A stretch of 64,000 nucleotides of DNA from Candidatus Multivoradales bacterium (GTDB taxonomy: Bacteria > Acidobacteriota > Thermoanaerobaculia > Multivoradales > J023). Positions within the stretch are counted from its first letter, which is position 1, and every line of letters starts with the position of its first letter. This document shows positions 1 through 64,000 of this stretch, one piece after another. Location: the NCBI GenBank assembly GCA_965248925.1, contig CBDFLE010000005.1, positions 768,001 to 832,000 of the forward strand, in the 5' to 3' direction. The translations under genes were made by a program, and so were the position numbers. The notes beneath the pieces are model-generated. The model ran no database searches. It was not told the DNA's origin and was given only the letters and a program-made list of their open reading frames with translations.

Positions 1-432
1 ATGCGCGGTCGCGGCTTTGGCGGTGGCTGCGGAAACGGCCACCACGTGCGCTCCGTCGAGCACCGCCCGCAGCATCCCTTCGAGGCAGTGCAAGCGGTTC
101 TCCAGGGTGTGGCACTCGGGATGGGTGAGGAAGGTCAAATCGTGGCAAGTCATCACCACTGGACCGCGAAAGCCCACCGGCCACGCCAGAGTCGGACTAT
201 GAAAAATATCCAGTCGGTCCTCGGCCAGCGGGCGGGCGGCCAAACTGACGTTGTCAGGCAGCTCGGGCAGCGCCGCTCTCAGCGCCACTTCATCCACTGG
301 CTGTAGCAGGCTGTGCAGGCTCAGCTGATGGTCGCCGGGCAAGCGGGCCATGCCGTTGAGCAACTCGACACTGTAAGTGCCGATGCCATCGCGAGGCGGC
401 AAGACCTTGGAAATATCGAAGCCGATACGCAA
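1..432 (-). CDS. Glycosyltransferase family 4, N-terminal part (runs off the window edge)
   Basis: Not in the ORF track. Manual minus-strand translation from TTG at 432: MRIGFDISKVLPPRDGIGTYSVELL...DIFHSPT...VVMTCHDL...VVAVSAATA, typical GT4 N-terminal motifs, open to position 1. Confidence 0.85.
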   Translation of the reverse strand, partial: MRIGFDISKVLPPRDGIGTYSVELLNGMARLPGDHQLSLHSLLQPVDEVALRAALPELPDNVSLAARPLAEDRLDIFHSPTLAWPVGFRGPVVMTCHDLTFLTHPECHTLENRLHCLEGMLRAVLDGAHVVAVSAATAKAATAH

Positions 433-440
433 GTGGAATC

Positions 441-764
441 CTAGAGGTTGGCGGTCTCGTCGGCGAGCAATGACAGGTGATGGTGCAAACGCTCGGCGGC
501 AGCCGCGGGCAAGACTTGCCGCTGTTTGGCCAACTGGACCCAACTACTCAGCCGATCGATTCGCTGATCGAGAAGTAGCCGATCGACTTGCGCTTGTAGG
601 TGGTCGGCACGCAAACTGAGGGCCAAGGCTCGATCGTGAGATTCCTGGGACAATTGCTGCTGGGCGGCGCTAGAACGACGTTGCAGCACCAAGACCAAGA
701 AGGTCAAGGCGGTCGTGGCCCCGGCGAGGAGCAGGAATGCGGTCAGTATTTGCGCGCTCTGCAC
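441..764 (-). CDS. Small hypothetical protein with an N-terminal TM helix and a coiled coil
   Basis: 3' part of ORF 441..1016. GTG at 764 is preceded by AAGGA; hydrophobic stretch ILTAFLLLAGATTALTFLVLVL. Confidence 0.6.
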   Translation of the reverse strand: MQSAQILTAFLLLAGATTALTFLVLVLQRRSSAAQQQLSQESHDRALALSLRADHLQAQVDRLLLDQRIDRLSSWVQLAKQRQVLPAAAAERLHHHLSLLADETANL

Positions 765-822
765 TTGCTTCGGTCCTTGCTGCGATCCTGGCTGTGATGA
801 CGAAGTGGTTGGTTGGCCGATC

Positions 823-2763
823 TTAGGGGATTTCGCCTCGCGGCGGAGGAGATTCACGGACCCAGTAGTGACGCACTCGCAACCGGCAGTCCTGACCCAA
901 CGAGGCGCGCGCCAAGCGGCCCAATTCAGCCACCAAGGCGGTGCTGACCGGCCTGGGACTCTCGATCGCAACTTCCAGCACCGGCTGATGCTGTTGACGG
1001 ACCAGCTGCATGCCAACTATCCGTGCCCCCGCGGTGCTGGCAACTGCTCGCTCGAGGCGCTGTCTGAGAGGCGTCTCGAGAGTGGATTGGGGCTCGCCAG
1101 CTCGCAGCCCCGAAAGCAACTCAGAGCCCAGGGGCATGGCCAGCACCGCCACCGCTACTAGCAGAGCAAGAAACCCCAAGCGCACCCAGGTCTGGCCGCT
1201 GGCTCCTCGCTTACCACGCACTCCGGCGGCGTAGAAGGCGAGGCCAGCGCCGAGCACGATCGCCACCACGTTGGTGCCGAAAAGCAAGGCTGCGCCCCGC
1301 GCGTTGGCCACTTGCCCCTGCGCGATGGACACCCCGGTAGTAGCGATCGGCGGCACCAAGGCGGCGGCGATCGCTACCCCCGGCAAAGCGGCCACCAGGC
1401 CGGGCCGGCCCAAGCAGTAGGCCGCCGCGATACCCGACAACCAGGCCACTCCGAGATCGAGCAGGGTAGGTCCACCGCGAGCCAGCAATTCAGCGGTGAG
1501 TTCCGGCAACGGCACCACCGCGCCCAAAAAAATGCCGATCACCAGGGCGGTGAGATAGCCGTAGAGGAGGGCTTTGGCGGCGTCCCGCAGCAACGGTAGA
1601 TTGCCTTGCACCAGGCCCAGTCCAGCGCCGAGGATAGGGGTCATCAACGGTGCCACCAACATCGCGCCGATCACCACCGCCGCGCTCGATTGCAGCAGCC
1701 CGAGGGTAGCGATGGCGGTCGACAGGCCGATCAGAGCGAAGAAATCAAAACGCCACAGCGAGCCTGATTGAAGGGTCTCGAACAACCTGACCCGCTCTTC
1801 ACGAGTCATTTGCGGGATGGTCAGATCGAGCCATCTGCCGAGTCGGGTGCGCAGCCTGTGATGCAGACGCCAGCGTTCTCGCACCACTCCCACCACCAGC
1901 GCCTGGTGGCCGCTCAGCAGGCGCTCGGGAACGGTGCCGAAGAGCTGACGACGTAGCTGACCGACGCTGGAAGCGCCCAACAGAAGCAGGTCGGTGGGGT
2001 CTTCGAGGGCCTTGCGGATACCATCGTCGACCCGGTCGGCCAGTTCCACCTGGCGCCGGATCTGGGCACTGTCGGCGATGCCAGCGGCGGCCAACGACTT
2101 TGCCAGGGAGCGTTGGCCGACCTCCCAAGCCAGGTCGAGAATCGGCGCTTGCACGTTCAAGGCTCGTAATTCACCCTGCTCAGCTTGGATCAGCTTGTCG
2201 CCGATGCTTAAGGCCGCTTTGGCATGGTGGCCGCCGGCAGTGGGTACCAGGACCCTCTGGCACGACAGGTCGGTCGCTGAGTCCTGCGAGTCTGCATCGG
2301 CAATACCCACTAGCAGAGTGCGACAGGGAGCGGCGGTGAACAGCTTGCGGGCCAAGCTTGCACCGCCGCTGGGCTTGCGCAAGGCACTCTTGGCGACCAG
2401 TAACAGTTCCGCTTGGGCCTCTCCTTGGGCCGCCAACACGTCGCGCAGCGGATAGCTGGTGCAGAGTTCGATCAGCTCGATGGGATGCTCATCCGGCGGC
2501 TCGGCAGCTGCCGCCGGTGGCGGGGTGAAATCACCGCTGCTCAGCAAACGTCGCAACTCGCGGGCGGTCTGGCGCGACAGCTTCGAAGCGCTGTCGGGCA
2601 GGGTGTCTTGCAGCTGGTAGGTGCGGGATTCTCTGTCGCTGGGGTTGCCCTCGACCACAGCGACCACCAGCTCAGTCGCAAACGCTCGGGCCAGGCGCAG
2701 GCCGAGGCTGGTCACCGTGGTGACCTCTCGTTGGTTGCTGAGAACGGCGAAAATACTCATCAC
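823..2763 (-). CDS. USP-like domains fused to a DUF389 membrane domain
   Basis: USP-like RVLVPTAGGHHA and DLLLLGAS..G.L..LFGTVPERLL. DUF389 motifs IATLGLLQSSAAVVIGAMLVAPLMTPI and LPGVAIAAALVPP. Confidence 0.8.
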   Translation of the reverse strand: MMSIFAVLSNQREVTTVTSLGLRLARAFATELVVAVVEGNPSDRESRTYQLQDTLPDSASKLSRQTARELRRLLSSGDFTPPPAAAAEPPDEHPIELIELCTSYPLRDVLAAQGEAQAELLLVAKSALRKPSGGASLARKLFTAAPCRTLLVGIADADSQDSATDLSCQRVLVPTAGGHHAKAALSIGDKLIQAEQGELRALNVQAPILDLAWEVGQRSLAKSLAAAGIADSAQIRRQVELADRVDDGIRKALEDPTDLLLLGASSVGQLRRQLFGTVPERLLSGHQALVVGVVRERWRLHHRLRTRLGRWLDLTIPQMTREERVRLFETLQSGSLWRFDFFALIGLSTAIATLGLLQSSAAVVIGAMLVAPLMTPILGAGLGLVQGNLPLLRDAAKALLYGYLTALVIGIFLGAVVPLPELTAELLARGGPTLLDLGVAWLSGIAAAYCLGRPGLVAALPGVAIAAALVPPIATTGVSIAQGQVANARGAALLFGTNVVAIVLGAGLAFYAAGVRGKRGASGQTWVRLGFLALLVAVAVLAMPLGSELLSGLRAGEPQSTLETPLRQRLERAVASTAGARIVGMQLVRQQHQPVLEVAIESPRPVSTALVAELGRLARASLGQDCRLRVRHYWVRESPPPRGEIP

Positions 2764-2781
2764 GGCCTGAATGCTATCGAA

Positions 2782-3633
2782 TCAGCTGCCATGGTCGTCA
2801 TTCCAGACCGCCAGCAGCTGCTGGCGTAGCTCGGGATCTTGCTGCCGCGCCGAGCGCCGTCGCTGCCGCCAGCACAGCAAGCGCTGTTCCCAGCGCGGGC
2901 GCTGTTTGGCGTAATAGTGGCGCTGAGCACGGCGGTAATGGACTTCTCCCTGCCGGCTGGAACTCGAACCACCCTTGACGTGCCAGGCTAGAGCCGCGTG
3001 CACTTGCCCCAGCCGCCAACCGGCGAGCCGCAGCCGGCGGCACAAGTCAACGTCTTCGAAGTAGAGAAAGAAGTCCTCGTCGAAGCCGCCGACCGCCGCG
3101 AAAGCTCGACGCCGCAACAGCACACAAGCAGCGGTATACCAGCCCGGCCCGCTGAGCAGGCGCAAGAATGGCGGCAGCAGGCGATGATTCCAGGCCGAGC
3201 CCTCGAACGGGTTGCGCAGCTTCTGCAGCGCCTCGCCCAGGATGCCGGTCTCGGGCACCCAAGTGAACTGCCACCCGGAATTCGGATAGCGGAGCTGCGG
3301 CGCGACCCACGCCAGGCGCGAATCTGCATCGAGCGCGCGGTCGAGGAGGCTCAGAGCATTGTCAGCCAGCCAAGCGTCAGAGTTGATCATCAATAGCCGA
3401 TCACCGCCGGCAATCGCCACGCCACGGTTGTTGGCGGCGCCAAAGCCGAGGTTGGTTTCTAGCTGCATCAGGCGGCAGGTGGGGAATTCCTTGCGCACCA
3501 TGTCTGCCGAGCCATCGGTCGAGGCGTTGTCGACCACTACCACCTCGGTGATGCTTGGTTGGCTAGCCAGGGACCCTAAGCAGGCTCGCAGGTGGTGCCG
3601 CGAGCCGTGGCTGACGACGATGGCTGAGATCAT
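2782..3633 (-). CDS. Glycosyltransferase family 2 (WbbL-like)
   Basis: VVVVDNASTDGS, NLGFGAANNRG, INSD, GGFDEDFFLYFEDVDLCRR. Confidence 0.92.
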   Translation of the reverse strand: MISAIVVSHGSRHHLRACLGSLASQPSITEVVVVDNASTDGSADMVRKEFPTCRLMQLETNLGFGAANNRGVAIAGGDRLLMINSDAWLADNALSLLDRALDADSRLAWVAPQLRYPNSGWQFTWVPETGILGEALQKLRNPFEGSAWNHRLLPPFLRLLSGPGWYTAACVLLRRRAFAAVGGFDEDFFLYFEDVDLCRRLRLAGWRLGQVHAALAWHVKGGSSSSRQGEVHYRRAQRHYYAKQRPRWEQRLLCWRQRRRSARQQDPELRQQLLAVWNDDHGS

Positions 3634-4820
3634 CCCGCCGCCTCCCGCAGATGGTCGAGAAAGAGCTCAGCTGAGGCTCGCCAGCTGAGTTCTCCCACCC
3701 GCCGTCGGCCTTCCTCGGCTATCTGCTGGCGAGCCTCGGGATCCTCGAGCGCTTGGCCCAGGACCTGCTTCACGGCGGCGGCATCCAGAGCCGAGCGGTA
3801 GGGATACTCGGGCCACAACTCATCGAAGGCCAGGCCGCTGCTGACCACCGGCGCCGTGCCACAGGCCAACGATTCCAACGGCGGCAAACCAAACCCTTCG
3901 TAGGTCGAGAGATAGAACGACAGCTCGGCATGCCGGTAGAGGAGAGGCAGATCGGCTTCTTCCACCCAGCCCAGCCGCTCCACTTGCCGAGCCACCGCGG
4001 ACTCGCCTATCAAGCGCCCCAAACCACCTCGCTGCGGCAGCCGATCCTGACCGGCGATCACCAAGCGAAGCCGTGGGTAGCGAGGCAGCAGAGCGGCGAA
4101 GGCTGGCAACACTAGGTCGAGCCGGCGCCGGGGCAGGGCCGAGCCGGCGAAGAGCAAATACGGTGCGCGCACCCCAAGCTCACCCAGCCGCGCGGCTTCA
4201 ACCGCCGCCTGCCCTGGCGGCGAGGGTGAGAACACCTCATCTACCGCCTCCGGTACCAAGCCGATGCGCTCAACCGGCACCCCGTAGGTGGCTCTCAGAT
4301 CCTCGACGATAGCCTGACTCGGTACCAGCACTCGCTGCGCTCGCCGCGCCGCTTGGCGGGCCAGAAATCGTCGCCGCCAGCGCTCCTTGAAGGGAAACTC
4401 CTGTGGCAAGTGCTCAAACGACAGATCGTGCAAGGTGACCACTCCGGGCAGACTGGTTGGCGGCAGACTGTAAGCTGGCGAGTAGAGCAAGTCGAGAGCC
4501 ATCCCGCGCATCAGGCGCGGCAAAATCAGCTGCTCCCAGAAGATCGGCCGAGCGCTAGGCCGCCGGTCGAAGAAGGCGCGAAAGCGACCGTCCGCCGACT
4601 TGGCCTGGGTCGCGTCGGCGGCAGCTTCACCCCACAGACGGTGACTGAAGCCGTCACCCTTGAAAAACAAGCTGAAGCGATCGTTGCCACCTAGCTGGGC
4701 GACGCCGCCGAGCATGCCCTCGAGATAGCGGCCGACTCCGGTAGCTCGGCCTTCCATTTCGTAGGCAACGACGCCGACGTGCAAGCCGGCCGAACTTTCT
4801 CTGGGTGCGGGATGATTCAT
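3630..4820 (-). CDS. Glycosyltransferase family 4
   Basis: TGVGRY, VVTLHDL, YEGFGLPPLESLACG (EX7E). Confidence 0.92.
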   Translation of the reverse strand: MNHPAPRESSAGLHVGVVAYEMEGRATGVGRYLEGMLGGVAQLGGNDRFSLFFKGDGFSHRLWGEAAADATQAKSADGRFRAFFDRRPSARPIFWEQLILPRLMRGMALDLLYSPAYSLPPTSLPGVVTLHDLSFEHLPQEFPFKERWRRRFLARQAARRAQRVLVPSQAIVEDLRATYGVPVERIGLVPEAVDEVFSPSPPGQAAVEAARLGELGVRAPYLLFAGSALPRRRLDLVLPAFAALLPRYPRLRLVIAGQDRLPQRGGLGRLIGESAVARQVERLGWVEEADLPLLYRHAELSFYLSTYEGFGLPPLESLACGTAPVVSSGLAFDELWPEYPYRSALDAAAVKQVLGQALEDPEARQQIAEEGRRRVGELSWRASAELFLDHLREAAG

Positions 4821-4880
4821 CGGCTGGCCGGCAGCCTATCGCAGACCTCGGGCCGGGGTGCAGCAGTCAATAGCTGCCGC

Positions 4881-5381
4881 TCAGCCAATGCCCCGTTCCG
4901 CCACTTGTTCAGCAGTGAGGCCGTAGAGGGGCGGCGTGGTGACTCCCAAGATGCCGAGATAGAGGTAGATCTGGCCGCGGTGGTGAACCTCGTGTTCGAT
5001 CATCGCCCGCAACCACTTCCACACCGTCAGTTCGGCCCCCGCTGGAGTGCGGCAAGATTCGAGCAGGCGACTGTCGGGTAGGGCACCGAGCAACGCGACC
5101 GACTCTTCGTGCAGGCGCCGGCGATAGTCCATCACGGCGCCGTAGCCAGGCGCCAACTCGGCGCCCTCGCCACGATAGCGACTCGGCCGCCCGCAAGCCG
5201 CTTCGACGAACATCCATCGCTCGATAGTCGCCAAGTGGCGCAGCAAGTCACCGAGGGTGAACTTGTCTTTGGCGTAGGTCCACTCGATCGAGTCGGCGGG
5301 GATCACCGCCGCCAACCGGGTAGTACGTTGATGGATGCGTTGCCAATAGGGCAGAAAAGTGGCGAAACTGGTGATCTCCAT
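4881..5381 (-). CDS. DinB family protein
   Basis: LGDLLRHLA..E and EHEVHHRGQ metal-binding His motifs. Confidence 0.88.
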   Translation of the reverse strand: MEITSFATFLPYWQRIHQRTTRLAAVIPADSIEWTYAKDKFTLGDLLRHLATIERWMFVEAACGRPSRYRGEGAELAPGYGAVMDYRRRLHEESVALLGALPDSRLLESCRTPAGAELTVWKWLRAMIEHEVHHRGQIYLYLGILGVTTPPLYGLTAEQVAERGIG

Positions 5382-5431
5382 CAGCCGATGCTAACGCCCA
5401 GACCCCGCGCTGGCGAGTTCCTTCGCTGCTC

Positions 5432-5461
5432 TTGGCCGTGCGGAAAGGCGCGGGCTATACT
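5432..5461 (+). promoter_or_regulatory. Putative sigma70 promoter of mutS (near-leaderless)
   Basis: TTGGCC-18 nt-TATACT, 8 nt before the ATG at 5470; no SD. Confidence 0.5.
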
Positions 5462-5469
5462 CCCCGCCG

Positions 5470-8097
5470 ATGGCAAAAGCAGCGCGGCTAACGCCGATGA
5501 TGCGCCAGTACCTGGAGGTCAAGGCGCAGTACCCGGATGCGATCCTGCTCTACCGGATGGGGGATTTCTTCGAAATTTTTTCCGAGGATGCGCGCCGTGC
5601 TGCGCCGATTCTCGAAGTGGCTCTGACCGCCCGTCAGAAAGGAACCGCGAACGAAGTGGCGATGTGCGGGGTGCCTCACCATGCCATCGAGGGCTACCTT
5701 GGCAAATTGCTGCGGGCCGGACTCAAGGTGGCGATCTGCGATCAAGTCGAGGATCCGAAACAGGCCAAAGGACTGGTCAAGCGGGAAGTCACCCGGGTGG
5801 TGACGCCGGGCACCGTCAGTTCCCCCGAACTGCTCGAAGGCAAAGAAGACAATCTGCTCGCCAGCCTGATCTGGCAGCCAGGTGGTCCAGGCACTGAGCA
5901 GGGCGGTGCTGGCGCGTTTTTGGATGTCTCAACAGGTACCTTCTTCGTCCGCCGCTGGCCGACGACGGATGCATGTCTCGAAGATCTAGGGGTGCTGCGA
6001 CCGCGGGAGGTCCTGTTTCGCCAAGTCGCCTTGCCGGCCAAGCTCAGCAGCTGGATAGAGCGCGAAGTGGTTTGCTGGACCGCACTCGAAGAGGATCAGC
6101 TCCTCGACTCGAAGCAGGCCGGCGAGCTGTTGCAACGGCAGCTCGAAACCTCAACCCTGCGCGGCTTCGGCCTGCATCCGGCAGAGGCAGCTGTGCTGGC
6201 CGCCGCCACCGCTCTGAGCTACGCCCAGCAGACCCAACACAGTGAACTGAGTCACATCCGTAGTCTGCAAGTGCGCGACCGAGATGCCGGCATGGTGCTC
6301 GATCCCACCACCTTGAGCAATCTGGAGGTTTTTCGCAGCCTGCGCGAAGGGGGGCGGTCCGGCACCCTGCTGAGTGTTCTCGACCAAAGTGTCTCCCCTC
6401 CTGGCGGCCGCCTGCTGCGCGATTGGCTGCGGCGGCCACTCAAGGACCCGGCACAGATCGAGCTGCGCCTCGATGCGGTCGGCGAATTGATTGCCGACGG
6501 CCGGCGGCGTGAAGGGCTGCGCGAGGAGCTGGCTCGGGTCGGCGATTTGGAACGCCTGCTGGGGCGCGCGGTGCTCGCTTCCCTGACTCCGCGCGAAGCT
6601 GGGGCGTTGCGCGATGGCCTACTGCGGGCACCAGCATTGCTGGCGCGGGTAGCGGCAGCCACCGCCGAGCTGCTGGCCACCGCGGCACGGGTCGATCCTC
6701 TGGCTGATCTGGCGGCCGAACTCGACCGTCTAGTGGTGGAATCGCCGCCAGCGCATCTGCGCGACGGTGGGGTCATCGCCGCGGGAGTTGACGAAGAACT
6801 CGACCGCTGCCGTTCCCTGGCTCGCGATTCCAAACAGCACATCTTGGCGATGGAGGCGCGTGAGCGTCAAGCCACCGGCATCGGTTCGCTGAAGATCCGC
6901 TACAACAAGGTCTTCGGCTACTATTTGGAGGTCACCAAAGCGAACCAGCATCTAGTGCCCGAGCACTACATCCGCAAGCAAACCCTGGTCAATGCCGAGC
7001 GCTACATCACTCCCGAGGTCAAGGAGCTGGAAGAACAGGTGCTGTCGGCGGAAGAAAGGCAATTGGCGCTGGAGGAGCGCTATTTCGAGCAAGTTCGCCA
7101 GCGGGTGGTGGTGGCGGGCCAGGGGCTGCGGGACCTGGCTGCTGCTTTTGCTCTGCTAGACACCCTCGCCGCCTTCGCCGAGGTCGGTGCCCGGCGGGGC
7201 TACTGCCGGCCCAAGATAAGACCCGCGGGAGGTTTGCTGCAGATCCGCGAGGGTCGTCATCCGGTGGTCGAGCGCAGCACTTCAGAGCCCTTCGTTCCCA
7301 ACGATGCGGAGCTCGGCGAAGACTGCCAGATCGTCGTCCTTACCGGGCCCAACATGGGCGGAAAATCGACTTATTTGCGACAAGTGGCATTAATAGTGCT
7401 GATGGCCCAGGCGGGCAGTTTCGTGCCCGCCGAGGCGGCGGAAATTTCCACCATCGACCGTCTTTTCACCCGCGTCGGTGCCGCCGATGATCTGGCCCGA
7501 GGTGAATCGACTTTCATGGTCGAGATGATCGAGACCGCCAACATCCTGCACCACGCCACTGGCGAGAGCCTGGTGATCCTCGACGAAGTAGGGCGCGGCA
7601 CTGCCACTTTCGATGGCCTGTCCTTGGCCTGGGCGATTGTCGAACACCTGCACCAGCACCGCCGCCCCAAAACCCTCTTTGCCACCCACTACCACGAACT
7701 CACCGAGCTGGCGTCGACGCTGCCAGGGGTGGTCAATCGCACCATGGCGGTGCGCGAATGGGAAGAGCGCATCATCTTCCTGCGCCGAGTGGTGCCGGGC
7801 AGCGCGGATAAGAGCTATGGCATTCACGTCGCCCGTCTGGCCGGCCTACCGGACTCGGTGATCACCCGCGCCGCCGAAGTGCTGGCCAACCTAGAAGCTC
7901 AGGAGTACGACCTGGTCGGCCAACCTCGGCTAGCCCAGGGGGACAACGCGCCGGTAAGCAACGCCGACCCGCAACTGTCGTTGTTCACCCCAGTCCAGGA
8001 GGTGATTGCCGAACTGCTGCGCGAGGTCGACCTCAATCAACTGACCCCGCTGGCCGCCCTCAACTTTCTCCATGGGCTGAAAGATCGATTGGGCTAG
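5470..8097 (+). CDS. mutS: DNA mismatch repair protein MutS
   Basis: TPMMRQY, RMGDFFE, TGPNMGGKSTYLRQ, STFMVEM, DEVGRGT, FATHYHEL. Confidence 0.99.
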   Translation: MAKAARLTPMMRQYLEVKAQYPDAILLYRMGDFFEIFSEDARRAAPILEVALTARQKGTANEVAMCGVPHHAIEGYLGKLLRAGLKVAICDQVEDPKQAKGLVKREVTRVVTPGTVSSPELLEGKEDNLLASLIWQPGGPGTEQGGAGAFLDVSTGTFFVRRWPTTDACLEDLGVLRPREVLFRQVALPAKLSSWIEREVVCWTALEEDQLLDSKQAGELLQRQLETSTLRGFGLHPAEAAVLAAATALSYAQQTQHSELSHIRSLQVRDRDAGMVLDPTTLSNLEVFRSLREGGRSGTLLSVLDQSVSPPGGRLLRDWLRRPLKDPAQIELRLDAVGELIADGRRREGLREELARVGDLERLLGRAVLASLTPREAGALRDGLLRAPALLARVAAATAELLATAARVDPLADLAAELDRLVVESPPAHLRDGGVIAAGVDEELDRCRSLARDSKQHILAMEARERQATGIGSLKIRYNKVFGYYLEVTKANQHLVPEHYIRKQTLVNAERYITPEVKELEEQVLSAEERQLALEERYFEQVRQRVVVAGQGLRDLAAAFALLDTLAAFAEVGARRGYCRPKIRPAGGLLQIREGRHPVVERSTSEPFVPNDAELGEDCQIVVLTGPNMGGKSTYLRQVALIVLMAQAGSFVPAEAAEISTIDRLFTRVGAADDLARGESTFMVEMIETANILHHATGESLVILDEVGRGTATFDGLSLAWAIVEHLHQHRRPKTLFATHYHELTELASTLPGVVNRTMAVREWEERIIFLRRVVPGSADKSYGIHVARLAGLPDSVITRAAEVLANLEAQEYDLVGQPRLAQGDNAPVSNADPQLSLFTPVQEVIAELLREVDLNQLTPLAALNFLHGLKDRLG

Positions 8098-8127
8098 GCG
8101 GCTATCGCCGGTCCCTAGAGAGTGGCG

Positions 8128-8682
8128 CTAGAACGGGATGTCGTCATCGCCGGGCTCAGCGCCGCCGAAGCCACCGCCGCTACCACCGCCACTGCCGCCG
8201 CCGGACGGTCCCGGAGCCTGATCGTAGGAAGGCGCGTTGCCGCCACCACCGCCACTGCCGCCACTGCCGCCGCCACTGCCGCCGCCACTGCCGCCACTGC
8301 CGCCACTGCCGCCGCCACTGTAGCTACCGCCACCACCGCCACCGCCGCCATCGCCGCGTTGGCCGAGCATCTGGAAGTTGTCGCAGATAATCTCGGTGCG
8401 GTATTTCTTCTCACCGCTCTGCTTGTCGTCCCAAGAACTGGTCTGCAAACGTCCCTCGACATAGATCTGCCGGCCGCGGCTGAGGTATTGGCTGGCGATC
8501 TCGGCCTGGCGGCCGAAGCACACCACATTGTGCCACTCGGTCTGCTCCTGGCGATTGCCGTCGCGGTCGCGCCATTTGCGGTTGGTGGCGACGCTGAAAT
8601 TTGCCACCGCGTTGCCACTCTGAGTCGAGCGCATCTCGGGGTCACGGCCCAGATTTCCGACCAGGATTACTTTGTTGACCAT
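8128..8682 (-). CDS. ssb: Single-stranded DNA-binding protein
   Basis: [15 protein letters not shown], Gly-rich linker, C-terminal DDDIPF. Confidence 0.99.
8240..8350 (-). repeat. Coding 9/12-bp tandem repeat (Gly-Ser linker of SSB)
   Basis: Repeated GCCACTGCC / GCCGCCACTGCC units encoding GGS/GGGS. Confidence 0.85.
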
Positions 8683-8807
8683 CAGTAGATCTCCATGTTT
8701 GTGGATCAGGAAGTATCATAGCGACGCCTACGGACGCCGCGGCGCGGCCGCCCTCGGCTGGCCATCCCTGGCCTCGCCGGCAGCAGCCGTAATAGGAGAC
8801 GAAATTC

Positions 8808-9263
8808 GTGCGAGCAATCTTACAGAGAGTTCGTTCCGCCTCGGTAGAGGTTGAGGGGGAGATTGTCGGTGCTATCGGCATCGGCATTCTCGCCCTGGTG
8901 GGAGTGGAGCAGGGAGACGGCTTGGCCGAGGTCGAGGTGCTGGCGGACCGGCTGGCCAAGCTACGAGTCTTCGCCGACCCAGCTGGCAAGATGAACCTGC
9001 CGCTGACAGCGGTCGCGGGGGCGGTGTTGGTAGTCTCGCAATTCACTCTCGCCGCCTCGCTGGCCAAGGGTCGCCGGCCGTCGTTCAACGCCGCGGCGCC
9101 ACCAGCCATCGCCAGATCTCTGATCGACCAACTGATCAACCGCTTGCGGGAGCTTCAGCTGCCGGTGTCCAGCGGTAGGTTCGGCACTCACATGGAGGTC
9201 ACCTTGATCAACGACGGTCCGGTGACCTTCGTACTCGAGGTCAAGGATGGCCGCGTGCTCTGA
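8808..9263 (+). CDS. dtd: D-aminoacyl-tRNA deacylase
   Basis: MRAILQRV, SQFTL, KGRRPSF, NDGPVT. Confidence 0.97.
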   Translation: MRAILQRVRSASVEVEGEIVGAIGIGILALVGVEQGDGLAEVEVLADRLAKLRVFADPAGKMNLPLTAVAGAVLVVSQFTLAASLAKGRRPSFNAAAPPAIARSLIDQLINRLRELQLPVSSGRFGTHMEVTLINDGPVTFVLEVKDGRVL

Positions 9264-9296
9264 ACCCAACAGGCCGCCGCTGGTCAGGCCGCAACT

Positions 9297-9563
9297 CTAG
9301 ATGTTCTTCAGTTCTTTGCCCGGCTTGAAGCGCACTGTCTTGCCTGGGGTGATGGCTACTTCGACCCCGGTTTTTGGATTGCGCCCTACGCCCTTCTTGC
9401 GATCACGAACCTGAAAAACCCCGAAACCTCGGAGTTCGATGCGCTTGCCGTCCTGCAGGGCGCCCTTCATGGCGGCGAAGATTGTGTCGACCGCTTTGGC
9501 CGCCTTGACCCGCGGTACGTTGGATCCTTCGGCTACGAGTTGAATGATGTCGGCTTTGATCAT
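9297..9563 (-). CDS. HU/IHF family nucleoid protein
   Basis: IELRGFGVF, GRNPKTG, VRFKPGKEL. Confidence 0.95.
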   Translation of the reverse strand: MIKADIIQLVAEGSNVPRVKAAKAVDTIFAAMKGALQDGKRIELRGFGVFQVRDRKKGVGRNPKTGVEVAITPGKTVRFKPGKELKNI

Positions 9564-9638
9564 CTTGCTCTGGGGGAAAAAGCGAGCGTTAAGCGATGGC
9601 TAGCGATCCGCTGCCCGCGCCGGGCACGGCGGCCGCTG

Positions 9639-10494
9639 CTAAGTGGGTGACTGACGTCTACGATCAAGAATGAATCGCCGCATCGTCCGTGCCACCCGCT
9701 GGGCCAATGCCGGATACAAGGCGGGATCTAGCGCGTCCAGATTTCCAGTGAATCCATCTCCATAGAGGATACAGGCCAAGTGTTGCTGAATTCGAACTGG
9801 CCACATCATACATGCTTCCGGCAGTTCCCCACTCCAGCTCGCGGCAAATTCTAGGTGCGCGGCGACTGCTGGCAGAGCCCCACGGTAGAGCTGGAACTCA
9901 TGCCGCAGACCACCGAACACAGAAGGCTGGGTCAAGTCGATTCGTAGAGCGTTGAAATGACTTGGCACGAGGTTGTCACCGGCCGCCCGCCAGCCGCGCA
10001 GGGTGTCGCCACTGACCCGCAATACCGCCCGGCGGCGAAAATGCCGGGCCATGAATTCGAGCAGTAGATCGACCAGGCGATCGGGCCTGGCCACCCCTTC
10101 GATTTGGACTCCAAGCAGCTCCAAAGCGCTGGTGTCGGCCAGTCTGGAAGCTTGCGGGTCATCTGCTGCCACGGTGCTCTGGCTATCGGCCAGCTCTCCC
10201 GCATCGTCCTCGACCCAGCGATAGCGCTGTTGCTCGAGCCGGTCGAGCAGATGTTGCTGCCGCGGCTCGCAGGGCAAGCCGTAGTAGCGCTCTAACGCCG
10301 CCACCAGGCGAACTTCGCTCACCACATGCGGCAACACCCGTGCCCAGCCGTCCGCCCATCAACCCTTGGTGCTCGCGTGCCCGCAATAGCTGCTCGCCGC
10401 TGATCCAGCCGCGCTCAACCAGCAGCTGTCCCAGCCGCTGGACGGCGGCGACCACCGGCGCAGTAGGTGAATCGGTGGCAATGCTACGGCTCAC
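9639..10494 (-). pseudogene. MshEN/GspE-N-like protein with a GAF-like C-terminus, frameshifted near 10340
   Basis: The MshEN-like N-terminus RLGQLLVERGWISGEQLLRAREHQ...GRLG is in one frame. The continuation RVLPHVVSEVRLVAALERYYG is in another frame directly after it. Confidence 0.65.
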
Positions 10495-10825
10495 GCAAAA
10501 ATCCGGAATTCTGCTCTAGTCGAGTCGGTTGTTGAGACTGTCGGGGGGCTTTCCGCGCCACCGGCTGGTCGGCGAGAGCGCCTTGGGTTTGCTTCACTTT
10601 CGTCGCGATTTCATTGAATTAACAGCACTTAGGCTAGGCCGCTGGAAGCGCGAGCATAGCTTGAATGCGGCGGAGCTGTAAAGCGCGCCGAGGAGCCGTG
10701 AAAGTTGTCAGGCGAAAACTGGACTGCTACCCTGGTGCGGTGGAGAAGGGCTCACCTCGATGCCAGAAGACCCGCCGCTCAACACTGACTCTCTGCCGGC
10801 GCGGGCTCGCCGATCGAAAGGAAAG

Positions 10826-13075
10826 ATGAACAGATCACAAGCGCCAGTTTGTAAGTCCCGCCAGTCCCTCGTCACCGCGCTAGTCTGCATCTCTTGGTTC
10901 GCGGCTGCTAGCAGCAGTGCCCAACCCGCCGCGGTTGGCGAAGGCCAGGCCGAACTCTCTCCTCGGCTGGCTCGGCAGCAGGCAGCCTACCAATTTGCGA
11001 TCGCCAAATTACTGGCCGGTGAGAGCTACTACGAAGACGCCCAGGCCGCCTATGAGCGGGCCATAAAACTCGATTCCGCCGATCCCTACGGCCGGGTTGA
11101 GCTGGCCCTTTTCCACCTCGACATGGCGCAGCTGTCGCGCAGCAAAGCCAAGGCCGTCAAGCATTTGCAGCGAGCGGCGCGGGAAATCGGCCAGGCGCAG
11201 CGACTGGAGCCGGACAACATGGAGGTGTTGCAGAGCTACGCTCAGATCCACTTGCAGCTGGCCGAGCAAGATCCTGCCTCTCTGGCCAAGGCGCAACAGG
11301 CGTTCGAACGCCTGCGCGCGGAGGGTGCGGGCGATCGGCGGGCACTGCCTTCCTTGGCTCAGATCTATCTCTGGCAACGCCAGCCGGCAAAAGCTGCCGA
11401 AGTGTTGGAGGACGCGGTTGGCCGCCTGCCTTCAAACCGCTTGATCCAATCAATGTTGGTCGACGCGCTGCTGCAAGCAGGCCAGTTGGGTAAGGCTGAG
11501 GCGGTATTGGCGGAGAATGTTAGCGCCGGTTGGGCTACCGTCGAGGGACGCATGCAGCTCGCCGAGTTGCTCAGTCGGCGGGGCGCCCACCGGGCCGCGG
11601 CAGCAGCTCTCAGTGGCGCCCAGGAGGGCACGGAACGCCTCGACTATCGCCATCGTCTGGCCCGCGAACTGCACCTCAGTGGAGATAATCATGAAGCGCT
11701 GCAGCGGGTCGAGCAGCTCGCCGCCGAGCAGCCAGCAGAAGCCCCGATCAAGCGCCTGCAGATCAGCATCTTGGCGGCCATGGCCCGCAACGAGGAGGCC
11801 CTGGCCCTGCTCGACAGCGAGTTCGACGAGCACAGCGCCGTCAACAGAGAAAATGTTCTACTGCGCAGTCGCCTGCTGGAGAGAGTCGGCCGCAATGACC
11901 AGGCAGCCCAGTCATTGATTGAGTTGATCGCCAAGGCGGAGGACGAGGATCGCCGACTCGAGCTGCGCTTGATGCTAGCCGGTGTCGAAGAACGGCGCGG
12001 TGAATTCGATCGCGCCTTGGAGTTGCTGCAACCCGCTACCGGCGAAACTGAGCCGCGCCGCCTCGGCACCCTGGCGCGAGCGCGGGGCGAGTTGCTGTCA
12101 CGTCACGATCGAACGCGCGATGCTTTGTTCGAGATCGAACGAGAGCTGTCGCGGTTGCAGACCTTGGCGGCAGGCGACAATCAGCAGGCGGCGGCGGTGG
12201 CCGAGCGACTCGGCTTGCGGCGCCTGCTGCTGCTTTCCGATCTCGAGGAATGGCACCGCTTGGAGCAGTTGGCAAGCGAACTGATGACCTCGGAAGAGCC
12301 GGCAGTCCGCTCAGCGGCGCGTTTGCTGGCGGTCGATGCACTGGCGGAATTGGGCAACCTCGATCGGGCCCTTGACTTGCTGGATCCCGAGCGGATCGCT
12401 AGTGCGGGTCAGCGTCAAGCTCTGGCGCGACGAGTGCAGCTCCTCGACAGTCATGGCCGGGGACAGGAAGCGCGCCAGCTGCTCAGCGAAATAACCACAG
12501 CAGAGGCGGCGGTCGACGATCTGTTCTTTGCCGCTCAGGTGTTGCAGCAGCTGGAGAGCTACGCTGAAATGGTGCCCTTGCTTGAGCGGGCGCAAGCAGA
12601 GCTGCCCGATTCTATTCGCGTCTTGTTCCTGCTCGGCGCTGCCCACGAACGCCAAGGCGCCACGGAGGCGGCGGCGGCGGCTTTCCTCAAGGTGCTCGAA
12701 ATCGAACCCAACCACACGGCGAGTCTGAACTATCTCGGCTATATGTGGGCAGAGCGGGGCGAGCACCTCGACCAGGCACTGACCATGGTCCGCCGCGCCG
12801 TGGCGCTCGATCAGGATAACGGCGCCTATCTCGACACTCTCGGCTGGGCGCTTTACCAGCTCGGCGATTACCAAGACGCCCGTCGCCACCTTGAGTGGGC
12901 AGTCCGTTTAGTACCGAACGATGCGACGGTTTTTGATCATCTTGGCGACCTCTACGTCAAGCTACGCCAGGTAGAGCTGGCGCGGGGTTCGTACCAGCGG
13001 GCACTGGAACTCGAGTCGGAGCAAGCCGAAAACGTTCGCAAAAAGCTGGAATTGCTCACTCAACCTGATTCATGA
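10826..13075 (+). CDS. Exported TPR-repeat protein
   Basis: Signal-peptide-like N-terminus and multiple TPRs, including LNYLGYMWAE...AYLDTLGWALYQLG...DHLGDLY. Confidence 0.9.
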   Translation: MNRSQAPVCKSRQSLVTALVCISWFAAASSSAQPAAVGEGQAELSPRLARQQAAYQFAIAKLLAGESYYEDAQAAYERAIKLDSADPYGRVELALFHLDMAQLSRSKAKAVKHLQRAAREIGQAQRLEPDNMEVLQSYAQIHLQLAEQDPASLAKAQQAFERLRAEGAGDRRALPSLAQIYLWQRQPAKAAEVLEDAVGRLPSNRLIQSMLVDALLQAGQLGKAEAVLAENVSAGWATVEGRMQLAELLSRRGAHRAAAAALSGAQEGTERLDYRHRLARELHLSGDNHEALQRVEQLAAEQPAEAPIKRLQISILAAMARNEEALALLDSEFDEHSAVNRENVLLRSRLLERVGRNDQAAQSLIELIAKAEDEDRRLELRLMLAGVEERRGEFDRALELLQPATGETEPRRLGTLARARGELLSRHDRTRDALFEIERELSRLQTLAAGDNQQAAAVAERLGLRRLLLLSDLEEWHRLEQLASELMTSEEPAVRSAARLLAVDALAELGNLDRALDLLDPERIASAGQRQALARRVQLLDSHGRGQEARQLLSEITTAEAAVDDLFFAAQVLQQLESYAEMVPLLERAQAELPDSIRVLFLLGAAHERQGATEAAAAAFLKVLEIEPNHTASLNYLGYMWAERGEHLDQALTMVRRAVALDQDNGAYLDTLGWALYQLGDYQDARRHLEWAVRLVPNDATVFDHLGDLYVKLRQVELARGSYQRALELESEQAENVRKKLELLTQPDS

Positions 13076-13167
13076 GCGAGATTCGTACCCCGCCGGTCAA
13101 TACCGCGCCTCGTGAATGCCAGAAGACGGCGGCTTTCAGCTCGCCTTTTGCTTCCTGCTAGGGCACA

Positions 13168-14577
13168 ATGGCGAGTTCGATGCTTGCTGTTCCACATCAA
13201 CAAAGCGCCGTCCGCACGCTGCCCTACAGCGAGGAATCAGAGCGCGCCGTGCTCGCCGGAGTGCTGCTTTCGCCGCACCTCCTGGCCTTGGTTGCAGGCC
13301 GCCTGACAGCTGAAGACTTCTATCTCGAACGCCATCAGGTGCTCTACCGGGCAATGCTCGAGCTCGGCGAACAGCGGGTCGACATCGACCTGCGCACCCT
13401 GCAAGCATTGCTGGAGCAACAGGACACCTTCGAGTCGTTGGGCGGCCTCGCCTACCTCGCCGGTCTGGATTCCGATTTACCGGATCTAGCACGGGTCGAG
13501 ACCTACGTCGAGTTGGTCAAGGAACGTTCGGTACGACGGCGGCTGATCGAGGTCTGCGAGGAAACGACCCGCGACTGCTACGACGGCGGCCTCGACGCCC
13601 AAGAAGCTCTGGCGCGGGCCGAAAAGTCGGTCTTGGGCCTTTCCGAAGAGGCCATGCAGCGTGATTTCACGCCCCTCTCCGAGATCTTCCAGCTGACCGT
13701 CGCCGACCTCGAAGAAAGGGCTGATCAACGCGGCTTGATCGGTCTGCCGAGCGGATTCTACGACTGGGACCAGATGACTCAGGGCCTGGTCGACGGCAAC
13801 CTGATCATCATCGCTGGCCGTCCCGGCATGGGTAAGACCAGTTTCGCGGTCAATGTGGCGCAACACGTCGGCATCCGCGCCGACTCCTCGGTGGCGATCT
13901 TTTCCTTGGAGATGGGCAAGGAGGAGCTGGCGATGAGAATCCTGGCCTCAGAGGCCGATCTGCCATTCGGCAATCTGCGCGCCGGTCGCCTGTCGGCGGG
14001 GCAGTGGGAAAAGCTCTACGGAGTCATCCGCCAGATCGAGAAGGCGCCGATCCACATCGACGACTCTCCCAATCCTTCGCTGCTCGAGATCGGCTCCAAA
14101 GCCCGCCGATTGAAGGCCGAGCACGGTCTCGACCTGCTGATCTTGGACTACCTCCAGCTAATGCAAGCCGGCGGCCGCTATGAGAACCGCAACCTGGAGA
14201 TCGCTGCTATCTCCAGGGGACTCAAGCAGTTGGCAAAAGAGCTGTCAATCCCGATACTGGCTCTGTCTCAGCTCTCTCGCGGCCCCGAGCGGCGCGCCGG
14301 CGACCACCGGCCGCAGCTCGCTGATCTGCGCGAGTCGGGCTCGATCGAGCAGGACGCCGACATGGTGTGCTTCGTCTACCGCGACGAGCTGTACAATAAA
14401 GAAGATCCCGACAATAAAGGACTGGCGGAGCTGATCATCTCCAAACACCGTAATGGCCAGACCGGCACTGTCCACCTAATTTTTATTGGCGAGACCACCA
14501 GTTTCCGCAATTTCGACCGCCATCATAGTGGTGATGTTGGCGGTGGTTCTTCCGGCGGCGACCCGCAGGGCTATTGA
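13168..14577 (+). CDS. dnaB: Replicative DNA helicase
   Basis: AGRPGMGKT, FSLEM, DYLQLM, LSQLSR, DLRESGSIEQDAD, KHRNG. The start could be 13180. Confidence 0.99.
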   Translation: MASSMLAVPHQQSAVRTLPYSEESERAVLAGVLLSPHLLALVAGRLTAEDFYLERHQVLYRAMLELGEQRVDIDLRTLQALLEQQDTFESLGGLAYLAGLDSDLPDLARVETYVELVKERSVRRRLIEVCEETTRDCYDGGLDAQEALARAEKSVLGLSEEAMQRDFTPLSEIFQLTVADLEERADQRGLIGLPSGFYDWDQMTQGLVDGNLIIIAGRPGMGKTSFAVNVAQHVGIRADSSVAIFSLEMGKEELAMRILASEADLPFGNLRAGRLSAGQWEKLYGVIRQIEKAPIHIDDSPNPSLLEIGSKARRLKAEHGLDLLILDYLQLMQAGGRYENRNLEIAAISRGLKQLAKELSIPILALSQLSRGPERRAGDHRPQLADLRESGSIEQDADMVCFVYRDELYNKEDPDNKGLAELIISKHRNGQTGTVHLIFIGETTSFRNFDRHHSGDVGGGSSGGDPQGY

Positions 14578-14580
14578 TCC

Positions 14581-15969
14581 TTGGCCAAGGCCCGCTCTGT
14601 CTTCGTCTGTCAGTCCTGCGGCCATCAGGCCGCCAAGTGGCTCGGCCGCTGTACCGAGTGCGGCACTTGGGACAGCTTTGCCGAAGAGGCTCGGAGCAGC
14701 GGCAGCCGTGGAGCCGGCCTGCCGGGCGGAGGCCGAGCGGGGGCAACAGTGGTACCCCTGATCGAGGTGGCAGACGAACACACTCTACGGTTCTCTAGCG
14801 GCAGCGAATTGCTCGACCGAGTGCTCGGCGGCGGCATAGTCGCCGGCAGCGCGGTGCTGGTGGCTGGCGAGCCGGGCATCGGCAAATCAACCTTGCTCCT
14901 ACAACTCGGCAATGCCCTGGCCACCGACGCCGAGGGTCGGGGCAACCGGGTGCTCTACCTCAGTGCGGAGGAGTCGCCGCGGCAGCTGCGCTTGCGCGGC
15001 GAGCGCCTGGGTTGCGATCGGCCGGGCCTGTTGGTGGCCGGCGAAACTCGCCTGGAACCGCTGATCGCCGCCATCGAAGAGCACCGGCCCGCGGTGGTGA
15101 TGGTCGATTCGGTGCAGGCCCTGCGCAGTCAAGATCTACAGGGACCGCCCGGTGCCATCGGTCAAGTCAGGCATTGTGCCGACCGCCTGGTGGATCTTGC
15201 CAAACGCCGCGATGTGGCCTTGTTCTTGGTTGGACACGTCACCAAGGAAGGCACCATCGCCGGTCCCAAGTCCCTCGAGCATCTAGTCGACACGGTGCTG
15301 ACCTTCGAAGGCGAGAGAGGCTCTGAGTACCGCTTGCTGCGGGCGCAGAAGAACCGGTTCGGACCCACCGGCGAGGTGGCGATGTTCGAAATGCACGACA
15401 GCGGCCTCTCGGAAGTGGCAGATCCTTCGCGGGTGCTGCTCTCCCAACGCCGCGGCCAGAGCCCGGGCTCGGCGGTGACCGCGAGCATGCACGGCTCCCG
15501 CCCTCTGTTGGTCGAAGTGCAAGCCTTGGTCAACCCATCGAGCTTACCCTCACCGCGCCGGATGAATGTCGGCCTCGACGCCAACCGAGTAGTGCTGCTA
15601 GTAGCCGTGCTGGAGCGCTTTGGCGGCATCCAGCTGGCCGATCGTGATCTGTTCCTGAACGTCATCGGCGGCTTCACCCTGCGCGAGCCGGCGGTCGATC
15701 TGGCTGTAGCAGCCGCGGTGATGTCGGCCTACTGCGAAAGGCCCTTGCCCGAAGGCGCAGCCTACTTCGGCGAGGTCGGCCTGCTCGGCGAGGTACGTCC
15801 AGTGTCGCGTACCGACAGCCGTCTGCGGGAAACCCAGATGCTGGGTTTCGACCGGGTCTACCTGCCACCTCTCGAAGGCGTGAAAGTGCCCAAAGGCCTG
15901 CAAGCGATCGAGATCACCGACCTCGGCGAGCTAGCCGCGGCGGTGATGGGTGCCCCGGGTCGGCAGTAA
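14581..15969 (+). CDS. radA: DNA repair protein RadA/Sms
   Basis: CxxC...CxxC zinc finger, GEPGIGKSTLLLQ, KNRFG. Confidence 0.99.
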   Translation: MAKARSVFVCQSCGHQAAKWLGRCTECGTWDSFAEEARSSGSRGAGLPGGGRAGATVVPLIEVADEHTLRFSSGSELLDRVLGGGIVAGSAVLVAGEPGIGKSTLLLQLGNALATDAEGRGNRVLYLSAEESPRQLRLRGERLGCDRPGLLVAGETRLEPLIAAIEEHRPAVVMVDSVQALRSQDLQGPPGAIGQVRHCADRLVDLAKRRDVALFLVGHVTKEGTIAGPKSLEHLVDTVLTFEGERGSEYRLLRAQKNRFGPTGEVAMFEMHDSGLSEVADPSRVLLSQRRGQSPGSAVTASMHGSRPLLVEVQALVNPSSLPSPRRMNVGLDANRVVLLVAVLERFGGIQLADRDLFLNVIGGFTLREPAVDLAVAAAVMSAYCERPLPEGAAYFGEVGLLGEVRPVSRTDSRLRETQMLGFDRVYLPPLEGVKVPKGLQAIEITDLGELAAAVMGAPGRQ

Positions 15970-16033
15970 GAAAGCCAAATTAATTGGCATCTGGATCTAT
16001 CGTTGTATTCCTCTCAGACGCCGGTAGTGCGTC

Positions 16034-16918
16034 CTAAAGCCGCGGTTCCCGACCGCTGAGGCGGCGGAACGCCTCGCAGTAGCGTTCGAGGGTACCGGCA
16101 ACAACTTCCTCCGGCAGCAGCGGCGGGGTGGACTCGCGATCCCAACCGGTGCTGTCGAGCCAGTTGCGGACGTACTGCTTGTCAAAGGAAGGCGGCTCGC
16201 TGCCTGGCACCCAGGTCTCCATCTCCCAGTAGCGTGAGGAATCGGGGGTCAGTACCTCGTCGATCAGTGTCAGCTCGCCGTCGACCAGGCCGAATTCGAA
16301 TTTGGTGTCGGCCAAGATCAAACCGCGTTGGCGAGCGTGTACCGAGCCCCGGCGGTAGAGCTCCAGGGAGATATCCCGCAGGCGGCTGGCCAGCTCTTCG
16401 CCGATGGCGCCTGCCATCACCGCGTAGGAAATATTCTCATCGTGACCGGTCTCGGCCTTGGTGGCGGGGGTGAAAATCGGTTCCGGAAGCTGGTCCGCGC
16501 GACGCAGGCCGGCGGTAAGGGGAACCCCACAGATCTCGCCGCTCTGGTTGTAGTCGCGAAAGCCACTGCCCGCCAGGTAGCCGCGAACGACACATTCAAA
16601 GGGGATGACCTCGGCTTTTTTGGCCCATGCGGTCCGCCCCTGCAAAATCTCGCGGTGGGCTTCGACAGCGGCCGGCCAGGGACCGTGGTCAAGATGCCCC
16701 GGTACGACGTCCGCCAGCTGCTCGAACCAGAAGTTGCTGATCTGATGGAGGATCTTGCCCTTGCCCGGAATCCCTGGTCGCAACACATGATCGTAAGCCG
16801 AAATGCGGTCGCAGGCGACCAACAACAGGCGATCACCGAGGTCATAGATATCGCGGACCTTGCCTCGCTTGGGAGTTCCCAGACCGCTGAGTTCGGTCTG
16901 CCAGACCGTCTGTGGCAT
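16034..16918 (-). CDS. purC: SAICAR synthetase
   Basis: GKVRDIY, DRISAYD, ECVVRGYLAGSG, LADTKFEFG, DEVLTPDSSR. The AAGGA spacing favours the ATG at 16918. Confidence 0.98.
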   Translation of the reverse strand: MPQTVWQTELSGLGTPKRGKVRDIYDLGDRLLLVACDRISAYDHVLRPGIPGKGKILHQISNFWFEQLADVVPGHLDHGPWPAAVEAHREILQGRTAWAKKAEVIPFECVVRGYLAGSGFRDYNQSGEICGVPLTAGLRRADQLPEPIFTPATKAETGHDENISYAVMAGAIGEELASRLRDISLELYRRGSVHARQRGLILADTKFEFGLVDGELTLIDEVLTPDSSRYWEMETWVPGSEPPSFDKQYVRNWLDSTGWDRESTPPLLPEEVVAGTLERYCEAFRRLSGREPRL

Positions 16919-16990
16919 CGCTATCATCCTTGTCAGTCAGCCGCCGGCGGTTTGCCGGTCAGTTGTTTGGGTTCAGCCGTGGAAGGTCCG

Positions 16991-19024
16991 CTACTCGGCC
17001 TTCGCGGCGGCTTGTTGGCGGGCGCTAGCAACCCGCACGAAGAGGTGATCCAGAGCGGCCATCAAGTCCATTCCGCTGATCGGCCTGAGTTCCGACGGCT
17101 GCCAATGAGCGCCATCTAAGAGTTCGTAGACCACCGTGTCGTCGAGTCCTTTCAGGCGGCAGGTGCCGAGCTTGCGGATGCCGATGGTCAACTTGCCCAG
17201 CGCTTCCTGCTCGATTTTCACCGCGATGTAGCCACGGCCTTGCTCGCGGGCATAGTACGTCTGCTCGAATTGCCCCAAGCGGGCGATGAAGCGCTCCGTG
17301 GCGACGATACCTTCGTTGATCAGGGTGCCATTCTGATTGATGTAGGCGTAGAAACGGCGCGATTCGTCGAGCCGGCTGCCGAGCCCGGACTCGTGGCGCA
17401 GAAGAGGCGCGAAGAACTTGTTGACCGTGGTCTCGGGATAACCAGTGCCGACCAGGAAAGTCTTGAACTCGTCGATCTCCTGCGATGCCTTGCCAGTTGC
17501 CAAGCGAGACAGCTCGACGATCCCTTGGCCGAAGAATTCGTAGCGTGCCGTTTCGTCGGCGTTACCACTCTCGAGCGGCAGCAGGCGATAGCGACTGTAG
17601 TTGATGGCGATGCGCAAGCCGCGGTCGAAGGGAAGTCCAAGTTCCAAGAAATGCTGGTAGGAGCGCTGCAAGAAAATCGCCACCACCAGCAGACGACGAG
17701 CGTTCCGGCCAGAATAGAAGGCGCCATCGCCGAGATACTTCTCCATTCGCAGGCGCAGCGACGAAGCCAGCTTGTTGACCCGCCGTTGAAAGCGGAACAT
17801 CAACCGAAAGGCATGGTCCATGGCGCTCTTTTCGGCCCGGCCGAGCTGCGAAATAACTGCCGAGAACTCGGTGATGTCGTAGACCAAGCCATAGCGTTCT
17901 ACCAGTGGATCGACTACCCACGGGGCCATGAAGTCGATCGGCCGAGTGGCCTTGGAGAGATTCAGCACCGGCGGGCCGCCGACCCAGGTGGAATTGACGC
18001 TGCGATCGCGGGAAATCAAGCGATCGCCATCGTTCTCCACCGGCACCACCATTTTTCGCAAGGCGTGCAGCGCTTCGAACTCCTTCAGTTTGGCGAGCAG
18101 GCTCTCCCACACTTGTACTTGATCGGCGTCGAGCAGGCTGGAGGGGTTGTAGGCCGGATGGCTGGCCAAGAAGCTGACATAGCCAAAGCGGCTCAGCAAG
18201 GAACGGTCGCCGCCACGGTCCGGATCTTCGCCGAGGATCTTCCCTACCGCGCTGCGCAGCAGGGCATCGACTTGTATTTGCTGTAAATGCCAGGTGTCGA
18301 GCGCCGCGATCCCGCGCCGCAAGGCTCGCCCGTCGATCCGCAGACAGCCATTGAAATAGCTTGCTAGCTCGATCAAGTCGGGGCTGATGTGATCTTCGGT
18401 GAAGATCAGCACGTTGTCGCGCATCCGCGCCAGCAGGGTCGGGAAGAGACTTTCCTCCTCTTCCTCGGCCGCCGCCGCCAAGCGCTGGGAAGTGTCGTAG
18501 ATCAGCGTGATGGTCCGATCGATGAACTTGAAAAACACCCGATACTTGATGTCGTCACCACGGTCGCGGCCAATCCTCAAGTCGAAGCGCAGTAGCCGTT
18601 TGGGAATCTGCTTGATGAAGCGGGAGATAGCCAGCGAGTGGTAGAGCCAGAAAACCCCGGCGAAATTCTGGCCGTAGTTCGACGAGCAGACGTTCTCCGT
18701 CGCCTGCTGCAGCAAGCTGCTGTAGCGGTCCCAGCGAGCCGCATAGCGGCGGCTGTCGAAGGGCTCGCGGTTGTAGAGTTTGAACTGCGCCTCTTCCTCG
18801 GCGCTGAGATAGTCTTCGAGCGCCTCCTCGAGAGCGGCAAGCTGAGGCGAGCTGAAGACAGGAAAGCCGATCAGAGGAGTGGTGGCTTCGTCGGCGAGAA
18901 AGATCTTCTGCGGCTCGGGTAAGAGGCGCTCAGCGCCTGGCACGATACGCCGAATCTCTTCTGCGTCGGGGCGCAGGAAGCTGAATCTCCCGCGGGAAAG
19001 GTGTTCTGCTAGCTTGCTGGGCAT
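16991..19024 (-). CDS. Hypothetical protein with a C-terminal divergent class III nucleotide cyclase domain
   Basis: Motifs in the class III order: VYDITEFS, EKYLGDG, LRIAIN, YEFFG..IVELSRL, LKG....VYEL. Confidence 0.7.
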   Translation of the reverse strand: MPSKLAEHLSRGRFSFLRPDAEEIRRIVPGAERLLPEPQKIFLADEATTPLIGFPVFSSPQLAALEEALEDYLSAEEEAQFKLYNREPFDSRRYAARWDRYSSLLQQATENVCSSNYGQNFAGVFWLYHSLAISRFIKQIPKRLLRFDLRIGRDRGDDIKYRVFFKFIDRTITLIYDTSQRLAAAAEEEEESLFPTLLARMRDNVLIFTEDHISPDLIELASYFNGCLRIDGRALRRGIAALDTWHLQQIQVDALLRSAVGKILGEDPDRGGDRSLLSRFGYVSFLASHPAYNPSSLLDADQVQVWESLLAKLKEFEALHALRKMVVPVENDGDRLISRDRSVNSTWVGGPPVLNLSKATRPIDFMAPWVVDPLVERYGLVYDITEFSAVISQLGRAEKSAMDHAFRLMFRFQRRVNKLASSLRLRMEKYLGDGAFYSGRNARRLLVVAIFLQRSYQHFLELGLPFDRGLRIAINYSRYRLLPLESGNADETARYEFFGQGIVELSRLATGKASQEIDEFKTFLVGTGYPETTVNKFFAPLLRHESGLGSRLDESRRFYAYINQNGTLINEGIVATERFIARLGQFEQTYYAREQGRGYIAVKIEQEALGKLTIGIRKLGTCRLKGLDDTVVYELLDGAHWQPSELRPISGMDLMAALDHLFVRVASARQQAAAKAE

Positions 19025-19163
19025 GGCTTGAGATGCGGTCCCACCGATGGATCGTTGTTCGCTTTCGACCTACGTATAACATAGCGTGCTCACCGCCGAC
19101 AGCAGCGAGCGGTCCAGGGGCCCAAAACTAGCAGGCAAAGAGCAGCAAAAGAGAAGGCTAAGA

Positions 19164-20168
19164 GTGACCGACTCTGCACCAACCATCCTCAGCATCCGCA
19201 ATCTGGTCCTCGGCTTTGGTGGCCAGGCGCACCAGAATCCGGTGCTGCGAGGGGTGACCTTTGATTTGCATCGCGGCGAAATCTTGGCCCTGGTCGGCGA
19301 ATCAGGCTGCGGCAAGACCCTCACCGCCTTGACCGTGGTCAACCTGCTGCCGCCGGCGGCATGGATCGACAGTGGAGAAGTTCTACTCAACGGAACCGGT
19401 GACCTACTATCGATGCCGGAGAAGAGTCTGCGACGAGTGCGGGGAGCGCGAGTGGCGATGATTTTCCAGGATCCCGGCGCAGCGCTCAATCCGATCATGA
19501 CCCTCGGTGCCCAGTTGCGCGAAATTCTGCTGCTGCACCGAGGTTTGCGCGGTGCGGTGGCCAATCAGGAAGCACAACGTCTGCTCGAGTTGGTGGCCCT
19601 TCCCGAGGCGCAACGCCGCCTGCGAAGCTATCCCCACGAGCTGTCCGGGGGCCAACGGCAGCGGGTGATATTGGCCATGGCGGTGGCCTGCCAGCCACAA
19701 GTTCTGCTGGCTGATGAGCCCACTACTGCCCTCGATGTGACAGTCCAGGCACAGATCCTGAGGCTGCTCGACGAGCTGCGCCGCGAACTCGATCTCAGCA
19801 TCCTCCTGATCACCCATGACCTCGGCGTGGTGGCGACTCTAGCCGACCGAGTGGCGGTGATGTATGCCGGCCAAATTGTCGAGCAGGCGCCGGTCGCCCG
19901 ACTGTTCGCCGCTCCCAGCCACCCCTACAGCAGGGCGCTGCTGCAAGCGGTGCCAAGACTGGGTCGCTTCGAGACCGAGGGACGAGTGCGGGGTATTCCA
20001 GGACGGGTACCCGCAGCGGCGGAATTGCCGCTGGGGTGTAGCTTCGCCCCCCGCTGCCGAATCGCGGTGGCGGAGTGCAGCGTCGCGGAGCCCCCTTGGA
20101 TTGTGGTCGGCGAGAGCCATCAATCTCGTTGCGCCCTGGCCGCGCCGATCGTAGGTAGACGACCATGA
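19164..20168 (+). CDS. Oligopeptide/dipeptide ABC transporter ATPase (OppD/DppD family)
   Basis: [35 protein letters not shown], Cys-rich tail. Confidence 0.95.
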
Positions 20169-21157
20169 CCACGCTGCTGCAAGTGCGGAAGTTGACCAAG
20201 GTGTATCGGCTACGCGGCAAGTTGGGTAGGCATCATCGCTTCGCGGCGGTGGATGACGCCAGTTTCGACCTGAACATTGGCGAATGCCTGGCGTTGGTCG
20301 GAGAATCGGGTAGCGGCAAGACCACTCTGGCGTTGAGCATGCTGTGTCTGGTGGAGGTAGAGGCGGGCCGAGTTTTCTTCGATGGAGTGGACTTGCGGCA
20401 GCTCAGCGGCGCTCAGCTGCGTCGCCAGCGGCGACATTTTCAGATGGTCTTTCAAGACTCCGGCGAGGCACTCAATCCGCGTCAGCGGGTAGGTTGTCAG
20501 ATTGCCGAACCGCTGGCCATCCACCGCTTGGCCACCCCGGCGGAACGCCCACGACGAGTGGTCGAACTGCTCGATCAAGTAGGACTGCCGGCCAGCATTG
20601 CCGAGCGCTTCCCGCACCAGCTTTCAGGTGGCCAGCGGCAGCGGGTTGGAATCGCCCGCGCCTTGGCCACCGGTCCTCGTTTGTTGGTGCTCGACGAGCC
20701 GGTTTCTGCCCTCGATGTATCGGTCCAGGCGCAGATTCTCGAGCTGCTGGCGGATTTGCAGCAGAGCCTGGGACTCGCCATGATCCTAGTGTCCCATGAC
20801 CTGGCGGTGGTCGAGCAACTGGCCGACCGGGTGCTGGTGATGTACCTGGGCCGACTGGTCGAGGACGGGCGGCGTCAGCAGTTGTTCTCGACCCCTGGCC
20901 ATCCCTACACCGCTAGCCTACTGGCGGCGGTGCCGAACCCCGACTCCACTGCCCAACAAGAACTGGCGCCAGCGTCAGGGGAGGTGGCTAGTTTCCTCAA
21001 CCTACCGGCGGGCTGTGCTTTTCATCCCCGCTGCCCCCTGGCCCGCCAGCTGTGCCGAGAGCAACGCCCGGAGCTACGCCAGATCAGCGAAGGACGCCAC
21101 GTCGCCTGCCATTTCGCCGAGGAATTGCTTGACGAGCAGGTGGTGGAGACCGCATAA
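20165..21157 (+). CDS. Oligopeptide/dipeptide ABC transporter ATPase (OppF/DppF family)
   Basis: [38 protein letters not shown]...VACH. Confidence 0.95.
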   Translation: MTTLLQVRKLTKVYRLRGKLGRHHRFAAVDDASFDLNIGECLALVGESGSGKTTLALSMLCLVEVEAGRVFFDGVDLRQLSGAQLRRQRRHFQMVFQDSGEALNPRQRVGCQIAEPLAIHRLATPAERPRRVVELLDQVGLPASIAERFPHQLSGGQRQRVGIARALATGPRLLVLDEPVSALDVSVQAQILELLADLQQSLGLAMILVSHDLAVVEQLADRVLVMYLGRLVEDGRRQQLFSTPGHPYTASLLAAVPNPDSTAQQELAPASGEVASFLNLPAGCAFHPRCPLARQLCREQRPELRQISEGRHVACHFAEELLDEQVVETA

Positions 21158-21245
21158 CAGGCTCGCGCAGACCGCGGCCGGCAGGGTAACCTTGGCGCTT
21201 CGCCAGCGTATTGACTAGCGGCCTGTTGAATACCGCCAAATTTGC

Positions 21246-21309
21246 TACGCCGTGCAGAAAGTACGCAATGCAGAAAGTAGGCAGTGCAGAAAGTACGCAG
21301 TGCAGAAAC
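21246..21309 (+). repeat. Four tandem 16-bp direct repeats upstream of the TolC-family gene
   Basis: TACGCCGTGCAGAAAG / TACGCAATGCAGAAAG / TAGGCAGTGCAGAAAG / TACGCAGTGCAGAAAC. Confidence 0.9.
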
Positions 21310-21376
21310 GGAAGCTGTAAGCACACTCTCCCGTCGGCAGTCCCCCGGACGGGTTCAAGGAAGAAGGAAGTCGCGG

Positions 21377-22954
21377 ATGAAGAATGGACCCACGATCCCC
21401 AACGCTCTAGCGCTCATGATCGCCCTGGCGGTCTTGCTAGTCCCGTCCCTGGCAGCCGAGTCGCTGCTGACCACTGCCGACTATGAACTCGCCGACTCAG
21501 GTCTGTCGACCGACGGTGAGACCATTGCCCTGACCCTCGAAGACGCCATCGGCATCGCCCTGCGGCGCAATCTCGATTTGCATGTCCAGCGCTACCAGCG
21601 AAGCCGTTCACTGCTCGGCATTCTGCAGAACCAGGGGATCTACGATCTCAATCTAAGCGGCAATCTCGACACCCGCGAGAGCAACTCACCTTCTTCGAGC
21701 CAGTTGCAGAGCGCCTCGAGTGAGAACGCCAACGCCAACCTGCAGCTCGATCGGAGAATTCTCACCGGCGCCGATTTGCGCTTGACTTGGAACAACGGAC
21801 GCTCAGAATCTGACCTTAGTTTCAACACCTTGAATCCGTCCTACAGTTCTGGCCTACAGCTTGGCTTCACCCAGCCGCTGATGCGCAATTTCGGCCGCCT
21901 AGCCACCGAGCGCAGCCTGATCGTGGCGCGCACCAACGTGGCGATCAACCACGAGGATTTTCAAGTACAGGTCGAAACGGTGGTCGAGGATGTTTCCACC
22001 GCCTATTGGGACGTGGTGCAGTCCCGCGAGCAGCTGCAGGTTTCCCAAGAGAGTCTGCGCCTGGCCGAAGAACTGCACAACATGAACCGAATTCAGGTCG
22101 AGGTTGGCACCCTGGCACCCTTGGAGTTGGTGCGCAGCGAAGCCGGCGTAGCCAGTCGGCAAGAAGACATCATTCGCTTTCGCGCCGACGTCGAAGATGC
22201 CGAAGATCGCCTGCGCCAGCTGCTCAACCTGAACCAGGGCCCGCTTTGGGCCACTCCGATCGAACCGACGACCGATCCGCAAATGGAGTTTCGCCAGATC
22301 GATCTGGATTCAGCGATCGAGATCGCGCTGGCGCAACGGCCGGAGATCCGCCGGCAGCAGCTGAATCTCGACAACCTCGAAGTCGAAGCGCGCTTCCAAC
22401 GCAATCAGCTCAAGCCGCGCCTCGATCTGACCGCCGGCTATGGCCTCAGCGGTACCGATGGCACCTCCCTCGATCCGAACGTCGAAGGCGGTGGCTACAG
22501 TGGCGCTCTGGAGCAGGTTCTTAAAGCCGATTTCACCGGCTGGTCAGTGGGTCTCAATTTCGCTTTCCCGCTCCAAAACCGGGCCGCCCGCGCCACCAAA
22601 GCGCAGGCCGAATTGGCCCTCGAACAGGGCCTCGTGGAACTAGAACGAGAGCGTCAGACGGTGATCACGCAAGTCCGCCGCTCAGCCCGCGCCCTGCGCA
22701 CCGCCGAAGAGCAGATCCGCTCGGCCAAGGTGACCAGCCGTTTGCAGTTGAAGAACCTCGAAGCCGAGCAACGGCGCTACGAGAACGGCTTGGCCACCAG
22801 CTTCCAGATTCTCGAGACCCAGGAAGATCTCTCCAACGCCCGCAGCCGAGAAGTCAACGCGGTGTCTACCTACCGCCGCCGGCTTCTGAGTTTCGACCGC
22901 TCGGTAGGCAAGTTGCTCGAGAGTTACGGCATCGTTCTCGAAGCTGGCGACTGA
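21377..22954 (+). CDS. TolC family outer-membrane efflux protein
   Basis: Signal peptide, LTLEDAIGIALRRN, FTQPL, AYWDVV, RPEI, YENGLATSFQILETQEDL. Confidence 0.92.
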   Translation: MKNGPTIPNALALMIALAVLLVPSLAAESLLTTADYELADSGLSTDGETIALTLEDAIGIALRRNLDLHVQRYQRSRSLLGILQNQGIYDLNLSGNLDTRESNSPSSSQLQSASSENANANLQLDRRILTGADLRLTWNNGRSESDLSFNTLNPSYSSGLQLGFTQPLMRNFGRLATERSLIVARTNVAINHEDFQVQVETVVEDVSTAYWDVVQSREQLQVSQESLRLAEELHNMNRIQVEVGTLAPLELVRSEAGVASRQEDIIRFRADVEDAEDRLRQLLNLNQGPLWATPIEPTTDPQMEFRQIDLDSAIEIALAQRPEIRRQQLNLDNLEVEARFQRNQLKPRLDLTAGYGLSGTDGTSLDPNVEGGGYSGALEQVLKADFTGWSVGLNFAFPLQNRAARATKAQAELALEQGLVELERERQTVITQVRRSARALRTAEEQIRSAKVTSRLQLKNLEAEQRRYENGLATSFQILETQEDLSNARSREVNAVSTYRRRLLSFDRSVGKLLESYGIVLEAGD

Positions 22955-22982
22955 TCAGCTGACTACTTAGTCACCGAGCAAG

Positions 22983-23022
22983 ACCAAGACGCCGACGGCC
23001 AGCGAGCCCTCGGCGTCTTGGT
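22983..23022. terminator. Stem-loop between convergent genes
   Basis: Perfect 13-bp inverted repeat ACCAAGACGCCGA / TCGGCGTCTTGGT. Confidence 0.75.
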
Positions 23023-23087
23023 TTACCCGTTAGCGAGTGGCGACCGATCAACTCGGCCGCCACTCGCCAGGGCCAATCCACACGGAA

Positions 23088-26000
23088 TCAGTCGAGACTG
23101 CTGATCCAGCCTTCCAGTGTCCCCTGGGTGCAACCAAAGAAAAACTGACCGTTGCCCGCACCGGTCGCGGTCAAGATCTGCTCGCAGGAGCAGCCACCGG
23201 TGTCACCGAGGGTGAAGATCAGGTCGTCGTGCGGCCCCGGCGGGGTGTCGAAAACACCATCGCCGTCCACTAACGCCCAATGGTTCTTCTTGAGCGTACG
23301 GGTAGGCACCGCCTCTGGGATCTCCGTGCCGGGACAGCGGTCATCGCAGGCGTCGGCCAGGCCATCGCCGTCGGCGTCGGCTTGATCGGGATTGGGTACC
23401 GCCGGGCAGTTGTCCAGATCGTCACCGATGCCGTCGCCATCGCCGTCACCAGCGAGGAACAGCACCAGGCCGTCGTGGTCCGAGGCCCGCAGCGGGGTGG
23501 TCGGGTCGTCGAGCAGAATCCGCGCCGCGTCGGCATTGCCGCGTCCATATTCCAGGCCGCGCACCAGGGCATCGAGATGGCTCGAGGTCAGGGCGTGGTC
23601 GAGGGTTTGGGAACTGCCTCTGAAGTTGAACGAGTAGCGTTCAGCGGCTGGCAAAGCCAGAGTCTCGATCAGTAGGTTCGGATCCACCAGATCGGCAGCC
23701 GAGAGCAGGTTGTCGGCCGGGGTGAAGTTGCCGGCCATTTGCCCCACCACATCGACAAAGCCATCGGTGAACTCGAAGGCGTTGTAGTCACCGGTCACCA
23801 CCAGGTTGACGTCCGGATCGGTGGTTTGCAGGTCCTGGACGATCTGGGCGATCGACTGGGCTTGCTCAAGCCGCTTCTGCCGCACTCGTGGACCACTTCC
23901 TGGATCAGCATCGATCCCGTTCAACGACCGGTTGTGGACCACCAAGACGCTGATCGGAGTTGGCAGGGTACTGCCCAGGTAGCTGCCTTCGAACAGCAGC
24001 GGCGGACGATCATGCAGCAGACTGCCGTCAAAAGTCAGTAGCTCGGCGGCAGCTAGCTGGGTTATAGCGTCGACCTGGATCACATCTTCGCGCACCAAGA
24101 AGCCGACATCGATGCCGCCCTGGTCGTTACCTTCGGTCAGGAATGCGGTGTAAAGCACGGCCGCATCGTCGGCGAAGATCCGGGTCGCCAGTTCGCTCAG
24201 CGTGGCGATGTTCTCCACTTCCTCAACCGCCAGAATGTCGGGCGCCAAGAGCACCTCTCGGATGTAGAGGGAGAACTTGGTCAGCCGGGTCTGGAACTCG
24301 GCGGTCGAGACCAGAGTGCCGCCGTGGTCCATCGGATCGACGATGTCATTGAACAGGCGGAACAGGTTCAATGAACCCACCGTGAACTCACCCGCCGCCG
24401 TCGCCCGCACCGCCACCGGTAACGTCGCCGGGGTGATGCTGAGGGAAGCGGGGAAGAGTTCATAGCCACCGAACTCGAAACCGATCACACCGACGGCATC
24501 AAAGCTCGAACCGGCGGCAATGATCTGGTTGGGCAGTCCAAGGCGGTCGGGATCGAGCTCGAAGACCTCGGGATTGCCATCCCACACCGGCAGCCCAACG
24601 ATCCCCGGGAATTCGATACCCGGCTCGCGGAAGCTGCGGTTGGGACCGGCAACGATGTGTACCTCGGCGATCGGATCCGAGCCGAAACTCTGGTTCGAGC
24701 CCACCACGGTACCGCCGACGATCTCCACCAACATGCCTTCTAAGCGCTCCAACTCGATTGGCGACACCGGTTGCAGCGGCGAAGGAGTGTTGGCATCGAG
24801 GGTCACGGCGGCCGGTATGGCGCCACCAGTGGCGGTCACCATCACGGTGAGCGGCGCCGTCAGCTCGGTGAAGCCAAAGAACTCCTGCACCACACCGGTG
24901 ATATCGACCATGTCACCCACCGCCACCGTCGGTGGTGTGGTGGTGAAGACGAAGATGCCGTCCGAGGTGTCGCTATCGCCATCGCTGCGCACCGTCGGTG
25001 TTTGGATGAAAAAGCCATCCGGTGCCAGCACGGTGACCACGTTGGCCTCGGTCGCCACTTCAGAACCGTCAAAAGGTGAGGTCAGGCCGTTGCCTTGGAG
25101 CTCGAAAATCTCCAGCACCACCAGGGCGCAAGTATTCTCCGCCGCCGGGGTCGGCGCCGCTTGCTGATAGCCAGCGGTGTTGAAGGCACCGCCAGCCCCA
25201 TTCGGGCAGCGCTGGTTGGAGTGGCCATCCTTATTGCCACCGCCGGCTTCGTTGACCTGCGGCTCGCCTGGGTTGAGCAACACCAGCAGACCGGCGTCGT
25301 CGCCGTCGTCGGTGTCGTAGACCAAGGCATCGACCAGATCGGCGATGCTCACCGCCGTGCCATTGGGGAAGTCGGCCGCGTCGCCAGCGTAAATGGCGAT
25401 CGCATCGGCACCGTTCTGCAGGCCGTTGGAGCTGAAGACCACATCCGGCGCCGGCACCAGGCCAGCATTGCCGAGCAGCAGATAACCATTGGCATCGGTG
25501 GTCAGGCCGTCGAGATCGAAGGCGTTGTACACCGTGTCGCTAGAGCCGTTGTAGAGCACCACTACCAGGCCATCGAGAGCGGTGCTGCCGCTGCCGCCGT
25601 CGAATAGTTCGATGAACTCCAGAGTGTCGGTGCCGGCGGTATCCGCATCCGCTTCATTGATCCACAGATCGGGTAGGGGGCAGAAGTTATCCGCCGCCGG
25701 GGTGGGTGGATTCTGCAGATAGCCGGCGGTGTTGCGCCCGCCACCGACGCCGTTGGGGCAGCGCTGGTTGGAGTGGGCATCCTTATCCCCGGCTCCACCT
25801 TCGTTGACTTGCGGCTGACCGGCGTTGAGCAGCACCAGGAGACCGGCGTCATCGCCGTCGTTGGTGTCGTAGACCAAGGCATCGATCAGGTTGGCGGTGG
25901 TTACCGCCGTGCCATTGGCGAAGTCGGCCGCGTCGGCAGCATAGATCGCCACCGCGTCGGCGCCGTTCTGCAAGCCGTTGGAGCCGAAAACGATATCCGG

Positions 26001-27632
26001 CGCCGGGCTCACCCCGACATTGCCGAGCAAGAAATAGCCATTGACATCGGTGGTGAACCCGTCGAGGTCGAAAGCGTTGTAAACCGTATCGCTGGAACCG
26101 TTGTAGAGCACCACCACCAGGCCGTCGAGAACGGTGCCGCCGCTGCCGCCGTCGAACAACTCGATGAACTCGAGCACGTCGGTGCCGGCGGTGTCGGCGT
26201 CAGCTTCGTTGATCAGCACGTCGCCGACCATCGGTACCGGGCAGTTGTTGTCTGCCGCCGGGCTGGGGGTGTCCTGGAGGTAGCCGGAAGTGTTGAGGCC
26301 ACCGCCGGCGCCGTTCGGGCAGCGCTGATTGGAGTGGCCGTCCTTGTCGCCTGCGCCACCCTCGTTGACCTGTGGCTCGCCGGCATTGAGCAGCGCCAGC
26401 AGGCCCGCGTCATCGCCATCGTTGGTGTCATAGACCAGCGCGTCCAGCAGGTTGGCGGTAGCTAGCGCCGTACCGTTAGGGAAGTCGGCCGCGTCGCCAA
26501 CATAGAGGGCGATCGCGTCGGCACCATTCTGTAGGCCGTTAGAGGGGAAGATGATGGCGGGAGTCGGCGAGACCGCAGCGTTGCCGAGCAGGAAGTAGCC
26601 ACTGGCATCGGTAGTGAAGCCATCGAGATCGAACGCATTGTAGACCGTGTCGCTGGAGCCGTTGTAAAGCACCACCACGAGACCGTCGAGGGCGGTGGTA
26701 CCACTGCCACCGTCGAACAACTCTATAAACTCGAGCACGTCGGTGCTGGCGGTGTCGGCGTCAGCCTCATTGATCAGGATTGGCGGTACGGCCGGCGCCA
26801 GCGCTTCACAGACACCGGGGTTAGGAGCGGTGAAAGCGCTGTCCCAGGTGTTCTGGATTTGCTCCGAAGTCTCGTCGTCGCCGGTAGCACCATTGGCACC
26901 GCTGGTCTCGTTGCCGGCTTCCAGGGTCAGCCGCTTGGTGGAGGTACCAAAGCCCGGATCGGCACTCTGCTGCGGCATGGTGAAGGCATCGGTGCCATAG
27001 GCGGTGGCGCTAGTGTCGGCATCGGGTCCATCGACCGCCACACTCGTCTTGTCGCCGATATCGTTAGCGGCCGATGGCGTGCCGATATTCAGCATGTCGA
27101 CGTCCTGCACCAGATCGCTGGCCCCATCCCAAGTGAACAGCACCGCGTTCTCGCCACTGTTGGTCAGTCCGGCACTGGCACCAAGGTCGGTGGGGATCAT
27201 GTCCGGCGTGCCCGCGTCGGTACCCGAGATTTCGAAATCGGCAGCAGTGCCGAAGGCGGCCAGGAAACCAGCACCGTCGAAAGCGATCACCGCCACCTGT
27301 CCCGGCGCCAGGCTAGAACCGGCGGGGAAGCGGACGATGAAGTCCGAGCTACCGATCGACGGCGTCGGCCCGGTACCACTAGCAGCCGGCAAAAGGGCAT
27401 AGCTAGCGTCGTCAGCAAGGTAGAAATCATCCAACCCCACCGCCGCCGCGGTCGGATTGACGATTTCCAAGAACTCACTGGCGGTCGGCGTCACCACTGC
27501 CTCACAGAGCAGCAAATGGTCGTCAGTAGCCCCGGCTGGCACCACCAGCATCCCGGTAGCCCACAGAATTAGCGCGGCTGTCCGCAGGAGCAGCCACCGC
27601 CTTGGGGAGGTAGATTGGAAGGATCGGAACAT
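23088..27632 (-). CDS. Large secreted ExeM/NucH-like nuclease: lamin-tail-like domains, OB-fold, EEP domain, TSP3-like repeat
   Basis: AGGAG RBS and signal peptide; IFELQG..SPFDG and GFFIQ (OB); EEP motifs NLFRL, EEVEN, GDYN, LDH, SDHD; DGDGIGDDLDNCP..NPDQADADGDG. Confidence 0.85.
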   Translation of the reverse strand: MFRSFQSTSPRRWLLLRTAALILWATGMLVVPAGATDDHLLLCEAVVTPTASEFLEIVNPTAAAVGLDDFYLADDASYALLPAASGTGPTPSIGSSDFIVRFPAGSSLAPGQVAVIAFDGAGFLAAFGTAADFEISGTDAGTPDMIPTDLGASAGLTNSGENAVLFTWDGASDLVQDVDMLNIGTPSAANDIGDKTSVAVDGPDADTSATAYGTDAFTMPQQSADPGFGTSTKRLTLEAGNETSGANGATGDDETSEQIQNTWDSAFTAPNPGVCEALAPAVPPILINEADADTASTDVLEFIELFDGGSGTTALDGLVVVLYNGSSDTVYNAFDLDGFTTDASGYFLLGNAAVSPTPAIIFPSNGLQNGADAIALYVGDAADFPNGTALATANLLDALVYDTNDGDDAGLLALLNAGEPQVNEGGAGDKDGHSNQRCPNGAGGGLNTSGYLQDTPSPAADNNCPVPMVGDVLINEADADTAGTDVLEFIELFDGGSGGTVLDGLVVVLYNGSSDTVYNAFDLDGFTTDVNGYFLLGNVGVSPAPDIVFGSNGLQNGADAVAIYAADAADFANGTAVTTANLIDALVYDTNDGDDAGLLVLLNAGQPQVNEGGAGDKDAHSNQRCPNGVGGGRNTAGYLQNPPTPAADNFCPLPDLWINEADADTAGTDTLEFIELFDGGSGSTALDGLVVVLYNGSSDTVYNAFDLDGLTTDANGYLLLGNAGLVPAPDVVFSSNGLQNGADAIAIYAGDAADFPNGTAVSIADLVDALVYDTDDGDDAGLLVLLNPGEPQVNEAGGGNKDGHSNQRCPNGAGGAFNTAGYQQAAPTPAAENTCALVVLEIFELQGNGLTSPFDGSEVATEANVVTVLAPDGFFIQTPTVRSDGDSDTSDGIFVFTTTPPTVAVGDMVDITGVVQEFFGFTELTAPLTVMVTATGGAIPAAVTLDANTPSPLQPVSPIELERLEGMLVEIVGGTVVGSNQSFGSDPIAEVHIVAGPNRSFREPGIEFPGIVGLPVWDGNPEVFELDPDRLGLPNQIIAAGSSFDAVGVIGFEFGGYELFPASLSITPATLPVAVRATAAGEFTVGSLNLFRLFNDIVDPMDHGGTLVSTAEFQTRLTKFSLYIREVLLAPDILAVEEVENIATLSELATRIFADDAAVLYTAFLTEGNDQGGIDVGFLVREDVIQVDAITQLAAAELLTFDGSLLHDRPPLLFEGSYLGSTLPTPISVLVVHNRSLNGIDADPGSGPRVRQKRLEQAQSIAQIVQDLQTTDPDVNLVVTGDYNAFEFTDGFVDVVGQMAGNFTPADNLLSAADLVDPNLLIETLALPAAERYSFNFRGSSQTLDHALTSSHLDALVRGLEYGRGNADAARILLDDPTTPLRASDHDGLVLFLAGDGDGDGIGDDLDNCPAVPNPDQADADGDGLADACDDRCPGTEIPEAVPTRTLKKNHWALVDGDGVFDTPPGPHDDLIFTLGDTGGCSCEQILTATGAGNGQFFFGCTQGTLEGWISSLD
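25128..26780 (-). repeat. Three tandem ~185-aa domain repeats inside the nuclease gene
   Basis: Units start (I/V/L)(L/W)INEADADT at about 26780, 26219 and 25667 and end RCPNG...P(S/T)PAA(D/E)NxC. Confidence 0.92.
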
Positions 27633-28019
27633 GGACTTTCTCCTAGGTACAGAAATTTTCTGTCTGCAATACAAACATACCCAAAAACAGAGAAATAGCT
27701 CAGGAGTGCCAAAGACCCGCGGGTCAAGTCGGCAACAGAGCCTAGAGGGGATCGACTAAGTGAATCGCCCTGAAGTATAGCGCGCGGCCAGAATCCGCGG
27801 CTGGGGAGGTGCCAGGGACTGAAGGGTAGCGGTAGGTGTTTAGGACAGCTCAACGCTCTCAGCGCTAGCAAGCCGCCCGTCGCTAGACCTTCCTACTCGG
27901 CAATTCTGCTCGCCGCAGCAACGTAGTTCCGGGACGCTGCTAGCCTGCCGACCTGCCCAAATTCAGTCGCAGAGAGCAATGAAGCCCCCCGGCTGATTGG
28001 GTGGAGAGAGCTTGGTCTG

Positions 28020-28106
28020 ATGTCTATTGCTGACAGGCAGAACAACTTGGAACTTGGTGGAATCACTCCAGGCGGGCTTGGCGTGGTAATTGATCCGTCC
28101 GGATAG
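28020..28106 (+). CDS. Candidate 28-aa small ORF MSIADRQNNLELGGITPGGLGVVIDPSG
   Basis: ATG at 28020, TAG at 28104-28106; GGAGAGAG upstream and a hairpin downstream. Below the ORF-track cut-off. Confidence 0.35.
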   Translation: MSIADRQNNLELGGITPGGLGVVIDPSG

Positions 28107-28294
28107 GAGCGTGTTGGCGACGGTCGCGCGCCTGGCCGACCGTCACACTACTCTTTATCCCAAGAGGCTCGCGCCCCTATTCCGCGACTGCGGGCAATGC
28201 ACCGTCTAGACCCGGACCGGGCGAGAAGCGCCACCGCCAGCAGGTCGGGCTCTTGCAGTTGCAGAGCAACAGCCGGTCGCCATCTCGTCGCGGC

Positions 28295-28837
28295 TCAGAG
28301 CAGCCGAATCTTCAAGAACTGATCCAGCAGAATCAGGATCGAAGAAAACAACATCACCGTGAGGGTGGTGCCTACCTGGAACCGAGTCCTGAAGGCCGCG
28401 CTCCGGGAAGCCTGAATCACCATAGCTAGGAGAGCGAGCGAGACCAGAACCGGCAGGGTGTAGGTCCCCAAGCCTAGAGCCTGGCTCACCCTGCCTTCGT
28501 CGTTGAGGTTGATCAAGTTCATTGCCCCGGCCAACAGCCGCATGTAGAACGGGACGAAAACAAAAGGGTAGAGTTCCGCCGACGACGCCCTCCGAAGGAG
28601 CACAAATACGACTCCGGCCTGCACCAGAGTGATGATGGGTCCCGCGGCGCTGACCACCAAGCTGTGCCAGGCAGCATGGTACTCACCCTGCACCAACCCA
28701 GCGGAGTTGAGGGTCATGCGCATCTGGTAACCGAGCAGCGTGCCGGCGGCCCAGTGGGCCAACTCGTGAATCAGCCAGGTAGAGGCGACCGCGGTGGCCA
28801 CCCACAGGAGGTACAAGAGGCGGTTCTTGGAACTCAT
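28295..28837 (-). CDS. Membrane protein with HExxH (site-2 protease/M50-like)
   Basis: IHELAH in TM1, then SAAGP and NDEG; several TM segments; GAGGGA upstream of the ATG. Confidence 0.7.
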   Translation of the reverse strand: MSSKNRLLYLLWVATAVASTWLIHELAHWAAGTLLGYQMRMTLNSAGLVQGEYHAAWHSLVVSAAGPIITLVQAGVVFVLLRRASSAELYPFVFVPFYMRLLAGAMNLINLNDEGRVSQALGLGTYTLPVLVSLALLAMVIQASRSAAFRTRFQVGTTLTVMLFSSILILLDQFLKIRLL

Positions 28838-29044
28838 GGAGGATTCCCTCGGAACGGTGGTGCGGAGTGAACATCGGGTCGTGTCCGTCGCCCTACGAGG
28901 CTCCAGCTCATGCGGTTTCGGTCTTTCCCCTCTTTTTACTCCTCTTCGATCTGCCCTGGAGGAGGCAGCGCTCGACAAGGACGCCGAGCTAGAGCTACTA
29001 GTCGAGCAGCTCGCCAGCGATCTGGGAGCCATGCCCGAGCGGGG

Positions 29045-29057
29045 TAACCTGTTGATT
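29045..29057 (-). promoter_or_regulatory. IHF consensus site directly 3' of tRNA-Leu
   Basis: AATCAACAGGTTA matches WATCAANNNNTTR, 6 nt past the CCA end. Confidence 0.55.
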
Positions 29058-29063
29058 TGATGA

Positions 29064-29149
29064 TGGTGCCGGAGGAGGGAGTCGAACCCACACACCCGTA
29101 AGGATAACGGATTTTGAATCCGTCGCGTCTACCGTTCCGCCACTCCGGC
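29064..29149 (-). tRNA. tRNA-Leu(CAA)
   Basis: GCCGGAG acceptor stem, anticodon arm ACGGA-TTCAAAA-TCCGT, long variable arm, GTTCGAC T-loop, encoded CCA. Confidence 0.98.
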
Positions 29150-29198
29150 AAGGGGCAATCTCGACACGCTCAACAGGCGTTGAACGCATGATCGGGTG

Positions 29199-29227
29199 AT
29201 GGTAGGGCGCGGTGATCTCGGTGTCAA
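29199..29227 (-). promoter_or_regulatory. Sigma70 promoter of tRNA-Leu
   Basis: TTGACA-17 nt-TACCAT on the minus strand. Confidence 0.7.
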
Positions 29228-29269
29228 CCGGTAGAGGGGCAAAAAGCTCGCCGAATCGCCTCTCCGCTC

Positions 29270-29298
29270 TTGACCCTAAGCCCATTCTGGTGTATGGT
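29270..29298 (+). promoter_or_regulatory. Sigma70 promoter facing carD
   Basis: TTGACC-17 nt-TATGGT, back-to-back with the tRNA promoter. Confidence 0.6.
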
Positions 29299-29514
29299 TT
29301 AGGGGTTGACAGGTGATTTTTCAATGCATCTTCGACGCGGCGAAAAAAAGCCCTGCTGCAGTGCTTCCCGATTTTGAAATTCCTAGCTGCAAATCAGTAC
29401 CATGATCGGCCCTCTGCCGGCCGGGCGGTCCTCTGCCCACGCCGGCTCAATGCAGGCGCTGGCTGGTAAGTGGCGAGTTAAAAAGCTAAACCCCGTGCAA
29501 GGAAAGGGGCTCCG

Positions 29515-30171
29515 ATGGCATCGTTCGAGGTAGGACAAAAGGTGGTTTACCCCAATCACGGCGTCAGCATGATCGAGGATATCTCGGCAATGACGTTCGA
29601 CGAGACCGAACAGACGTTCTTCCACTTGCGTCTGCTGTCCAATAATTCAAAGGTCATGGTGCCGGAAGAGAATCTCGATTTAGTAGGTCTGCGCCCTCTC
29701 TGCACCCAGAAGGAGATCCGCACTCTGCTCGGAATTCTCGAGAACGGCAAGATCGACACCTACAAAGATTGGAAGGGTCGCTACAAGCAGAATCTCGACA
29801 AGATGAAGACCGGCCTGCTGACTGAAGTGGCAGAGGTGCTCAAGAACCTCTGTTTGGTGAGTCAGAAGAAGAGCCTCTCCTTCCGCGAGAAGAAGATGTA
29901 CGAGCGAGCCAAGTACTTCATCGTCAGCGAAGTGGCCCATGTCAAGGACGTCGACGAGGAAGCCGCTGACAAGATCGTCGAAGAGCAGCTCGAGAACAGC
30001 TTGGCGAAGCTGGCTGCAGCCAAGCAGCTGGCCCTGGAGCAGGAAGAGAAGGCCGGTGCTGCTGAAGCAGGGGATGAGCTTGCTGCGGACACGGAGAACG
30101 AGCTGGAGAGTGGGAAGGCCCTCGCTGGCACTGACAACTCCACCGAAGTATCCAAGGCGGTCGCCAGCTGA
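29515..30171 (+). CDS. carD: CarD/CdnL family RNAP-binding regulator
   Basis: FEVGQKVVYPNHGV, VMVP...VGLR, WKGRYK, LSFREKKMYERA; acidic tail. Confidence 0.92.
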   Translation: MASFEVGQKVVYPNHGVSMIEDISAMTFDETEQTFFHLRLLSNNSKVMVPEENLDLVGLRPLCTQKEIRTLLGILENGKIDTYKDWKGRYKQNLDKMKTGLLTEVAEVLKNLCLVSQKKSLSFREKKMYERAKYFIVSEVAHVKDVDEEAADKIVEEQLENSLAKLAAAKQLALEQEEKAGAAEAGDELAADTENELESGKALAGTDNSTEVSKAVAS

Positions 30172-30198
30172 CCATACCGTGCTCTACCGGGCTCCACT

Positions 30199-30246
30199 AG
30201 CTATGGAAAAGCCGCTCCTCGATGGCGAGCGGCTTTTTCCATAGCT
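30199..30246 (+). terminator. Intrinsic terminator after carD
   Basis: AGCTATGGAAAAGCCGCTC-loop-GAGCGGCTTTTTCCATAGCT. Confidence 0.85.
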
Positions 30247-30325
30247 GCTAGTATCGCGCTCCACCCTGCTCGCTCGCTCGCCGATCCCTTCGCGGTGGAG
30301 CCAGCAGCCAGCCCAGGAGCTTTGC

Positions 30326-30916
30326 TTGAATAGAGACAACATCCTCTTCACCGTCGGCGGATTGCTGGTTGGCTTTATTGTTGGCTATATCGGCCATGAA
30401 CTCATGCAAGAACGTCAGCCGGCACGCCTGATAGCAGGAAGCGCTGCCGCCACGGCAGCTCCGGCTACGGCAGGCAACCCGCCGGCCGCCAGCCCGGCAG
30501 CGGCGATGGAACGGGTTCAGCGTCTGCGAGCGCATGTCGAGGCCAATCCCGACGACCACGAGTCGGTCTTGTTGTTGGCCAACATGAACTACGAGATTCG
30601 CAATTGGAGTCGCGCCGCTGAACTCTTCAAGCATTACAACACCCTCGCACCTGGCGATCCGGAGGCCATGACCGACCTCGGCCTGTGCTTGCGGGCGCTC
30701 GGCGACAGCCAAGGCGCGTTGGAGTTGTTCAATCGGGTCGAGACGCTTGCCCCGGACTACTGGCAGGCCTACTTCAACGAGATCATCGTGCTGGCTTTCG
30801 ATCTCGGCGATCTCGAAAGGGCAGTTGTAGAACTCGCGGTGCTGCAGCAGCTGGTCCCAGAAAATTCCGACGTGCAACGACTTGCCGCTGAAGTGGAGCA
30901 GCGGCAACAAGGCTGA
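30326..30916 (+). CDS. Membrane-anchored TPR protein
   Basis: TTG start after AGGAG; N-terminal TM; TPR motifs LANMNYE and TDLGLCL. Confidence 0.85.
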   Translation: MNRDNILFTVGGLLVGFIVGYIGHELMQERQPARLIAGSAAATAAPATAGNPPAASPAAAMERVQRLRAHVEANPDDHESVLLLANMNYEIRNWSRAAELFKHYNTLAPGDPEAMTDLGLCLRALGDSQGALELFNRVETLAPDYWQAYFNEIIVLAFDLGDLERAVVELAVLQQLVPENSDVQRLAAEVEQRQQG

Positions 30917-30920
30917 GCCC

Positions 30921-31193
30921 TTGCGAATCTTCCTCCTACTGGCCATCGCTGTCAGCATCGTCTACGTCTTGGATCGCCAGAGCCGCCGCTGGTTGCAAGG
31001 CATCGGCAAGGCGATGGCCGAGCCGATGGGCCGATCTACCAAGTCGGCTGGCCACCAGCCAGCGTCACCTGTGGGTCGGCTGGTGGTTTGCGCGGGCTGT
31101 GGCGTCCGTGTCGCCGAGAGCCTCGGCGAGCGCACTGCTAGCGGCTCGTTTTACTGCTCCGAGAGCTGCCGGCCAGCTGCGGATGGCCGCTGA
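30921..31193 (+). CDS. Small TM plus zinc-binding protein (PP0621-like)
   Basis: N-terminal TM, CAGCGVRV...FYCSESC. Confidence 0.7.
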   Translation: MRIFLLLAIAVSIVYVLDRQSRRWLQGIGKAMAEPMGRSTKSAGHQPASPVGRLVVCAGCGVRVAESLGERTASGSFYCSESCRPAADGR

Positions 31194-33681
31194 AGAAGCC
31201 ACCAGCGGCTTGCTGTTTGGCGACTTGGCGGTGTCTCGGGATGATGAGCGACCGCTTGAGGAGATGGCGCAAGTTGCTGAAGTCGCGGTTCCGGCCCCCA
31301 TTCACCAGACCCTGTCCTATGGCCTGCCGGCCTCCCTCAGCTCGCTTGCGGCAGTCGGTTGCCGGGTGCGGGTATCCCTTGGCAAGCGACGGGTAGTTGG
31401 GGTCATCTTGCGGCTTCATCAAGAGCCGCCGAGTGGTATGCGGCTCAAACCGATCGAAGAGATTCTCGATCTCGAGCCGGTACTAACCACCGAGCTACTG
31501 CAACTGGCGAAGTTCATTGCCGACTACTACCTGGCGCCGATCGGCGACGCCATCCGCGTGCTCTTGCCCAGCCGCTTGCCGCCGTGGGGAGACCGGCGTA
31601 TTTCGTTGACCGATGCCGGTGCTCTGGCACTACCTCGGAGCAGCGGTGAGGAACAGCTCAAGCAGGCTCTGCTCAGCCGTCGCCGAGTGCGGGTGGCGGA
31701 GCTACAACGAGATTTGAAAATTAGCGATTTGGGCCGGCTGGTGGAAGAGCTGCGGGCTGCAGGTAAGCTGTCGATTGACGAGCCCGGACGCAGTGGCGTT
31801 CGCTACATCAAGGCGGTCGAGCTGCGGCCCGGTGATCTCGACCAACAGCTCGCTCTGTGTGGCCGCTCGGCCAAAGGCCGTGCTGTGGTGGATTACTTGC
31901 ACGCACTGTCCCGGCCGGTGACCGTGCGCGATCTCCAGTCGGCGGTGGGTTGCGGTGCCGGGGTCGTGCGACGACTTGAGCAGCTCGGCCTGCTACGCCA
32001 CTTCACCCAGCCGGAGAGATTGTCCCTCGGTCACCACCGCATGAGTGTCGAGGAACCGCGCGAGATCATCTTGCGGGACGATCAAGAAGCCGCCGTCGAA
32101 CCACTGATGCAGGGCCTAGCCAGCGCCGCTTACGCTCCCTTCATGTTGCATGGGATGACCGGTTCGGGTAAGACCGAGGTCTACTTGCGGGTCGCTCGGC
32201 GGTCTCTTGATCAAGGACGGGGCGTTTTGCTGCTGGTGCCGGAAATCGCTCTGGTCCCTTCTTTGGCGGCAGTTACTCGCGAGCGCTTTGGCCGTGATCT
32301 TGCCGTGCTGCACTCCAATTTGTCGTCGGCTGAGCGGCAACAGGAGTGGGAGAGGGTACGCCAGGGCGAAGCGCGAGTGGTGCTTGGCCCACGCTCCGCA
32401 TTATTTGCTCCGCTGCAGAACATCGGACTGATCGTAGTCGACGAAGAGCACGACGGCTCCTACAAGCAAGACGCCTCGCCACGCTACAACGGCCGCGACC
32501 TCGCTCTCTGGCGGGCCCGTGCCGAGGGAGCGGTGGCGGTACTGGTGTCGGCGACTCCGAGCTTGGAGAGTCGTCACAACATAGTTACCGGCAAACTGGC
32601 GCCGCTGGTCCTCACCCGCCGTGCTGGTGGAGCGGAGCTACCTACCGGGGTGCTGGTTGACCTGCGCCAAGAGAAGCTTTCCCGCCGTCCCGGCGAGGTG
32701 CATTTCTCGGCCCGCCTGCGAGGCGAAATCGGCGCCGCCTTGGAAGCCGGCGATCAGATCATTCTGATGCGCAATCGGCGCGGCTACTCGCCGGTGCTGC
32801 TGTGTCGCGCCTGTGGCGAGGACTTTCGCTGCGAAGACTGCGGTCTGCCGCAGACATTTCACCGCCGACAGCGGGCCTTGGTGTGTCACTACTGCGCTAG
32901 CCAACGCTCGGTGCCGCGGGCTTGCCCGGCTTGCCAGCAGGAGGCGCTGGAACCGATCGGCGCCGGCACCGAGAGGGTGGAGGAGCAGTTCAACGAGATC
33001 TTCCCCGGGGTGACAGCTGATGTCTTGGACGCCGACGCCGCCCGCCGACGAGGTGGCGCCGCCGCCGTTCTGGAACGCTTCGGCAGTGGCCGCTCGCAAG
33101 TGTTGATCGGCACTCAAATGGTCTCCAAGGGTCACCACTTCCCACGCGTTTCGCTGGCCGCGGTGCTGCACGCCGATACCTATCTCGGCTTTCCCGACTT
33201 TCGCGCCGTCGAACGAACCTACGCCCTGCTGGTGCAGCTAGGCGGCCGGGCCGGTCGCGGCCAGCGGCCCGGCAAAGTGGTAATTCAGACCTACCATCCC
33301 GACCACTACGCCATCCGTGCCGCCTTGGAGCACGACGACGAGGCCTTCGCCAAGGCAGAGATGCGCTTTCGCCGGGTGTTCCAATATCCACCCTTCAGCC
33401 GCATGGTGCAGTTACTGAGCCAACACCGCGACCGCCAGCGGGCGGCCGACCTGCTGCGCGATCTCAGTCAGCGCCTGCGGCGCCACCCGGCGGCAAGAGA
33501 CCTGCGGATCACCGGGCCGGCACCGGCCGCGCACGAGAAGTTGCGCGGGCTGTGGCGCTTTCAGCTCTTGCTGCGAGGACCCAATGGCAGCCATCTGCGG
33601 CGGCTGGTCAGAGAAGTAGCGCTGGCCGATGGAGCGTTGCCTGAACTGACAATCGACGTCGATCCTTTCGATCTGCTTTGA
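31183..33681 (+). CDS. priA: Primosomal protein N'
   Basis: GMTGSGKTEVY, LVPEIAL, DEEHD, SATPS, four CxxC, GTQMVSKG, QLGGRAGR, IDVDP. Confidence 0.98.
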   Translation: MAAEEATSGLLFGDLAVSRDDERPLEEMAQVAEVAVPAPIHQTLSYGLPASLSSLAAVGCRVRVSLGKRRVVGVILRLHQEPPSGMRLKPIEEILDLEPVLTTELLQLAKFIADYYLAPIGDAIRVLLPSRLPPWGDRRISLTDAGALALPRSSGEEQLKQALLSRRRVRVAELQRDLKISDLGRLVEELRAAGKLSIDEPGRSGVRYIKAVELRPGDLDQQLALCGRSAKGRAVVDYLHALSRPVTVRDLQSAVGCGAGVVRRLEQLGLLRHFTQPERLSLGHHRMSVEEPREIILRDDQEAAVEPLMQGLASAAYAPFMLHGMTGSGKTEVYLRVARRSLDQGRGVLLLVPEIALVPSLAAVTRERFGRDLAVLHSNLSSAERQQEWERVRQGEARVVLGPRSALFAPLQNIGLIVVDEEHDGSYKQDASPRYNGRDLALWRARAEGAVAVLVSATPSLESRHNIVTGKLAPLVLTRRAGGAELPTGVLVDLRQEKLSRRPGEVHFSARLRGEIGAALEAGDQIILMRNRRGYSPVLLCRACGEDFRCEDCGLPQTFHRRQRALVCHYCASQRSVPRACPACQQEALEPIGAGTERVEEQFNEIFPGVTADVLDADAARRRGGAAAVLERFGSGRSQVLIGTQMVSKGHHFPRVSLAAVLHADTYLGFPDFRAVERTYALLVQLGGRAGRGQRPGKVVIQTYHPDHYAIRAALEHDDEAFAKAEMRFRRVFQYPPFSRMVQLLSQHRDRQRAADLLRDLSQRLRRHPAARDLRITGPAPAAHEKLRGLWRFQLLLRGPNGSHLRRLVREVALADGALPELTIDVDPFDLL

Positions 33682-33743
33682 GGCGCCAGCCCGCATCTGC
33701 ACAGACCTTTCATGGCGTTCTCTCACCGCTGCTCAGGCGGTCG

Positions 33744-33773
33744 TTGACCCACCCGTGAGCCCTCTGCTAGCGT
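33744..33773 (+). promoter_or_regulatory. Putative promoter of accA (leaderless)
   Basis: TTGACC-18 nt-TAGCGT with an extended -10 TG, 6 nt before the ATG at 33780. Confidence 0.55.
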
Positions 33774-33779
33774 GCCTGC

Positions 33780-34733
33780 ATGCGGGCAGCGGAAAGTTCT
33801 TTTGAAGGGCCTCTCATCGAACTCCGGCAACGGATCGAGGAGTTGGAGGGCTACCCTCAAGGTAGCGGCCACGAAGCCGAGCTAGAGCGCTTGCGAGGCC
33901 GCTTGCTGAAGACCACCAAAGATGTTTTCAGCAAGCTGACCCCGTGGCAGAAGACCCTGGTGGCGCGGCATTTCGACCGCCCGTACACCCTGGACTACAT
34001 TGACTATTTGATGGACGAGTGGGTCGAGCTACACGGCGACCGCAACTTCTCAGACGACCCGGCTATAGTCGCCGGTTTCGCCCGTTTTCGCGGCCGTTCA
34101 GTGGCGGTGATCGGCCACCAGAAGGGGCGCGGCACCAAAGGCCGGATTCGGCGTAACTTCGGTCAAGCGAGACCCGAGGGCTATCGCAAGGCCTTGCGCA
34201 TCATGCGCTTGGCGGAGAAGTTCTCACGTCCAATCCTGACTTTTATCGACACCCCCGGCGCTTATCCGGGATTGGGTGCTGAAGAACGCGGTCAGGCCGA
34301 AGCCATCGCCCGCAATCTGATCGAAATGGCCGCCCTGAAGGTGCCGGTGGTGGTCACCATCACCGGCGAGGGCGGAAGCGGGGGCGCTCTGGCCCTCGGC
34401 GTGGGAAATCGGGTCTTGGTGCTCGAATATTCGGTCTACTCTGTGATCTCCCCAGAGGGCTGCGCGGCGATCCTGTGGAAGGATCAAGGCCGCAAGGCCG
34501 ACGCCGCAGCCGCCCTACGCTTGACCGCTCCCGACCTCGAACGCCTGGGGGTGATCGATGGCATCATCACCGAGCCTCCCGGTGGCGCCCACACCGACCC
34601 GGCCGCCGCCGCCGCCGCTCTTGGCGACCAGCTCGACAAGAGCCTCGACGAGCTGGTCGAATTGGATCCCCAGGCGCTGGTCGATCAGCGCTACAGCAAA
34701 TTCCGCTCCCTGGGTATGTTCGAAGAGCGATAG
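33780..34733 (+). CDS. accA: Acetyl-CoA carboxylase carboxyltransferase alpha
   Basis: ELHGDR, GHQKG, PEGYRKA, IDTPGAYPG, GEGGSGGAL, SVISPEGCA. Confidence 0.99.
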   Translation: MRAAESSFEGPLIELRQRIEELEGYPQGSGHEAELERLRGRLLKTTKDVFSKLTPWQKTLVARHFDRPYTLDYIDYLMDEWVELHGDRNFSDDPAIVAGFARFRGRSVAVIGHQKGRGTKGRIRRNFGQARPEGYRKALRIMRLAEKFSRPILTFIDTPGAYPGLGAEERGQAEAIARNLIEMAALKVPVVVTITGEGGSGGALALGVGNRVLVLEYSVYSVISPEGCAAILWKDQGRKADAAAALRLTAPDLERLGVIDGIITEPPGGAHTDPAAAAAALGDQLDKSLDELVELDPQALVDQRYSKFRSLGMFEER

Positions 34734-34737
34734 GGCA

Positions 34738-36426
34738 CTGCGAGCCTCCATCGTCTGGTCCCAAGCGGCCACACCCCCCACACCAGCACTCTCTGAGGCG
34801 GGCTGTCCCGCTTGGTTTGCTGAACTCCTGGCGCGCCGTGGTGTCGACCACCCGCTGGCCGCCAGCACTTTCCTGCAACCGAGTCTGGAGCAGCTGCACG
34901 ACCCTTTCTTGTTGGCCGGCATGCAACAAGCGGTCGAGCGCCTGCTGGCCGCCAAGCAGCAGGCTGAGCCGGTGGCGGTAGTGGGGGATTACGATGTCGA
35001 TGGGGTTTCAGGCACTGCCCTGCTGGTAGCGGTACTGCGCGCCTGCGGCCTCGAGACCCATCCGATCCTGCCGCACCGACTGCACGACGGCTATGGCTTT
35101 CAGCCAGTGCATGCGGAGCGAGCTCAGGAGCTGGGCTGCCGCTTGGTGGTCACGGTTGATTGCGGGACCACCTCGCTCGCGGCCTGCCAGCGAGCGCAGG
35201 AACTTGGTCTGCAAGTGATCATCACCGACCATCATTTACCGGGTCCCGAACTGCCGCCAGGAGCCTTGCTGATCAATCCTCAGCAAGAGAGTTGCAACTA
35301 TCCCTTTAGTGACCTCTCAGGCGCTGGCCTGGCGCTCAAGCTGGCCAGTGCCTTGGCCAGCGCTTGCCATCTCTCGATCGATCCTCAACGCTTGCTGCGC
35401 ATTGCCTGTCTGGGCACGGTTGCCGACATGGTGCCGCTGCGAGGAGAAAATCGGGTGATTGCCGCGATCGGCCTGCGCGAGTTGGCCAAGACCCGCTCGC
35501 CGGGCTTGCAAGCCCTGATCACCGCCGCCGGGCTTCGGCCGCCGCTGGCGGCTGCGGATATCGGTTTTCGCCTGGGCCCGCGGCTCAACGCCCCCGGTCG
35601 CCTGGGTTCGGCAGAACCCGCCCTGGAACTTCTGCTCTGCCGCGATCCGCAACGCGCCCAGCAGCTTGCTCAAGAACTAGAAGCCGCCAATCGTCAACGC
35701 CAGGAAGCTGAGCGGCAGGTGACGGAAGAAGCCTTTGCCGGCGCCGAGTCAGAGGCGGAATTGCCACCGATCATTGTCGCTTGGAGCGACTCCTGGCATC
35801 GCGGCGTGGTTGGAGTAGCGGCTGGACGGTTAGCTCGCCAACTGCACCGGCCGACCATTCTACTGGCGGTCGATGGCGGGATGGCGGTAGGAAGTGGCCG
35901 TAGCATTCCAGGCATTCATCTTTACGATTTTCTTTCCCCTTGGCAGGATCGCCTGGAGCGCTTTGGCGGTCATGCACAGGCGATCGGCATGAGTGCCGAG
36001 GTGGCGCGACTCGAAGAGCTGCGCGATGGCTGGCAGTTGGCGGCCGCCGATTGGGGTGAGCAGTTGGGGGAGAAGTCCTACGAATATGAACTCGAGCTGG
36101 CGGTCCGAACGGTCACTTCGCGGTTCTATCAGCAGTTACGGCGCCTCGAACCTTTTGGCCAAGGCAATCCGCAGCCCTTGCTGCGGATTAGCGGTCCGTT
36201 GCGCCTGGTCGGCTCGCCAAGGATTTTTGGCCGTGGCCACCTGAGTGGTGAGGCAGTCGCCGCGGATGGCGGTAGAATACGCCTGCTGGGTTGGGGATGG
36301 GCCGAGCGGCAAGCGGACCTCGACGGGGAATTCGAGCTCTTGGGGTACCTTGAGGAAGATCGCTACCGCGGTGGCCTGGTCCTGCGCCTGGTCGACAGCC
36401 GGCCTGCGAGCGAACTAGCAGCATGA
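34738..36426 (+). CDS. recJ: ssDNA exonuclease RecJ (start uncertain, possibly CTG)
   Basis: GDYDVDG, TVDCG, ITDHH, GTVAD..PL..ENR, GSGRS, FGGH, LEPFGQGNP. Confidence 0.95.
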   Translation: MRASIVWSQAATPPTPALSEAGCPAWFAELLARRGVDHPLAASTFLQPSLEQLHDPFLLAGMQQAVERLLAAKQQAEPVAVVGDYDVDGVSGTALLVAVLRACGLETHPILPHRLHDGYGFQPVHAERAQELGCRLVVTVDCGTTSLAACQRAQELGLQVIITDHHLPGPELPPGALLINPQQESCNYPFSDLSGAGLALKLASALASACHLSIDPQRLLRIACLGTVADMVPLRGENRVIAAIGLRELAKTRSPGLQALITAAGLRPPLAAADIGFRLGPRLNAPGRLGSAEPALELLLCRDPQRAQQLAQELEAANRQRQEAERQVTEEAFAGAESEAELPPIIVAWSDSWHRGVVGVAAGRLARQLHRPTILLAVDGGMAVGSGRSIPGIHLYDFLSPWQDRLERFGGHAQAIGMSAEVARLEELRDGWQLAAADWGEQLGEKSYEYELELAVRTVTSRFYQQLRRLEPFGQGNPQPLLRISGPLRLVGSPRIFGRGHLSGEAVAADGGRIRLLGWGWAERQADLDGEFELLGYLEEDRYRGGLVLRLVDSRPASELAA

Positions 36427-38474
36427 TGAGCCAAACCACCACACCACCTAGAGCGCGAGTGAAAGCCAAACGGCCATTCGCCTGGCTGCGCCGGTTGATG
36501 TTGGTATTGGCGCTGCTGATGATTGTCGGCATTACTATCTTGTTGCTGGCCTACCGTTTCGCCAGCAGTGGCTCCGGCGGCGGTAGCAGCGCCTTGAGCA
36601 GCGGCGTCAACACGGATCCTGAGGTCCGGGTCAGCGGCACTCGCTTTGACTTCACCCAGACTAGCGAAGGCCGGCCGATCTATCGCATCCGCGCCGAGAC
36701 CGACCAACACACTGTCGATGGCACAATCCAACTGGGCCAAGTAGATCTTGAAATCTACCGCCAAGACGGCTCCTCCTACTTTGTGCGCAGCGAGCAAGCA
36801 GTTTTCCGCGAGGACGGCGGCGAGGCCGTGCTGCGGGGCAATGTAGTGCTGAGTGGCTGGGATTCTCTGGTCCTCAAGACCCGCGAGCTGCACCTGCGAT
36901 CTGGTGGCGAGGTGCTATACAGCGATGGCAAGGTACGCTTCGCTTATGCCCCCGACCTGGAGGGCCAGGCGTCGAAGTTGCGGGTCGATTTTCGCTCCGA
37001 TTCAATCGTACTCAGCGACGGAGTCCACATCCGGAGCATTCCCGGCGCGGCTAACTTCCTGCGGTTGGACAGTGAACGCCTCTACTACCAACCGAACGAT
37101 GGGCTGATCCGCGCCCATGGCGGTGCTGTTCTGGTTCGCGATCAACAGCGCATCGAGGGCGAAACCCTGACTGTTTTCTTCCAAGACGATCTGAACAGTC
37201 TGAAGACTCTGCGAGCGCGTTGGGATGTTCGAGGCGTGCTGACCAGCGCCGGCGATCTCGGAGCCCGTACCCAGGCCGAGATCTCGGGCTACAACTTGAC
37301 TTTGCATTTCGACGAGGCGAGCGGCGAGCCCACCCGGCTTGACCTGGAAGGATCGGCCGAGAGTGGGCCGGCTCAATTCAGCGTGGTCGACGACAGCGGC
37401 CTCGGCCGGCAGTTGCTCGGCAGCCACCTGACCGGCCACTTCGGCGGTGGTCGCCTGCAAACCCTCTCCGGGGCGGGGAAGCCGCTGCGTATCACCGAAG
37501 TCGTCGATGTTGATCCGCCCTATATCTTGCGCCGGCTCTGCGCGCGGCGGGCCGAGGCTCGCTTTCTCGCCGATGGTAGCCTGGCGCTGATCACCCTCGA
37601 AGAGCAAGTCGAGCTGCAAGACCGCGAAGTTCAGCTCAGCGGCGGCGATCGAGCAACGCTCGATATTGTCGCTGGCAAAGTGGCGATCCAAGGCGCCGAG
37701 GTGGCACTGTACAGCGAGCGCGGGGAAGTTATCGCGCCCAGTCTGGAATACAACCGCAGGTCGGGGCTGATTCGCGGCCGCGGCGGCGTACGGACGGTCT
37801 TGCCCGCGGGCTCGCTCAACGCCCTGGAGAGGACTCCCCTGGGCCAAGGCTCGGGGCCGATTAGGATCGAGTCGAAGGAGGCGGTGTGGAATCTGTCGCC
37901 GCCGAGTTTCTCCTTCCTCGGCGGGGTCCGCGCTTGGCGTGGCGACAGCCTGCTGCTGGCCGACCAGTTGCGCGGCGAACAGCAGCTCGACCAACTGGCG
38001 GCCAGCGGCGAGGTCAGCAGCGTGTGGATCCCAGCAGGCGGCGATCTGCTGGGCGAGGCGGCGCAGCCGATCAAGGTCAAGGCCGAGCGTCTGAGCTATC
38101 GCGGCGCTGATTTGGCGTTGGTCTATGACGGCAATGTGCGGGTCGAGCAAGGGCAGAGGATTCTCAGCTGCCGCGAGCTCACCGTCGAACTATCAGCCGC
38201 CAGCCGCCAGGCCGAGCGCATGTACTGCCGAGATTCGGTACGTCTCGACGATCCTGTAGCAAGTCGGCGGGTGTTCGGCGATTCGGCGATCTACACTCTA
38301 GCGCGGCGCGAAGTCGAGGTCTTCGGCAAGGAAGTACGGTTGGTTGATGGCCAGGGAAACGAGCTTTCTGGCCGCTATTTGATTTACGATCTGAGTCTCG
38401 GCACCGTCGCCCTCAGTGGCAAACCGCCGGTCGATCACGCGTCACAGAACCCAGCGAGTGCGCCCTCTCGATGA
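36423..38474 (+). CDS. LPS transport periplasmic protein, extended LptC/LptA(OstA)-type
   Basis: Single N-terminal TM; repeated beta-jellyroll motifs ([25 protein letters not shown]); directly upstream of lptB. Confidence 0.75.
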
Positions 38475-39202
38475 GCGAAGTGAAAGTTCTCTCGGCCCAC
38501 CAGCTGAAAAAGGTCTACCGCGGCCGGGCAGTGGTCAACGAGGTCTCCCTTGATGTCAGCCAAGGAGAGATCGTCGGCCTGTTGGGTCCCAACGGCGCCG
38601 GCAAGACCACCACCTTCTACATGGTGGTGGGGCTGACGCCCCCTGATGCCGGCGAGGTGATCCTCGGCGACGTCGATATCACCGCCTTGCCGATGTATCT
38701 GCGGGCCCAGCGAGGCATCAGCTACCTGCCGCAAGAGCCTTCGGTGTTTCGCAAGATGTCAGTCGAGGCGAATCTAGTCGCCATCCTCGAGACTTTGGGC
38801 TTGCGCCGCGCCGAACAGAAGCGGCGGGTGGAGTTTCTGCTGCAGGAGTTCGGTCTCGATCGAGTGCGGAAGAATCCTGGATACACCCTCTCGGGGGGCG
38901 AGCGGCGGCGGGTGGAGATCGCCCGCGCGCTGGCCATCGACCCTCTCTTCGTGCTCCTCGACGAGCCCTTCGCCGGCATCGATCCGATCGCGGTGCTCGA
39001 CATTCAGCGCATTGTGCGGTATCTCAAGGAGATGGGCATCGGCGTGCTGATTACCGACCACAACGTTCGAGAAACATTGAAGATTACCGATCGCGCCTAT
39101 ATCATCAACAACGGTGAGATTCTCCGCTCCGGATCACCGACAGAGCTTTCCTCCGATCCACAGGTGCGCAAGATTTACCTCGGCGAAGAGTTCAGTCTTT
39201 AG
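38471..39202 (+). CDS. lptB: LPS export ABC ATPase
   Basis: [44 protein letters not shown]. Confidence 0.98.
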
Positions 39203-39214
39203 GGGCTTACGACT

Positions 39215-40939
39215 ATGGCCTTAGAGCAAAAACTCTCTCTCAAACTAGCCCAACGGCTGGTGATGACACCGTCATTGCAGCAGGCGATCAAGCTGTTGCA
39301 GATGACCCGGCTAGAGCTCGATGGTGTGCTCACCAAGGAGATGGAGGAGAACCCGGTCCTTGAGGAAGGCACTCTCAGCGAAGAGGAAGCAAGCAGCGAG
39401 GATACCGAGGAAGAGAAGGAGTCCTCCGAAGAGGCGATGAACGAAATCGACCTCGATGCCTATTTTGGTGAGTATGGCGAGAGCTGGGAAGGAAGCACCT
39501 ACGCTTCGGTCTACGAGCATCGCCAAGGGCCGCCCTTAGAGAACATCCTCACCCGGCAACCGGATCTCTACGATCACCTGCTGTTTCAGCTGCACATGAT
39601 GGACGTGCCACCAGCGGTGCGGGAAATAGCAGAGTTCATCATCGGCAACCTCGACAACGAAGGCTACCTTCGAGCCTCGATCGAGGAGATCATGGCCCTA
39701 GGCGCCCTACCCGAGGATGCTCAACAGCAGATTGCGGAGCTGGACAAGGACGCCGCCACCGCCGAAGCGGTTATAGAAGCAGCGCTGGCGGATTTGCGCC
39801 TGCAGCAGCCGGCGGCGAAACAACCTGCCAGCGCGACTTCTGGGCCAGAGACCGAAGTCCTAGCGGACCCAGAGCGAGCGGCTGAGGCACTGACCGCCAC
39901 CGCCCACTTCGAAGAGCAACCGACCGCGAATCTCGATGCCGCAGAGTTCGGCAACGCAGAACCGCGAGCCAGTGACGACCCCCAGGCGTTGGCCAGCGGA
40001 GACGGCTACAGTCGGGACGAGGTCAAGCGCGTGCTGGCGCTGGTGCGGAGCCTCGATCCTCCGGGTATCGCCTGCGGCTCGCTGCAAGAGAGCTTGCTCT
40101 TTCAGCTTGATCGTCGCGGCGAGCCTGAAGATAGCCTCTCCCGGCAGCTCATCGCCGACCATTGGCCGGCCTTCAAGAAGCGCAAGTTCGAGGCCATCGC
40201 CCGTGCGCTCGGCTTGCCGCTGGCCAAGCTTAAGCCCGCTGTCGATACCATCCGCGGTCTCGAAACCCGTCCCGGCCGCGAGTTCAACACCGATCGCACC
40301 CACTACGTTGAGCCCGATGTCTACTTGCTCAAAGTGGGAGAGAAGTACATCGTTCAAATCAACGACGACGGCATGCCCCGACTACGGGTCAGCCGTGCTT
40401 ACCGCAAGATGCTGAAGCAGATGGCCGCCGAGGGGCGGCAGGCAGAAGCACAGCAATTCATCAAAGAGAAAATGCGCTCCGCGGTGTGGCTGATCAAGAG
40501 CCTGGATCAGCGTCAGAGGACCATCTACAAAGTCGCCAACTCGATCGCCAAGCAGCAGCGAGCCTTCCTCGACTATGGCATCGATCATTTGCGACCGATG
40601 GTGTTGCGCAACGTAGCCGAAGACATCGAAATGCACGAGTCGACAGTCTCGCGAGTAGTGTCGAACAAGTACATCCACACCCCGCGTGGCTTGTTCCCGA
40701 TGAAATTCTTCTTCCACAGTGGAATCGACCGTGAGTACGGCGGAGATATTTCATCGCTCACCGTCAAGCGCAAGCTCGAACATCTGATCGCTGACGAGAA
40801 CAACCGTAAGCCGCTGTCCGATAGCGAGTTGATGCGCATCCTCAACCGCGAGGGCATTCACATTGCCCGGCGGACGGTCGCCAAGTACCGTGACGAGCTG
40901 GGCATTGCTTCCTCCACCGAACGAAAGAAGATCTTCTAG
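39215..40939 (+). CDS. rpoN: RNA polymerase sigma-54 factor
   Basis: MTPSLQQAIKLLQ, HESTVSR, RpoN box ARRTVAKYR. Confidence 0.99.
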   Translation: MALEQKLSLKLAQRLVMTPSLQQAIKLLQMTRLELDGVLTKEMEENPVLEEGTLSEEEASSEDTEEEKESSEEAMNEIDLDAYFGEYGESWEGSTYASVYEHRQGPPLENILTRQPDLYDHLLFQLHMMDVPPAVREIAEFIIGNLDNEGYLRASIEEIMALGALPEDAQQQIAELDKDAATAEAVIEAALADLRLQQPAAKQPASATSGPETEVLADPERAAEALTATAHFEEQPTANLDAAEFGNAEPRASDDPQALASGDGYSRDEVKRVLALVRSLDPPGIACGSLQESLLFQLDRRGEPEDSLSRQLIADHWPAFKKRKFEAIARALGLPLAKLKPAVDTIRGLETRPGREFNTDRTHYVEPDVYLLKVGEKYIVQINDDGMPRLRVSRAYRKMLKQMAAEGRQAEAQQFIKEKMRSAVWLIKSLDQRQRTIYKVANSIAKQQRAFLDYGIDHLRPMVLRNVAEDIEMHESTVSRVVSNKYIHTPRGLFPMKFFFHSGIDREYGGDISSLTVKRKLEHLIADENNRKPLSDSELMRILNREGIHIARRTVAKYRDELGIASSTERKKIF

Positions 40940-41038
40940 CCTAGCCGCGTTGGCCCACCACTCATACGCCAGTCACTAACTCACCAAGAACCGATCCGTA
41001 CCACTATCTCAATGCTACGCGTCCACAAGGATTGAAGC

Positions 41039-41593
41039 ATGTCCATCGACTACACTGCCCGCCATTTTCATCTCGACGATGAGGTCCGCGACTTCACCGC
41101 TAGCAAACTCAACAAGACGATCAAATTCCTCGACGATCCGGTGGAAGTGCATGTGGTTCTCGAGTACCAGCGGCGCCTGAAATACGCTGAACTCAACGTT
41201 ACCCACAAGCACGGCAGCCTGCACGCGACCGAGGAAGCAGAAGATCTACGCGAGGCGATCAGCGCCGCGGTCGCCAAGCTGGAAAAGCAGGCCCGGCGCT
41301 CGCGTAAGAAGATGATCGGCCAGCGACGGCGCGCCCAACACCAAGACGGTGGCCCACGACATTGGCCGGTAGAGGTCATCGACAGCGACAGCCTGTCCGT
41401 GGCCAAGGAAGAGCGTCGGGTGATCAAGACCACCCGCTTACCGATCAAGCCGATGACTCTTGAGGAAGCGGCACAGGCTCTGGCTTCGTCGAAAAATGAC
41501 TTCTTCCTTTATCTGGATTCGAGCAGTGATCAGGTGCATGTGCTCTATCGTCGGCGTGATGACAACTTCGGTTTGATTGCTCCGGAAAGCTAG
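41039..41593 (+). CDS. hpf: Long ribosome hibernation promoting factor
   Basis: KLEKQARR, KPMTLEEA, VLYRRRDDNFGLI; follows rpoN. Confidence 0.93.
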   Translation: MSIDYTARHFHLDDEVRDFTASKLNKTIKFLDDPVEVHVVLEYQRRLKYAELNVTHKHGSLHATEEAEDLREAISAAVAKLEKQARRSRKKMIGQRRRAQHQDGGPRHWPVEVIDSDSLSVAKEERRVIKTTRLPIKPMTLEEAAQALASSKNDFFLYLDSSSDQVHVLYRRRDDNFGLIAPES

Positions 41594-41598
41594 CTTCC

Positions 41599-42045
41599 AT
41601 GAAACTGGCCGAGTTCTCTAGTCCCGGGCTGATCTTCACCGGCCTGCAAGTAGCTGATCGTGACTCTCTGCTGCGAGCCGTCGCCGAGCACTTGGCAGAG
41701 GCCCGCCCGATTGGCGACGCTGACCAGCTTTACCGGGAGCTGGTCGAGCGCGAAGAACTCGGTTCCACCTCAATCGGGCACAGCGTGGCGATTCCGCACT
41801 GCAAGCACAAGCTTCTGTCGCGGGTGGTGCTGGCGCTATTCAAGACCGATCAAGCCATCAACTTTGGCGCCGAAGACGGCGAGTCCGTTCGGCTATTCTT
41901 CGTCCTTGTTTCGCCAGAACGCCAACCAGCGGCCCATCTCCACTGCCTGGCAGCTATTGCCAAGCGGGTCCAAGATGCGGAGTTGCTGGATCGCCTGATG
42001 TGTCTCGACGACCCAGCCGAGCTTTACCGCTTGTTGGAAAACTAG
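41599..42045 (+). CDS. ptsN: PTS EIIA(Ntr/Fru-type)
   Basis: REELGSTSIGHSVAIPH and HL..LA. Confidence 0.88.
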   Translation: MKLAEFSSPGLIFTGLQVADRDSLLRAVAEHLAEARPIGDADQLYRELVEREELGSTSIGHSVAIPHCKHKLLSRVVLALFKTDQAINFGAEDGESVRLFFVLVSPERQPAAHLHCLAAIAKRVQDAELLDRLMCLDDPAELYRLLEN

Positions 42046-42053
42046 GATATTCC

Positions 42054-43001
42054 GTGGCCAAGACTGCCAACGTTGATGTAGCTGATTTGCTGGGGCCGGC
42101 GCTGGCCGATCTGCATCTTGAGATAGTGTGTGGGGAAGAGAACCTAAGCCGCCAGATCACCCATCCCCGAGTGCAGAAGCCTGGCCTGGCCTTTGCCGGT
42201 CATTACGATTACATCCGAAGTGGGCGGGTACAGATTATCGGTGCTAGCGAAGTTGAATTCCTCGACACACTGAGCGCCAGTGTGCGCCGCGAACGCTTCG
42301 ACCACATCACTCAACTCGACATTCCGGTCTTTGTCATATCCAAGGGGCTGGAGGTGCCGGAGTTGGTCGAGCGCTGCCGCCTGCAAGGCCGGCCGGTGCT
42401 GTCGTCCCCGGACTTAACCTCGAAAATCATTCGCCAGCTGAGCTTCTTTCTCGAAGATCACCTCGTACCTCACACCCAAGAGCACGCGGTGCTGCTAGAA
42501 ATCTACGGCCTAGGTGTGTTGCTGATCGGCAAGAGCGGCGTCGGCAAGAGCGAATCGGCTCTCGACTTGATCACCCGCGGTCACAGCCTGGTGGCCGATG
42601 ATCGAGTCACCATCCGGCTCTATCCTCGCGGTGAGTTGATCGGCTTTGGCGGCGAGGGCAGTCGCCACCACATGGAACTGCGCGGGCTGGGCATCATCAA
42701 CGTCAAAGATCTCTTTGGCCTAGCCGCGGTGCGCGAGCGCAAGTCGATCGATCTGGTAGTCCGCCTGGAACGCTGGGAGAAGGGTAAGGCCTATGATCGC
42801 TTGGGACTCGACGAGAGCGTTTATCATATCTTGGAGACCCCCGTCCCTTACTTGGAAATGCCCGTCGCGACCGGTCGTAACGTGGCTATTCTGGTCGAGG
42901 TGGCGGCGCGAAATCATGTGCTGAAGATGCAGGGGCATCACTCGGCCTGGGAATTTGTCAGCAAGCTGGAGGCAGAGCTTGAGCGAAAACGACGCCCCTG
43001 A
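42054..43001 (+). CDS. hprK: HPr kinase/phosphorylase
   Basis: GKSGVGKSE, LVADD, HMELRGLGIINV, GRNVAILVEVAA. Confidence 0.97.
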   Translation: MAKTANVDVADLLGPALADLHLEIVCGEENLSRQITHPRVQKPGLAFAGHYDYIRSGRVQIIGASEVEFLDTLSASVRRERFDHITQLDIPVFVISKGLEVPELVERCRLQGRPVLSSPDLTSKIIRQLSFFLEDHLVPHTQEHAVLLEIYGLGVLLIGKSGVGKSESALDLITRGHSLVADDRVTIRLYPRGELIGFGGEGSRHHMELRGLGIINVKDLFGLAAVRERKSIDLVVRLERWEKGKAYDRLGLDESVYHILETPVPYLEMPVATGRNVAILVEVAARNHVLKMQGHHSAWEFVSKLEAELERKRRP

Positions 43002-43866
43002 CCGCCCCCGCCTGGTTCTGGTCACCGGCTTGTCCGGCTCCGGCAAGAGCACAGCGGCCAAGGCTCTAGAAGATATCGGCTACTACTGTGTCGACAATTT
43101 GCCATGGCCATTGCTCAAACGTTTTTTGGCCGACCCGATCGCCCAAGTAGGTCAAAGGCGACCGATCGCCCTGGTGACCGACGTACGCGCGGCGGGTTTC
43201 GCTGAGTCCGTTCCACAGCTGCTGAACGACGTTGATCGCAAGAACTTCCGCTTCGTGGTGCTCTTTCTCGAAGCCAGCGAAGAATCCCTAGTGCGGCGTT
43301 TCTCTGAAACCCGCCGTAGCCACCCCTTGGGCGATGGTGACCGGCCGTTGATCGAGGGGATTCGACGTGAGAAGAAGTTGCTCAGCGAGCTCCGTGGCCA
43401 GGCCGGCCTGGTATTCGACAGCACCGGTTGGTCGGTCCACGACGCCCGCCGGGAGATCTACCGCGAATTCACCGACTCGCCCGAAGACGCTCCTGAAATG
43501 GTGGTCTCGCTGGTCAGCTTCGGCTGCAAACACGGCACACCCTCCGCTAGCGATTTGCTCTTCGATGTGCGCTTCCTCGCCAACCCTTACTTCCATCCCC
43601 GTCTGCGCCAGCTCAGCGGCAAAGACGCCCCGGTGCGTGAGTTCCTCGAAGGGCAGGAAGAATTCGTTGAACTCTGCCAACGTCTGCTCGACTTACTGCT
43701 CTTCCTCCTGCCGCGTTTTCGTCGCGACAACCGCAGCTACGTCTCGATCGCCATTGGCTGCACCGGTGGCCGCCACCGTTCGGTAGCCACCGCCGAGCAT
43801 CTCTCACGCAAGCTCACCGAAGCGGGCTGGACCGTACGCCTCAAGCACCGCGACTGCGACCGGTAG
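42979..43866 (+). CDS. rapZ: RapZ/YvcJ P-loop protein
   Basis: TGLSGSGKS, YCVDNLP, RRFSETRR.HP, DVRFLANP, IGCTGGRHRSV. Confidence 0.96.
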   Translation: MSENDAPDRPRLVLVTGLSGSGKSTAAKALEDIGYYCVDNLPWPLLKRFLADPIAQVGQRRPIALVTDVRAAGFAESVPQLLNDVDRKNFRFVVLFLEASEESLVRRFSETRRSHPLGDGDRPLIEGIRREKKLLSELRGQAGLVFDSTGWSVHDARREIYREFTDSPEDAPEMVVSLVSFGCKHGTPSASDLLFDVRFLANPYFHPRLRQLSGKDAPVREFLEGQEEFVELCQRLLDLLLFLLPRFRRDNRSYVSIAIGCTGGRHRSVATAEHLSRKLTEAGWTVRLKHRDCDR

Positions 43867-44049
43867 ACCACAGCTGGCGAGGCGGCTCTGAGTCCTCGGG
43901 CCAAGCAGCAGCTGTCTGGCCGGCGATGACCAGGAGGCAGATTTCAGTTCTTGGTGGCGAATTGCGCCTAGCGAATCAAACCAGGAGGGGAAACTCCTCT
44001 AGATCGGATGCAACCCACTTCGAGGATGTCAGGGCCAGAGGAGCCCGGT

Positions 44050-44069
44050 GGCCCCGTCAGCACGGGGCC
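44050..44069. terminator. GC-rich hairpin 3' of the RRM gene
   Basis: GGCCCCGT-CAGC-ACGGGGCC, no clear U-tract. Confidence 0.5.
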
Positions 44070-44084
44070 GGAGCAATGAGTCTC

Positions 44085-44357
44085 CTACCAGCGATCGCGG
44101 GGCGGCCGGCGGTCCACGCGCGGACGCGCTTCATTGATATTCAGTGTCCGGCCACCAAGATCTTTGCCGTTGAGTGCTTCAATCGCCTCGTCGGCGCCAG
44201 ATGACATTTCAACAAAACCAAAGCCCCGGGGCCTTCCAGTTTCACGATCGGTGATAAGGCTCACTGAGTCGACGGCTCCGAACTCAGCGAAGAGTTCTCT
44301 GACTTCGTCATCGGTAGCGGAAAACGGCAGGTTGCCTACGTAAATCTTCTTCGACAT
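44085..44357 (-). CDS. RRM-domain RNA-binding protein
   Basis: RNP2 IYVGNL and RNP1 RGFGFVEM. Confidence 0.97.
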   Translation of the reverse strand: MSKKIYVGNLPFSATDDEVRELFAEFGAVDSVSLITDRETGRPRGFGFVEMSSGADEAIEALNGKDLGGRTLNINEARPRVDRRPPRDRW

Positions 44358-44577
44358 GACTGAATCCCTTGTGCCGCACTGCGGCGGAGAATAGGAGTGA
44401 GTGGGTGGTGGGGTGAATCAGACGTGCATTGTAGCGTGTCATGAGATCCCGTGGTTGAATATGTCCCTGTAGCAGTTTCGTGCTTTACTAGCGCGCTTGC
44501 CGCCTCCTCGAGTCAGCAGGTAGACTGAGCGGGGCGAGAGTGCTTTGCCCGCGGCCAAAGTCTGAGATCTTCATTCC

Positions 44578-45003
44578 ATGATCAACGTACTGATTGTCTC
44601 CCACGGCCGCTTGGCTGCCGAACTGCTTGCCGCCGCTCGCACGATCGCCGGTTCGATGGAGAATTGTGAAGCTCTTTGTCTAGACTGGCAGGATAGCCCC
44701 GAGGAAATCACTCAGGCAATCGCCCGAGCGGTCGAAGGTCTGCTCGAACAAGCTGGCGAGGTGCTGGTCCTCACCGATATTTTCGGCTCGACGCCAACCA
44801 ACGCGGCCATGAGGCTGCGCCAGCCGGGGCGGGTCGCGGTGGTGGCCGGAGTCAACCTACCGATGGTCGTGCGCCTGAACTGCGTTCGTCCGCGGCAAAT
44901 GCCCCTGAGCGGAATGGCGGCCTGGATCGAAGGCAAAGGTCGTAGCAGCATCTGTAGAGGCTGCGAAACCGCGCCGGCAGACAGGGAGAGCTGCGATGGT
45001 TGA
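44578..45003 (+). CDS. PTS EIIA mannose family
   Basis: VSHG, LTDIFGSTPTN, GVNLPM. Confidence 0.92.
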   Translation: MINVLIVSHGRLAAELLAAARTIAGSMENCEALCLDWQDSPEEITQAIARAVEGLLEQAGEVLVLTDIFGSTPTNAAMRLRQPGRVAVVAGVNLPMVVRLNCVRPRQMPLSGMAAWIEGKGRSSICRGCETAPADRESCDG

Positions 45004-45265
45004 GCGCCAGGTTGAAATCGTCAATAAATCGGGATTGCACGCTCGCGCGGCAGCCAAACTAGTACACCTCGGCGCTAGTTTCGAGTGCGACATCCATCTG
45101 CTTCAGGACGGCGAGAAAGTCGACGCCAAGAGCATCCTAGGCATCCTTCTACTAGCCGCAGCCCAGGGCACTCGACTGGCAATTCGCTGTGACGGCAGTG
45201 ACGAAGACGCTGCGTTGAGCGCTTTAGAGAAGTTAATCGCCGACCGCTTTGGGGAGCAGTACTGA
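44996..45265 (+). CDS. ptsH: Phosphocarrier HPr
   Basis: GLHARAAA (His15) and DAKSILGIL (Ser46). Confidence 0.96.
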   Translation: MVERQVEIVNKSGLHARAAAKLVHLGASFECDIHLLQDGEKVDAKSILGILLLAAAQGTRLAIRCDGSDEDAALSALEKLIADRFGEQY

Positions 45266-45267
45266 GC

Positions 45268-47097
45268 ATGACTTCACAGCAGCAGCCACGCCGACCGATG
45301 CAGGTATTTGATGGATTGGGGGTCACCGAGGGCATCGCTTTTGGCAAAGCGGTGTGCATCAACACGCGCTTGCTCGACGTGCTGCAGATCCCCATTGCCA
45401 GCGACAAGATCGACGATGAAATCAAGCGCTTCCACTCGGCGTTGAACAAGGTTCGCGATGAGCTGCACAAGATGCGGGATCGGGTTGGAGAAGAACTTGG
45501 CCGCGACTTGGCGGGGATTTTCGATGCCCAGGCGCTCTTGCTGAGTGATCCTACTTTCGTCGGCCAGGTCGAACAGCATATTCGTGGAGAAGCGGTCAAT
45601 GCCGAATGGGCTGTCCATCAAGCGGCTACGGCTCTGCAAGCACGCTTCGAAGCTCTCGATGTGCTGCACCTGCGGGAGCGGGGAGAAGATCTGCGCGATG
45701 TTGGCCGGCATCTGCTGCGCTGCCTGCAGGGCCTGCAAGTCCACCGGCTCTCAGAGATCGATGGCGATGTGGTCATCGTCGCCGATGACCTGACGCCTTC
45801 CGACGCCGTTCGCCTGGGGCGCGAGAACGTCCGTGGGTTTGCTATCGAGCACGGCAGCCGCACCTCGCACACCACCATCATCGCCCGGTCGTTAAATATC
45901 CCGGCGGTCACTGGGGTTGGCGGCTTGAGCCACTGGTTGGCCGACCACACCGAAGCGCCGATCATCGTCGACGGGCTCGATGGCAAGGTCATCCTCCACC
46001 CGACGGCCGAGTTTATCGAGCGCTACCGCGAGCGCCAACGCGGCTTGCGGCGCAAGGAGCGCCATTTGCTGGCGACCCGCGATCTCGAGGCAGTGACCCG
46101 CGACGGTGTTCAAGTGCAGGTGATGGCCAACATCGACCTGCCTGAGGAGATCGAGGAAGCACGACGCTTCGGCGCTGCTGGCATCGGTCTGTATCGCAGC
46201 GAGTTTCTCTACATCGAGATGAGCCCGCAGCAACCGTCGGAAAAACAGCACTTGGAAATCTACCGCCGAATGATCCAAGCCGCGGCGCCCCATCCGGCGA
46301 TCATTCGGACCTACGACTTGGGAGGCCGCAAGATCGCTCGTGAGCTGCTGCACACCCAAGAGGACAATCCAGTGCTTGGCTTGCGCGGCATTCGCCTGAC
46401 CTTGGCCAAGCAAGACGTCTTCCGAGCCCAGCTGCGCGCGTTGTTTCGCGCCGCCACCGAGGGTGAGCTGTGGATCATGTTACCCATGGTGACCCTAGTC
46501 GAAGAAGTTCGCCAGTTCCGCAAGATGGCGGCACGGGTACTGCGGGAACTCGAATGTGAGGGTTCGCCATTCCGCTCCGACTACAAACTAGGCGTGATGA
46601 TCGAGGTTCCAGCGGCGGCGATGATTTCAGACTTGCTGGCCCGAGAAGTTGATTTCTTCTCCCTCGGCACCAACGATTTGATCCAATACTCCTTGGCAGT
46701 GGATCGCAACAACGAGAAGGTCGCCGACCTCTACCAGCCTTTTCATCCCGGCATGATCCGCTTGCTCAAACTGGTGATTGACAACGCTCGCAAAGCAGGC
46801 ATCGATATCAGTCTTTGCGGCGAAATGGGCGGCGACCCGCTAGCCACCGCGGTGCTCTTAGGCTGTGGCCTGCGCCGGATCTCCGTAAGCCCGCGGCAAG
46901 TGCCAACCATCAAGCGGCGGATCCGCGAACTCGACACTCAACAGCTGGAGCAAGTGGTAGAGACCTGCGCCAACCTAGCGACTGCCGGAGAAGTAGAGCA
47001 GCACTTACGCCACGCCGTCAGCACTGTAGCGGAGCAATTTACCGAGGATGCCTCGACGGCTACTCCGAAGGAGACCTGGCCCCATGGCAAAATTTAA
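45268..47097 (+). CDS. ptsI: PTS enzyme I
   Basis: TSHTTI, GLYRSEFL, NPVLGLRGIR, MIEVP, GTNDLIQY, CGEM. Confidence 0.97.
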   Translation: MTSQQQPRRPMQVFDGLGVTEGIAFGKAVCINTRLLDVLQIPIASDKIDDEIKRFHSALNKVRDELHKMRDRVGEELGRDLAGIFDAQALLLSDPTFVGQVEQHIRGEAVNAEWAVHQAATALQARFEALDVLHLRERGEDLRDVGRHLLRCLQGLQVHRLSEIDGDVVIVADDLTPSDAVRLGRENVRGFAIEHGSRTSHTTIIARSLNIPAVTGVGGLSHWLADHTEAPIIVDGLDGKVILHPTAEFIERYRERQRGLRRKERHLLATRDLEAVTRDGVQVQVMANIDLPEEIEEARRFGAAGIGLYRSEFLYIEMSPQQPSEKQHLEIYRRMIQAAAPHPAIIRTYDLGGRKIARELLHTQEDNPVLGLRGIRLTLAKQDVFRAQLRALFRAATEGELWIMLPMVTLVEEVRQFRKMAARVLRELECEGSPFRSDYKLGVMIEVPAAAMISDLLAREVDFFSLGTNDLIQYSLAVDRNNEKVADLYQPFHPGMIRLLKLVIDNARKAGIDISLCGEMGGDPLATAVLLGCGLRRISVSPRQVPTIKRRIRELDTQQLEQVVETCANLATAGEVEQHLRHAVSTVAEQFTEDASTATPKETWPHGKI

Positions 47098-48016
47098 ATC
47101 TCATGTTCTGACAACGTCGTTGCTCGGCCTGGCTGCCTGCGCAGCCATCTCTTGTGGCGGTGCCAAGCAGCCAGACCCCTTGCCATCACAGACTTTGAGC
47201 AAGGTCGCGCCGCAGATCGAGCCGCCGCCTACCAGCCCTGCCCTACCACCGATCACCGAAGTGCCAGCATCCAGGAGTTCGGAGATCAAGGTCATCGATC
47301 CCGGAGGCAACAGCGAGCGGCCGCTGACCCTCGGCGAGGCCTCCCGTTTGGCGAAAGAGATCAAAGCATCTAGCAAACCGTCGATAATCACCATCGACGA
47401 CGACAATCTGGCAGAGTATGCCGCCGGCGGCCAAGTCACCATCATGGAGTCTGAACCCGCCGCGCCTGCCCTCGAAGAGCTCTCCGCCATCATTGCCCAG
47501 GCCGGACCCGCCGCCGCTGCTGGCAGCAACCCACCGCCTGCAATCGGGCGCCGACCGCGAAGCCCTTTGGCGGTTGGCAGTGGCGAGACGCCGCCCGGCG
47601 ACGACGAAGGCTACTGGCGTGGTCGCGCCCTGGATCTACGCCGCGGCTGGCGCGGCACCGTCGATGAGATCAACCAACTCGAGTTGCAGAGCGCCGCTTT
47701 GCGGCAGCAGTTCTACGCTGAAGACGATCCCTATTTGCGCGACTCGCAAGTCAAACCGGCTTGGGATCGTGCTCTCGATAGACTCGACACTCTGCGCCGC
47801 GAGGCTGGCGTCTACGAGGCGGAGGTCGAGGCCTTTGTCGAGAGCGGCCGACTTGCCGGCGCCGAACAGGGTTGGCTCAACGAAGGCTGGGAGCTAGAGC
47901 CCGATCTTGACGAGCAGAAGCGTTCACCACGAATAGGTGTCGGCCGTTCAGCCGAGCCCGAGGACACCCTGGAAGCCCAAGATCTATCCTCGGTCGAGCC
48001 TGAGAACGGACCATGA
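47084..48016 (+). CDS. Hypothetical lipoprotein
   Basis: Lipobox-like LAACAAISC, Pro-rich linker, C-terminal helical region (EGYWR). Confidence 0.7.
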   Translation: MAKFKSHVLTTSLLGLAACAAISCGGAKQPDPLPSQTLSKVAPQIEPPPTSPALPPITEVPASRSSEIKVIDPGGNSERPLTLGEASRLAKEIKASSKPSIITIDDDNLAEYAAGGQVTIMESEPAAPALEELSAIIAQAGPAAAAGSNPPPAIGRRPRSPLAVGSGETPPGDDEGYWRGRALDLRRGWRGTVDEINQLELQSAALRQQFYAEDDPYLRDSQVKPAWDRALDRLDTLRREAGVYEAEVEAFVESGRLAGAEQGWLNEGWELEPDLDEQKRSPRIGVGRSAEPEDTLEAQDLSSVEPENGP

Positions 48017-49383
48017 CTCCCTCTACTCTGAAGCCCCAACAGCTACCCAAACCGCGGCGGTTCTACGTCGAGACCTGGGGCTGCCAAATGAACGAACTTG
48101 ACAGCCAGCGGATGACCGGCCAGCTGATGGAGCAAGGCATCCTGCCAACCCGCGATCCAGGCGACGCCGACTTGATCTTGCTAAACTCCTGCTCGGTGCG
48201 CGAGAAGGCAGCCCAGAAAGCCTATTCGCGACTGGGCCAATACCGTCTGCTGAAGCGGGACCGGCCTCATCTGCTGATTGGCTTCTGCGGCTGCGTCGCA
48301 CAACAAGAAGGCGACAAGGCCATGGCGCGGGTGCCTGACTTGGACTTTGTTATCGGCCCGGGGCGGGTCGGCGAACTCAAGCAACTACTAGCCCAGCGCC
48401 AACTCGGACGTCGGGTGGTTGCCACTGGGTTTCCCAAAGCCGCCAGCCGCAACTACGCCTTCGACAGTCTCGCCAGGCAGAGTTCCTATAAGGGCATGGT
48501 CACCATCATCGAGGGCTGCAACAAGAAATGTACCTTCTGCATAGTCCCCAGCACCCGTGGACCCGAGCAGTGCCGTTCCTTGCCGGTGATTCTCGACGAA
48601 GTGCGCCATTTGTTGGACTATGGCTTTGCCGAGATCGAACTCCTGGGTCAAACGGTGAACCATTGGCTAGATCCCGAAACCGGCGCCGACTTCGCGGTCC
48701 TGCTCGACCAAGTCGCCGCTCTCGATAGGGTAGAGCGGCTGCGATTCGTCACCTCCTACCCACGTGACTTCAGCCAGCAGATGGTCGACCAAATCGGCCG
48801 GCACGAGAACATCTGCCCCTATCTCCATCTGCCGGTCCAATCGGGATCAGATCGAGTGCTCAAGATGATGGGGCGAGGCTATGAAGTCGCTTTATTTGAT
48901 GATCTTGTCGCCCGGCTACGCCAAGCGAGATCAGGTCTAGCTATATCTTCCGATTTCATCGTCGGCTTTCCGGGAGAAGCCGAGGAAGATTTCCAGCAGA
49001 CTCTGGACCTGATCGAGCGCACTCGCTTCGCTTCGCTCTATGCCTTCAAGTACTCGCCAAGGCCCGGTACCGCCGCACCGAGAATGAAGCAACCGCCCGT
49101 GCCTGACGAGATCGCCAGTCGCCGCTTGCAAGAGCTTCTGGCGCTGCAAGGGGGCATTCAACGAGAGATCAACGAGAGTCTGGTCGGTCAAATCTACGAC
49201 GTGCTGGTCACCGGTTGGGGAAAGAAGCCCGGAAGTCAGAGTGGCCGCACCCCTTGCCACCGGGTGGTCCACTTTGAACCCACCGCTGGCGCCTCGATCC
49301 CGCTCGGCAGTTTGACGACAGTGAAGATTGAGCGGGCTTTGCCCCACAGCCTAATCGCTTCCCTCACCGATTCACCGACTTGA
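48013..49383 (+). CDS. miaB: tRNA methylthiotransferase MiaB
   Basis: TWGCQMNELDS, CSVREKA, GCVAQ, CNKKCTFC, IVGFPGE, YSPRPGT. Confidence 0.97.
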   Translation: MTPSTLKPQQLPKPRRFYVETWGCQMNELDSQRMTGQLMEQGILPTRDPGDADLILLNSCSVREKAAQKAYSRLGQYRLLKRDRPHLLIGFCGCVAQQEGDKAMARVPDLDFVIGPGRVGELKQLLAQRQLGRRVVATGFPKAASRNYAFDSLARQSSYKGMVTIIEGCNKKCTFCIVPSTRGPEQCRSLPVILDEVRHLLDYGFAEIELLGQTVNHWLDPETGADFAVLLDQVAALDRVERLRFVTSYPRDFSQQMVDQIGRHENICPYLHLPVQSGSDRVLKMMGRGYEVALFDDLVARLRQARSGLAISSDFIVGFPGEAEEDFQQTLDLIERTRFASLYAFKYSPRPGTAAPRMKQPPVPDEIASRRLQELLALQGGIQREINESLVGQIYDVLVTGWGKKPGSQSGRTPCHRVVHFEPTAGASIPLGSLTTVKIERALPHSLIASLTDSPT

Positions 49384-49417
49384 CCTACCACCTCGACAGG
49401 CGGACAATAGGACCACT

Positions 49418-49924
49418 ATGAGTGAGTCACCAGAGGATCGCGTCCGCGTCGAAGTCAAAGGTTTGATGTTGGATCCAAATTCGAACGTACCGATAGTTAT
49501 TCTGCGGGAGGCTGGCGGTTCAGAGATCCTGCCGATCTGGATCGGCGTCTTTGAGGCCAACGCTATCGCCTTGTCGCTTGAGAAAATCGAGCCTACCAGG
49601 CCGATGACCCATGATCTGATTGCAAACTTGGTCGAGCAGATGGAGATCGACGTCTGTCGGGTGGTGATCTGCGATCTGCAAGAGAGCACCTTCTTCGCTC
49701 GCATCGATCTGCAGAGAGGCAGTCGGCCCGAAGTGTCGATCGATTCACGACCCAGCGATGCGATTGCCTTGGCCCTCCGAGTCGACGCTCTGATCTTTGT
49801 CACCCGAGGGGTCCTCGATCAGGCACGGGACGTTGACCTCAGCGATCAGCTCGGCGAGCGCAATAAGATCCGTAAGTGGCTCGAAGAGGTCGATCCCGAA
49901 GATCTTGGGAAGTACACCATGTAG
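49418..49924 (+). CDS. Bifunctional nuclease family protein (DUF151)
   Basis: LPIWIG..EA.AI, RPMTHDL, IDSRPSDAIALAL. Confidence 0.93.
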   Translation: MSESPEDRVRVEVKGLMLDPNSNVPIVILREAGGSEILPIWIGVFEANAIALSLEKIEPTRPMTHDLIANLVEQMEIDVCRVVICDLQESTFFARIDLQRGSRPEVSIDSRPSDAIALALRVDALIFVTRGVLDQARDVDLSDQLGERNKIRKWLEEVDPEDLGKYTM

Positions 49925-50017
49925 CTCCAAGCGGCCCCGGTCCCAGGCACCTTCGACAGCCACCATCTCCGTCGTTGTCAGCCACCTAAACCTTTAGACC
50001 GCAGCGACTTACCTCTA

Positions 50018-50035
50018 ATGTCGGCGCGCCGACAT
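50018..50035. promoter_or_regulatory. Perfect 18-bp palindrome upstream of parA (candidate non-canonical parS or operator)
   Basis: ATGTCGGCG|CGCCGACAT, intergenic, no loop. Confidence 0.6.
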
Positions 50036-50094
50036 CGGCCAATCCGAGGCGCCGGCCGCGCTTTCTTAGACCATCGTCCCCAGCATCGTCTCCC

Positions 50095-50124
50095 TTGACC
50101 GATGGGTCGCACAGCTCATATGCT
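50095..50124 (+). promoter_or_regulatory. Putative parAB promoter
   Basis: TTGACC-18 nt-TATGCT, 10 nt before the ATG at 50135. Confidence 0.55.
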
Positions 50125-50134
50125 GAGTTCTCCT

Positions 50135-50893
50135 ATGATCATTGCCATCACCAATCAAAAAGGCGGGGTGGGGAAGACCACCACCGCAATCAATCTCTCC
50201 GCCGCATTGGCGACCAAGGGTCTCAAGACTCTGCTGATTGACCTTGATCCCCAGGCCAACAGCTCGATGTCATTCGTCGATGTGCATTCTTTGGAGCGGG
50301 CGATCTACGATGTACTGACCGAGGATGAGGTCCATTTGGAAGATGTCGCGGTCGCAGCGGAGAAAGTTCCCAACCTATTCGTCGCCCCCTCAAGCATCAC
50401 CTTGGCGAAGATAGAGTCGAAGTTGCTCGGCGAACTCGACAGTCACTTTCGCCTCAAGGACGAGGTCGATCGGATCCACGATGACTACGACTTCATCATC
50501 ATTGACACGCCCCCGACCCTCGGCATCATCACCGTCAATGCGCTGGTCGCCTCGACCCATGTGCTGATTCCGATTCAGTCGAGCTATTTCGCCCTCGAGG
50601 GAACCGATGACTTGATCGAGACCATCGACAAGATCAAAGTGCGAGCCAATCCCAATCTGCAGATCCTCGGCGCGGTCATCACCCTCTACGACAAGCGCAC
50701 CATCTTGGCCCGCGATATCCGCCATGAAATCGGCAAAGTGTTCGGCGACAAGCTTTTTGAGACTTCGATCTCGAAGAGTGTTCGCCTTGAGGAAAGCCCT
50801 GCTTATCGTGAGTCGATTTTCACCTTCGCGCCTTCCTCCAGTGGCGCCTATGAATATTACAAGCTCTCTGAAGAGGTGCTGAGCCGTGTCTAA
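50135..50893 (+). CDS. parA: ParA/Soj family ATPase
   Basis: Deviant Walker A NQKGGVGKTT, DLDPQAN, IIDTPP, VRLEESP. Confidence 0.95.
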   Translation: MIIAITNQKGGVGKTTTAINLSAALATKGLKTLLIDLDPQANSSMSFVDVHSLERAIYDVLTEDEVHLEDVAVAAEKVPNLFVAPSSITLAKIESKLLGELDSHFRLKDEVDRIHDDYDFIIIDTPPTLGIITVNALVASTHVLIPIQSSYFALEGTDDLIETIDKIKVRANPNLQILGAVITLYDKRTILARDIRHEIGKVFGDKLFETSISKSVRLEESPAYRESIFTFAPSSSGAYEYYKLSEEVLSRV

Positions 50894-51776
50894 TTCCAGC
50901 TTGGACGCCAAGAAACGAGGCCTACCAGAACGGGTGCGAATGCGGCATACGCCGCACTTCGTTGAAGAACTGACCACCCGCAGCGAGCAGCCGGTGGGGA
51001 AGATGGTACCTATCGCGCTGGTCGAACCCGACCCCGATCAGCCTCGGTCGACCATGGGAGACCTCAGCGATCTGGTTGGTTCGATCCAAGACAAGGGCAT
51101 TCTCGAACCCATCCTCGTTCGTCCTTTCGGCGACCAGCGGGCTGGCAAGCCGCAGTACCGCATCATTAGCGGCGAGCGGCGTTTCCGCGCCGCGATGGAA
51201 GCCGGTCTGGTTGAAATTCCACTCATTGAGATGGAGGTCAGCGAGCAAGAAGCTCTTGAGATCGCCTTGATCGAGAACCTGCAACGCAAGGATCTAACCC
51301 CCTTTGAGGAAGCCGAAGGGTACTCATTCTTGAGTGGGCGGCATGATTACACCCACGAAGAAATCTCCCAAGCGGTGGGCAAGTCCCGCACCGTAGTGAC
51401 CGAGAGCCTGGCTCTGCTACAGATGCCACGCCGTGCCCGTGAGACCGCCCAGGCGCTGGGTATCCAGACCAAGTCTCTGCTACTCGAAGTTCTCAAGGTT
51501 GAAGACGAGGAGCAAATGATCCAGCTCTTGGAGCAGGTAAGTCAACGAGGTTTGAACCGCGACGACCTGCGCCGCCGGCATCGCGGAGCAGCCAAGCCCG
51601 GCACGCCGAAGCCAAGACGTAAGCCCTATGTCTTCAATTTTCGCGCCCCGGACAAAAGCTTCAGTCTGGCACTGAAATTTCGACAGGTGGACGTCTCGAA
51701 AGAAGATCTGATCTCCACGCTCGAGAACATCCTGACCGATCTGAGAACAACCAAAGAAGGTCCTGAAGGCGCCTGA
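50886..51776 (+). CDS. parB: ParB/Spo0J family CTPase with an atypical HTH
   Basis: PDPDQPR, GILEPILVR, GERRFRAA, IENLQRKDL, HTH GKSRTVVTESLALL. Confidence 0.92.
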   Translation: MSNSSLDAKKRGLPERVRMRHTPHFVEELTTRSEQPVGKMVPIALVEPDPDQPRSTMGDLSDLVGSIQDKGILEPILVRPFGDQRAGKPQYRIISGERRFRAAMEAGLVEIPLIEMEVSEQEALEIALIENLQRKDLTPFEEAEGYSFLSGRHDYTHEEISQAVGKSRTVVTESLALLQMPRRARETAQALGIQTKSLLLEVLKVEDEEQMIQLLEQVSQRGLNRDDLRRRHRGAAKPGTPKPRRKPYVFNFRAPDKSFSLALKFRQVDVSKEDLISTLENILTDLRTTKEGPEGA

Positions 51777-51823
51777 ACTGGCGCCGCCGTGTGCCAAGGA
51801 ACGGAGGGGTTCTCGTTAGTCCT

Positions 51824-51851
51824 AGTTGACATAATGTATCTTATCAGACTC
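51824..51851 (-). other. dif site (XerC/XerD chromosome-dimer resolution site)
   Basis: Minus strand GAGTCTGATAA-GATACA-TTATGTCAACT: 11-6-11 layout with inner ATAA/TTAT. The XerD-like arm matches E. coli TTATGTTAAAT at 9/11. Intergenic and AT-rich. Confidence 0.85.
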
Positions 51852-51933
51852 TAGAAATTAGCCCCTTGTGACCACCTTGGCGGGTACGAACTGCTCACCA
51901 GGCCGTCGCTGCCCAGCGTATAATCTCGACCGT

Positions 51934-54294
51934 ATGATCAAACGCCTGGACCGCTACATCTTCGCCGAGATCCTTGGGCCGCTGGCTCTCGGCTTCCTGG
52001 TCTGGACTTTCATCCTCGTTCTGCGCTACCTGTTTGAGATCGCCGAAATGGTGATCCGCCGCGGCGTGGGCTGGTCGACCGCTGGCGAACTGCTGTTGCT
52101 CTACCTGCCGAGCATCGTCGTGCTGACCATACCGATGGCTTTGTTATTTGGCATCTTGGTGGCCGTGGGTCGGCTGTCTGCCGAGAGTGAGCTGATCGCC
52201 ATCCGTGCCTCAGGGGTGAGTCTATTCTCCCTCTATCGACCGATCCTGGTGCTGTCGCTGGTGCTGGCGCTGACCAACGGCTACCTGATGCTCGAGGTGC
52301 TGCCGTACCAGAACCACGCTTTCTCGCGCCTGCGCTACGAGATTCTGCAACAGGGCCTGACCCGGCAGATCGAGCCGCGGGTGTTCTACACCGATTGGGG
52401 CAACCAGGCGTTCTACGTCTTTGAGACCCCTGCCGGTGAAGAGCGCTGGAAGAACACTCTGCTGACCAACAAGATCCCAGCTGGCGACCATCGGTTGGTG
52501 GTCGCCGATTGGGGTGCGGCGCAAACCAACGAGGAAAACGGCAAGGTAACCTTGACCTTCTGGAATGCGGTTGAGCACCAGGTTAATCTCACCGACCCCA
52601 CTGACTACCGCTATTCACGCCACGCAAAGCTCGATCTGGTGATCGACACCGGCCAGGATCGGCAGACTCGCAACTCGGTGAGTCGCAGCATGCGGGAGCT
52701 GGACCTCAAGGGGCTACGCCAGCGAGCACGCGACGCGGGGGCTTCTCCACTGGTCCGCAATCTAGCCCGGGTGGAAATGCATAAGCGCTTCGCCCTGCCC
52801 GCCGCCTGCGTGGTGTTTGCCCTACTCGGTCTGCCCTTGGGCTTTACTACCAACAACCGACATGGCGGGCGATCGTCCGGCCTGGTGTTGTCGATGGGCG
52901 TGATCTTGGTCTATTGGGTTCTGCTGACCATGGGCGAAGAGATGGCCGGCAACGGCCACTTACCGGGTTGGCTGGCGGCCTGGTTTCCCAATTTGGGCTT
53001 GTTCGCTGCTGGCTTGTTCATCATGGCCAGGCGCAACCGCGATCGCGGTTTGGCGTTGATCAATTTTTCCTGGATCAGGCGCTGGCTCGATCGCCGCAGT
53101 GAACGAGCCGAGAACCGCAGACGCAGTCGCCGCCAGGCTTTGATCTCGAAGCGCCAGAGTTCGCGCGCCGATTTGGTGTTGCGCCTGCCCAGCTTCCAGC
53201 TGCGTTTTCCCAACTCGATCGACCGCTACATTTTGAGCAGCTTCTTCCGCACCCTGCTTCTGGTCTGCATGGGTTGCTTGACGGTTTATATCGTTGCCGA
53301 CGTCACCGATAAAGTCGATGACATCTTGAAGAACGCCGTGCCCGGCAACGTGTTGCTGTCGTACTACCGATTCAAGATGTTGGCGATCATCTACGAGATT
53401 GCGCCGATCATTTTGCTGGTGACGACTTTGACCACCTTCGCCATGCTCAGCCGAAACAACGAAGTGACCGCCTGCAAGGCAGCCGGAGTCAGCCTCTATC
53501 GCTTGTCCTTGCCGGTGATCCTCGCCGCCGCCGGACTGGCCGGTCTCTTATGGTTGTTAGGCTCGGAGGTCCTGGCTGCTTCCAACGAACGGATGGCGGT
53601 ATTGCAAGCGCAGATCAAGGGTCGTGAGGCGGTGCCGCAGCATCAGCGGGCCGATCAACGTTGGCGTTTCGCTACCGACCAGAGGCTCTACAACTATCGC
53701 CAGTACGATGCCGGCAAGCAGCTGGTCAAGAATCTCCAAGTCCTGGAGCTGGACGATCGGCGTCACCTGGTGCGGCGCCTAGTGGCGGAAAGCGCGGCCT
53801 ACGCCGGCGATGGCTGGTGGGCGTTGAAGAACGGCTGGACGCGAGAATTCGGTGACCATCAGGTCACTAGCTTTGAGCGCTTCGATGACGTCAAGAAGGC
53901 TCGCCTGCCGGTTGAGCCCGAGTTCTTTCTGGGCGAGTTGCGCAGTCCCGACGAAATGAACTTCAGCGAGTTACGTCAGTATCTGACCGAGCTAGAGGCT
54001 ACCGGACAGCAAGAACCGGTCCTCGAAGTGGAACTCTACGACAAGATCGCCTACCCCACGATCTCACTGGTGATGGCGCTGGTTGCCCTACCCTTCTCCT
54101 TCTTGCTCGGCCGCCGCGGTGCACTCTACGGAATTGGCCTGGCAATCGTCCTCGGCATTGTTTTCCTCGCCTTGATGGCCACCTTCAAAGCGCTGGGCCA
54201 GGCGGCGGTCCTGCCACCGCTAATAGCTGTGTGGAGTCCTAGTCTGATCTTCTCGCTGTTGGCGCTCTATCTCTTCCTCGGCATTCGCTCCTGA
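51934..54294 (+). CDS. Fused LptF-LptG LPS export permease
   Basis: Two tandem YjgP/YjgQ units (LDRYI...GRLSAESELIAIRASGVS and IDRYI...LSRNNEVTACKAAGVS). Confidence 0.93.
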   Translation: MIKRLDRYIFAEILGPLALGFLVWTFILVLRYLFEIAEMVIRRGVGWSTAGELLLLYLPSIVVLTIPMALLFGILVAVGRLSAESELIAIRASGVSLFSLYRPILVLSLVLALTNGYLMLEVLPYQNHAFSRLRYEILQQGLTRQIEPRVFYTDWGNQAFYVFETPAGEERWKNTLLTNKIPAGDHRLVVADWGAAQTNEENGKVTLTFWNAVEHQVNLTDPTDYRYSRHAKLDLVIDTGQDRQTRNSVSRSMRELDLKGLRQRARDAGASPLVRNLARVEMHKRFALPAACVVFALLGLPLGFTTNNRHGGRSSGLVLSMGVILVYWVLLTMGEEMAGNGHLPGWLAAWFPNLGLFAAGLFIMARRNRDRGLALINFSWIRRWLDRRSERAENRRRSRRQALISKRQSSRADLVLRLPSFQLRFPNSIDRYILSSFFRTLLLVCMGCLTVYIVADVTDKVDDILKNAVPGNVLLSYYRFKMLAIIYEIAPIILLVTTLTTFAMLSRNNEVTACKAAGVSLYRLSLPVILAAAGLAGLLWLLGSEVLAASNERMAVLQAQIKGREAVPQHQRADQRWRFATDQRLYNYRQYDAGKQLVKNLQVLELDDRRHLVRRLVAESAAYAGDGWWALKNGWTREFGDHQVTSFERFDDVKKARLPVEPEFFLGELRSPDEMNFSELRQYLTELEATGQQEPVLEVELYDKIAYPTISLVMALVALPFSFLLGRRGALYGIGLAIVLGIVFLALMATFKALGQAAVLPPLIAVWSPSLIFSLLALYLFLGIRS

Positions 54295-54401
54295 GCACCT
54301 CGGGCTTGCGCGCGGCCACCGCCGCTTTTCGCCAGTTCTTCAGCGTACGCCTCTCGGCTGCAGTGAGGTTCAGACTGGTAGTTCCGCTGACTCTATCTAA
54401 C

Positions 54402-55082
54402 TCACTGAGCCGCCAGCAGTAGCTGGCTAGCGGCGGGGTGGTTGCCTCGGCGAGAAAAATCGATCGCTAGACGCCCATCCTCAGCGGCCAGAGCAGGTGA
54501 CGCACCTCGCTCCAGAAGGAGTTTCACCAGTTCTGTCTTGCCGCCCGCCGCTGCTTGATGCAGCGGCGAGATGCCTCCATGTTGTTGGCAATTTGGCGTC
54601 GCACCCGCATCCAACAGCAAGCGAGCGGTCTCGAGCCCGGAAGCAATTTCTGCGTTGGCTGCAGCGCTGTGAAGAGGCCGCACCTGCATCGGGTTTTGGG
54701 AGGGTCGGTCGACATCGGCCCCATTCTTCAGCAGCAGCTTGGCTGCCGCCGGCCGGCCGAAGAAGGCTGCAAGCCCAAGCGCCGAGAAGCCATCCGCAGA
54801 CAGCGCGTTGGCCAGATCAGGCGACGCTTCCAAGCAGTCGCCTAGGGCCGCGACGTGGCCTAATGCCGCCAGCTCGAAGATATCGAGAGGACGCTCGCAG
54901 GCAGCCAGTAGTTGCTCGGCCAGGGAAGTCTTCTGGTGGTAGAGCGCTAGCAAGATCAGGGACACGCCGGAGGCGTCGCGGGCACCGGCGAGTGTTTTGG
55001 AGTCTTGCAGCAGCTGATCGAGAGCCGGCGAATCGCCGTCACCAATCGCCCGCTTGGCAGCTGAGACATCATCTTCGCTCAC
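54402..55082 (-). CDS. Ankyrin-repeat protein
   Basis: GFSALGLAAFFG, PLHSAA, GISPLHQAA; AGGAGG RBS. Confidence 0.92.
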   Translation of the reverse strand: MSEDDVSAAKRAIGDGDSPALDQLLQDSKTLAGARDASGVSLILLALYHQKTSLAEQLLAACERPLDIFELAALGHVAALGDCLEASPDLANALSADGFSALGLAAFFGRPAAAKLLLKNGADVDRPSQNPMQVRPLHSAAANAEIASGLETARLLLDAGATPNCQQHGGISPLHQAAAGGKTELVKLLLERGASPALAAEDGRLAIDFSRRGNHPAASQLLLAAQ

Positions 55083-55123
55083 GGCTGGATCCTCCTATTT
55101 GATTAGTAGCACTGAAGATTATA

Positions 55124-55142
55124 TAGTTAGGTAGTCTAACTA
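55124..55142. promoter_or_regulatory. Inverted-repeat operator between the divergent ankyrin and marR genes
   Basis: TAGTTAG-N5-CTAACTA in an AT-rich spacer. Confidence 0.7.
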
Positions 55143-55154
55143 AACAAGTTTCAA

Positions 55155-55649
55155 ATGAACCTAGACAGAGAACACCCAGCCATGGACGCAGCCAATCCCC
55201 CTGACCTCGGTGACCAGGTCGACCTCTTCGAGCTTGCCGATCGCTTACACAGCGCGGCCATTGATCTGCTGCGCCGAGTGCGGCGAGACGATCCCGTCAC
55301 AGGACTCAGCTCGGCTCGTTTGTCCGCATTGTCGGTGATGGTGATCGCAGGGCCGCTGACTCTCGGTGAGCTAGCCCGGGCCGAGCAGGTTAGCTCCCCC
55401 ACCATCACCGGTCTGGTGAGAGGTCTGGAGAATCAGGGACTGGCGCGGCGGCGGCGGGACCCTGAGGATCGGCGAGTCTTTCGCATGAGCGCCACCGCGG
55501 CCGGCATCGAGTTGCTGCGTGCGGCTCGCCAGCGTCGACTGCAGCACCTGGCCAGCGAGTTGGCGCAGCGAACTGGAGAGCAGCGCAAGATCCTCAGCGA
55601 CGCTGCCAGCCTGCTGCTCGACGGCACCCTCGCCTCGCCATCGAAGTGA
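55155..55649 (+). CDS. MarR family regulator
   Basis: LGELARAEQVSSPTITGLVRGLE..GL..R..DPEDRR. The start may be 55182. Confidence 0.93.
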   Translation: MNLDREHPAMDAANPPDLGDQVDLFELADRLHSAAIDLLRRVRRDDPVTGLSSARLSALSVMVIAGPLTLGELARAEQVSSPTITGLVRGLENQGLARRRRDPEDRRVFRMSATAAGIELLRAARQRRLQHLASELAQRTGEQRKILSDAASLLLDGTLASPSK

Positions 55650-55687
55650 CGTGAACTCGGCGCTGGACTGCGCCGTCCAAGGATCTT

Positions 55688-57091
55688 CTAGCGGCGAAAC
55701 TTGGCAAGCTCTTCGATCAGCGGCTGACTGGCTAGATCGTCACTCAAGATCGCCACGAAAGGCTCGATCTCCCGATGCTGTATTTGAGTCGAGAGTTTCC
55801 AATAGAGGATACCCTGCAGAAGATTCGGGAATTCCTGCTGGCTGATTTGGCGCAAGGCAGCAATGGCATGCCAGCGCTCGGTGGGCTCCAGGGGCTGATT
55901 CTGCCAGACGATCAAGCGCTTCTCCGCCGCCAGCGGCTCTTCTCCCTCGGCAACAGCATCAGGCTCACCCCAGACGACGGTGAAGTTGTCACCCGCCCAC
56001 GGCGCCAAGGTGCTGTCGCGGCGTTCGGTGTAGCCCAGCTCGGTGAAGATCACCGGCATCTCGGCGATCCCTTCGCTGGCGCGGAAACTGTCGATTCCAG
56101 CCATTACTTCGCGCCAGCCTTGTTGCAACAGTGCTGGTAGCTGGTCCCGTTGGCTTTCGTCCAAGAAGCGCTTGCGCAGCGGGAAGTAGGCATTGATGCC
56201 TATCAGGTCGAGCTGCTCCCAGAAGCCAACTTGGTGGTACTGGTCGAAGTTGGCGGCGTAGGTGAGCTTGCCGGAGTAGACCTCGCGGGTGCTCTCGATC
56301 AACCACAGCCAGCATTCCTCGAGCAAGGCGCGGCGGCGGTTGATCCGTTGCAGGTGATCCTCGCCGCTGTAGGCGGTCATCTGCCCCGCCCAGCTCTCGA
56401 AGGTCTCGACCTTGGCGGCCAGGAAGTCGCCGACCGATTCGCTCTCCTCGGCAGTGCCATCAAGGCGGGCGCCAGCGGCGATGCCGGCCAGCACGTCCTG
56501 CTTGAACTCCGTCTGCTTCTCCGCATTGAGGTAGTACTCCTCGAGCACCGGGATCTCCTCGATCGGAATCGTCGAGGCCAAGGCGTTCATCTCGCTCGCG
56601 ATGCCCAACACGTCCACTCCCTCTGCCTCGGCGACTCGAGCCCACTGCTGGACGAAGCTGGTGTAACGCATGAACCAGCCGCGTATCTGCTCCTCGGTGC
56701 CGGGCATGATCATGCCGTGCCACAGATGGCTATTCGCCAGGTAAGTGTGATCCAGTGCCACCCGCAGGATCAGCACCACCTTGAGTCCGGCCTTTTTCGC
56801 CTGACGAATCTCATGCAGCACCCACTTACTGTCGGCATCGAACCACAGGTGGTCGGTGTTCCAATTGCCCTGGTGGGCGTAGACCGTGGCGGACACGGTA
56901 TTCATCCCCGCCGCCCGCAGGCTGGCCATCCACTGTGGGTGATCGGGCTCATTGACCTGAATACCGCCGAGGTAGAAAGAATCGTCGAGGGCAGGGGGCG
57001 CCACCGCTGCCGGTGCACCGCCACAGGCGCCGAGCCAAAGAAGAATGACGCCGGTCAAGACGGTCAAGCTGAGGGATGATCGTTGGTGCAA
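55688..57091 (-). CDS. Lipoprotein with a GH113/GTA TIM-barrel-like glycoside hydrolase domain
   Basis: Lipobox LGAC; ASEM, LTYAANFD, IGINAYFPL, FTELGY. Confidence 0.7.
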   Translation of the reverse strand: MHQRSSLSLTVLTGVILLWLGACGGAPAAVAPPALDDSFYLGGIQVNEPDHPQWMASLRAAGMNTVSATVYAHQGNWNTDHLWFDADSKWVLHEIRQAKKAGLKVVLILRVALDHTYLANSHLWHGMIMPGTEEQIRGWFMRYTSFVQQWARVAEAEGVDVLGIASEMNALASTIPIEEIPVLEEYYLNAEKQTEFKQDVLAGIAAGARLDGTAEESESVGDFLAAKVETFESWAGQMTAYSGEDHLQRINRRRALLEECWLWLIESTREVYSGKLTYAANFDQYHQVGFWEQLDLIGINAYFPLRKRFLDESQRDQLPALLQQGWREVMAGIDSFRASEGIAEMPVIFTELGYTERRDSTLAPWAGDNFTVVWGEPDAVAEGEEPLAAEKRLIVWQNQPLEPTERWHAIAALRQISQQEFPNLLQGILYWKLSTQIQHREIEPFVAILSDDLASQPLIEELAKFRR

Positions 57092-57381
57092 GGCTGCTGT
57101 CCTCCAGGCTGCCGGTCCATTCTGACGCTAGACAATAGCAGTCGAGGGAGCCGCTGGGGTGGCTGCCCTTGACCTGGCGACGGCGGATAATGCATGCTTC
57201 GCCCTCGGCGTTAGATCCACACGCCCAACCTCTCAGACCCTTCCTCAGCAAGGGTCCTCGCGGGGCAAAAGGAGGCATACTCCCGGATCTCCCGGATAGC
57301 TGCCGGATCGCTAACTCTTGCTAGGCCATCGATTTCGCTGCTGAGGAGCGTTAGCGTTGGCCTGGAAACAGGAGTTTGCTG

Positions 57382-58065
57382 ATGCCGAAGGACAAAGACC
57401 TGAAACGCCTTGCCCGCCAGCGCATGGAGAAAACTGGCGAGTCCTACACCACCGCCCGAGTCCAACTACTCGCCAGGAAAAGCCTCGACGGCGAACGGCT
57501 AGGCGAAGCAGAGCTAGCTGAACTCGCTGGCATATCAACCGCCGCGGTCCAGCGGGCCACCCAGCATGATTGGGGCTGGTGGCTTGAGCACCTGAACGCC
57601 GCTACTTGCCGCCAGCAAGAGCACCGCGAGATCGCTCAGTACGTCGCTCGTGAGTTCGCCATCTCACCCTGGTGGGCGCAGACCTTGACGGTCGGCATTT
57701 ACCGCATTGTCGGCCTCCGAGAAATCGGCCAGCGCCGCGAAGGTAGCTACGAAGCCAGCAATAGCAGAACTCTGCCAGTGCCGATTGAAATTCTCTTTCG
57801 CGACTTCGACGACGAAGATATTCGTCGTCTCTGGCTGCCAAAGGTCGAGTGGCAGGTGCGAAAATCCACCACCAACCGCTCGATCCGCCTCGACTGGCCG
57901 GGTGGATGCCGGGTTGACCTCTGGTTCACCGCCAAAGGAGATGCCAAGAGTAGCGTGCAGATTCAGCATCGCAAGCTGCCGGCGAAAGAAGAGGTCGTCA
58001 GGGTCAAAGGCGAATGGGCGCAGCGACTCGCAGCGCTGACCCGGTATCTGGACGGATCAAGCTGA
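57382..58065 (+). CDS. Hypothetical protein (basic N-terminal helix, WWAQ domain, SRPBCC-like C-terminus)
   Basis: AGGAG RBS; KRLARQRMEKTGESYTTAR; WWAQTLTV; IQHRKL...W. Confidence 0.75.
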   Translation: MPKDKDLKRLARQRMEKTGESYTTARVQLLARKSLDGERLGEAELAELAGISTAAVQRATQHDWGWWLEHLNAATCRQQEHREIAQYVAREFAISPWWAQTLTVGIYRIVGLREIGQRREGSYEASNSRTLPVPIEILFRDFDDEDIRRLWLPKVEWQVRKSTTNRSIRLDWPGGCRVDLWFTAKGDAKSSVQIQHRKLPAKEEVVRVKGEWAQRLAALTRYLDGSS

Positions 58066-58488
58066 TCACACTGTCCGCGAAGTTCGGTAGACCGTGCCGC
58101 GAAACAGGGCGACGGTACTACCGGACTGGTTTTCCACCGCCACATCCCAGGTACCCAGCCTATGCCCAAGGGTGCGGGGTTCGGCGGTGGCGGTGAGCCG
58201 ATCGCCGGTGGTCACCTTTTCGGCATAGACGATGCTGTTCTCGGTACTGACACTGAGCCGGCCGCGGCTGTTCGAGGCAAAGGCGAAAGCGCTGTCAGCG
58301 AAGGCGAAGGTTACGCCGCCGTGGCAGATGCCAAAGCCGTTACACATTTCCTCGCGCACAGTCATCCGCAGGGTGCAGCGATCTCGTTCCACCTGCAGCA
58401 GCTCGATCCCCAACCAGCGGCTGAAGGCATCGTTGGCCAACATCTTGGCGACGCTGGCCTCGGCAACCTGCTGTGCGTTCTCAGGCAT
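58066..58488 (-). CDS. PaaI-type hotdog-fold thioesterase
   Basis: NGFGICHGGVTFAFADSAFAFASNS. Confidence 0.92.
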   Translation of the reverse strand: MPENAQQVAEASVAKMLANDAFSRWLGIELLQVERDRCTLRMTVREEMCNGFGICHGGVTFAFADSAFAFASNSRGRLSVSTENSIVYAEKVTTGDRLTATAEPRTLGHRLGTWDVAVENQSGSTVALFRGTVYRTSRTV

Positions 58489-58542
58489 CGCTTAGCCGGT
58501 CGGTCGCAGCGAGATAGCTCCGCGGCGGCGCCGGCCAGGCCA

Positions 58543-59712
58543 TCAGGAGCCGACTTCGCTGGTGATTCCGGCAGCATCGCGCAAGGCTGCGACTTTGTCA
58601 GTTTTTTCCCAGGTAAATCCGTCCTCGTCGCGGCCAAAGTGGCCATAGGCGGCGGTGCGCTGGAAGCGCGGCAGGCGTAGTTCCAAGTGTTCGATGATGC
58701 CCCGTGGAGTGAGCGGGAAGTGCTCGCGAATCAGCACTTCGATACGCCGGTCGTCGATCCGGCTGGTGCCCTGAGTCTCGACATGCACCGACACCGGGTC
58801 GACAACACCGATGGCGTAGGCCAGCTGCACGGTAGCGCGTTCGGCGAGGTCGGCGGCTACCACGTTCTTGGCGATGTAGCGGGCCATGTAACTGGCTGAG
58901 CGATCGACCTTGGTGGAGTCTTTGCCCGAAAAAGCACCGCCGCCATGGGGGGCACTGCCGCCATAGGTGTCGACGATGATCTTGCGACCGGTCAAGCCGC
59001 AATCACCCTCTGGACCACCGGTCACGAAACGGCCAGTAGGGTTGACGTGGAAGATGGTCTGCTGGTCGATCAGACCGCCGGCCAGGGTCGGGCGGATTAT
59101 CTTCTCGATCACCTGCCGTTCTATCTCATCCTGGCTCGCCTCGGGCCCGTGCTGGGTGGAAATCACCACCGTATGCACCCTCTTTGGCTGGTGGCCAGCG
59201 TACTCGACGGTGACCTGGCTTTTGCCGTCGGGCCGCAGCCAGCCGATCTCACCGCTCTTGCGAGCAGCGGCCAAGCGACGGGTCAAACGCTGCGCCAAGG
59301 TAATCGGCAACGGCATTAGCTCGTCGGTCTCGCGGCAAGCATAGCCAAACATCAACCCCTGGTCGCCAGCGCCACCCGGATCCACCCCTTGGGCGATGTC
59401 GGGAGACTGTGGATCGATGGTCGACAGCACGGCACAGCTCTTGCCATCGAGGCCGAAGGCGGAATCCGTGTAGCCGATCTCACAGGCCGTTCGCCGCACC
59501 ACTTTGGAGAAATCTATATACCCCTGGGTGCTGATTTCGCCAGCCAGCAACACCATGCCGGTGGTGACTAGAGTCTCGCAGGCGACGCGGCTGTTGGGGT
59601 CTTGGCGCAGGGCCTCGTCGAGTACCGCATCGGAGATTTGGTCGGCAATCTTGTCGGGATGACCCTCGGTGACCGACTCGGAAGTGAACAGATGAGTGTT
59701 GCTATCGGACAT
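58543..59712 (-). CDS. metK: S-adenosylmethionine synthetase
   Basis: [34 protein letters not shown]. Confidence 0.99.
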
Positions 59713-59843
59713 CGGTCTGATTCCTCGGGCTCTTCTTTCGCGAACGAAGATGGGCAGATTGATCGGGGTGAAACTCGACGCCTTCGAGCAATACCTTGCG
59801 GCTTGCAGTCTCCACTAGCAAAACTCCACGGCGAAGCTCGCGG

Positions 59844-59873
59844 ATCGTACCAGACCGCCAAAAAGGGGGTCAA
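59844..59873 (-). promoter_or_regulatory. Putative metK promoter
   Basis: TTGACC-18 nt-TACGAT on the minus strand. Confidence 0.55.
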
Positions 59874-59883
59874 TGAACCATCA

Positions 59884-60513
59884 CTAGCGGAAGAGCTTCT
59901 TCTGCCCCTGGCGTTCTCGCATTTGCCTCGGCAAGCCCTCTCCAAGGCCCCACATGAGGGTAGCCAAAGCGCTCAGAGTCGAGAGCTCGGTCGTGCTGCG
60001 GCGATTCTCTAGACCACCGGTCAATGAACTCACCATGCCGCCGCTACGCCGAGTACCAGGCACCACGCAAGGAAAGTCGTCCGGGCCCAGACCGTGGATC
60101 AGAAGCTCGGGCAGTTGCAAAGAGCCGCTGGACCCCCAAGCCTGGTCGCCAAGCCCCAACACGACGGTCCAACAGCGGACGAAATGCCGCCGCTGCCCCG
60201 CTGCCTCGAAGCTCAGCAGTCCGGCTTCGCTTCCAACGTAGAAGTCGAAAGAGCCGCCGAGCTGTGCCTGCTCGGCGATAGCCCGGCCGTGGGCGAGCTG
60301 AAGGATTTCGGCATCGGTCATCGGCAGGGCGGTGCTACCCTCGTCCTGGGGACGCGCCTTCACCGACACCGGCACTGTCTTGCCCAAGCCGTCAGCAAAA
60401 TACCGCAAGAACCCATCGCGCACGCCAAGCAGCTTGTCGGCCACGGACGAAGCTACCGCGATGTCGACACCAGATTGGAATTGGCGCCAGAAATCCGTAA
60501 GATCCTTAGTCAT
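59884..60513 (-). CDS. YjjX/DUF84-like inosine/xanthosine triphosphatase family protein (divergent)
   Basis: IAVAS...K, VGSEAG, G.SGSLQLP, GMVSSLTGG..NR. Confidence 0.7.
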   Translation of the reverse strand: MTKDLTDFWRQFQSGVDIAVASSVADKLLGVRDGFLRYFADGLGKTVPVSVKARPQDEGSTALPMTDAEILQLAHGRAIAEQAQLGGSFDFYVGSEAGLLSFEAAGQRRHFVRCWTVVLGLGDQAWGSSGSLQLPELLIHGLGPDDFPCVVPGTRRSGGMVSSLTGGLENRRSTTELSTLSALATLMWGLGEGLPRQMRERQGQKKLFR

Positions 60514-61291
60514 GATTACCAGCAGAGATAACGAACGGGTGAAGGATATTCGCCGTGCCCGGGGAAGTAAAGCCGGCGCGGCTTTGCTCGAAGGGCCACA
60601 TCTGGTGTGCGCCGCCTTGGCCGCCGGCTTGGAGCTGCAATGCCTGTTGGCGACCGAGGATTTTATCGCCTCACCCGCCGGAGCTGAGTTGGCCGCCGCG
60701 CTGCCCCGCCCCGCCCTGCTGATCCATCCTCCATTGCTGCGGGAACTCACCGACAGCGGTACCCCCCGCGGCGTGGTGGCGGTCGTCCACCTCCCCCGCC
60801 CCGCGCTCGACCTGCTGCCGGCCGCCCCCGGCCTCTATGTCTACGCCGAGGGCTTGCAAGATCCCGGCAACCTGGGCGCCCTGGCCCGCAGTTGCGAGGC
60901 TGCTGGCGCTCAAGGCTTGGTGCTCGGTCCCGGCTGTGTCACGCTCACTCACCCGCGCGCCTTGCGCGGATCCGCCGGCAGCCTGCTGCGTCTGCCCCTG
61001 GCCCGCGCCACCGCCGGCGAGTTAGAGCATCACCTGAGCGCTCACCAACCCCAGTGGGCCGCCCTGGCCACGCGCGGCGGAGAAGACCTCTACGCCACCG
61101 AGCTGCCACCTACTCTGCTCCTCGCCCTGGGCGCCGAGGGTGCTGGTCTACCCGAGGACCTCGAACGCCGAGCGGAAAGCAAACTGACCATCCCCATCGC
61201 CACGCCGGTCGAGTCGCTCAACGCCACCGTGGCGGCAGCAGTCGTGATGTTCGAGTGGCGACGACGGCAGCTCGCCGGCCCCAGCGACTGA
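60512..61291 (+). CDS. TrmH/SpoU family RNA methyltransferase
   Basis: MITSRDNERVK, LQDPGNLGAL.R, LGAEGAGL, IPI...VESLNATVA. Confidence 0.95.
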   Translation: MITSRDNERVKDIRRARGSKAGAALLEGPHLVCAALAAGLELQCLLATEDFIASPAGAELAAALPRPALLIHPPLLRELTDSGTPRGVVAVVHLPRPALDLLPAAPGLYVYAEGLQDPGNLGALARSCEAAGAQGLVLGPGCVTLTHPRALRGSAGSLLRLPLARATAGELEHHLSAHQPQWAALATRGGEDLYATELPPTLLLALGAEGAGLPEDLERRAESKLTIPIATPVESLNATVAAAVVMFEWRRRQLAGPSD

Positions 61292-61426
61292 TTGCGCTCT
61301 GCGGCGCTCCTTGCCCACAGCCCCAAGACGGCAGTTTCGCCGGCAACGCCATCTAACCACTTATCGCGGGGCGCTACCGAATTACCCTCGCGATCAACAA
61401 CTGCCAGGCCCGATCAACGAGCCGAG

Positions 61427-61798
61427 CTAGCCGACTCCGGGTAGGCTATCGATAAGAGCCAACAGCTCATCGACGGCAAAGGGCTTCTCGATGGTCGCGG
61501 CGGCACCAAGTTCCATCCCCCGGGCTACTTCTTCCTCGCTGCCTTCGGTGGTGACCAACACCACTGGAGTCGTTCGCCTCTGAGGATCGCAAGCAAGCAC
61601 TTTGAGGAACTCAAGACCATCCATTCGCGGCATGTGAAGATCGAGCAGGATAAGATCGATCTGTGGATCCTCGGCGAGGCGTTCTAGGGCCTCGGCACCA
61701 TCGGGGGCGGTGACCACCTGCTCATCGTGCAACATAAATTCAAACATTCTGCGCATTAACTTCGAGTCGTCGACGACTAGAATCGTCCGTGGATGCAA
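61427..61798 (-). CDS. Single-domain response regulator (CheY-like)
   Basis: ILVVDDS, LLDLHMPRMDG, VTT, KPF; GGAGGT RBS before a TTG. Confidence 0.92.
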   Translation of the reverse strand: MHPRTILVVDDSKLMRRMFEFMLHDEQVVTAPDGAEALERLAEDPQIDLILLDLHMPRMDGLEFLKVLACDPQRRTTPVVLVTTEGSEEEVARGMELGAAATIEKPFAVDELLALIDSLPGVG

Positions 61799-61828
61799 AA
61801 TGCACCTCCCTTTGATAACAAGCAACAA

Positions 61829-62659
61829 TCATTCTACGAACCGTACCTGAAACATCCAAGGCCAATGCTTGCCAGTGATCCAGAAAGATTCACTACTCGG
61901 GTCCCAGGCGATGCCGTTGAGCACTTCGGCATGCCGAAGTTCGGCCGCGGTGAGCAGGCCGGAGGCGTCGATCACCGCGGTAATCGCGCCGCTGATAGGA
62001 TCAATTTCAACTATTTCGTCACGATACCAGAGGTTGGCATAGAGCCTGCCGTCGACGTATTCCAGCTCGTTGAGCTGGTTCTGTGGCCGCCCTTGCAAGG
62101 TGACTGGTAACTGGCTGAGCAAGGTGAAGTCGTCGACATCGCGAAAGCTCAGCAGATCGCTGCCGTCGCTCATCACCAGCTTTTCGCCGTCATGGGCTAG
62201 GCCCCAGCCCTCGCCACGATAGCTCAGCCGGTCAACCTCCGCCAAAGTCTCAAGATCACTGACCAGCAAGACACCAGACTTCCAAGTCAGTTGATAGAGA
62301 CGGCTACCGACCCGCGCCAAGCCCTCGGCGAAGAAATGTCGCGGCAGCTTGCGCCGCGCCAACACCTCGCCACTGGTCGGATCGCTGCGCCGTAGCTGAG
62401 AGAGTCCATAGTTGCCGCAGCTCTCTAACAACTGCCCCTGGTGCCACACCAAACCCTGAGTGTAGGCGTCGGAGGGATGCGGATACTTGGCGATGACCTC
62501 TAGATGTAGCCGCAGCGGCTCGACCACCGGGGTGGCAGCTGAGGGCTCTACCAAGTGCTCCCGCCCACTCACTTGCGCCGCAGCGTTGGCGACACTCTGG
62601 CCGCCGCAAGCGATGACTAGCAGCGCCAAGATTGCTGCCGGCAGCAAATATGCTCCCAT
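61829..62659 (-). CDS. Glutaminyl-peptide cyclotransferase (lipoprotein)
   Basis: YTQGL, FAEGL, QLTWK, EGWGL, SDGS, LNELE, NGIA, TGKHWP; lipobox VIAC. Confidence 0.93.
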   Translation of the reverse strand: MGAYLLPAAILALLVIACGGQSVANAAAQVSGREHLVEPSAATPVVEPLRLHLEVIAKYPHPSDAYTQGLVWHQGQLLESCGNYGLSQLRRSDPTSGEVLARRKLPRHFFAEGLARVGSRLYQLTWKSGVLLVSDLETLAEVDRLSYRGEGWGLAHDGEKLVMSDGSDLLSFRDVDDFTLLSQLPVTLQGRPQNQLNELEYVDGRLYANLWYRDEIVEIDPISGAITAVIDASGLLTAAELRHAEVLNGIAWDPSSESFWITGKHWPWMFQVRFVE

Positions 62660-64000
62660 CAGCCCTGCTGCTCCCGACGACCCGTGGCTAAACGCCAGAA
62701 GCCGAAGATCAAGCCGGCGAACACCAACGCCCCGAACCCGTAGCTAAAAGTCCCCGCCCAGGAGCTTCCCAAGCCCGCCCAAGCCCTACCCGAGACCCCC
62801 GCCGCGACGGCGATCAAGACTCCCAACAGACCTTCTCCTCCGACCAAGCCCGAGCCAAAGAGCACCCCGCGCTCGCGCCGCGCGGTCCGCTCGTCGTCAT
62901 CCGTGGCAGTCGACTCCGCGAATTTCCGCAACAAGCCACCGAGATAGACCGGCACCATCGTCGCCACCGGCAAGTAGACACCGACCGCAAACGGCAGGCT
63001 CGGAATCCCCAACAGTTCGACGATCAACGCCAAGGCGATGCCGATGCCGACCAACCCCCAGGGCAGATTCGCCTCGAGCACACCTTCGATCACTACTTTC
63101 ATCAGCGTCGCCTGCGGCGCTGGCAGGTCGATACCGCCAAAGCCATAGACCTTGTCGAGGGTGATAACCGTCATGCAGACCGCGGCGGCGCTGCTCAACA
63201 CCCCCACTAACTCGCCAATCTGCTGTCGCCTGGGAGTCGCTCCAAGCAAGAACCCGGTCTTCAGGTCCTGCGAGGTATCGCCCGCAATCGAAGCGGCAAT
63301 CGCCACCACACAGCCGATGGTCAGCGCCGCTACCTTGCCGGTGTCACCGGTCCAACCGAGCAGCAGAAAGATCGACGAGGTGGCCAACAACGTAGCAATG
63401 GTCATGCCGCTGGTGGGATTGGAAGTCACTCCTACCAGTCCAACGATGCGCGAAGACACGGTGACGAAGAAGAAAGCAAAGATCACCACCAACACCGCCG
63501 CCAAGGCACGACCGAGCAGATTGTCGATGCTCGAGAAAATCAACGGCACCAGAGCCAACACCAGAGCAATCAGCACCGCCCCCACTCCAACCACCGACAG
63601 CGGCAGATCGGTCTCCGTCCGTGGCAGCTCCTCGGCCGCCTCTCCGCGCAGCCGAGAACGCAACTGCTGGCCGCCGATCTTGAAACTCTCGATCATCATC
63701 GGCAGGCTCTTGAGCAAGGTCAGTAGGCCAGCGCAGGCTACTGCTCCAGCGCCGATGTAGCGCACATAGCGGGTCCAGATGATCTTCGGAGCCATGTCTC
63801 CGATCAACAGCTCGGTTTCGGGAAAAAGAGGCATGGGGCGCCCTTCGCCGAACACCGCGATGGCTGGAATCAGCACCAGCCATGAGAGCAATCCGCCGCC
63901 GACCATGATTGCCGCGGTGCGCGGCCCGAGGATGTAGCCAACGCCGAGTAAGGCGGCCGAGATCTCGGTCGAGAGCTGCCCCTTCTTGAGCAAGGGCAGG
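62659..64000 (-). CDS. OPT family oligopeptide transporter, C-terminal part (5' end outside the window)
   Basis: SNPTSGMTIATL, AGDTSQDLKTGFLLGATPRRQQ, APQATLM, FAVGVYLP, SGLVGGE. Confidence 0.93.
   Translation of the reverse strand, partial: LPLLKKGQLSTEISAALLGVGYILGPRTAAIMVGGGLLSWLVLIPAIAVFGEGRPMPLFPETELLIGDMAPKIIWTRYVRYIGAGAVACAGLLTLLKSLPMMIESFKIGGQQLRSRLRGEAAEELPRTETDLPLSVVGVGAVLIALVLALVPLIFSSIDNLLGRALAAVLVVIFAFFFVTVSSRIVGLVGVTSNPTSGMTIATLLATSSIFLLLGWTGDTGKVAALTIGCVVAIAASIAGDTSQDLKTGFLLGATPRRQQIGELVGVLSSAAAVCMTVITLDKVYGFGGIDLPAPQATLMKVVIEGVLEANLPWGLVGIGIALALIVELLGIPSLPFAVGVYLPVATMVPVYLGGLLRKFAESTATDDDERTARRERGVLFGSGLVGGEGLLGVLIAVAAGVSGRAWAGLGSSWAGTFSYGFGALVFAGLIFGFWRLATGRREQQG

Follow-up and report, generated by a model that had tools for sequence, protein, structure and literature searches.

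A candidate second ParABS system beside dif at the chromosome terminus of Acidobacteriota

Introduction

As a working rule, ParABS on chromosomes is regarded as a device of the replication origin. The locus described here raises the question of what a parA-parB operon with its own palindrome is doing directly beside dif. A ParABS system of the terminus would overturn this rule. Outside the enterobacteria it is largely open how the terminus is positioned and separated and how dif is delivered to the septum, and a conserved ParABS beside dif would make this question directly testable. The locus belongs to the Acidobacteriota, a major soil phylum of whose cell biology very little is known.

Results and Discussion

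Gene organization of the locus

The window, i.e. the whole 64-kb stretch of DNA analysed (part of contig C5 of genome G000), carries the system and its neighbours in the following order:

48013..49383, + strand: miaB-like radical-SAM methylthiotransferase gene (Pfam UPF0004, Radical_SAM and TRAM), context only
49418..49924, + strand: BFN_dom (DUF151) gene directly 5' of the system (Pfam PF02577, E 1e-39)
50018..50035, no strand: parS* palindrome, a perfect 18-bp palindrome ATGTCGGCGCGCCGACAT with the 16-bp core TGTCGGCGCGCCGACA at 50019-50034
50095..50124, + strand: promoter-like site (TTGACC, 18 nt, TATGCT), from a consensus scan only
50102..50893, + strand: parA, terminus type (Pfam AAA_31, E 3.8e-60, and CbiA)
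50886..51776, + strand: parB, terminus type, 296 aa (Pfam ParB_N and HTH_ParB)
51824..51851, - strand: dif-like 28-mer of the 11-6-11 XerC/XerD type, 47 nt past the parB stop
51868..54294, + strand: fused lptF/lptG permease gene, downstream neighbour (Pfam LptF_LptG in two stretches), context only

The original prediction, made from this DNA alone, had described an intact parA-parB operon among core genes (miaB, DUF151, lptFG), with a palindrome about 100 bp upstream of parA and a dif site 47 bp after the parB stop. All of this was borne out by the coordinates and Pfam families listed above, the palindrome lying 66 nt from ATG 50102 and 99 nt from ATG 50135. The latter is probably the true parA start, giving a protein of 252 aa that matches its relatives. 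The promoter-like site falls between parS* and this probable start; the consensus scan returned 3 such sites in the region compared to 0.7 expected. The prediction had also called parB divergent, which is correct for its sequence (37% identity to the other ParB of the genome) but not for its orientation, as parB lies on the same strand as parA and overlaps the parA stop by 8 nt. Its implied placement of the DNA in the Acidobacteriota was correct.

In agreement with the prediction, a sequence scan and profile searches detected neither a canonical parS nor a DnaA-family match inside the 64-kb window. The DnaA-family matches on contig C5 are all located elsewhere and are weak (23-24 bits, in a repeated 342-aa frame). 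An interpretation of the palindrome as intrinsic terminator of the upstream gene was rejected, because it is not followed by a T-run and the scan called no terminator-like site at this place.

The 28-mer gave one match in the window (0.00 expected) and is unique in the genome at up to 6 mismatches. Its XerD-type arm, read on the minus strand, is TTATGTCAACT and fits the XerD-arm consensus TTATGTHAANT given in the available text of a preprint (bioRxiv 10.64898/2026.07.20.739713). The 28-mer matches the dif site of Frankia alni (PMC3025954) at 20 of 28 positions. The genome encodes XerD (351.7 bits, cut-off 329.6) and a XerC-like protein, which scored 1.3 bits below the XerC cut-off. By its arm, its single copy, its position at the terminus and the recombinases present, the 28-mer can be assigned as a predicted XerCD/dif-type dimer resolution site. 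Kono et al. 2011 reportedly predicted dif sites for three Acidobacteria.

Two Par systems on one replication map

A second parA-parB pair of the genome is located at C6:2,685,515-2,687,004. Beside it lies the only perfect canonical parS of the genome (TGTTNCACGTGAAACA, C6:2,687,780), and both are 12-14 kb from dnaA (C6:2,699,640). The cumulative GC skew has its minimum, the origin side, at about C6:2.72 Mb and its maximum at about C5 815 kb (5-kb bins). The parAB genes of the window and dif (C5:819,824) lie within about 5 kb of this maximum, i.e. at the terminus. For this genome the replication map is the skew pattern of contigs C4-C6; the closed relatives are single-contig genomes, and in 8 of 8 of them the locus is 0.42-0.50 genome lengths away from dnaA. 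The original prediction had proposed a Par system in addition to the one at the origin, to be checked by searching for the other parAB, oriC and the skew switch. This search placed the origin set on C6 and the window set at the skew maximum on C5. Being located at this maximum, and far from dnaA in the closed relatives, the window system lacks the origin-proximal position of chromosomal ParABS. Terminus-type parA and parB, their own candidate palindromic site and the single dif form an apparently complete second ParABS-type system, which is one of the terminus and not of the origin.

Terminus-type ParA and ParB

The terminus-type ParA carries the deviant Walker A motif of the Soj/ParA type (KGGVGKT) and shows 41% identity to the origin-linked ParA. 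Its closest solved structure is Soj of Thermus (1wcv, E 1.5e-51, residues 3-252). ParB comprises an N-terminal KRGLP..RMRH motif, a CTP-switch domain, a helix-turn-helix and a beta-beta-alpha C-terminal domain, and scores 133.6 bits against TIGR00180 (cut-off 58.45). The CTP-switch motifs GERRxRA and ENLQRxDL are invariant in 13 ParB orthologues. In the AlphaFold model of ParB (pLDDT 78.8) the C-terminal domain takes the beta-beta-alpha form, and a Foldseek search with this model retrieved Caulobacter ParB (6t1f, TM 0.84 by target length). The domain set of a ParABS ParB (CTP domain, helix-turn-helix, C-terminal dimerisation domain) is accordingly present in sequence and model. In the tree, the terminus-type ParBs form one clade (support 99/98) apart from the origin-type ParBs of the Acidobacteriota, which group with Spo0J of Bacillus. 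The terminus-type clade appears to be old. A protein atlas search with ParB yielded top clusters that are all acidobacterial; one Elusimicrobiota cluster at rank 17 is a lead only.

In other bacteria, division proteins are positioned by ATPases of the ParA family. Conceivably, a ParB complex at dif labels the mid-cell position together with ParA and controls the divisome or brings it there, which would make it a positive counterpart to MipZ or Noc, with DNA movement being secondary. The placement of the system at the last-replicated locus and a weak match of the terminus ParA to Pfam MipZ (E 1.5e-12) would fit such a coupling to the division site. The origin-linked ParA, however, has secondary family matches of the same kind, and the nearest solved relatives are Soj proteins, whereas MipZ (2xj4) follows with E 1.9e-6 only. 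Membership of ParB in Noc was rejected, too (TIGR04285, 139.2 bits, cut-off 315), and no division gene was linked in the 14 neighbourhoods sampled. We regard this explanation as improbable.

The parS* palindrome

The 16-bp palindrome TGTCGGC-NN-GCCGACA, here called parS*, shares with canonical parS only the outer TGT/ACA; 10 of 16 positions differ and 6 match. In Caulobacter ParB, residue R173 contacts G1 of parS, according to the available text of PMC7383237. The equivalent of R173 is kept in the terminus-type ParB, and parS* retains the outer TGT. At the position of N178, a DNA-contacting residue that ParB and Noc otherwise conserve, the terminus-type ParBs invariably have Glu.

Within the window the parS* core was matched once at up to 2 mismatches (0.08 expected from shuffles), and it is the sole copy in the 7.98-Mb genome at up to 1 mismatch. 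A relaxed 14-mer was no commoner in this genome than its reversed control (3 and 5 matches, respectively), so that parS* is supported by the complete 16-mer together with its placement and conservation. Upstream of parA, a perfect palindrome with the parS* core is present in 27 of 30 loci with the same gene order, in 1-3 copies. Across the Acidobacteriota at least one copy of GTCGGC-NN-GCCGAC was detected in 98 of 136 orthologous loci, placed either 5' of parA, just 3' of parB or within parB at one fixed codon position. In most genomes there are just 1-3 parS* sites, all at the locus. Only one copy, adjoining it, is present in each of G037, G031 and G109, and all 7 palindromic copies of G145 are found within 146 kb of it.

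The sites inside parB lie where the gene encodes C-R-x-A-D. Among the 41 loci encoding these residues at this place, 34 spell exact parS*, whereas the codon usage of these genes would predict about 3%. Of the 7 loci that do not, four encode the residues by different codons and possess a site upstream in its place. The intragenic parS* is maintained by synonymous codon choice. We propose parS* as a candidate loading site of the terminus-type ParB; by its sequence and placement it behaves as a centromere dialect.

Alternatively, the palindrome could be the autoregulatory operator of a parAB-like operon, and the adjacency of dif an inherited accident of gene order. In the window it is located about 60 bp upstream of the promoter-like site, as an operator might be, and the order miaB-BFN-parA-parB is likewise conserved, so that some of the linkage is inherited synteny. 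An operator would not account for the parS* copies within parB, just 3' of parB and at distances of tens to hundreds of kb in the terminus region. Moreover, dif varies in orientation and distance and is still found downstream of parB in at least 17 sampled GTDB families. A solely regulatory palindrome is highly improbable in our judgement.

Conservation across the Acidobacteriota

Among 301 genomes sampled from the phylum, 174 contain an orthologue of the terminus-type ParB (E <= 1e-50), and in the other 127 none was detected at this threshold. In the orthologous loci parA is located directly 5' of parB in 132 of 135 cases. Of 136 loci, 94 have a dif-like site at most 1.5 kb 3' of parB and none has one upstream; parS* and dif occur together in 82. 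Within the DNA examined per locus, dif was not found in 42 and parS* not in 38 of the 136 loci, including loci labelled Terriglobia, Sulfotelmatobacter and Acidiferrum. For the loci with the same gene order as the window, dif sites were scored by a position weight matrix built from named loci (22 of 29) and by a simple pattern (26 of 30, with the locus of the window counted in). Its orientation is flipped in 5 of 26 of these loci, with the place after parB unchanged. All these counts overstate the number of independent events, since some species are shared between the three locus sets and relatives do not represent independent samples.

The closed genomes have exactly one zero-mismatch match to the dif pattern each (8 of 8), which is at most 0.8 kb from parB in 7 of them and 24 kb away in the remaining one (G040). 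In G189 and G293 the only dif-like matches contain one mismatch and lie about 38 kb from parB. The original prediction could be judged by whether the order palindrome-parA-parB-dif is conserved in the phylum; it is kept in most, not all, loci, and roughly opposite dnaA in all eight closed genomes. Among 14 sampled orthologous loci, the miaB-like gene was found upstream in 6, the BFN_dom gene upstream of parA or parB in 7, and lptF/lptG as downstream neighbour in 4, in each case also in locus L082. Five of the 80 named records bear non-acidobacterial names (Heliobacteriaceae, Bifidobacterium, Bifidobacteriaceae, Acidimicrobiia, Dormiibacterota); all five are metagenome bins, and the two-ParB pattern is present in them.

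Integration at dif is known, and parAB genes are present on some integrated elements. The locus might also be the remnant of a plasmid or of an Xer-exploiting mobile element integrated at dif. The roughly 24 kb between parB and dif in G040, unlike in its sister genomes, could be read in this way. On the other hand, the same core-gene context is found across the phylum, each genome has one dif-like site and no flanking pair, and no integrase or rep gene adjoins the system in the window. A comparison with plasmid homologues, suggested along with the one to origin-linked ParBs when the locus was first noticed, set the terminus-type ParBs apart from both. Among the 12 matches listed of 3585, the best plasmid ParBs are 31-36% identical, and all 3585 are below 60%. 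Distant plasmid ParBs, a single, old ParB clade and a single dif led us to rule out a plasmid or mobile-element origin, and a remnant is an explanation to which we assign next to no probability.

Loci without parA

In three loci, namely L048, L082 (labelled Candidatus Multivorans azotirespirans) and L142, parA has been lost while parB is retained beside dif. The N-terminal motif of ParB is absent in exactly these three. In three closed genomes of the genus to which L048 belongs, 5-6 palindromic parS* sites are spread over 0.5-0.8 Mb around the locus; 6 of 6 sites lie within 0.7 Mb in G040 and 5 of 5 within 0.52 Mb in G254, and 5 of 6 are near the locus in G030. The parA-less loci and the scattered parS* sites suggest that the terminus-type ParB may have a core role independent of ParA. 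These natural variants offer a ready contrast of ParA-dependent and ParA-independent roles.

Such loci would fit a role of ParB at parS* as an organiser of the terminus domain. It would mainly structure or insulate the terminus, or load, unload or block SMC-type complexes in a manner similar to MatP/matS, and ParA would be an accessory that can be lost. In line with this, no match to the MatP family (PF06303) was obtained in the genome of the window (96.9% complete), while the E. coli control was matched. Yet parA, which is retained directly upstream in all but the three parA-less loci, is better conserved than ParB (54-82% identity), and this speaks for a step that ParA actively drives in the majority of lineages. 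The 1-3 sites at the locus in most genomes are also unlike a dispersed set of the matS type. We consider the organiser rather unlikely.

Proposed role of the terminus system

The observations are probably best explained by a second, terminus-dedicated ParABS, which positions or segregates the dif region by a ParA-driven mechanism. In the form of CTP-dependent clamps, ParB dimers would be loaded at parS* and from there slide across the adjacent few kb. At a distance of no more than about 2 kb, dif would fall inside this sliding zone. Through its N-terminal KRGLP..RMRH peptide, ParB would stimulate the dedicated ParA on the nucleoid, so that the terminus/dif region is handled like a plasmid-type cargo. 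A single ParB complex would be kept at mid-nucleoid, close to the future septum; replication of the terminus would yield two, which would then be driven away from each other. Their separation could present dif to FtsK/XerCD and aid the last step of segregation. Its own parS dialect and its own ParA/ParB pair would insulate the terminus system from the origin-linked ParABS.

The function proposed here, positioning or segregation of the dif region or its coupling to XerCD/FtsK, is inferred. A second parAB with its own candidate docking site beside dif points to a so far undescribed manner in which dividing cells deal with the end of the chromosome. In our search of openly readable main texts, neither a terminus-linked second ParABS nor the parS* sequence was found described.

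More tentatively, and with a chance that we would put somewhat short of even, many chromosomes of Acidobacteriota may possess two centromere-like loci. One would be the origin ParABS, the other a terminus ParABS whose dif-coating clamps actively position the sister termini, then move them apart and pass dif on to FtsK/XerCD; after loss of ParA it would turn into a dispersed, matS-like mark of the terminus domain. If this is true, the system would be a ParA-driven equivalent of the 'Ter linkage' by MatP and the first partition machine devoted to the chromosome terminus.

Comparison with known systems

Compared to the origin-proximal ParABS of Thermus, Bacillus, Caulobacter and Myxococcus, the terminus system has the same three parts, with parS* as the candidate site, and its proteins are of the same families. 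The nearest relatives of ParB, which keeps the CTP motifs, are Thermus Spo0J and the ParBs of Caulobacter and Myxococcus; that of ParA is Thermus Soj. Both sites are 16-bp palindromes with outer TGT/ACA. B. subtilis spo0J likewise holds a parS site within the parB gene itself. The differences are the location beside dif instead of oriC, the changed site, the Glu in place of N178 and the separate ParB clade. Furthermore, the terminus system coexists with a canonical origin system on the same chromosome. Insulated ParA/ParB/parS sets that coexist in one cell are known from secondary replicons (Vibrio chromosome 2, Burkholderia), where they have private sites near their own origins; here a single chromosome carries both sets, which occupy opposite poles of its replication map.

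With MatP/matS of enterobacteria the system would have in common a sequence-specific protein that marks the terminus region, and the spread of parS* around dif in genomes of the ParA-less type adds to this likeness. There is no homology, however, and the terminus system has a ParA ATPase, a CTP-switch ParB and mostly 1-3 sites.

In multicellular Neisseriaceae, a dif-adjoining parS bound by the one canonical ParB has been proposed to bring the terminus region to mid-cell; according to the available text of this preprint, the site has ChIP-seq support in Simonsiella muelleri and is predicted in Conchiformibius steedae (bioRxiv 10.64898/2026.07.20.739713). As far as this text goes, one ParB there serves origin- and dif-adjoining sites of canonical-type dialects, whereas the Acidobacteriota have a dedicated second ParA/ParB and a distinct candidate site in many lineages.

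Noc is a ParB paralogue which kept the CTP switch and acquired a new 16-bp palindrome by changes in the helix-turn-helix region, as described in the available text of PMC7383237. The terminus-type ParB is likewise a paralogue with retained CTP-switch motifs and, as predicted here, a changed 16-bp palindrome. Unlike Noc it has its own ParA, and its sites concentrate at the terminus. NBS, the sites of Noc, are depleted there.

Two practical uses follow from these sequences. ParB/parS* is a candidate orthogonal pair for labelling of DNA loci, and the motif pair of parS* and dif is a simple terminus marker for fragmented acidobacterial assemblies.

Location of the second ParABS system

The four elements which the original prediction had placed within a 1.8-kb stretch of the window, a palindrome, parA, parB and a dif site, are all present there as described:

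50018-50035: perfect 18-bp palindrome (parS*, the candidate ParB site), with the 16-bp core TGTCGGCGCGCCGACA at 50019-50034
50095-50124: promoter-like site, a TTGACC/TATGCT pair picked up by a consensus scan and ending 10 nt before ATG 50135
50102-50893: parA, same strand as parB (Pfam AAA_31/CbiA)
50886-51776: parB, same strand as parA with an 8-nt overlap (Pfam ParB_N and HTH_ParB)
51824-51851: dif-like 28-mer, 47 nt 3' of the parB stop, 11-6-11 layout on the minus strand

Pfam identifies the neighbouring genes as ptsI, miaB, a fused lptF/lptG and a gene with a BFN_dom (DUF151). Judging from relatives and from its Pfam match, parA probably starts at ATG 50135; the position of the promoter-like pair is likewise more in keeping with a leader of very few nucleotides and a ParA of 252 aa than with the 263-aa frame from 50102. 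Within the window the 16-mer was found once at up to 2 mismatches (0.08 expected) and the dif pattern once (0.00 expected). The whole 7.98-Mb genome contained no second copy of the 16-mer at up to 1 mismatch and none of the 28-mer at up to 6 mismatches.

The assembly consists of six contigs, the window being C5:768,001-832,000. Cumulative GC skew drops along C6 until about 2.72 Mb, where it has its minimum, and climbs over the rest of that contig; it climbs along C4, and along C5 it climbs to a maximum at C5:815,000 (5-kb bins) before dropping again. The dif site lies at C5:819,824. Contig C6 carries dnaA (C6:2,699,640), another parA-parB pair (C6:2,685,515-2,687,004) and the only perfect canonical parS of the genome (C6:2,687,780). 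Thus, the organism possesses a textbook origin-linked ParABS, to which the window adds a further system at the terminus, as had been proposed. Provided that the contigs form one circle, the replication arms would measure about 3.6-3.7 and 4.3 Mb by our arithmetic.

The terminus-type locus lies roughly opposite the origin in all 8 closed genomes of relatives. The shorter arc from dnaA to the terminus-type parB, relative to genome size (rounded except for G030), was about 0.42 in G030, 0.46 in G109, 0.47 in G145, G040 and G254, 0.48 in G128 and 0.50 in G274 and G330. Just 5' of the origin-type parA, relatives as well as the window's genome carry a canonical parS, single or paired (comparison loci L154:3752 and 3799; L161:4 and 74; L012:3020), mirroring parS* 5' of the terminus-type parA.

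The dif site and the Xer recombinases

The XerD-type arm of the 28-mer, TTATGTCAACT on the minus strand, agrees with the consensus arm TTATGTHAANT quoted in a preprint (bioRxiv 10.64898/2026.07.20.739713), and by our count 20 of 28 positions are identical to the dif of Frankia alni (PMC3025954). A degenerate pattern built from the conserved positions, TTNACATAANNNNNNTTATNNGAC, occurs at zero mismatches exactly once in each of eight closed acidobacterial genomes (8/8), and its reversed control gave zero matches. In 7/8 this unique site lies at most 0.8 kb from parB. The window's genome encodes XerD (TIGR02225, 351.7 bits, cut-off 329.6) and a XerC-like recombinase scoring 333.9 bits with TIGR02224, below the cut-off of 335.15. 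Since the 28-mer is also unique, lies at the skew switch and shares the genome with Xer genes, we take it to be the chromosome's dif. A loose dif core pattern has only one other match in this genome, at C2:11347 on a 41-kb contig.

The only dif pattern of G040 is located at C1:3,640,937, 24 kb from parB (3,665,099-3,665,917), unlike in its sister genomes G030 and G254, where the distance is about 100 nt; DNA may have been inserted at dif, or the region rearranged locally. In two further genomes (G189, G293) the only dif-like sites carry one mismatch and lie about 38 kb from parB. Two Blastocatellia-labelled loci have a XerD-type recombinase gene about 1.6 kb 3' of the terminus-type parB (L077:6489-7370, 339.6 bits with TIGR02225, cut-off 329.6; L110:6480-7364); the weight matrix detected no dif within their 4-kb flanks.

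Conservation in Acidobacteriota

Same-order genomes encode a ParB orthologue of 56-74% identity. Among the 40 relatives searched, two (G021, G023) showed a weak origin-type match only and one (G019) no ParB match. Phylum-wide, 174 of 301 genomes, including two unpublished ones (G062, G182), contain an orthologue at E <= 1e-50. Where the assembly permits, every same-order genome bearing the orthologue has an origin-type ParB as well (about 35-42% identity). The relatives are labelled Acidobacteriota, with Thermoanaerobaculia bins nearest (62-69% identity), followed by Vicinamibacterales, Blastocatellia, Terriglobia, Acidiferrales and Chloracidobacterium. Five of the 80 named records, all metagenome bins, bear other phylum labels: Heliobacteriaceae (L099), Bifidobacterium (L107), Acidimicrobiia (L123), Bifidobacteriaceae (L124) and Dormiibacterota (L146). 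They encode a terminus-type ParB (44-48% identity) plus an origin-type ParB and are probably mislabelled.

The order palindrome-parA-parB-dif, for which conservation had been the question, is maintained across the phylum, with palindrome and dif linked to parB at most loci but not at all.

Gene order and sites at terminus-type loci. The three locus sets share species and the relatives are related by descent, so that counts are loci, not events.
parA directly 5' of parB, same strand: 132/135 loci
dif-like site <=1 kb 3' of parB: 26/30 (same-order set and the window's own locus)
dif-like site 3' of parB: 22/26 (phylum set)
dif-like site <=1.5 kb 3' of parB: 49/80 (named set, weight matrix)
dif-like site <=1.5 kb 3' of parB: 94/136 (all sets)
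dif-like site 5' of parB: 0/136 (all sets)
parS* (GTCGGC-NN-GCCGAC) present: 98/136 (all sets)
parS* and dif both present: 82/136 (all sets)

In the same-order set dif lies 23-984 nt from parB, and matrix scores in the named set split cleanly (at least 26 for dif sites 3' of parB, at most 16 elsewhere). In 5 of 26 same-order matches dif points the other way with respect to parB, yet its position just 3' of parB is kept. By our tally this adjacency extends to at least 17 GTDB families; at 42/136 loci, those labelled Terriglobia, Sulfotelmatobacter and Acidiferrum among them, the 1.5 kb 3' of parB contain no dif. Upstream of parA, miaB and the BFN_dom gene (window 48013-49924) are kept as neighbours across distant classes (6/14 and 7/14 sampled loci, respectively).

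A putative private parS

In the same-order set, 27 of 30 loci have between one and three copies of a perfect palindrome with GTCGGCGCGCCGAC 5' of parA; at two of the other three, the upstream sequence is shorter than 600 nt. In more distant members of the phylum the centre of parS* is CG rather than GC, or free, and the site lies 5' of parA, between parB and dif, or within parB. It shares 6/16 positions with canonical parS, the outer TGT/ACA only. Judged by its sequence, the palindrome is a putative private parS dialect and a candidate ParB site; that it is a mere operator is less likely.

The intragenic parS* always occupies one codon position of parB (about nt 544), encoding C-R-x-A-D. The exact 14-mer is spelled in 34 of 41 named loci encoding this motif there, a count inflated by shared ancestry, compared to about 3% (0.027) expected from the genes' own codon usage, suggesting that not only the protein but also the DNA sequence is under selection. 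Among the seven exceptions, four use other codons for C-R-x-A-D and carry parS* upstream instead.

Palindromic copies are concentrated around the locus in G145 (7/7 within 146 kb), G040 (6/6 within 0.7 Mb), G254 (5/5 within 0.52 Mb) and G030 (5/6). G037, G031 and G109 have one copy each, adjoining the locus, and G016 and G020 triplets at it. There are contrary cases, however: the sole exact copy of G128 lies 2.4 Mb away, the one copy in G274 is a centre variant within parB, and in the window's genome the relaxed 14-mer has 3 matches versus 5 for the reversed control.

The ParB and ParA proteins

ParB scores above the TIGR00180 cut-off, and all 13 orthologues compared (46-71% identity) have GERRxRA and ENLQRxDL unchanged. 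The AlphaFold model (pLDDT 78.8) comprises a ParB N-domain, a helical region for DNA binding and, at the C-terminus, a beta-beta-alpha domain; Foldseek matched it to CTP-bound Myxococcus ParB, Caulobacter ParB-parS (TM 0.84 by target length) and Noc. An assignment as Noc was rejected, as the protein fails the Noc model.

According to PMC7383237, guanine 1 of parS is touched by R173 of Caulobacter ParB, while the contacts N178 and R204 are conserved in ParB and Noc alike. In alignments, terminus-type ParB retains GKSR, the R173 equivalent, which fits the retained outer TGT of parS*. Its N178 equivalent is invariably Glu, its R204 equivalent Lys/Arg, and the loop at the G201 equivalent is shorter by three residues; these changes are a plausible basis of the new inner half-site.

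ParA is nearest to Thermus Soj (E 1.5e-51) and 41% identical to the origin-linked ParA. In the ParB tree (36 rows, LG+C20, unrooted, with four long-branch outgroups and one origin row with an internal stop), the comparison with origin-linked homologues that had been suggested placed the 21 terminus-type rows in a separate group on a long branch (99/98 support). The 11 origin-type rows form the other group (97/95), which joins Bacillus thuringiensis Spo0J (100/96). The split therefore looks older than the acidobacterial radiation. The best 12 plasmid ParBs of 3585 matching records are 31-36% identical, and all 3585 are below 60%; that the system is a relic of a mobile element is less likely.

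Possible function at the terminus

Beyond the anatomy, terminus location, dif adjacency, private palindrome and conservation documented here, a mechanism can be proposed. ParB would load on parS* as a CTP clamp and coat the neighbouring few kb including dif. Its N-terminus would activate ParA, which would place the complex on the nucleoid like a low-copy plasmid. One complex would move to mid-nucleoid, and after replication of the terminus two would be pushed apart. Dif might thus be kept near the closing septum for FtsK/XerCD, aiding the last step of segregation. Division-site signalling is a less likely role.

In the main alternative, ParB itself would act as a MatP-like organiser or control SMC, a reading favoured by lineages lacking ParA; the window's genome gave no match to a MatP-family protein. 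ParA is absent at three loci: L048 (genome G304), L082 (labelled Candidatus Multivorans azotirespirans) and L142. At L082, parB comes immediately after the BFN_dom gene, and then dif and lptFG as usual. Its ParB lacks the otherwise nearly invariant N-terminal KRGLP..RMRH..FVEEL motif, the presence of which goes with that of ParA, as would be predicted for a peptide that activates ParA. The closed genomes from the genus of G304 (G030, G040, G254) have no parS* at the locus itself, and 5-6 copies are scattered over 0.5-0.8 Mb round it. As parB is kept beside dif without parA, ParB probably has a function outlasting the loss of ParA. ParA-driven positioning and a MatP-like organiser are compatible and not mutually exclusive.

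Searches of the full-text literature outside subscription journals and supplements found neither a terminus-linked second ParABS nor a paper with the parS* sequence. The nearest published item is the 2026 preprint bioRxiv 10.64898/2026.07.20.739713, in which the one canonical ParB of Simonsiella muelleri is reported to bind a parS adjoining dif. As described there, this resembles our system in the dif-adjoining site, but S. muelleri has neither a second ParAB nor a private site. The parts, ParABS and XerCD/dif, are known; what is new is how they are paired, where they lie and the dialect of the site.

Other repeated genes of the genome

A partial tyrosine-recombinase frame occurs in many near-identical copies (C5:923,161-976,105, C6:3,501,552-3,517,791 and C4), seven of them spaced 7.5-12 kb and beginning about 100 kb right of dif. 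A 342-aa frame in about 20 copies has weak DnaA-family/AAA matches and looks like an IS helper ATPase. The 29.5-kb contig C1 shows two ParA matches of identical score (6872-7612 and 25612-26352) and may be a small replicon assembled with overlap.
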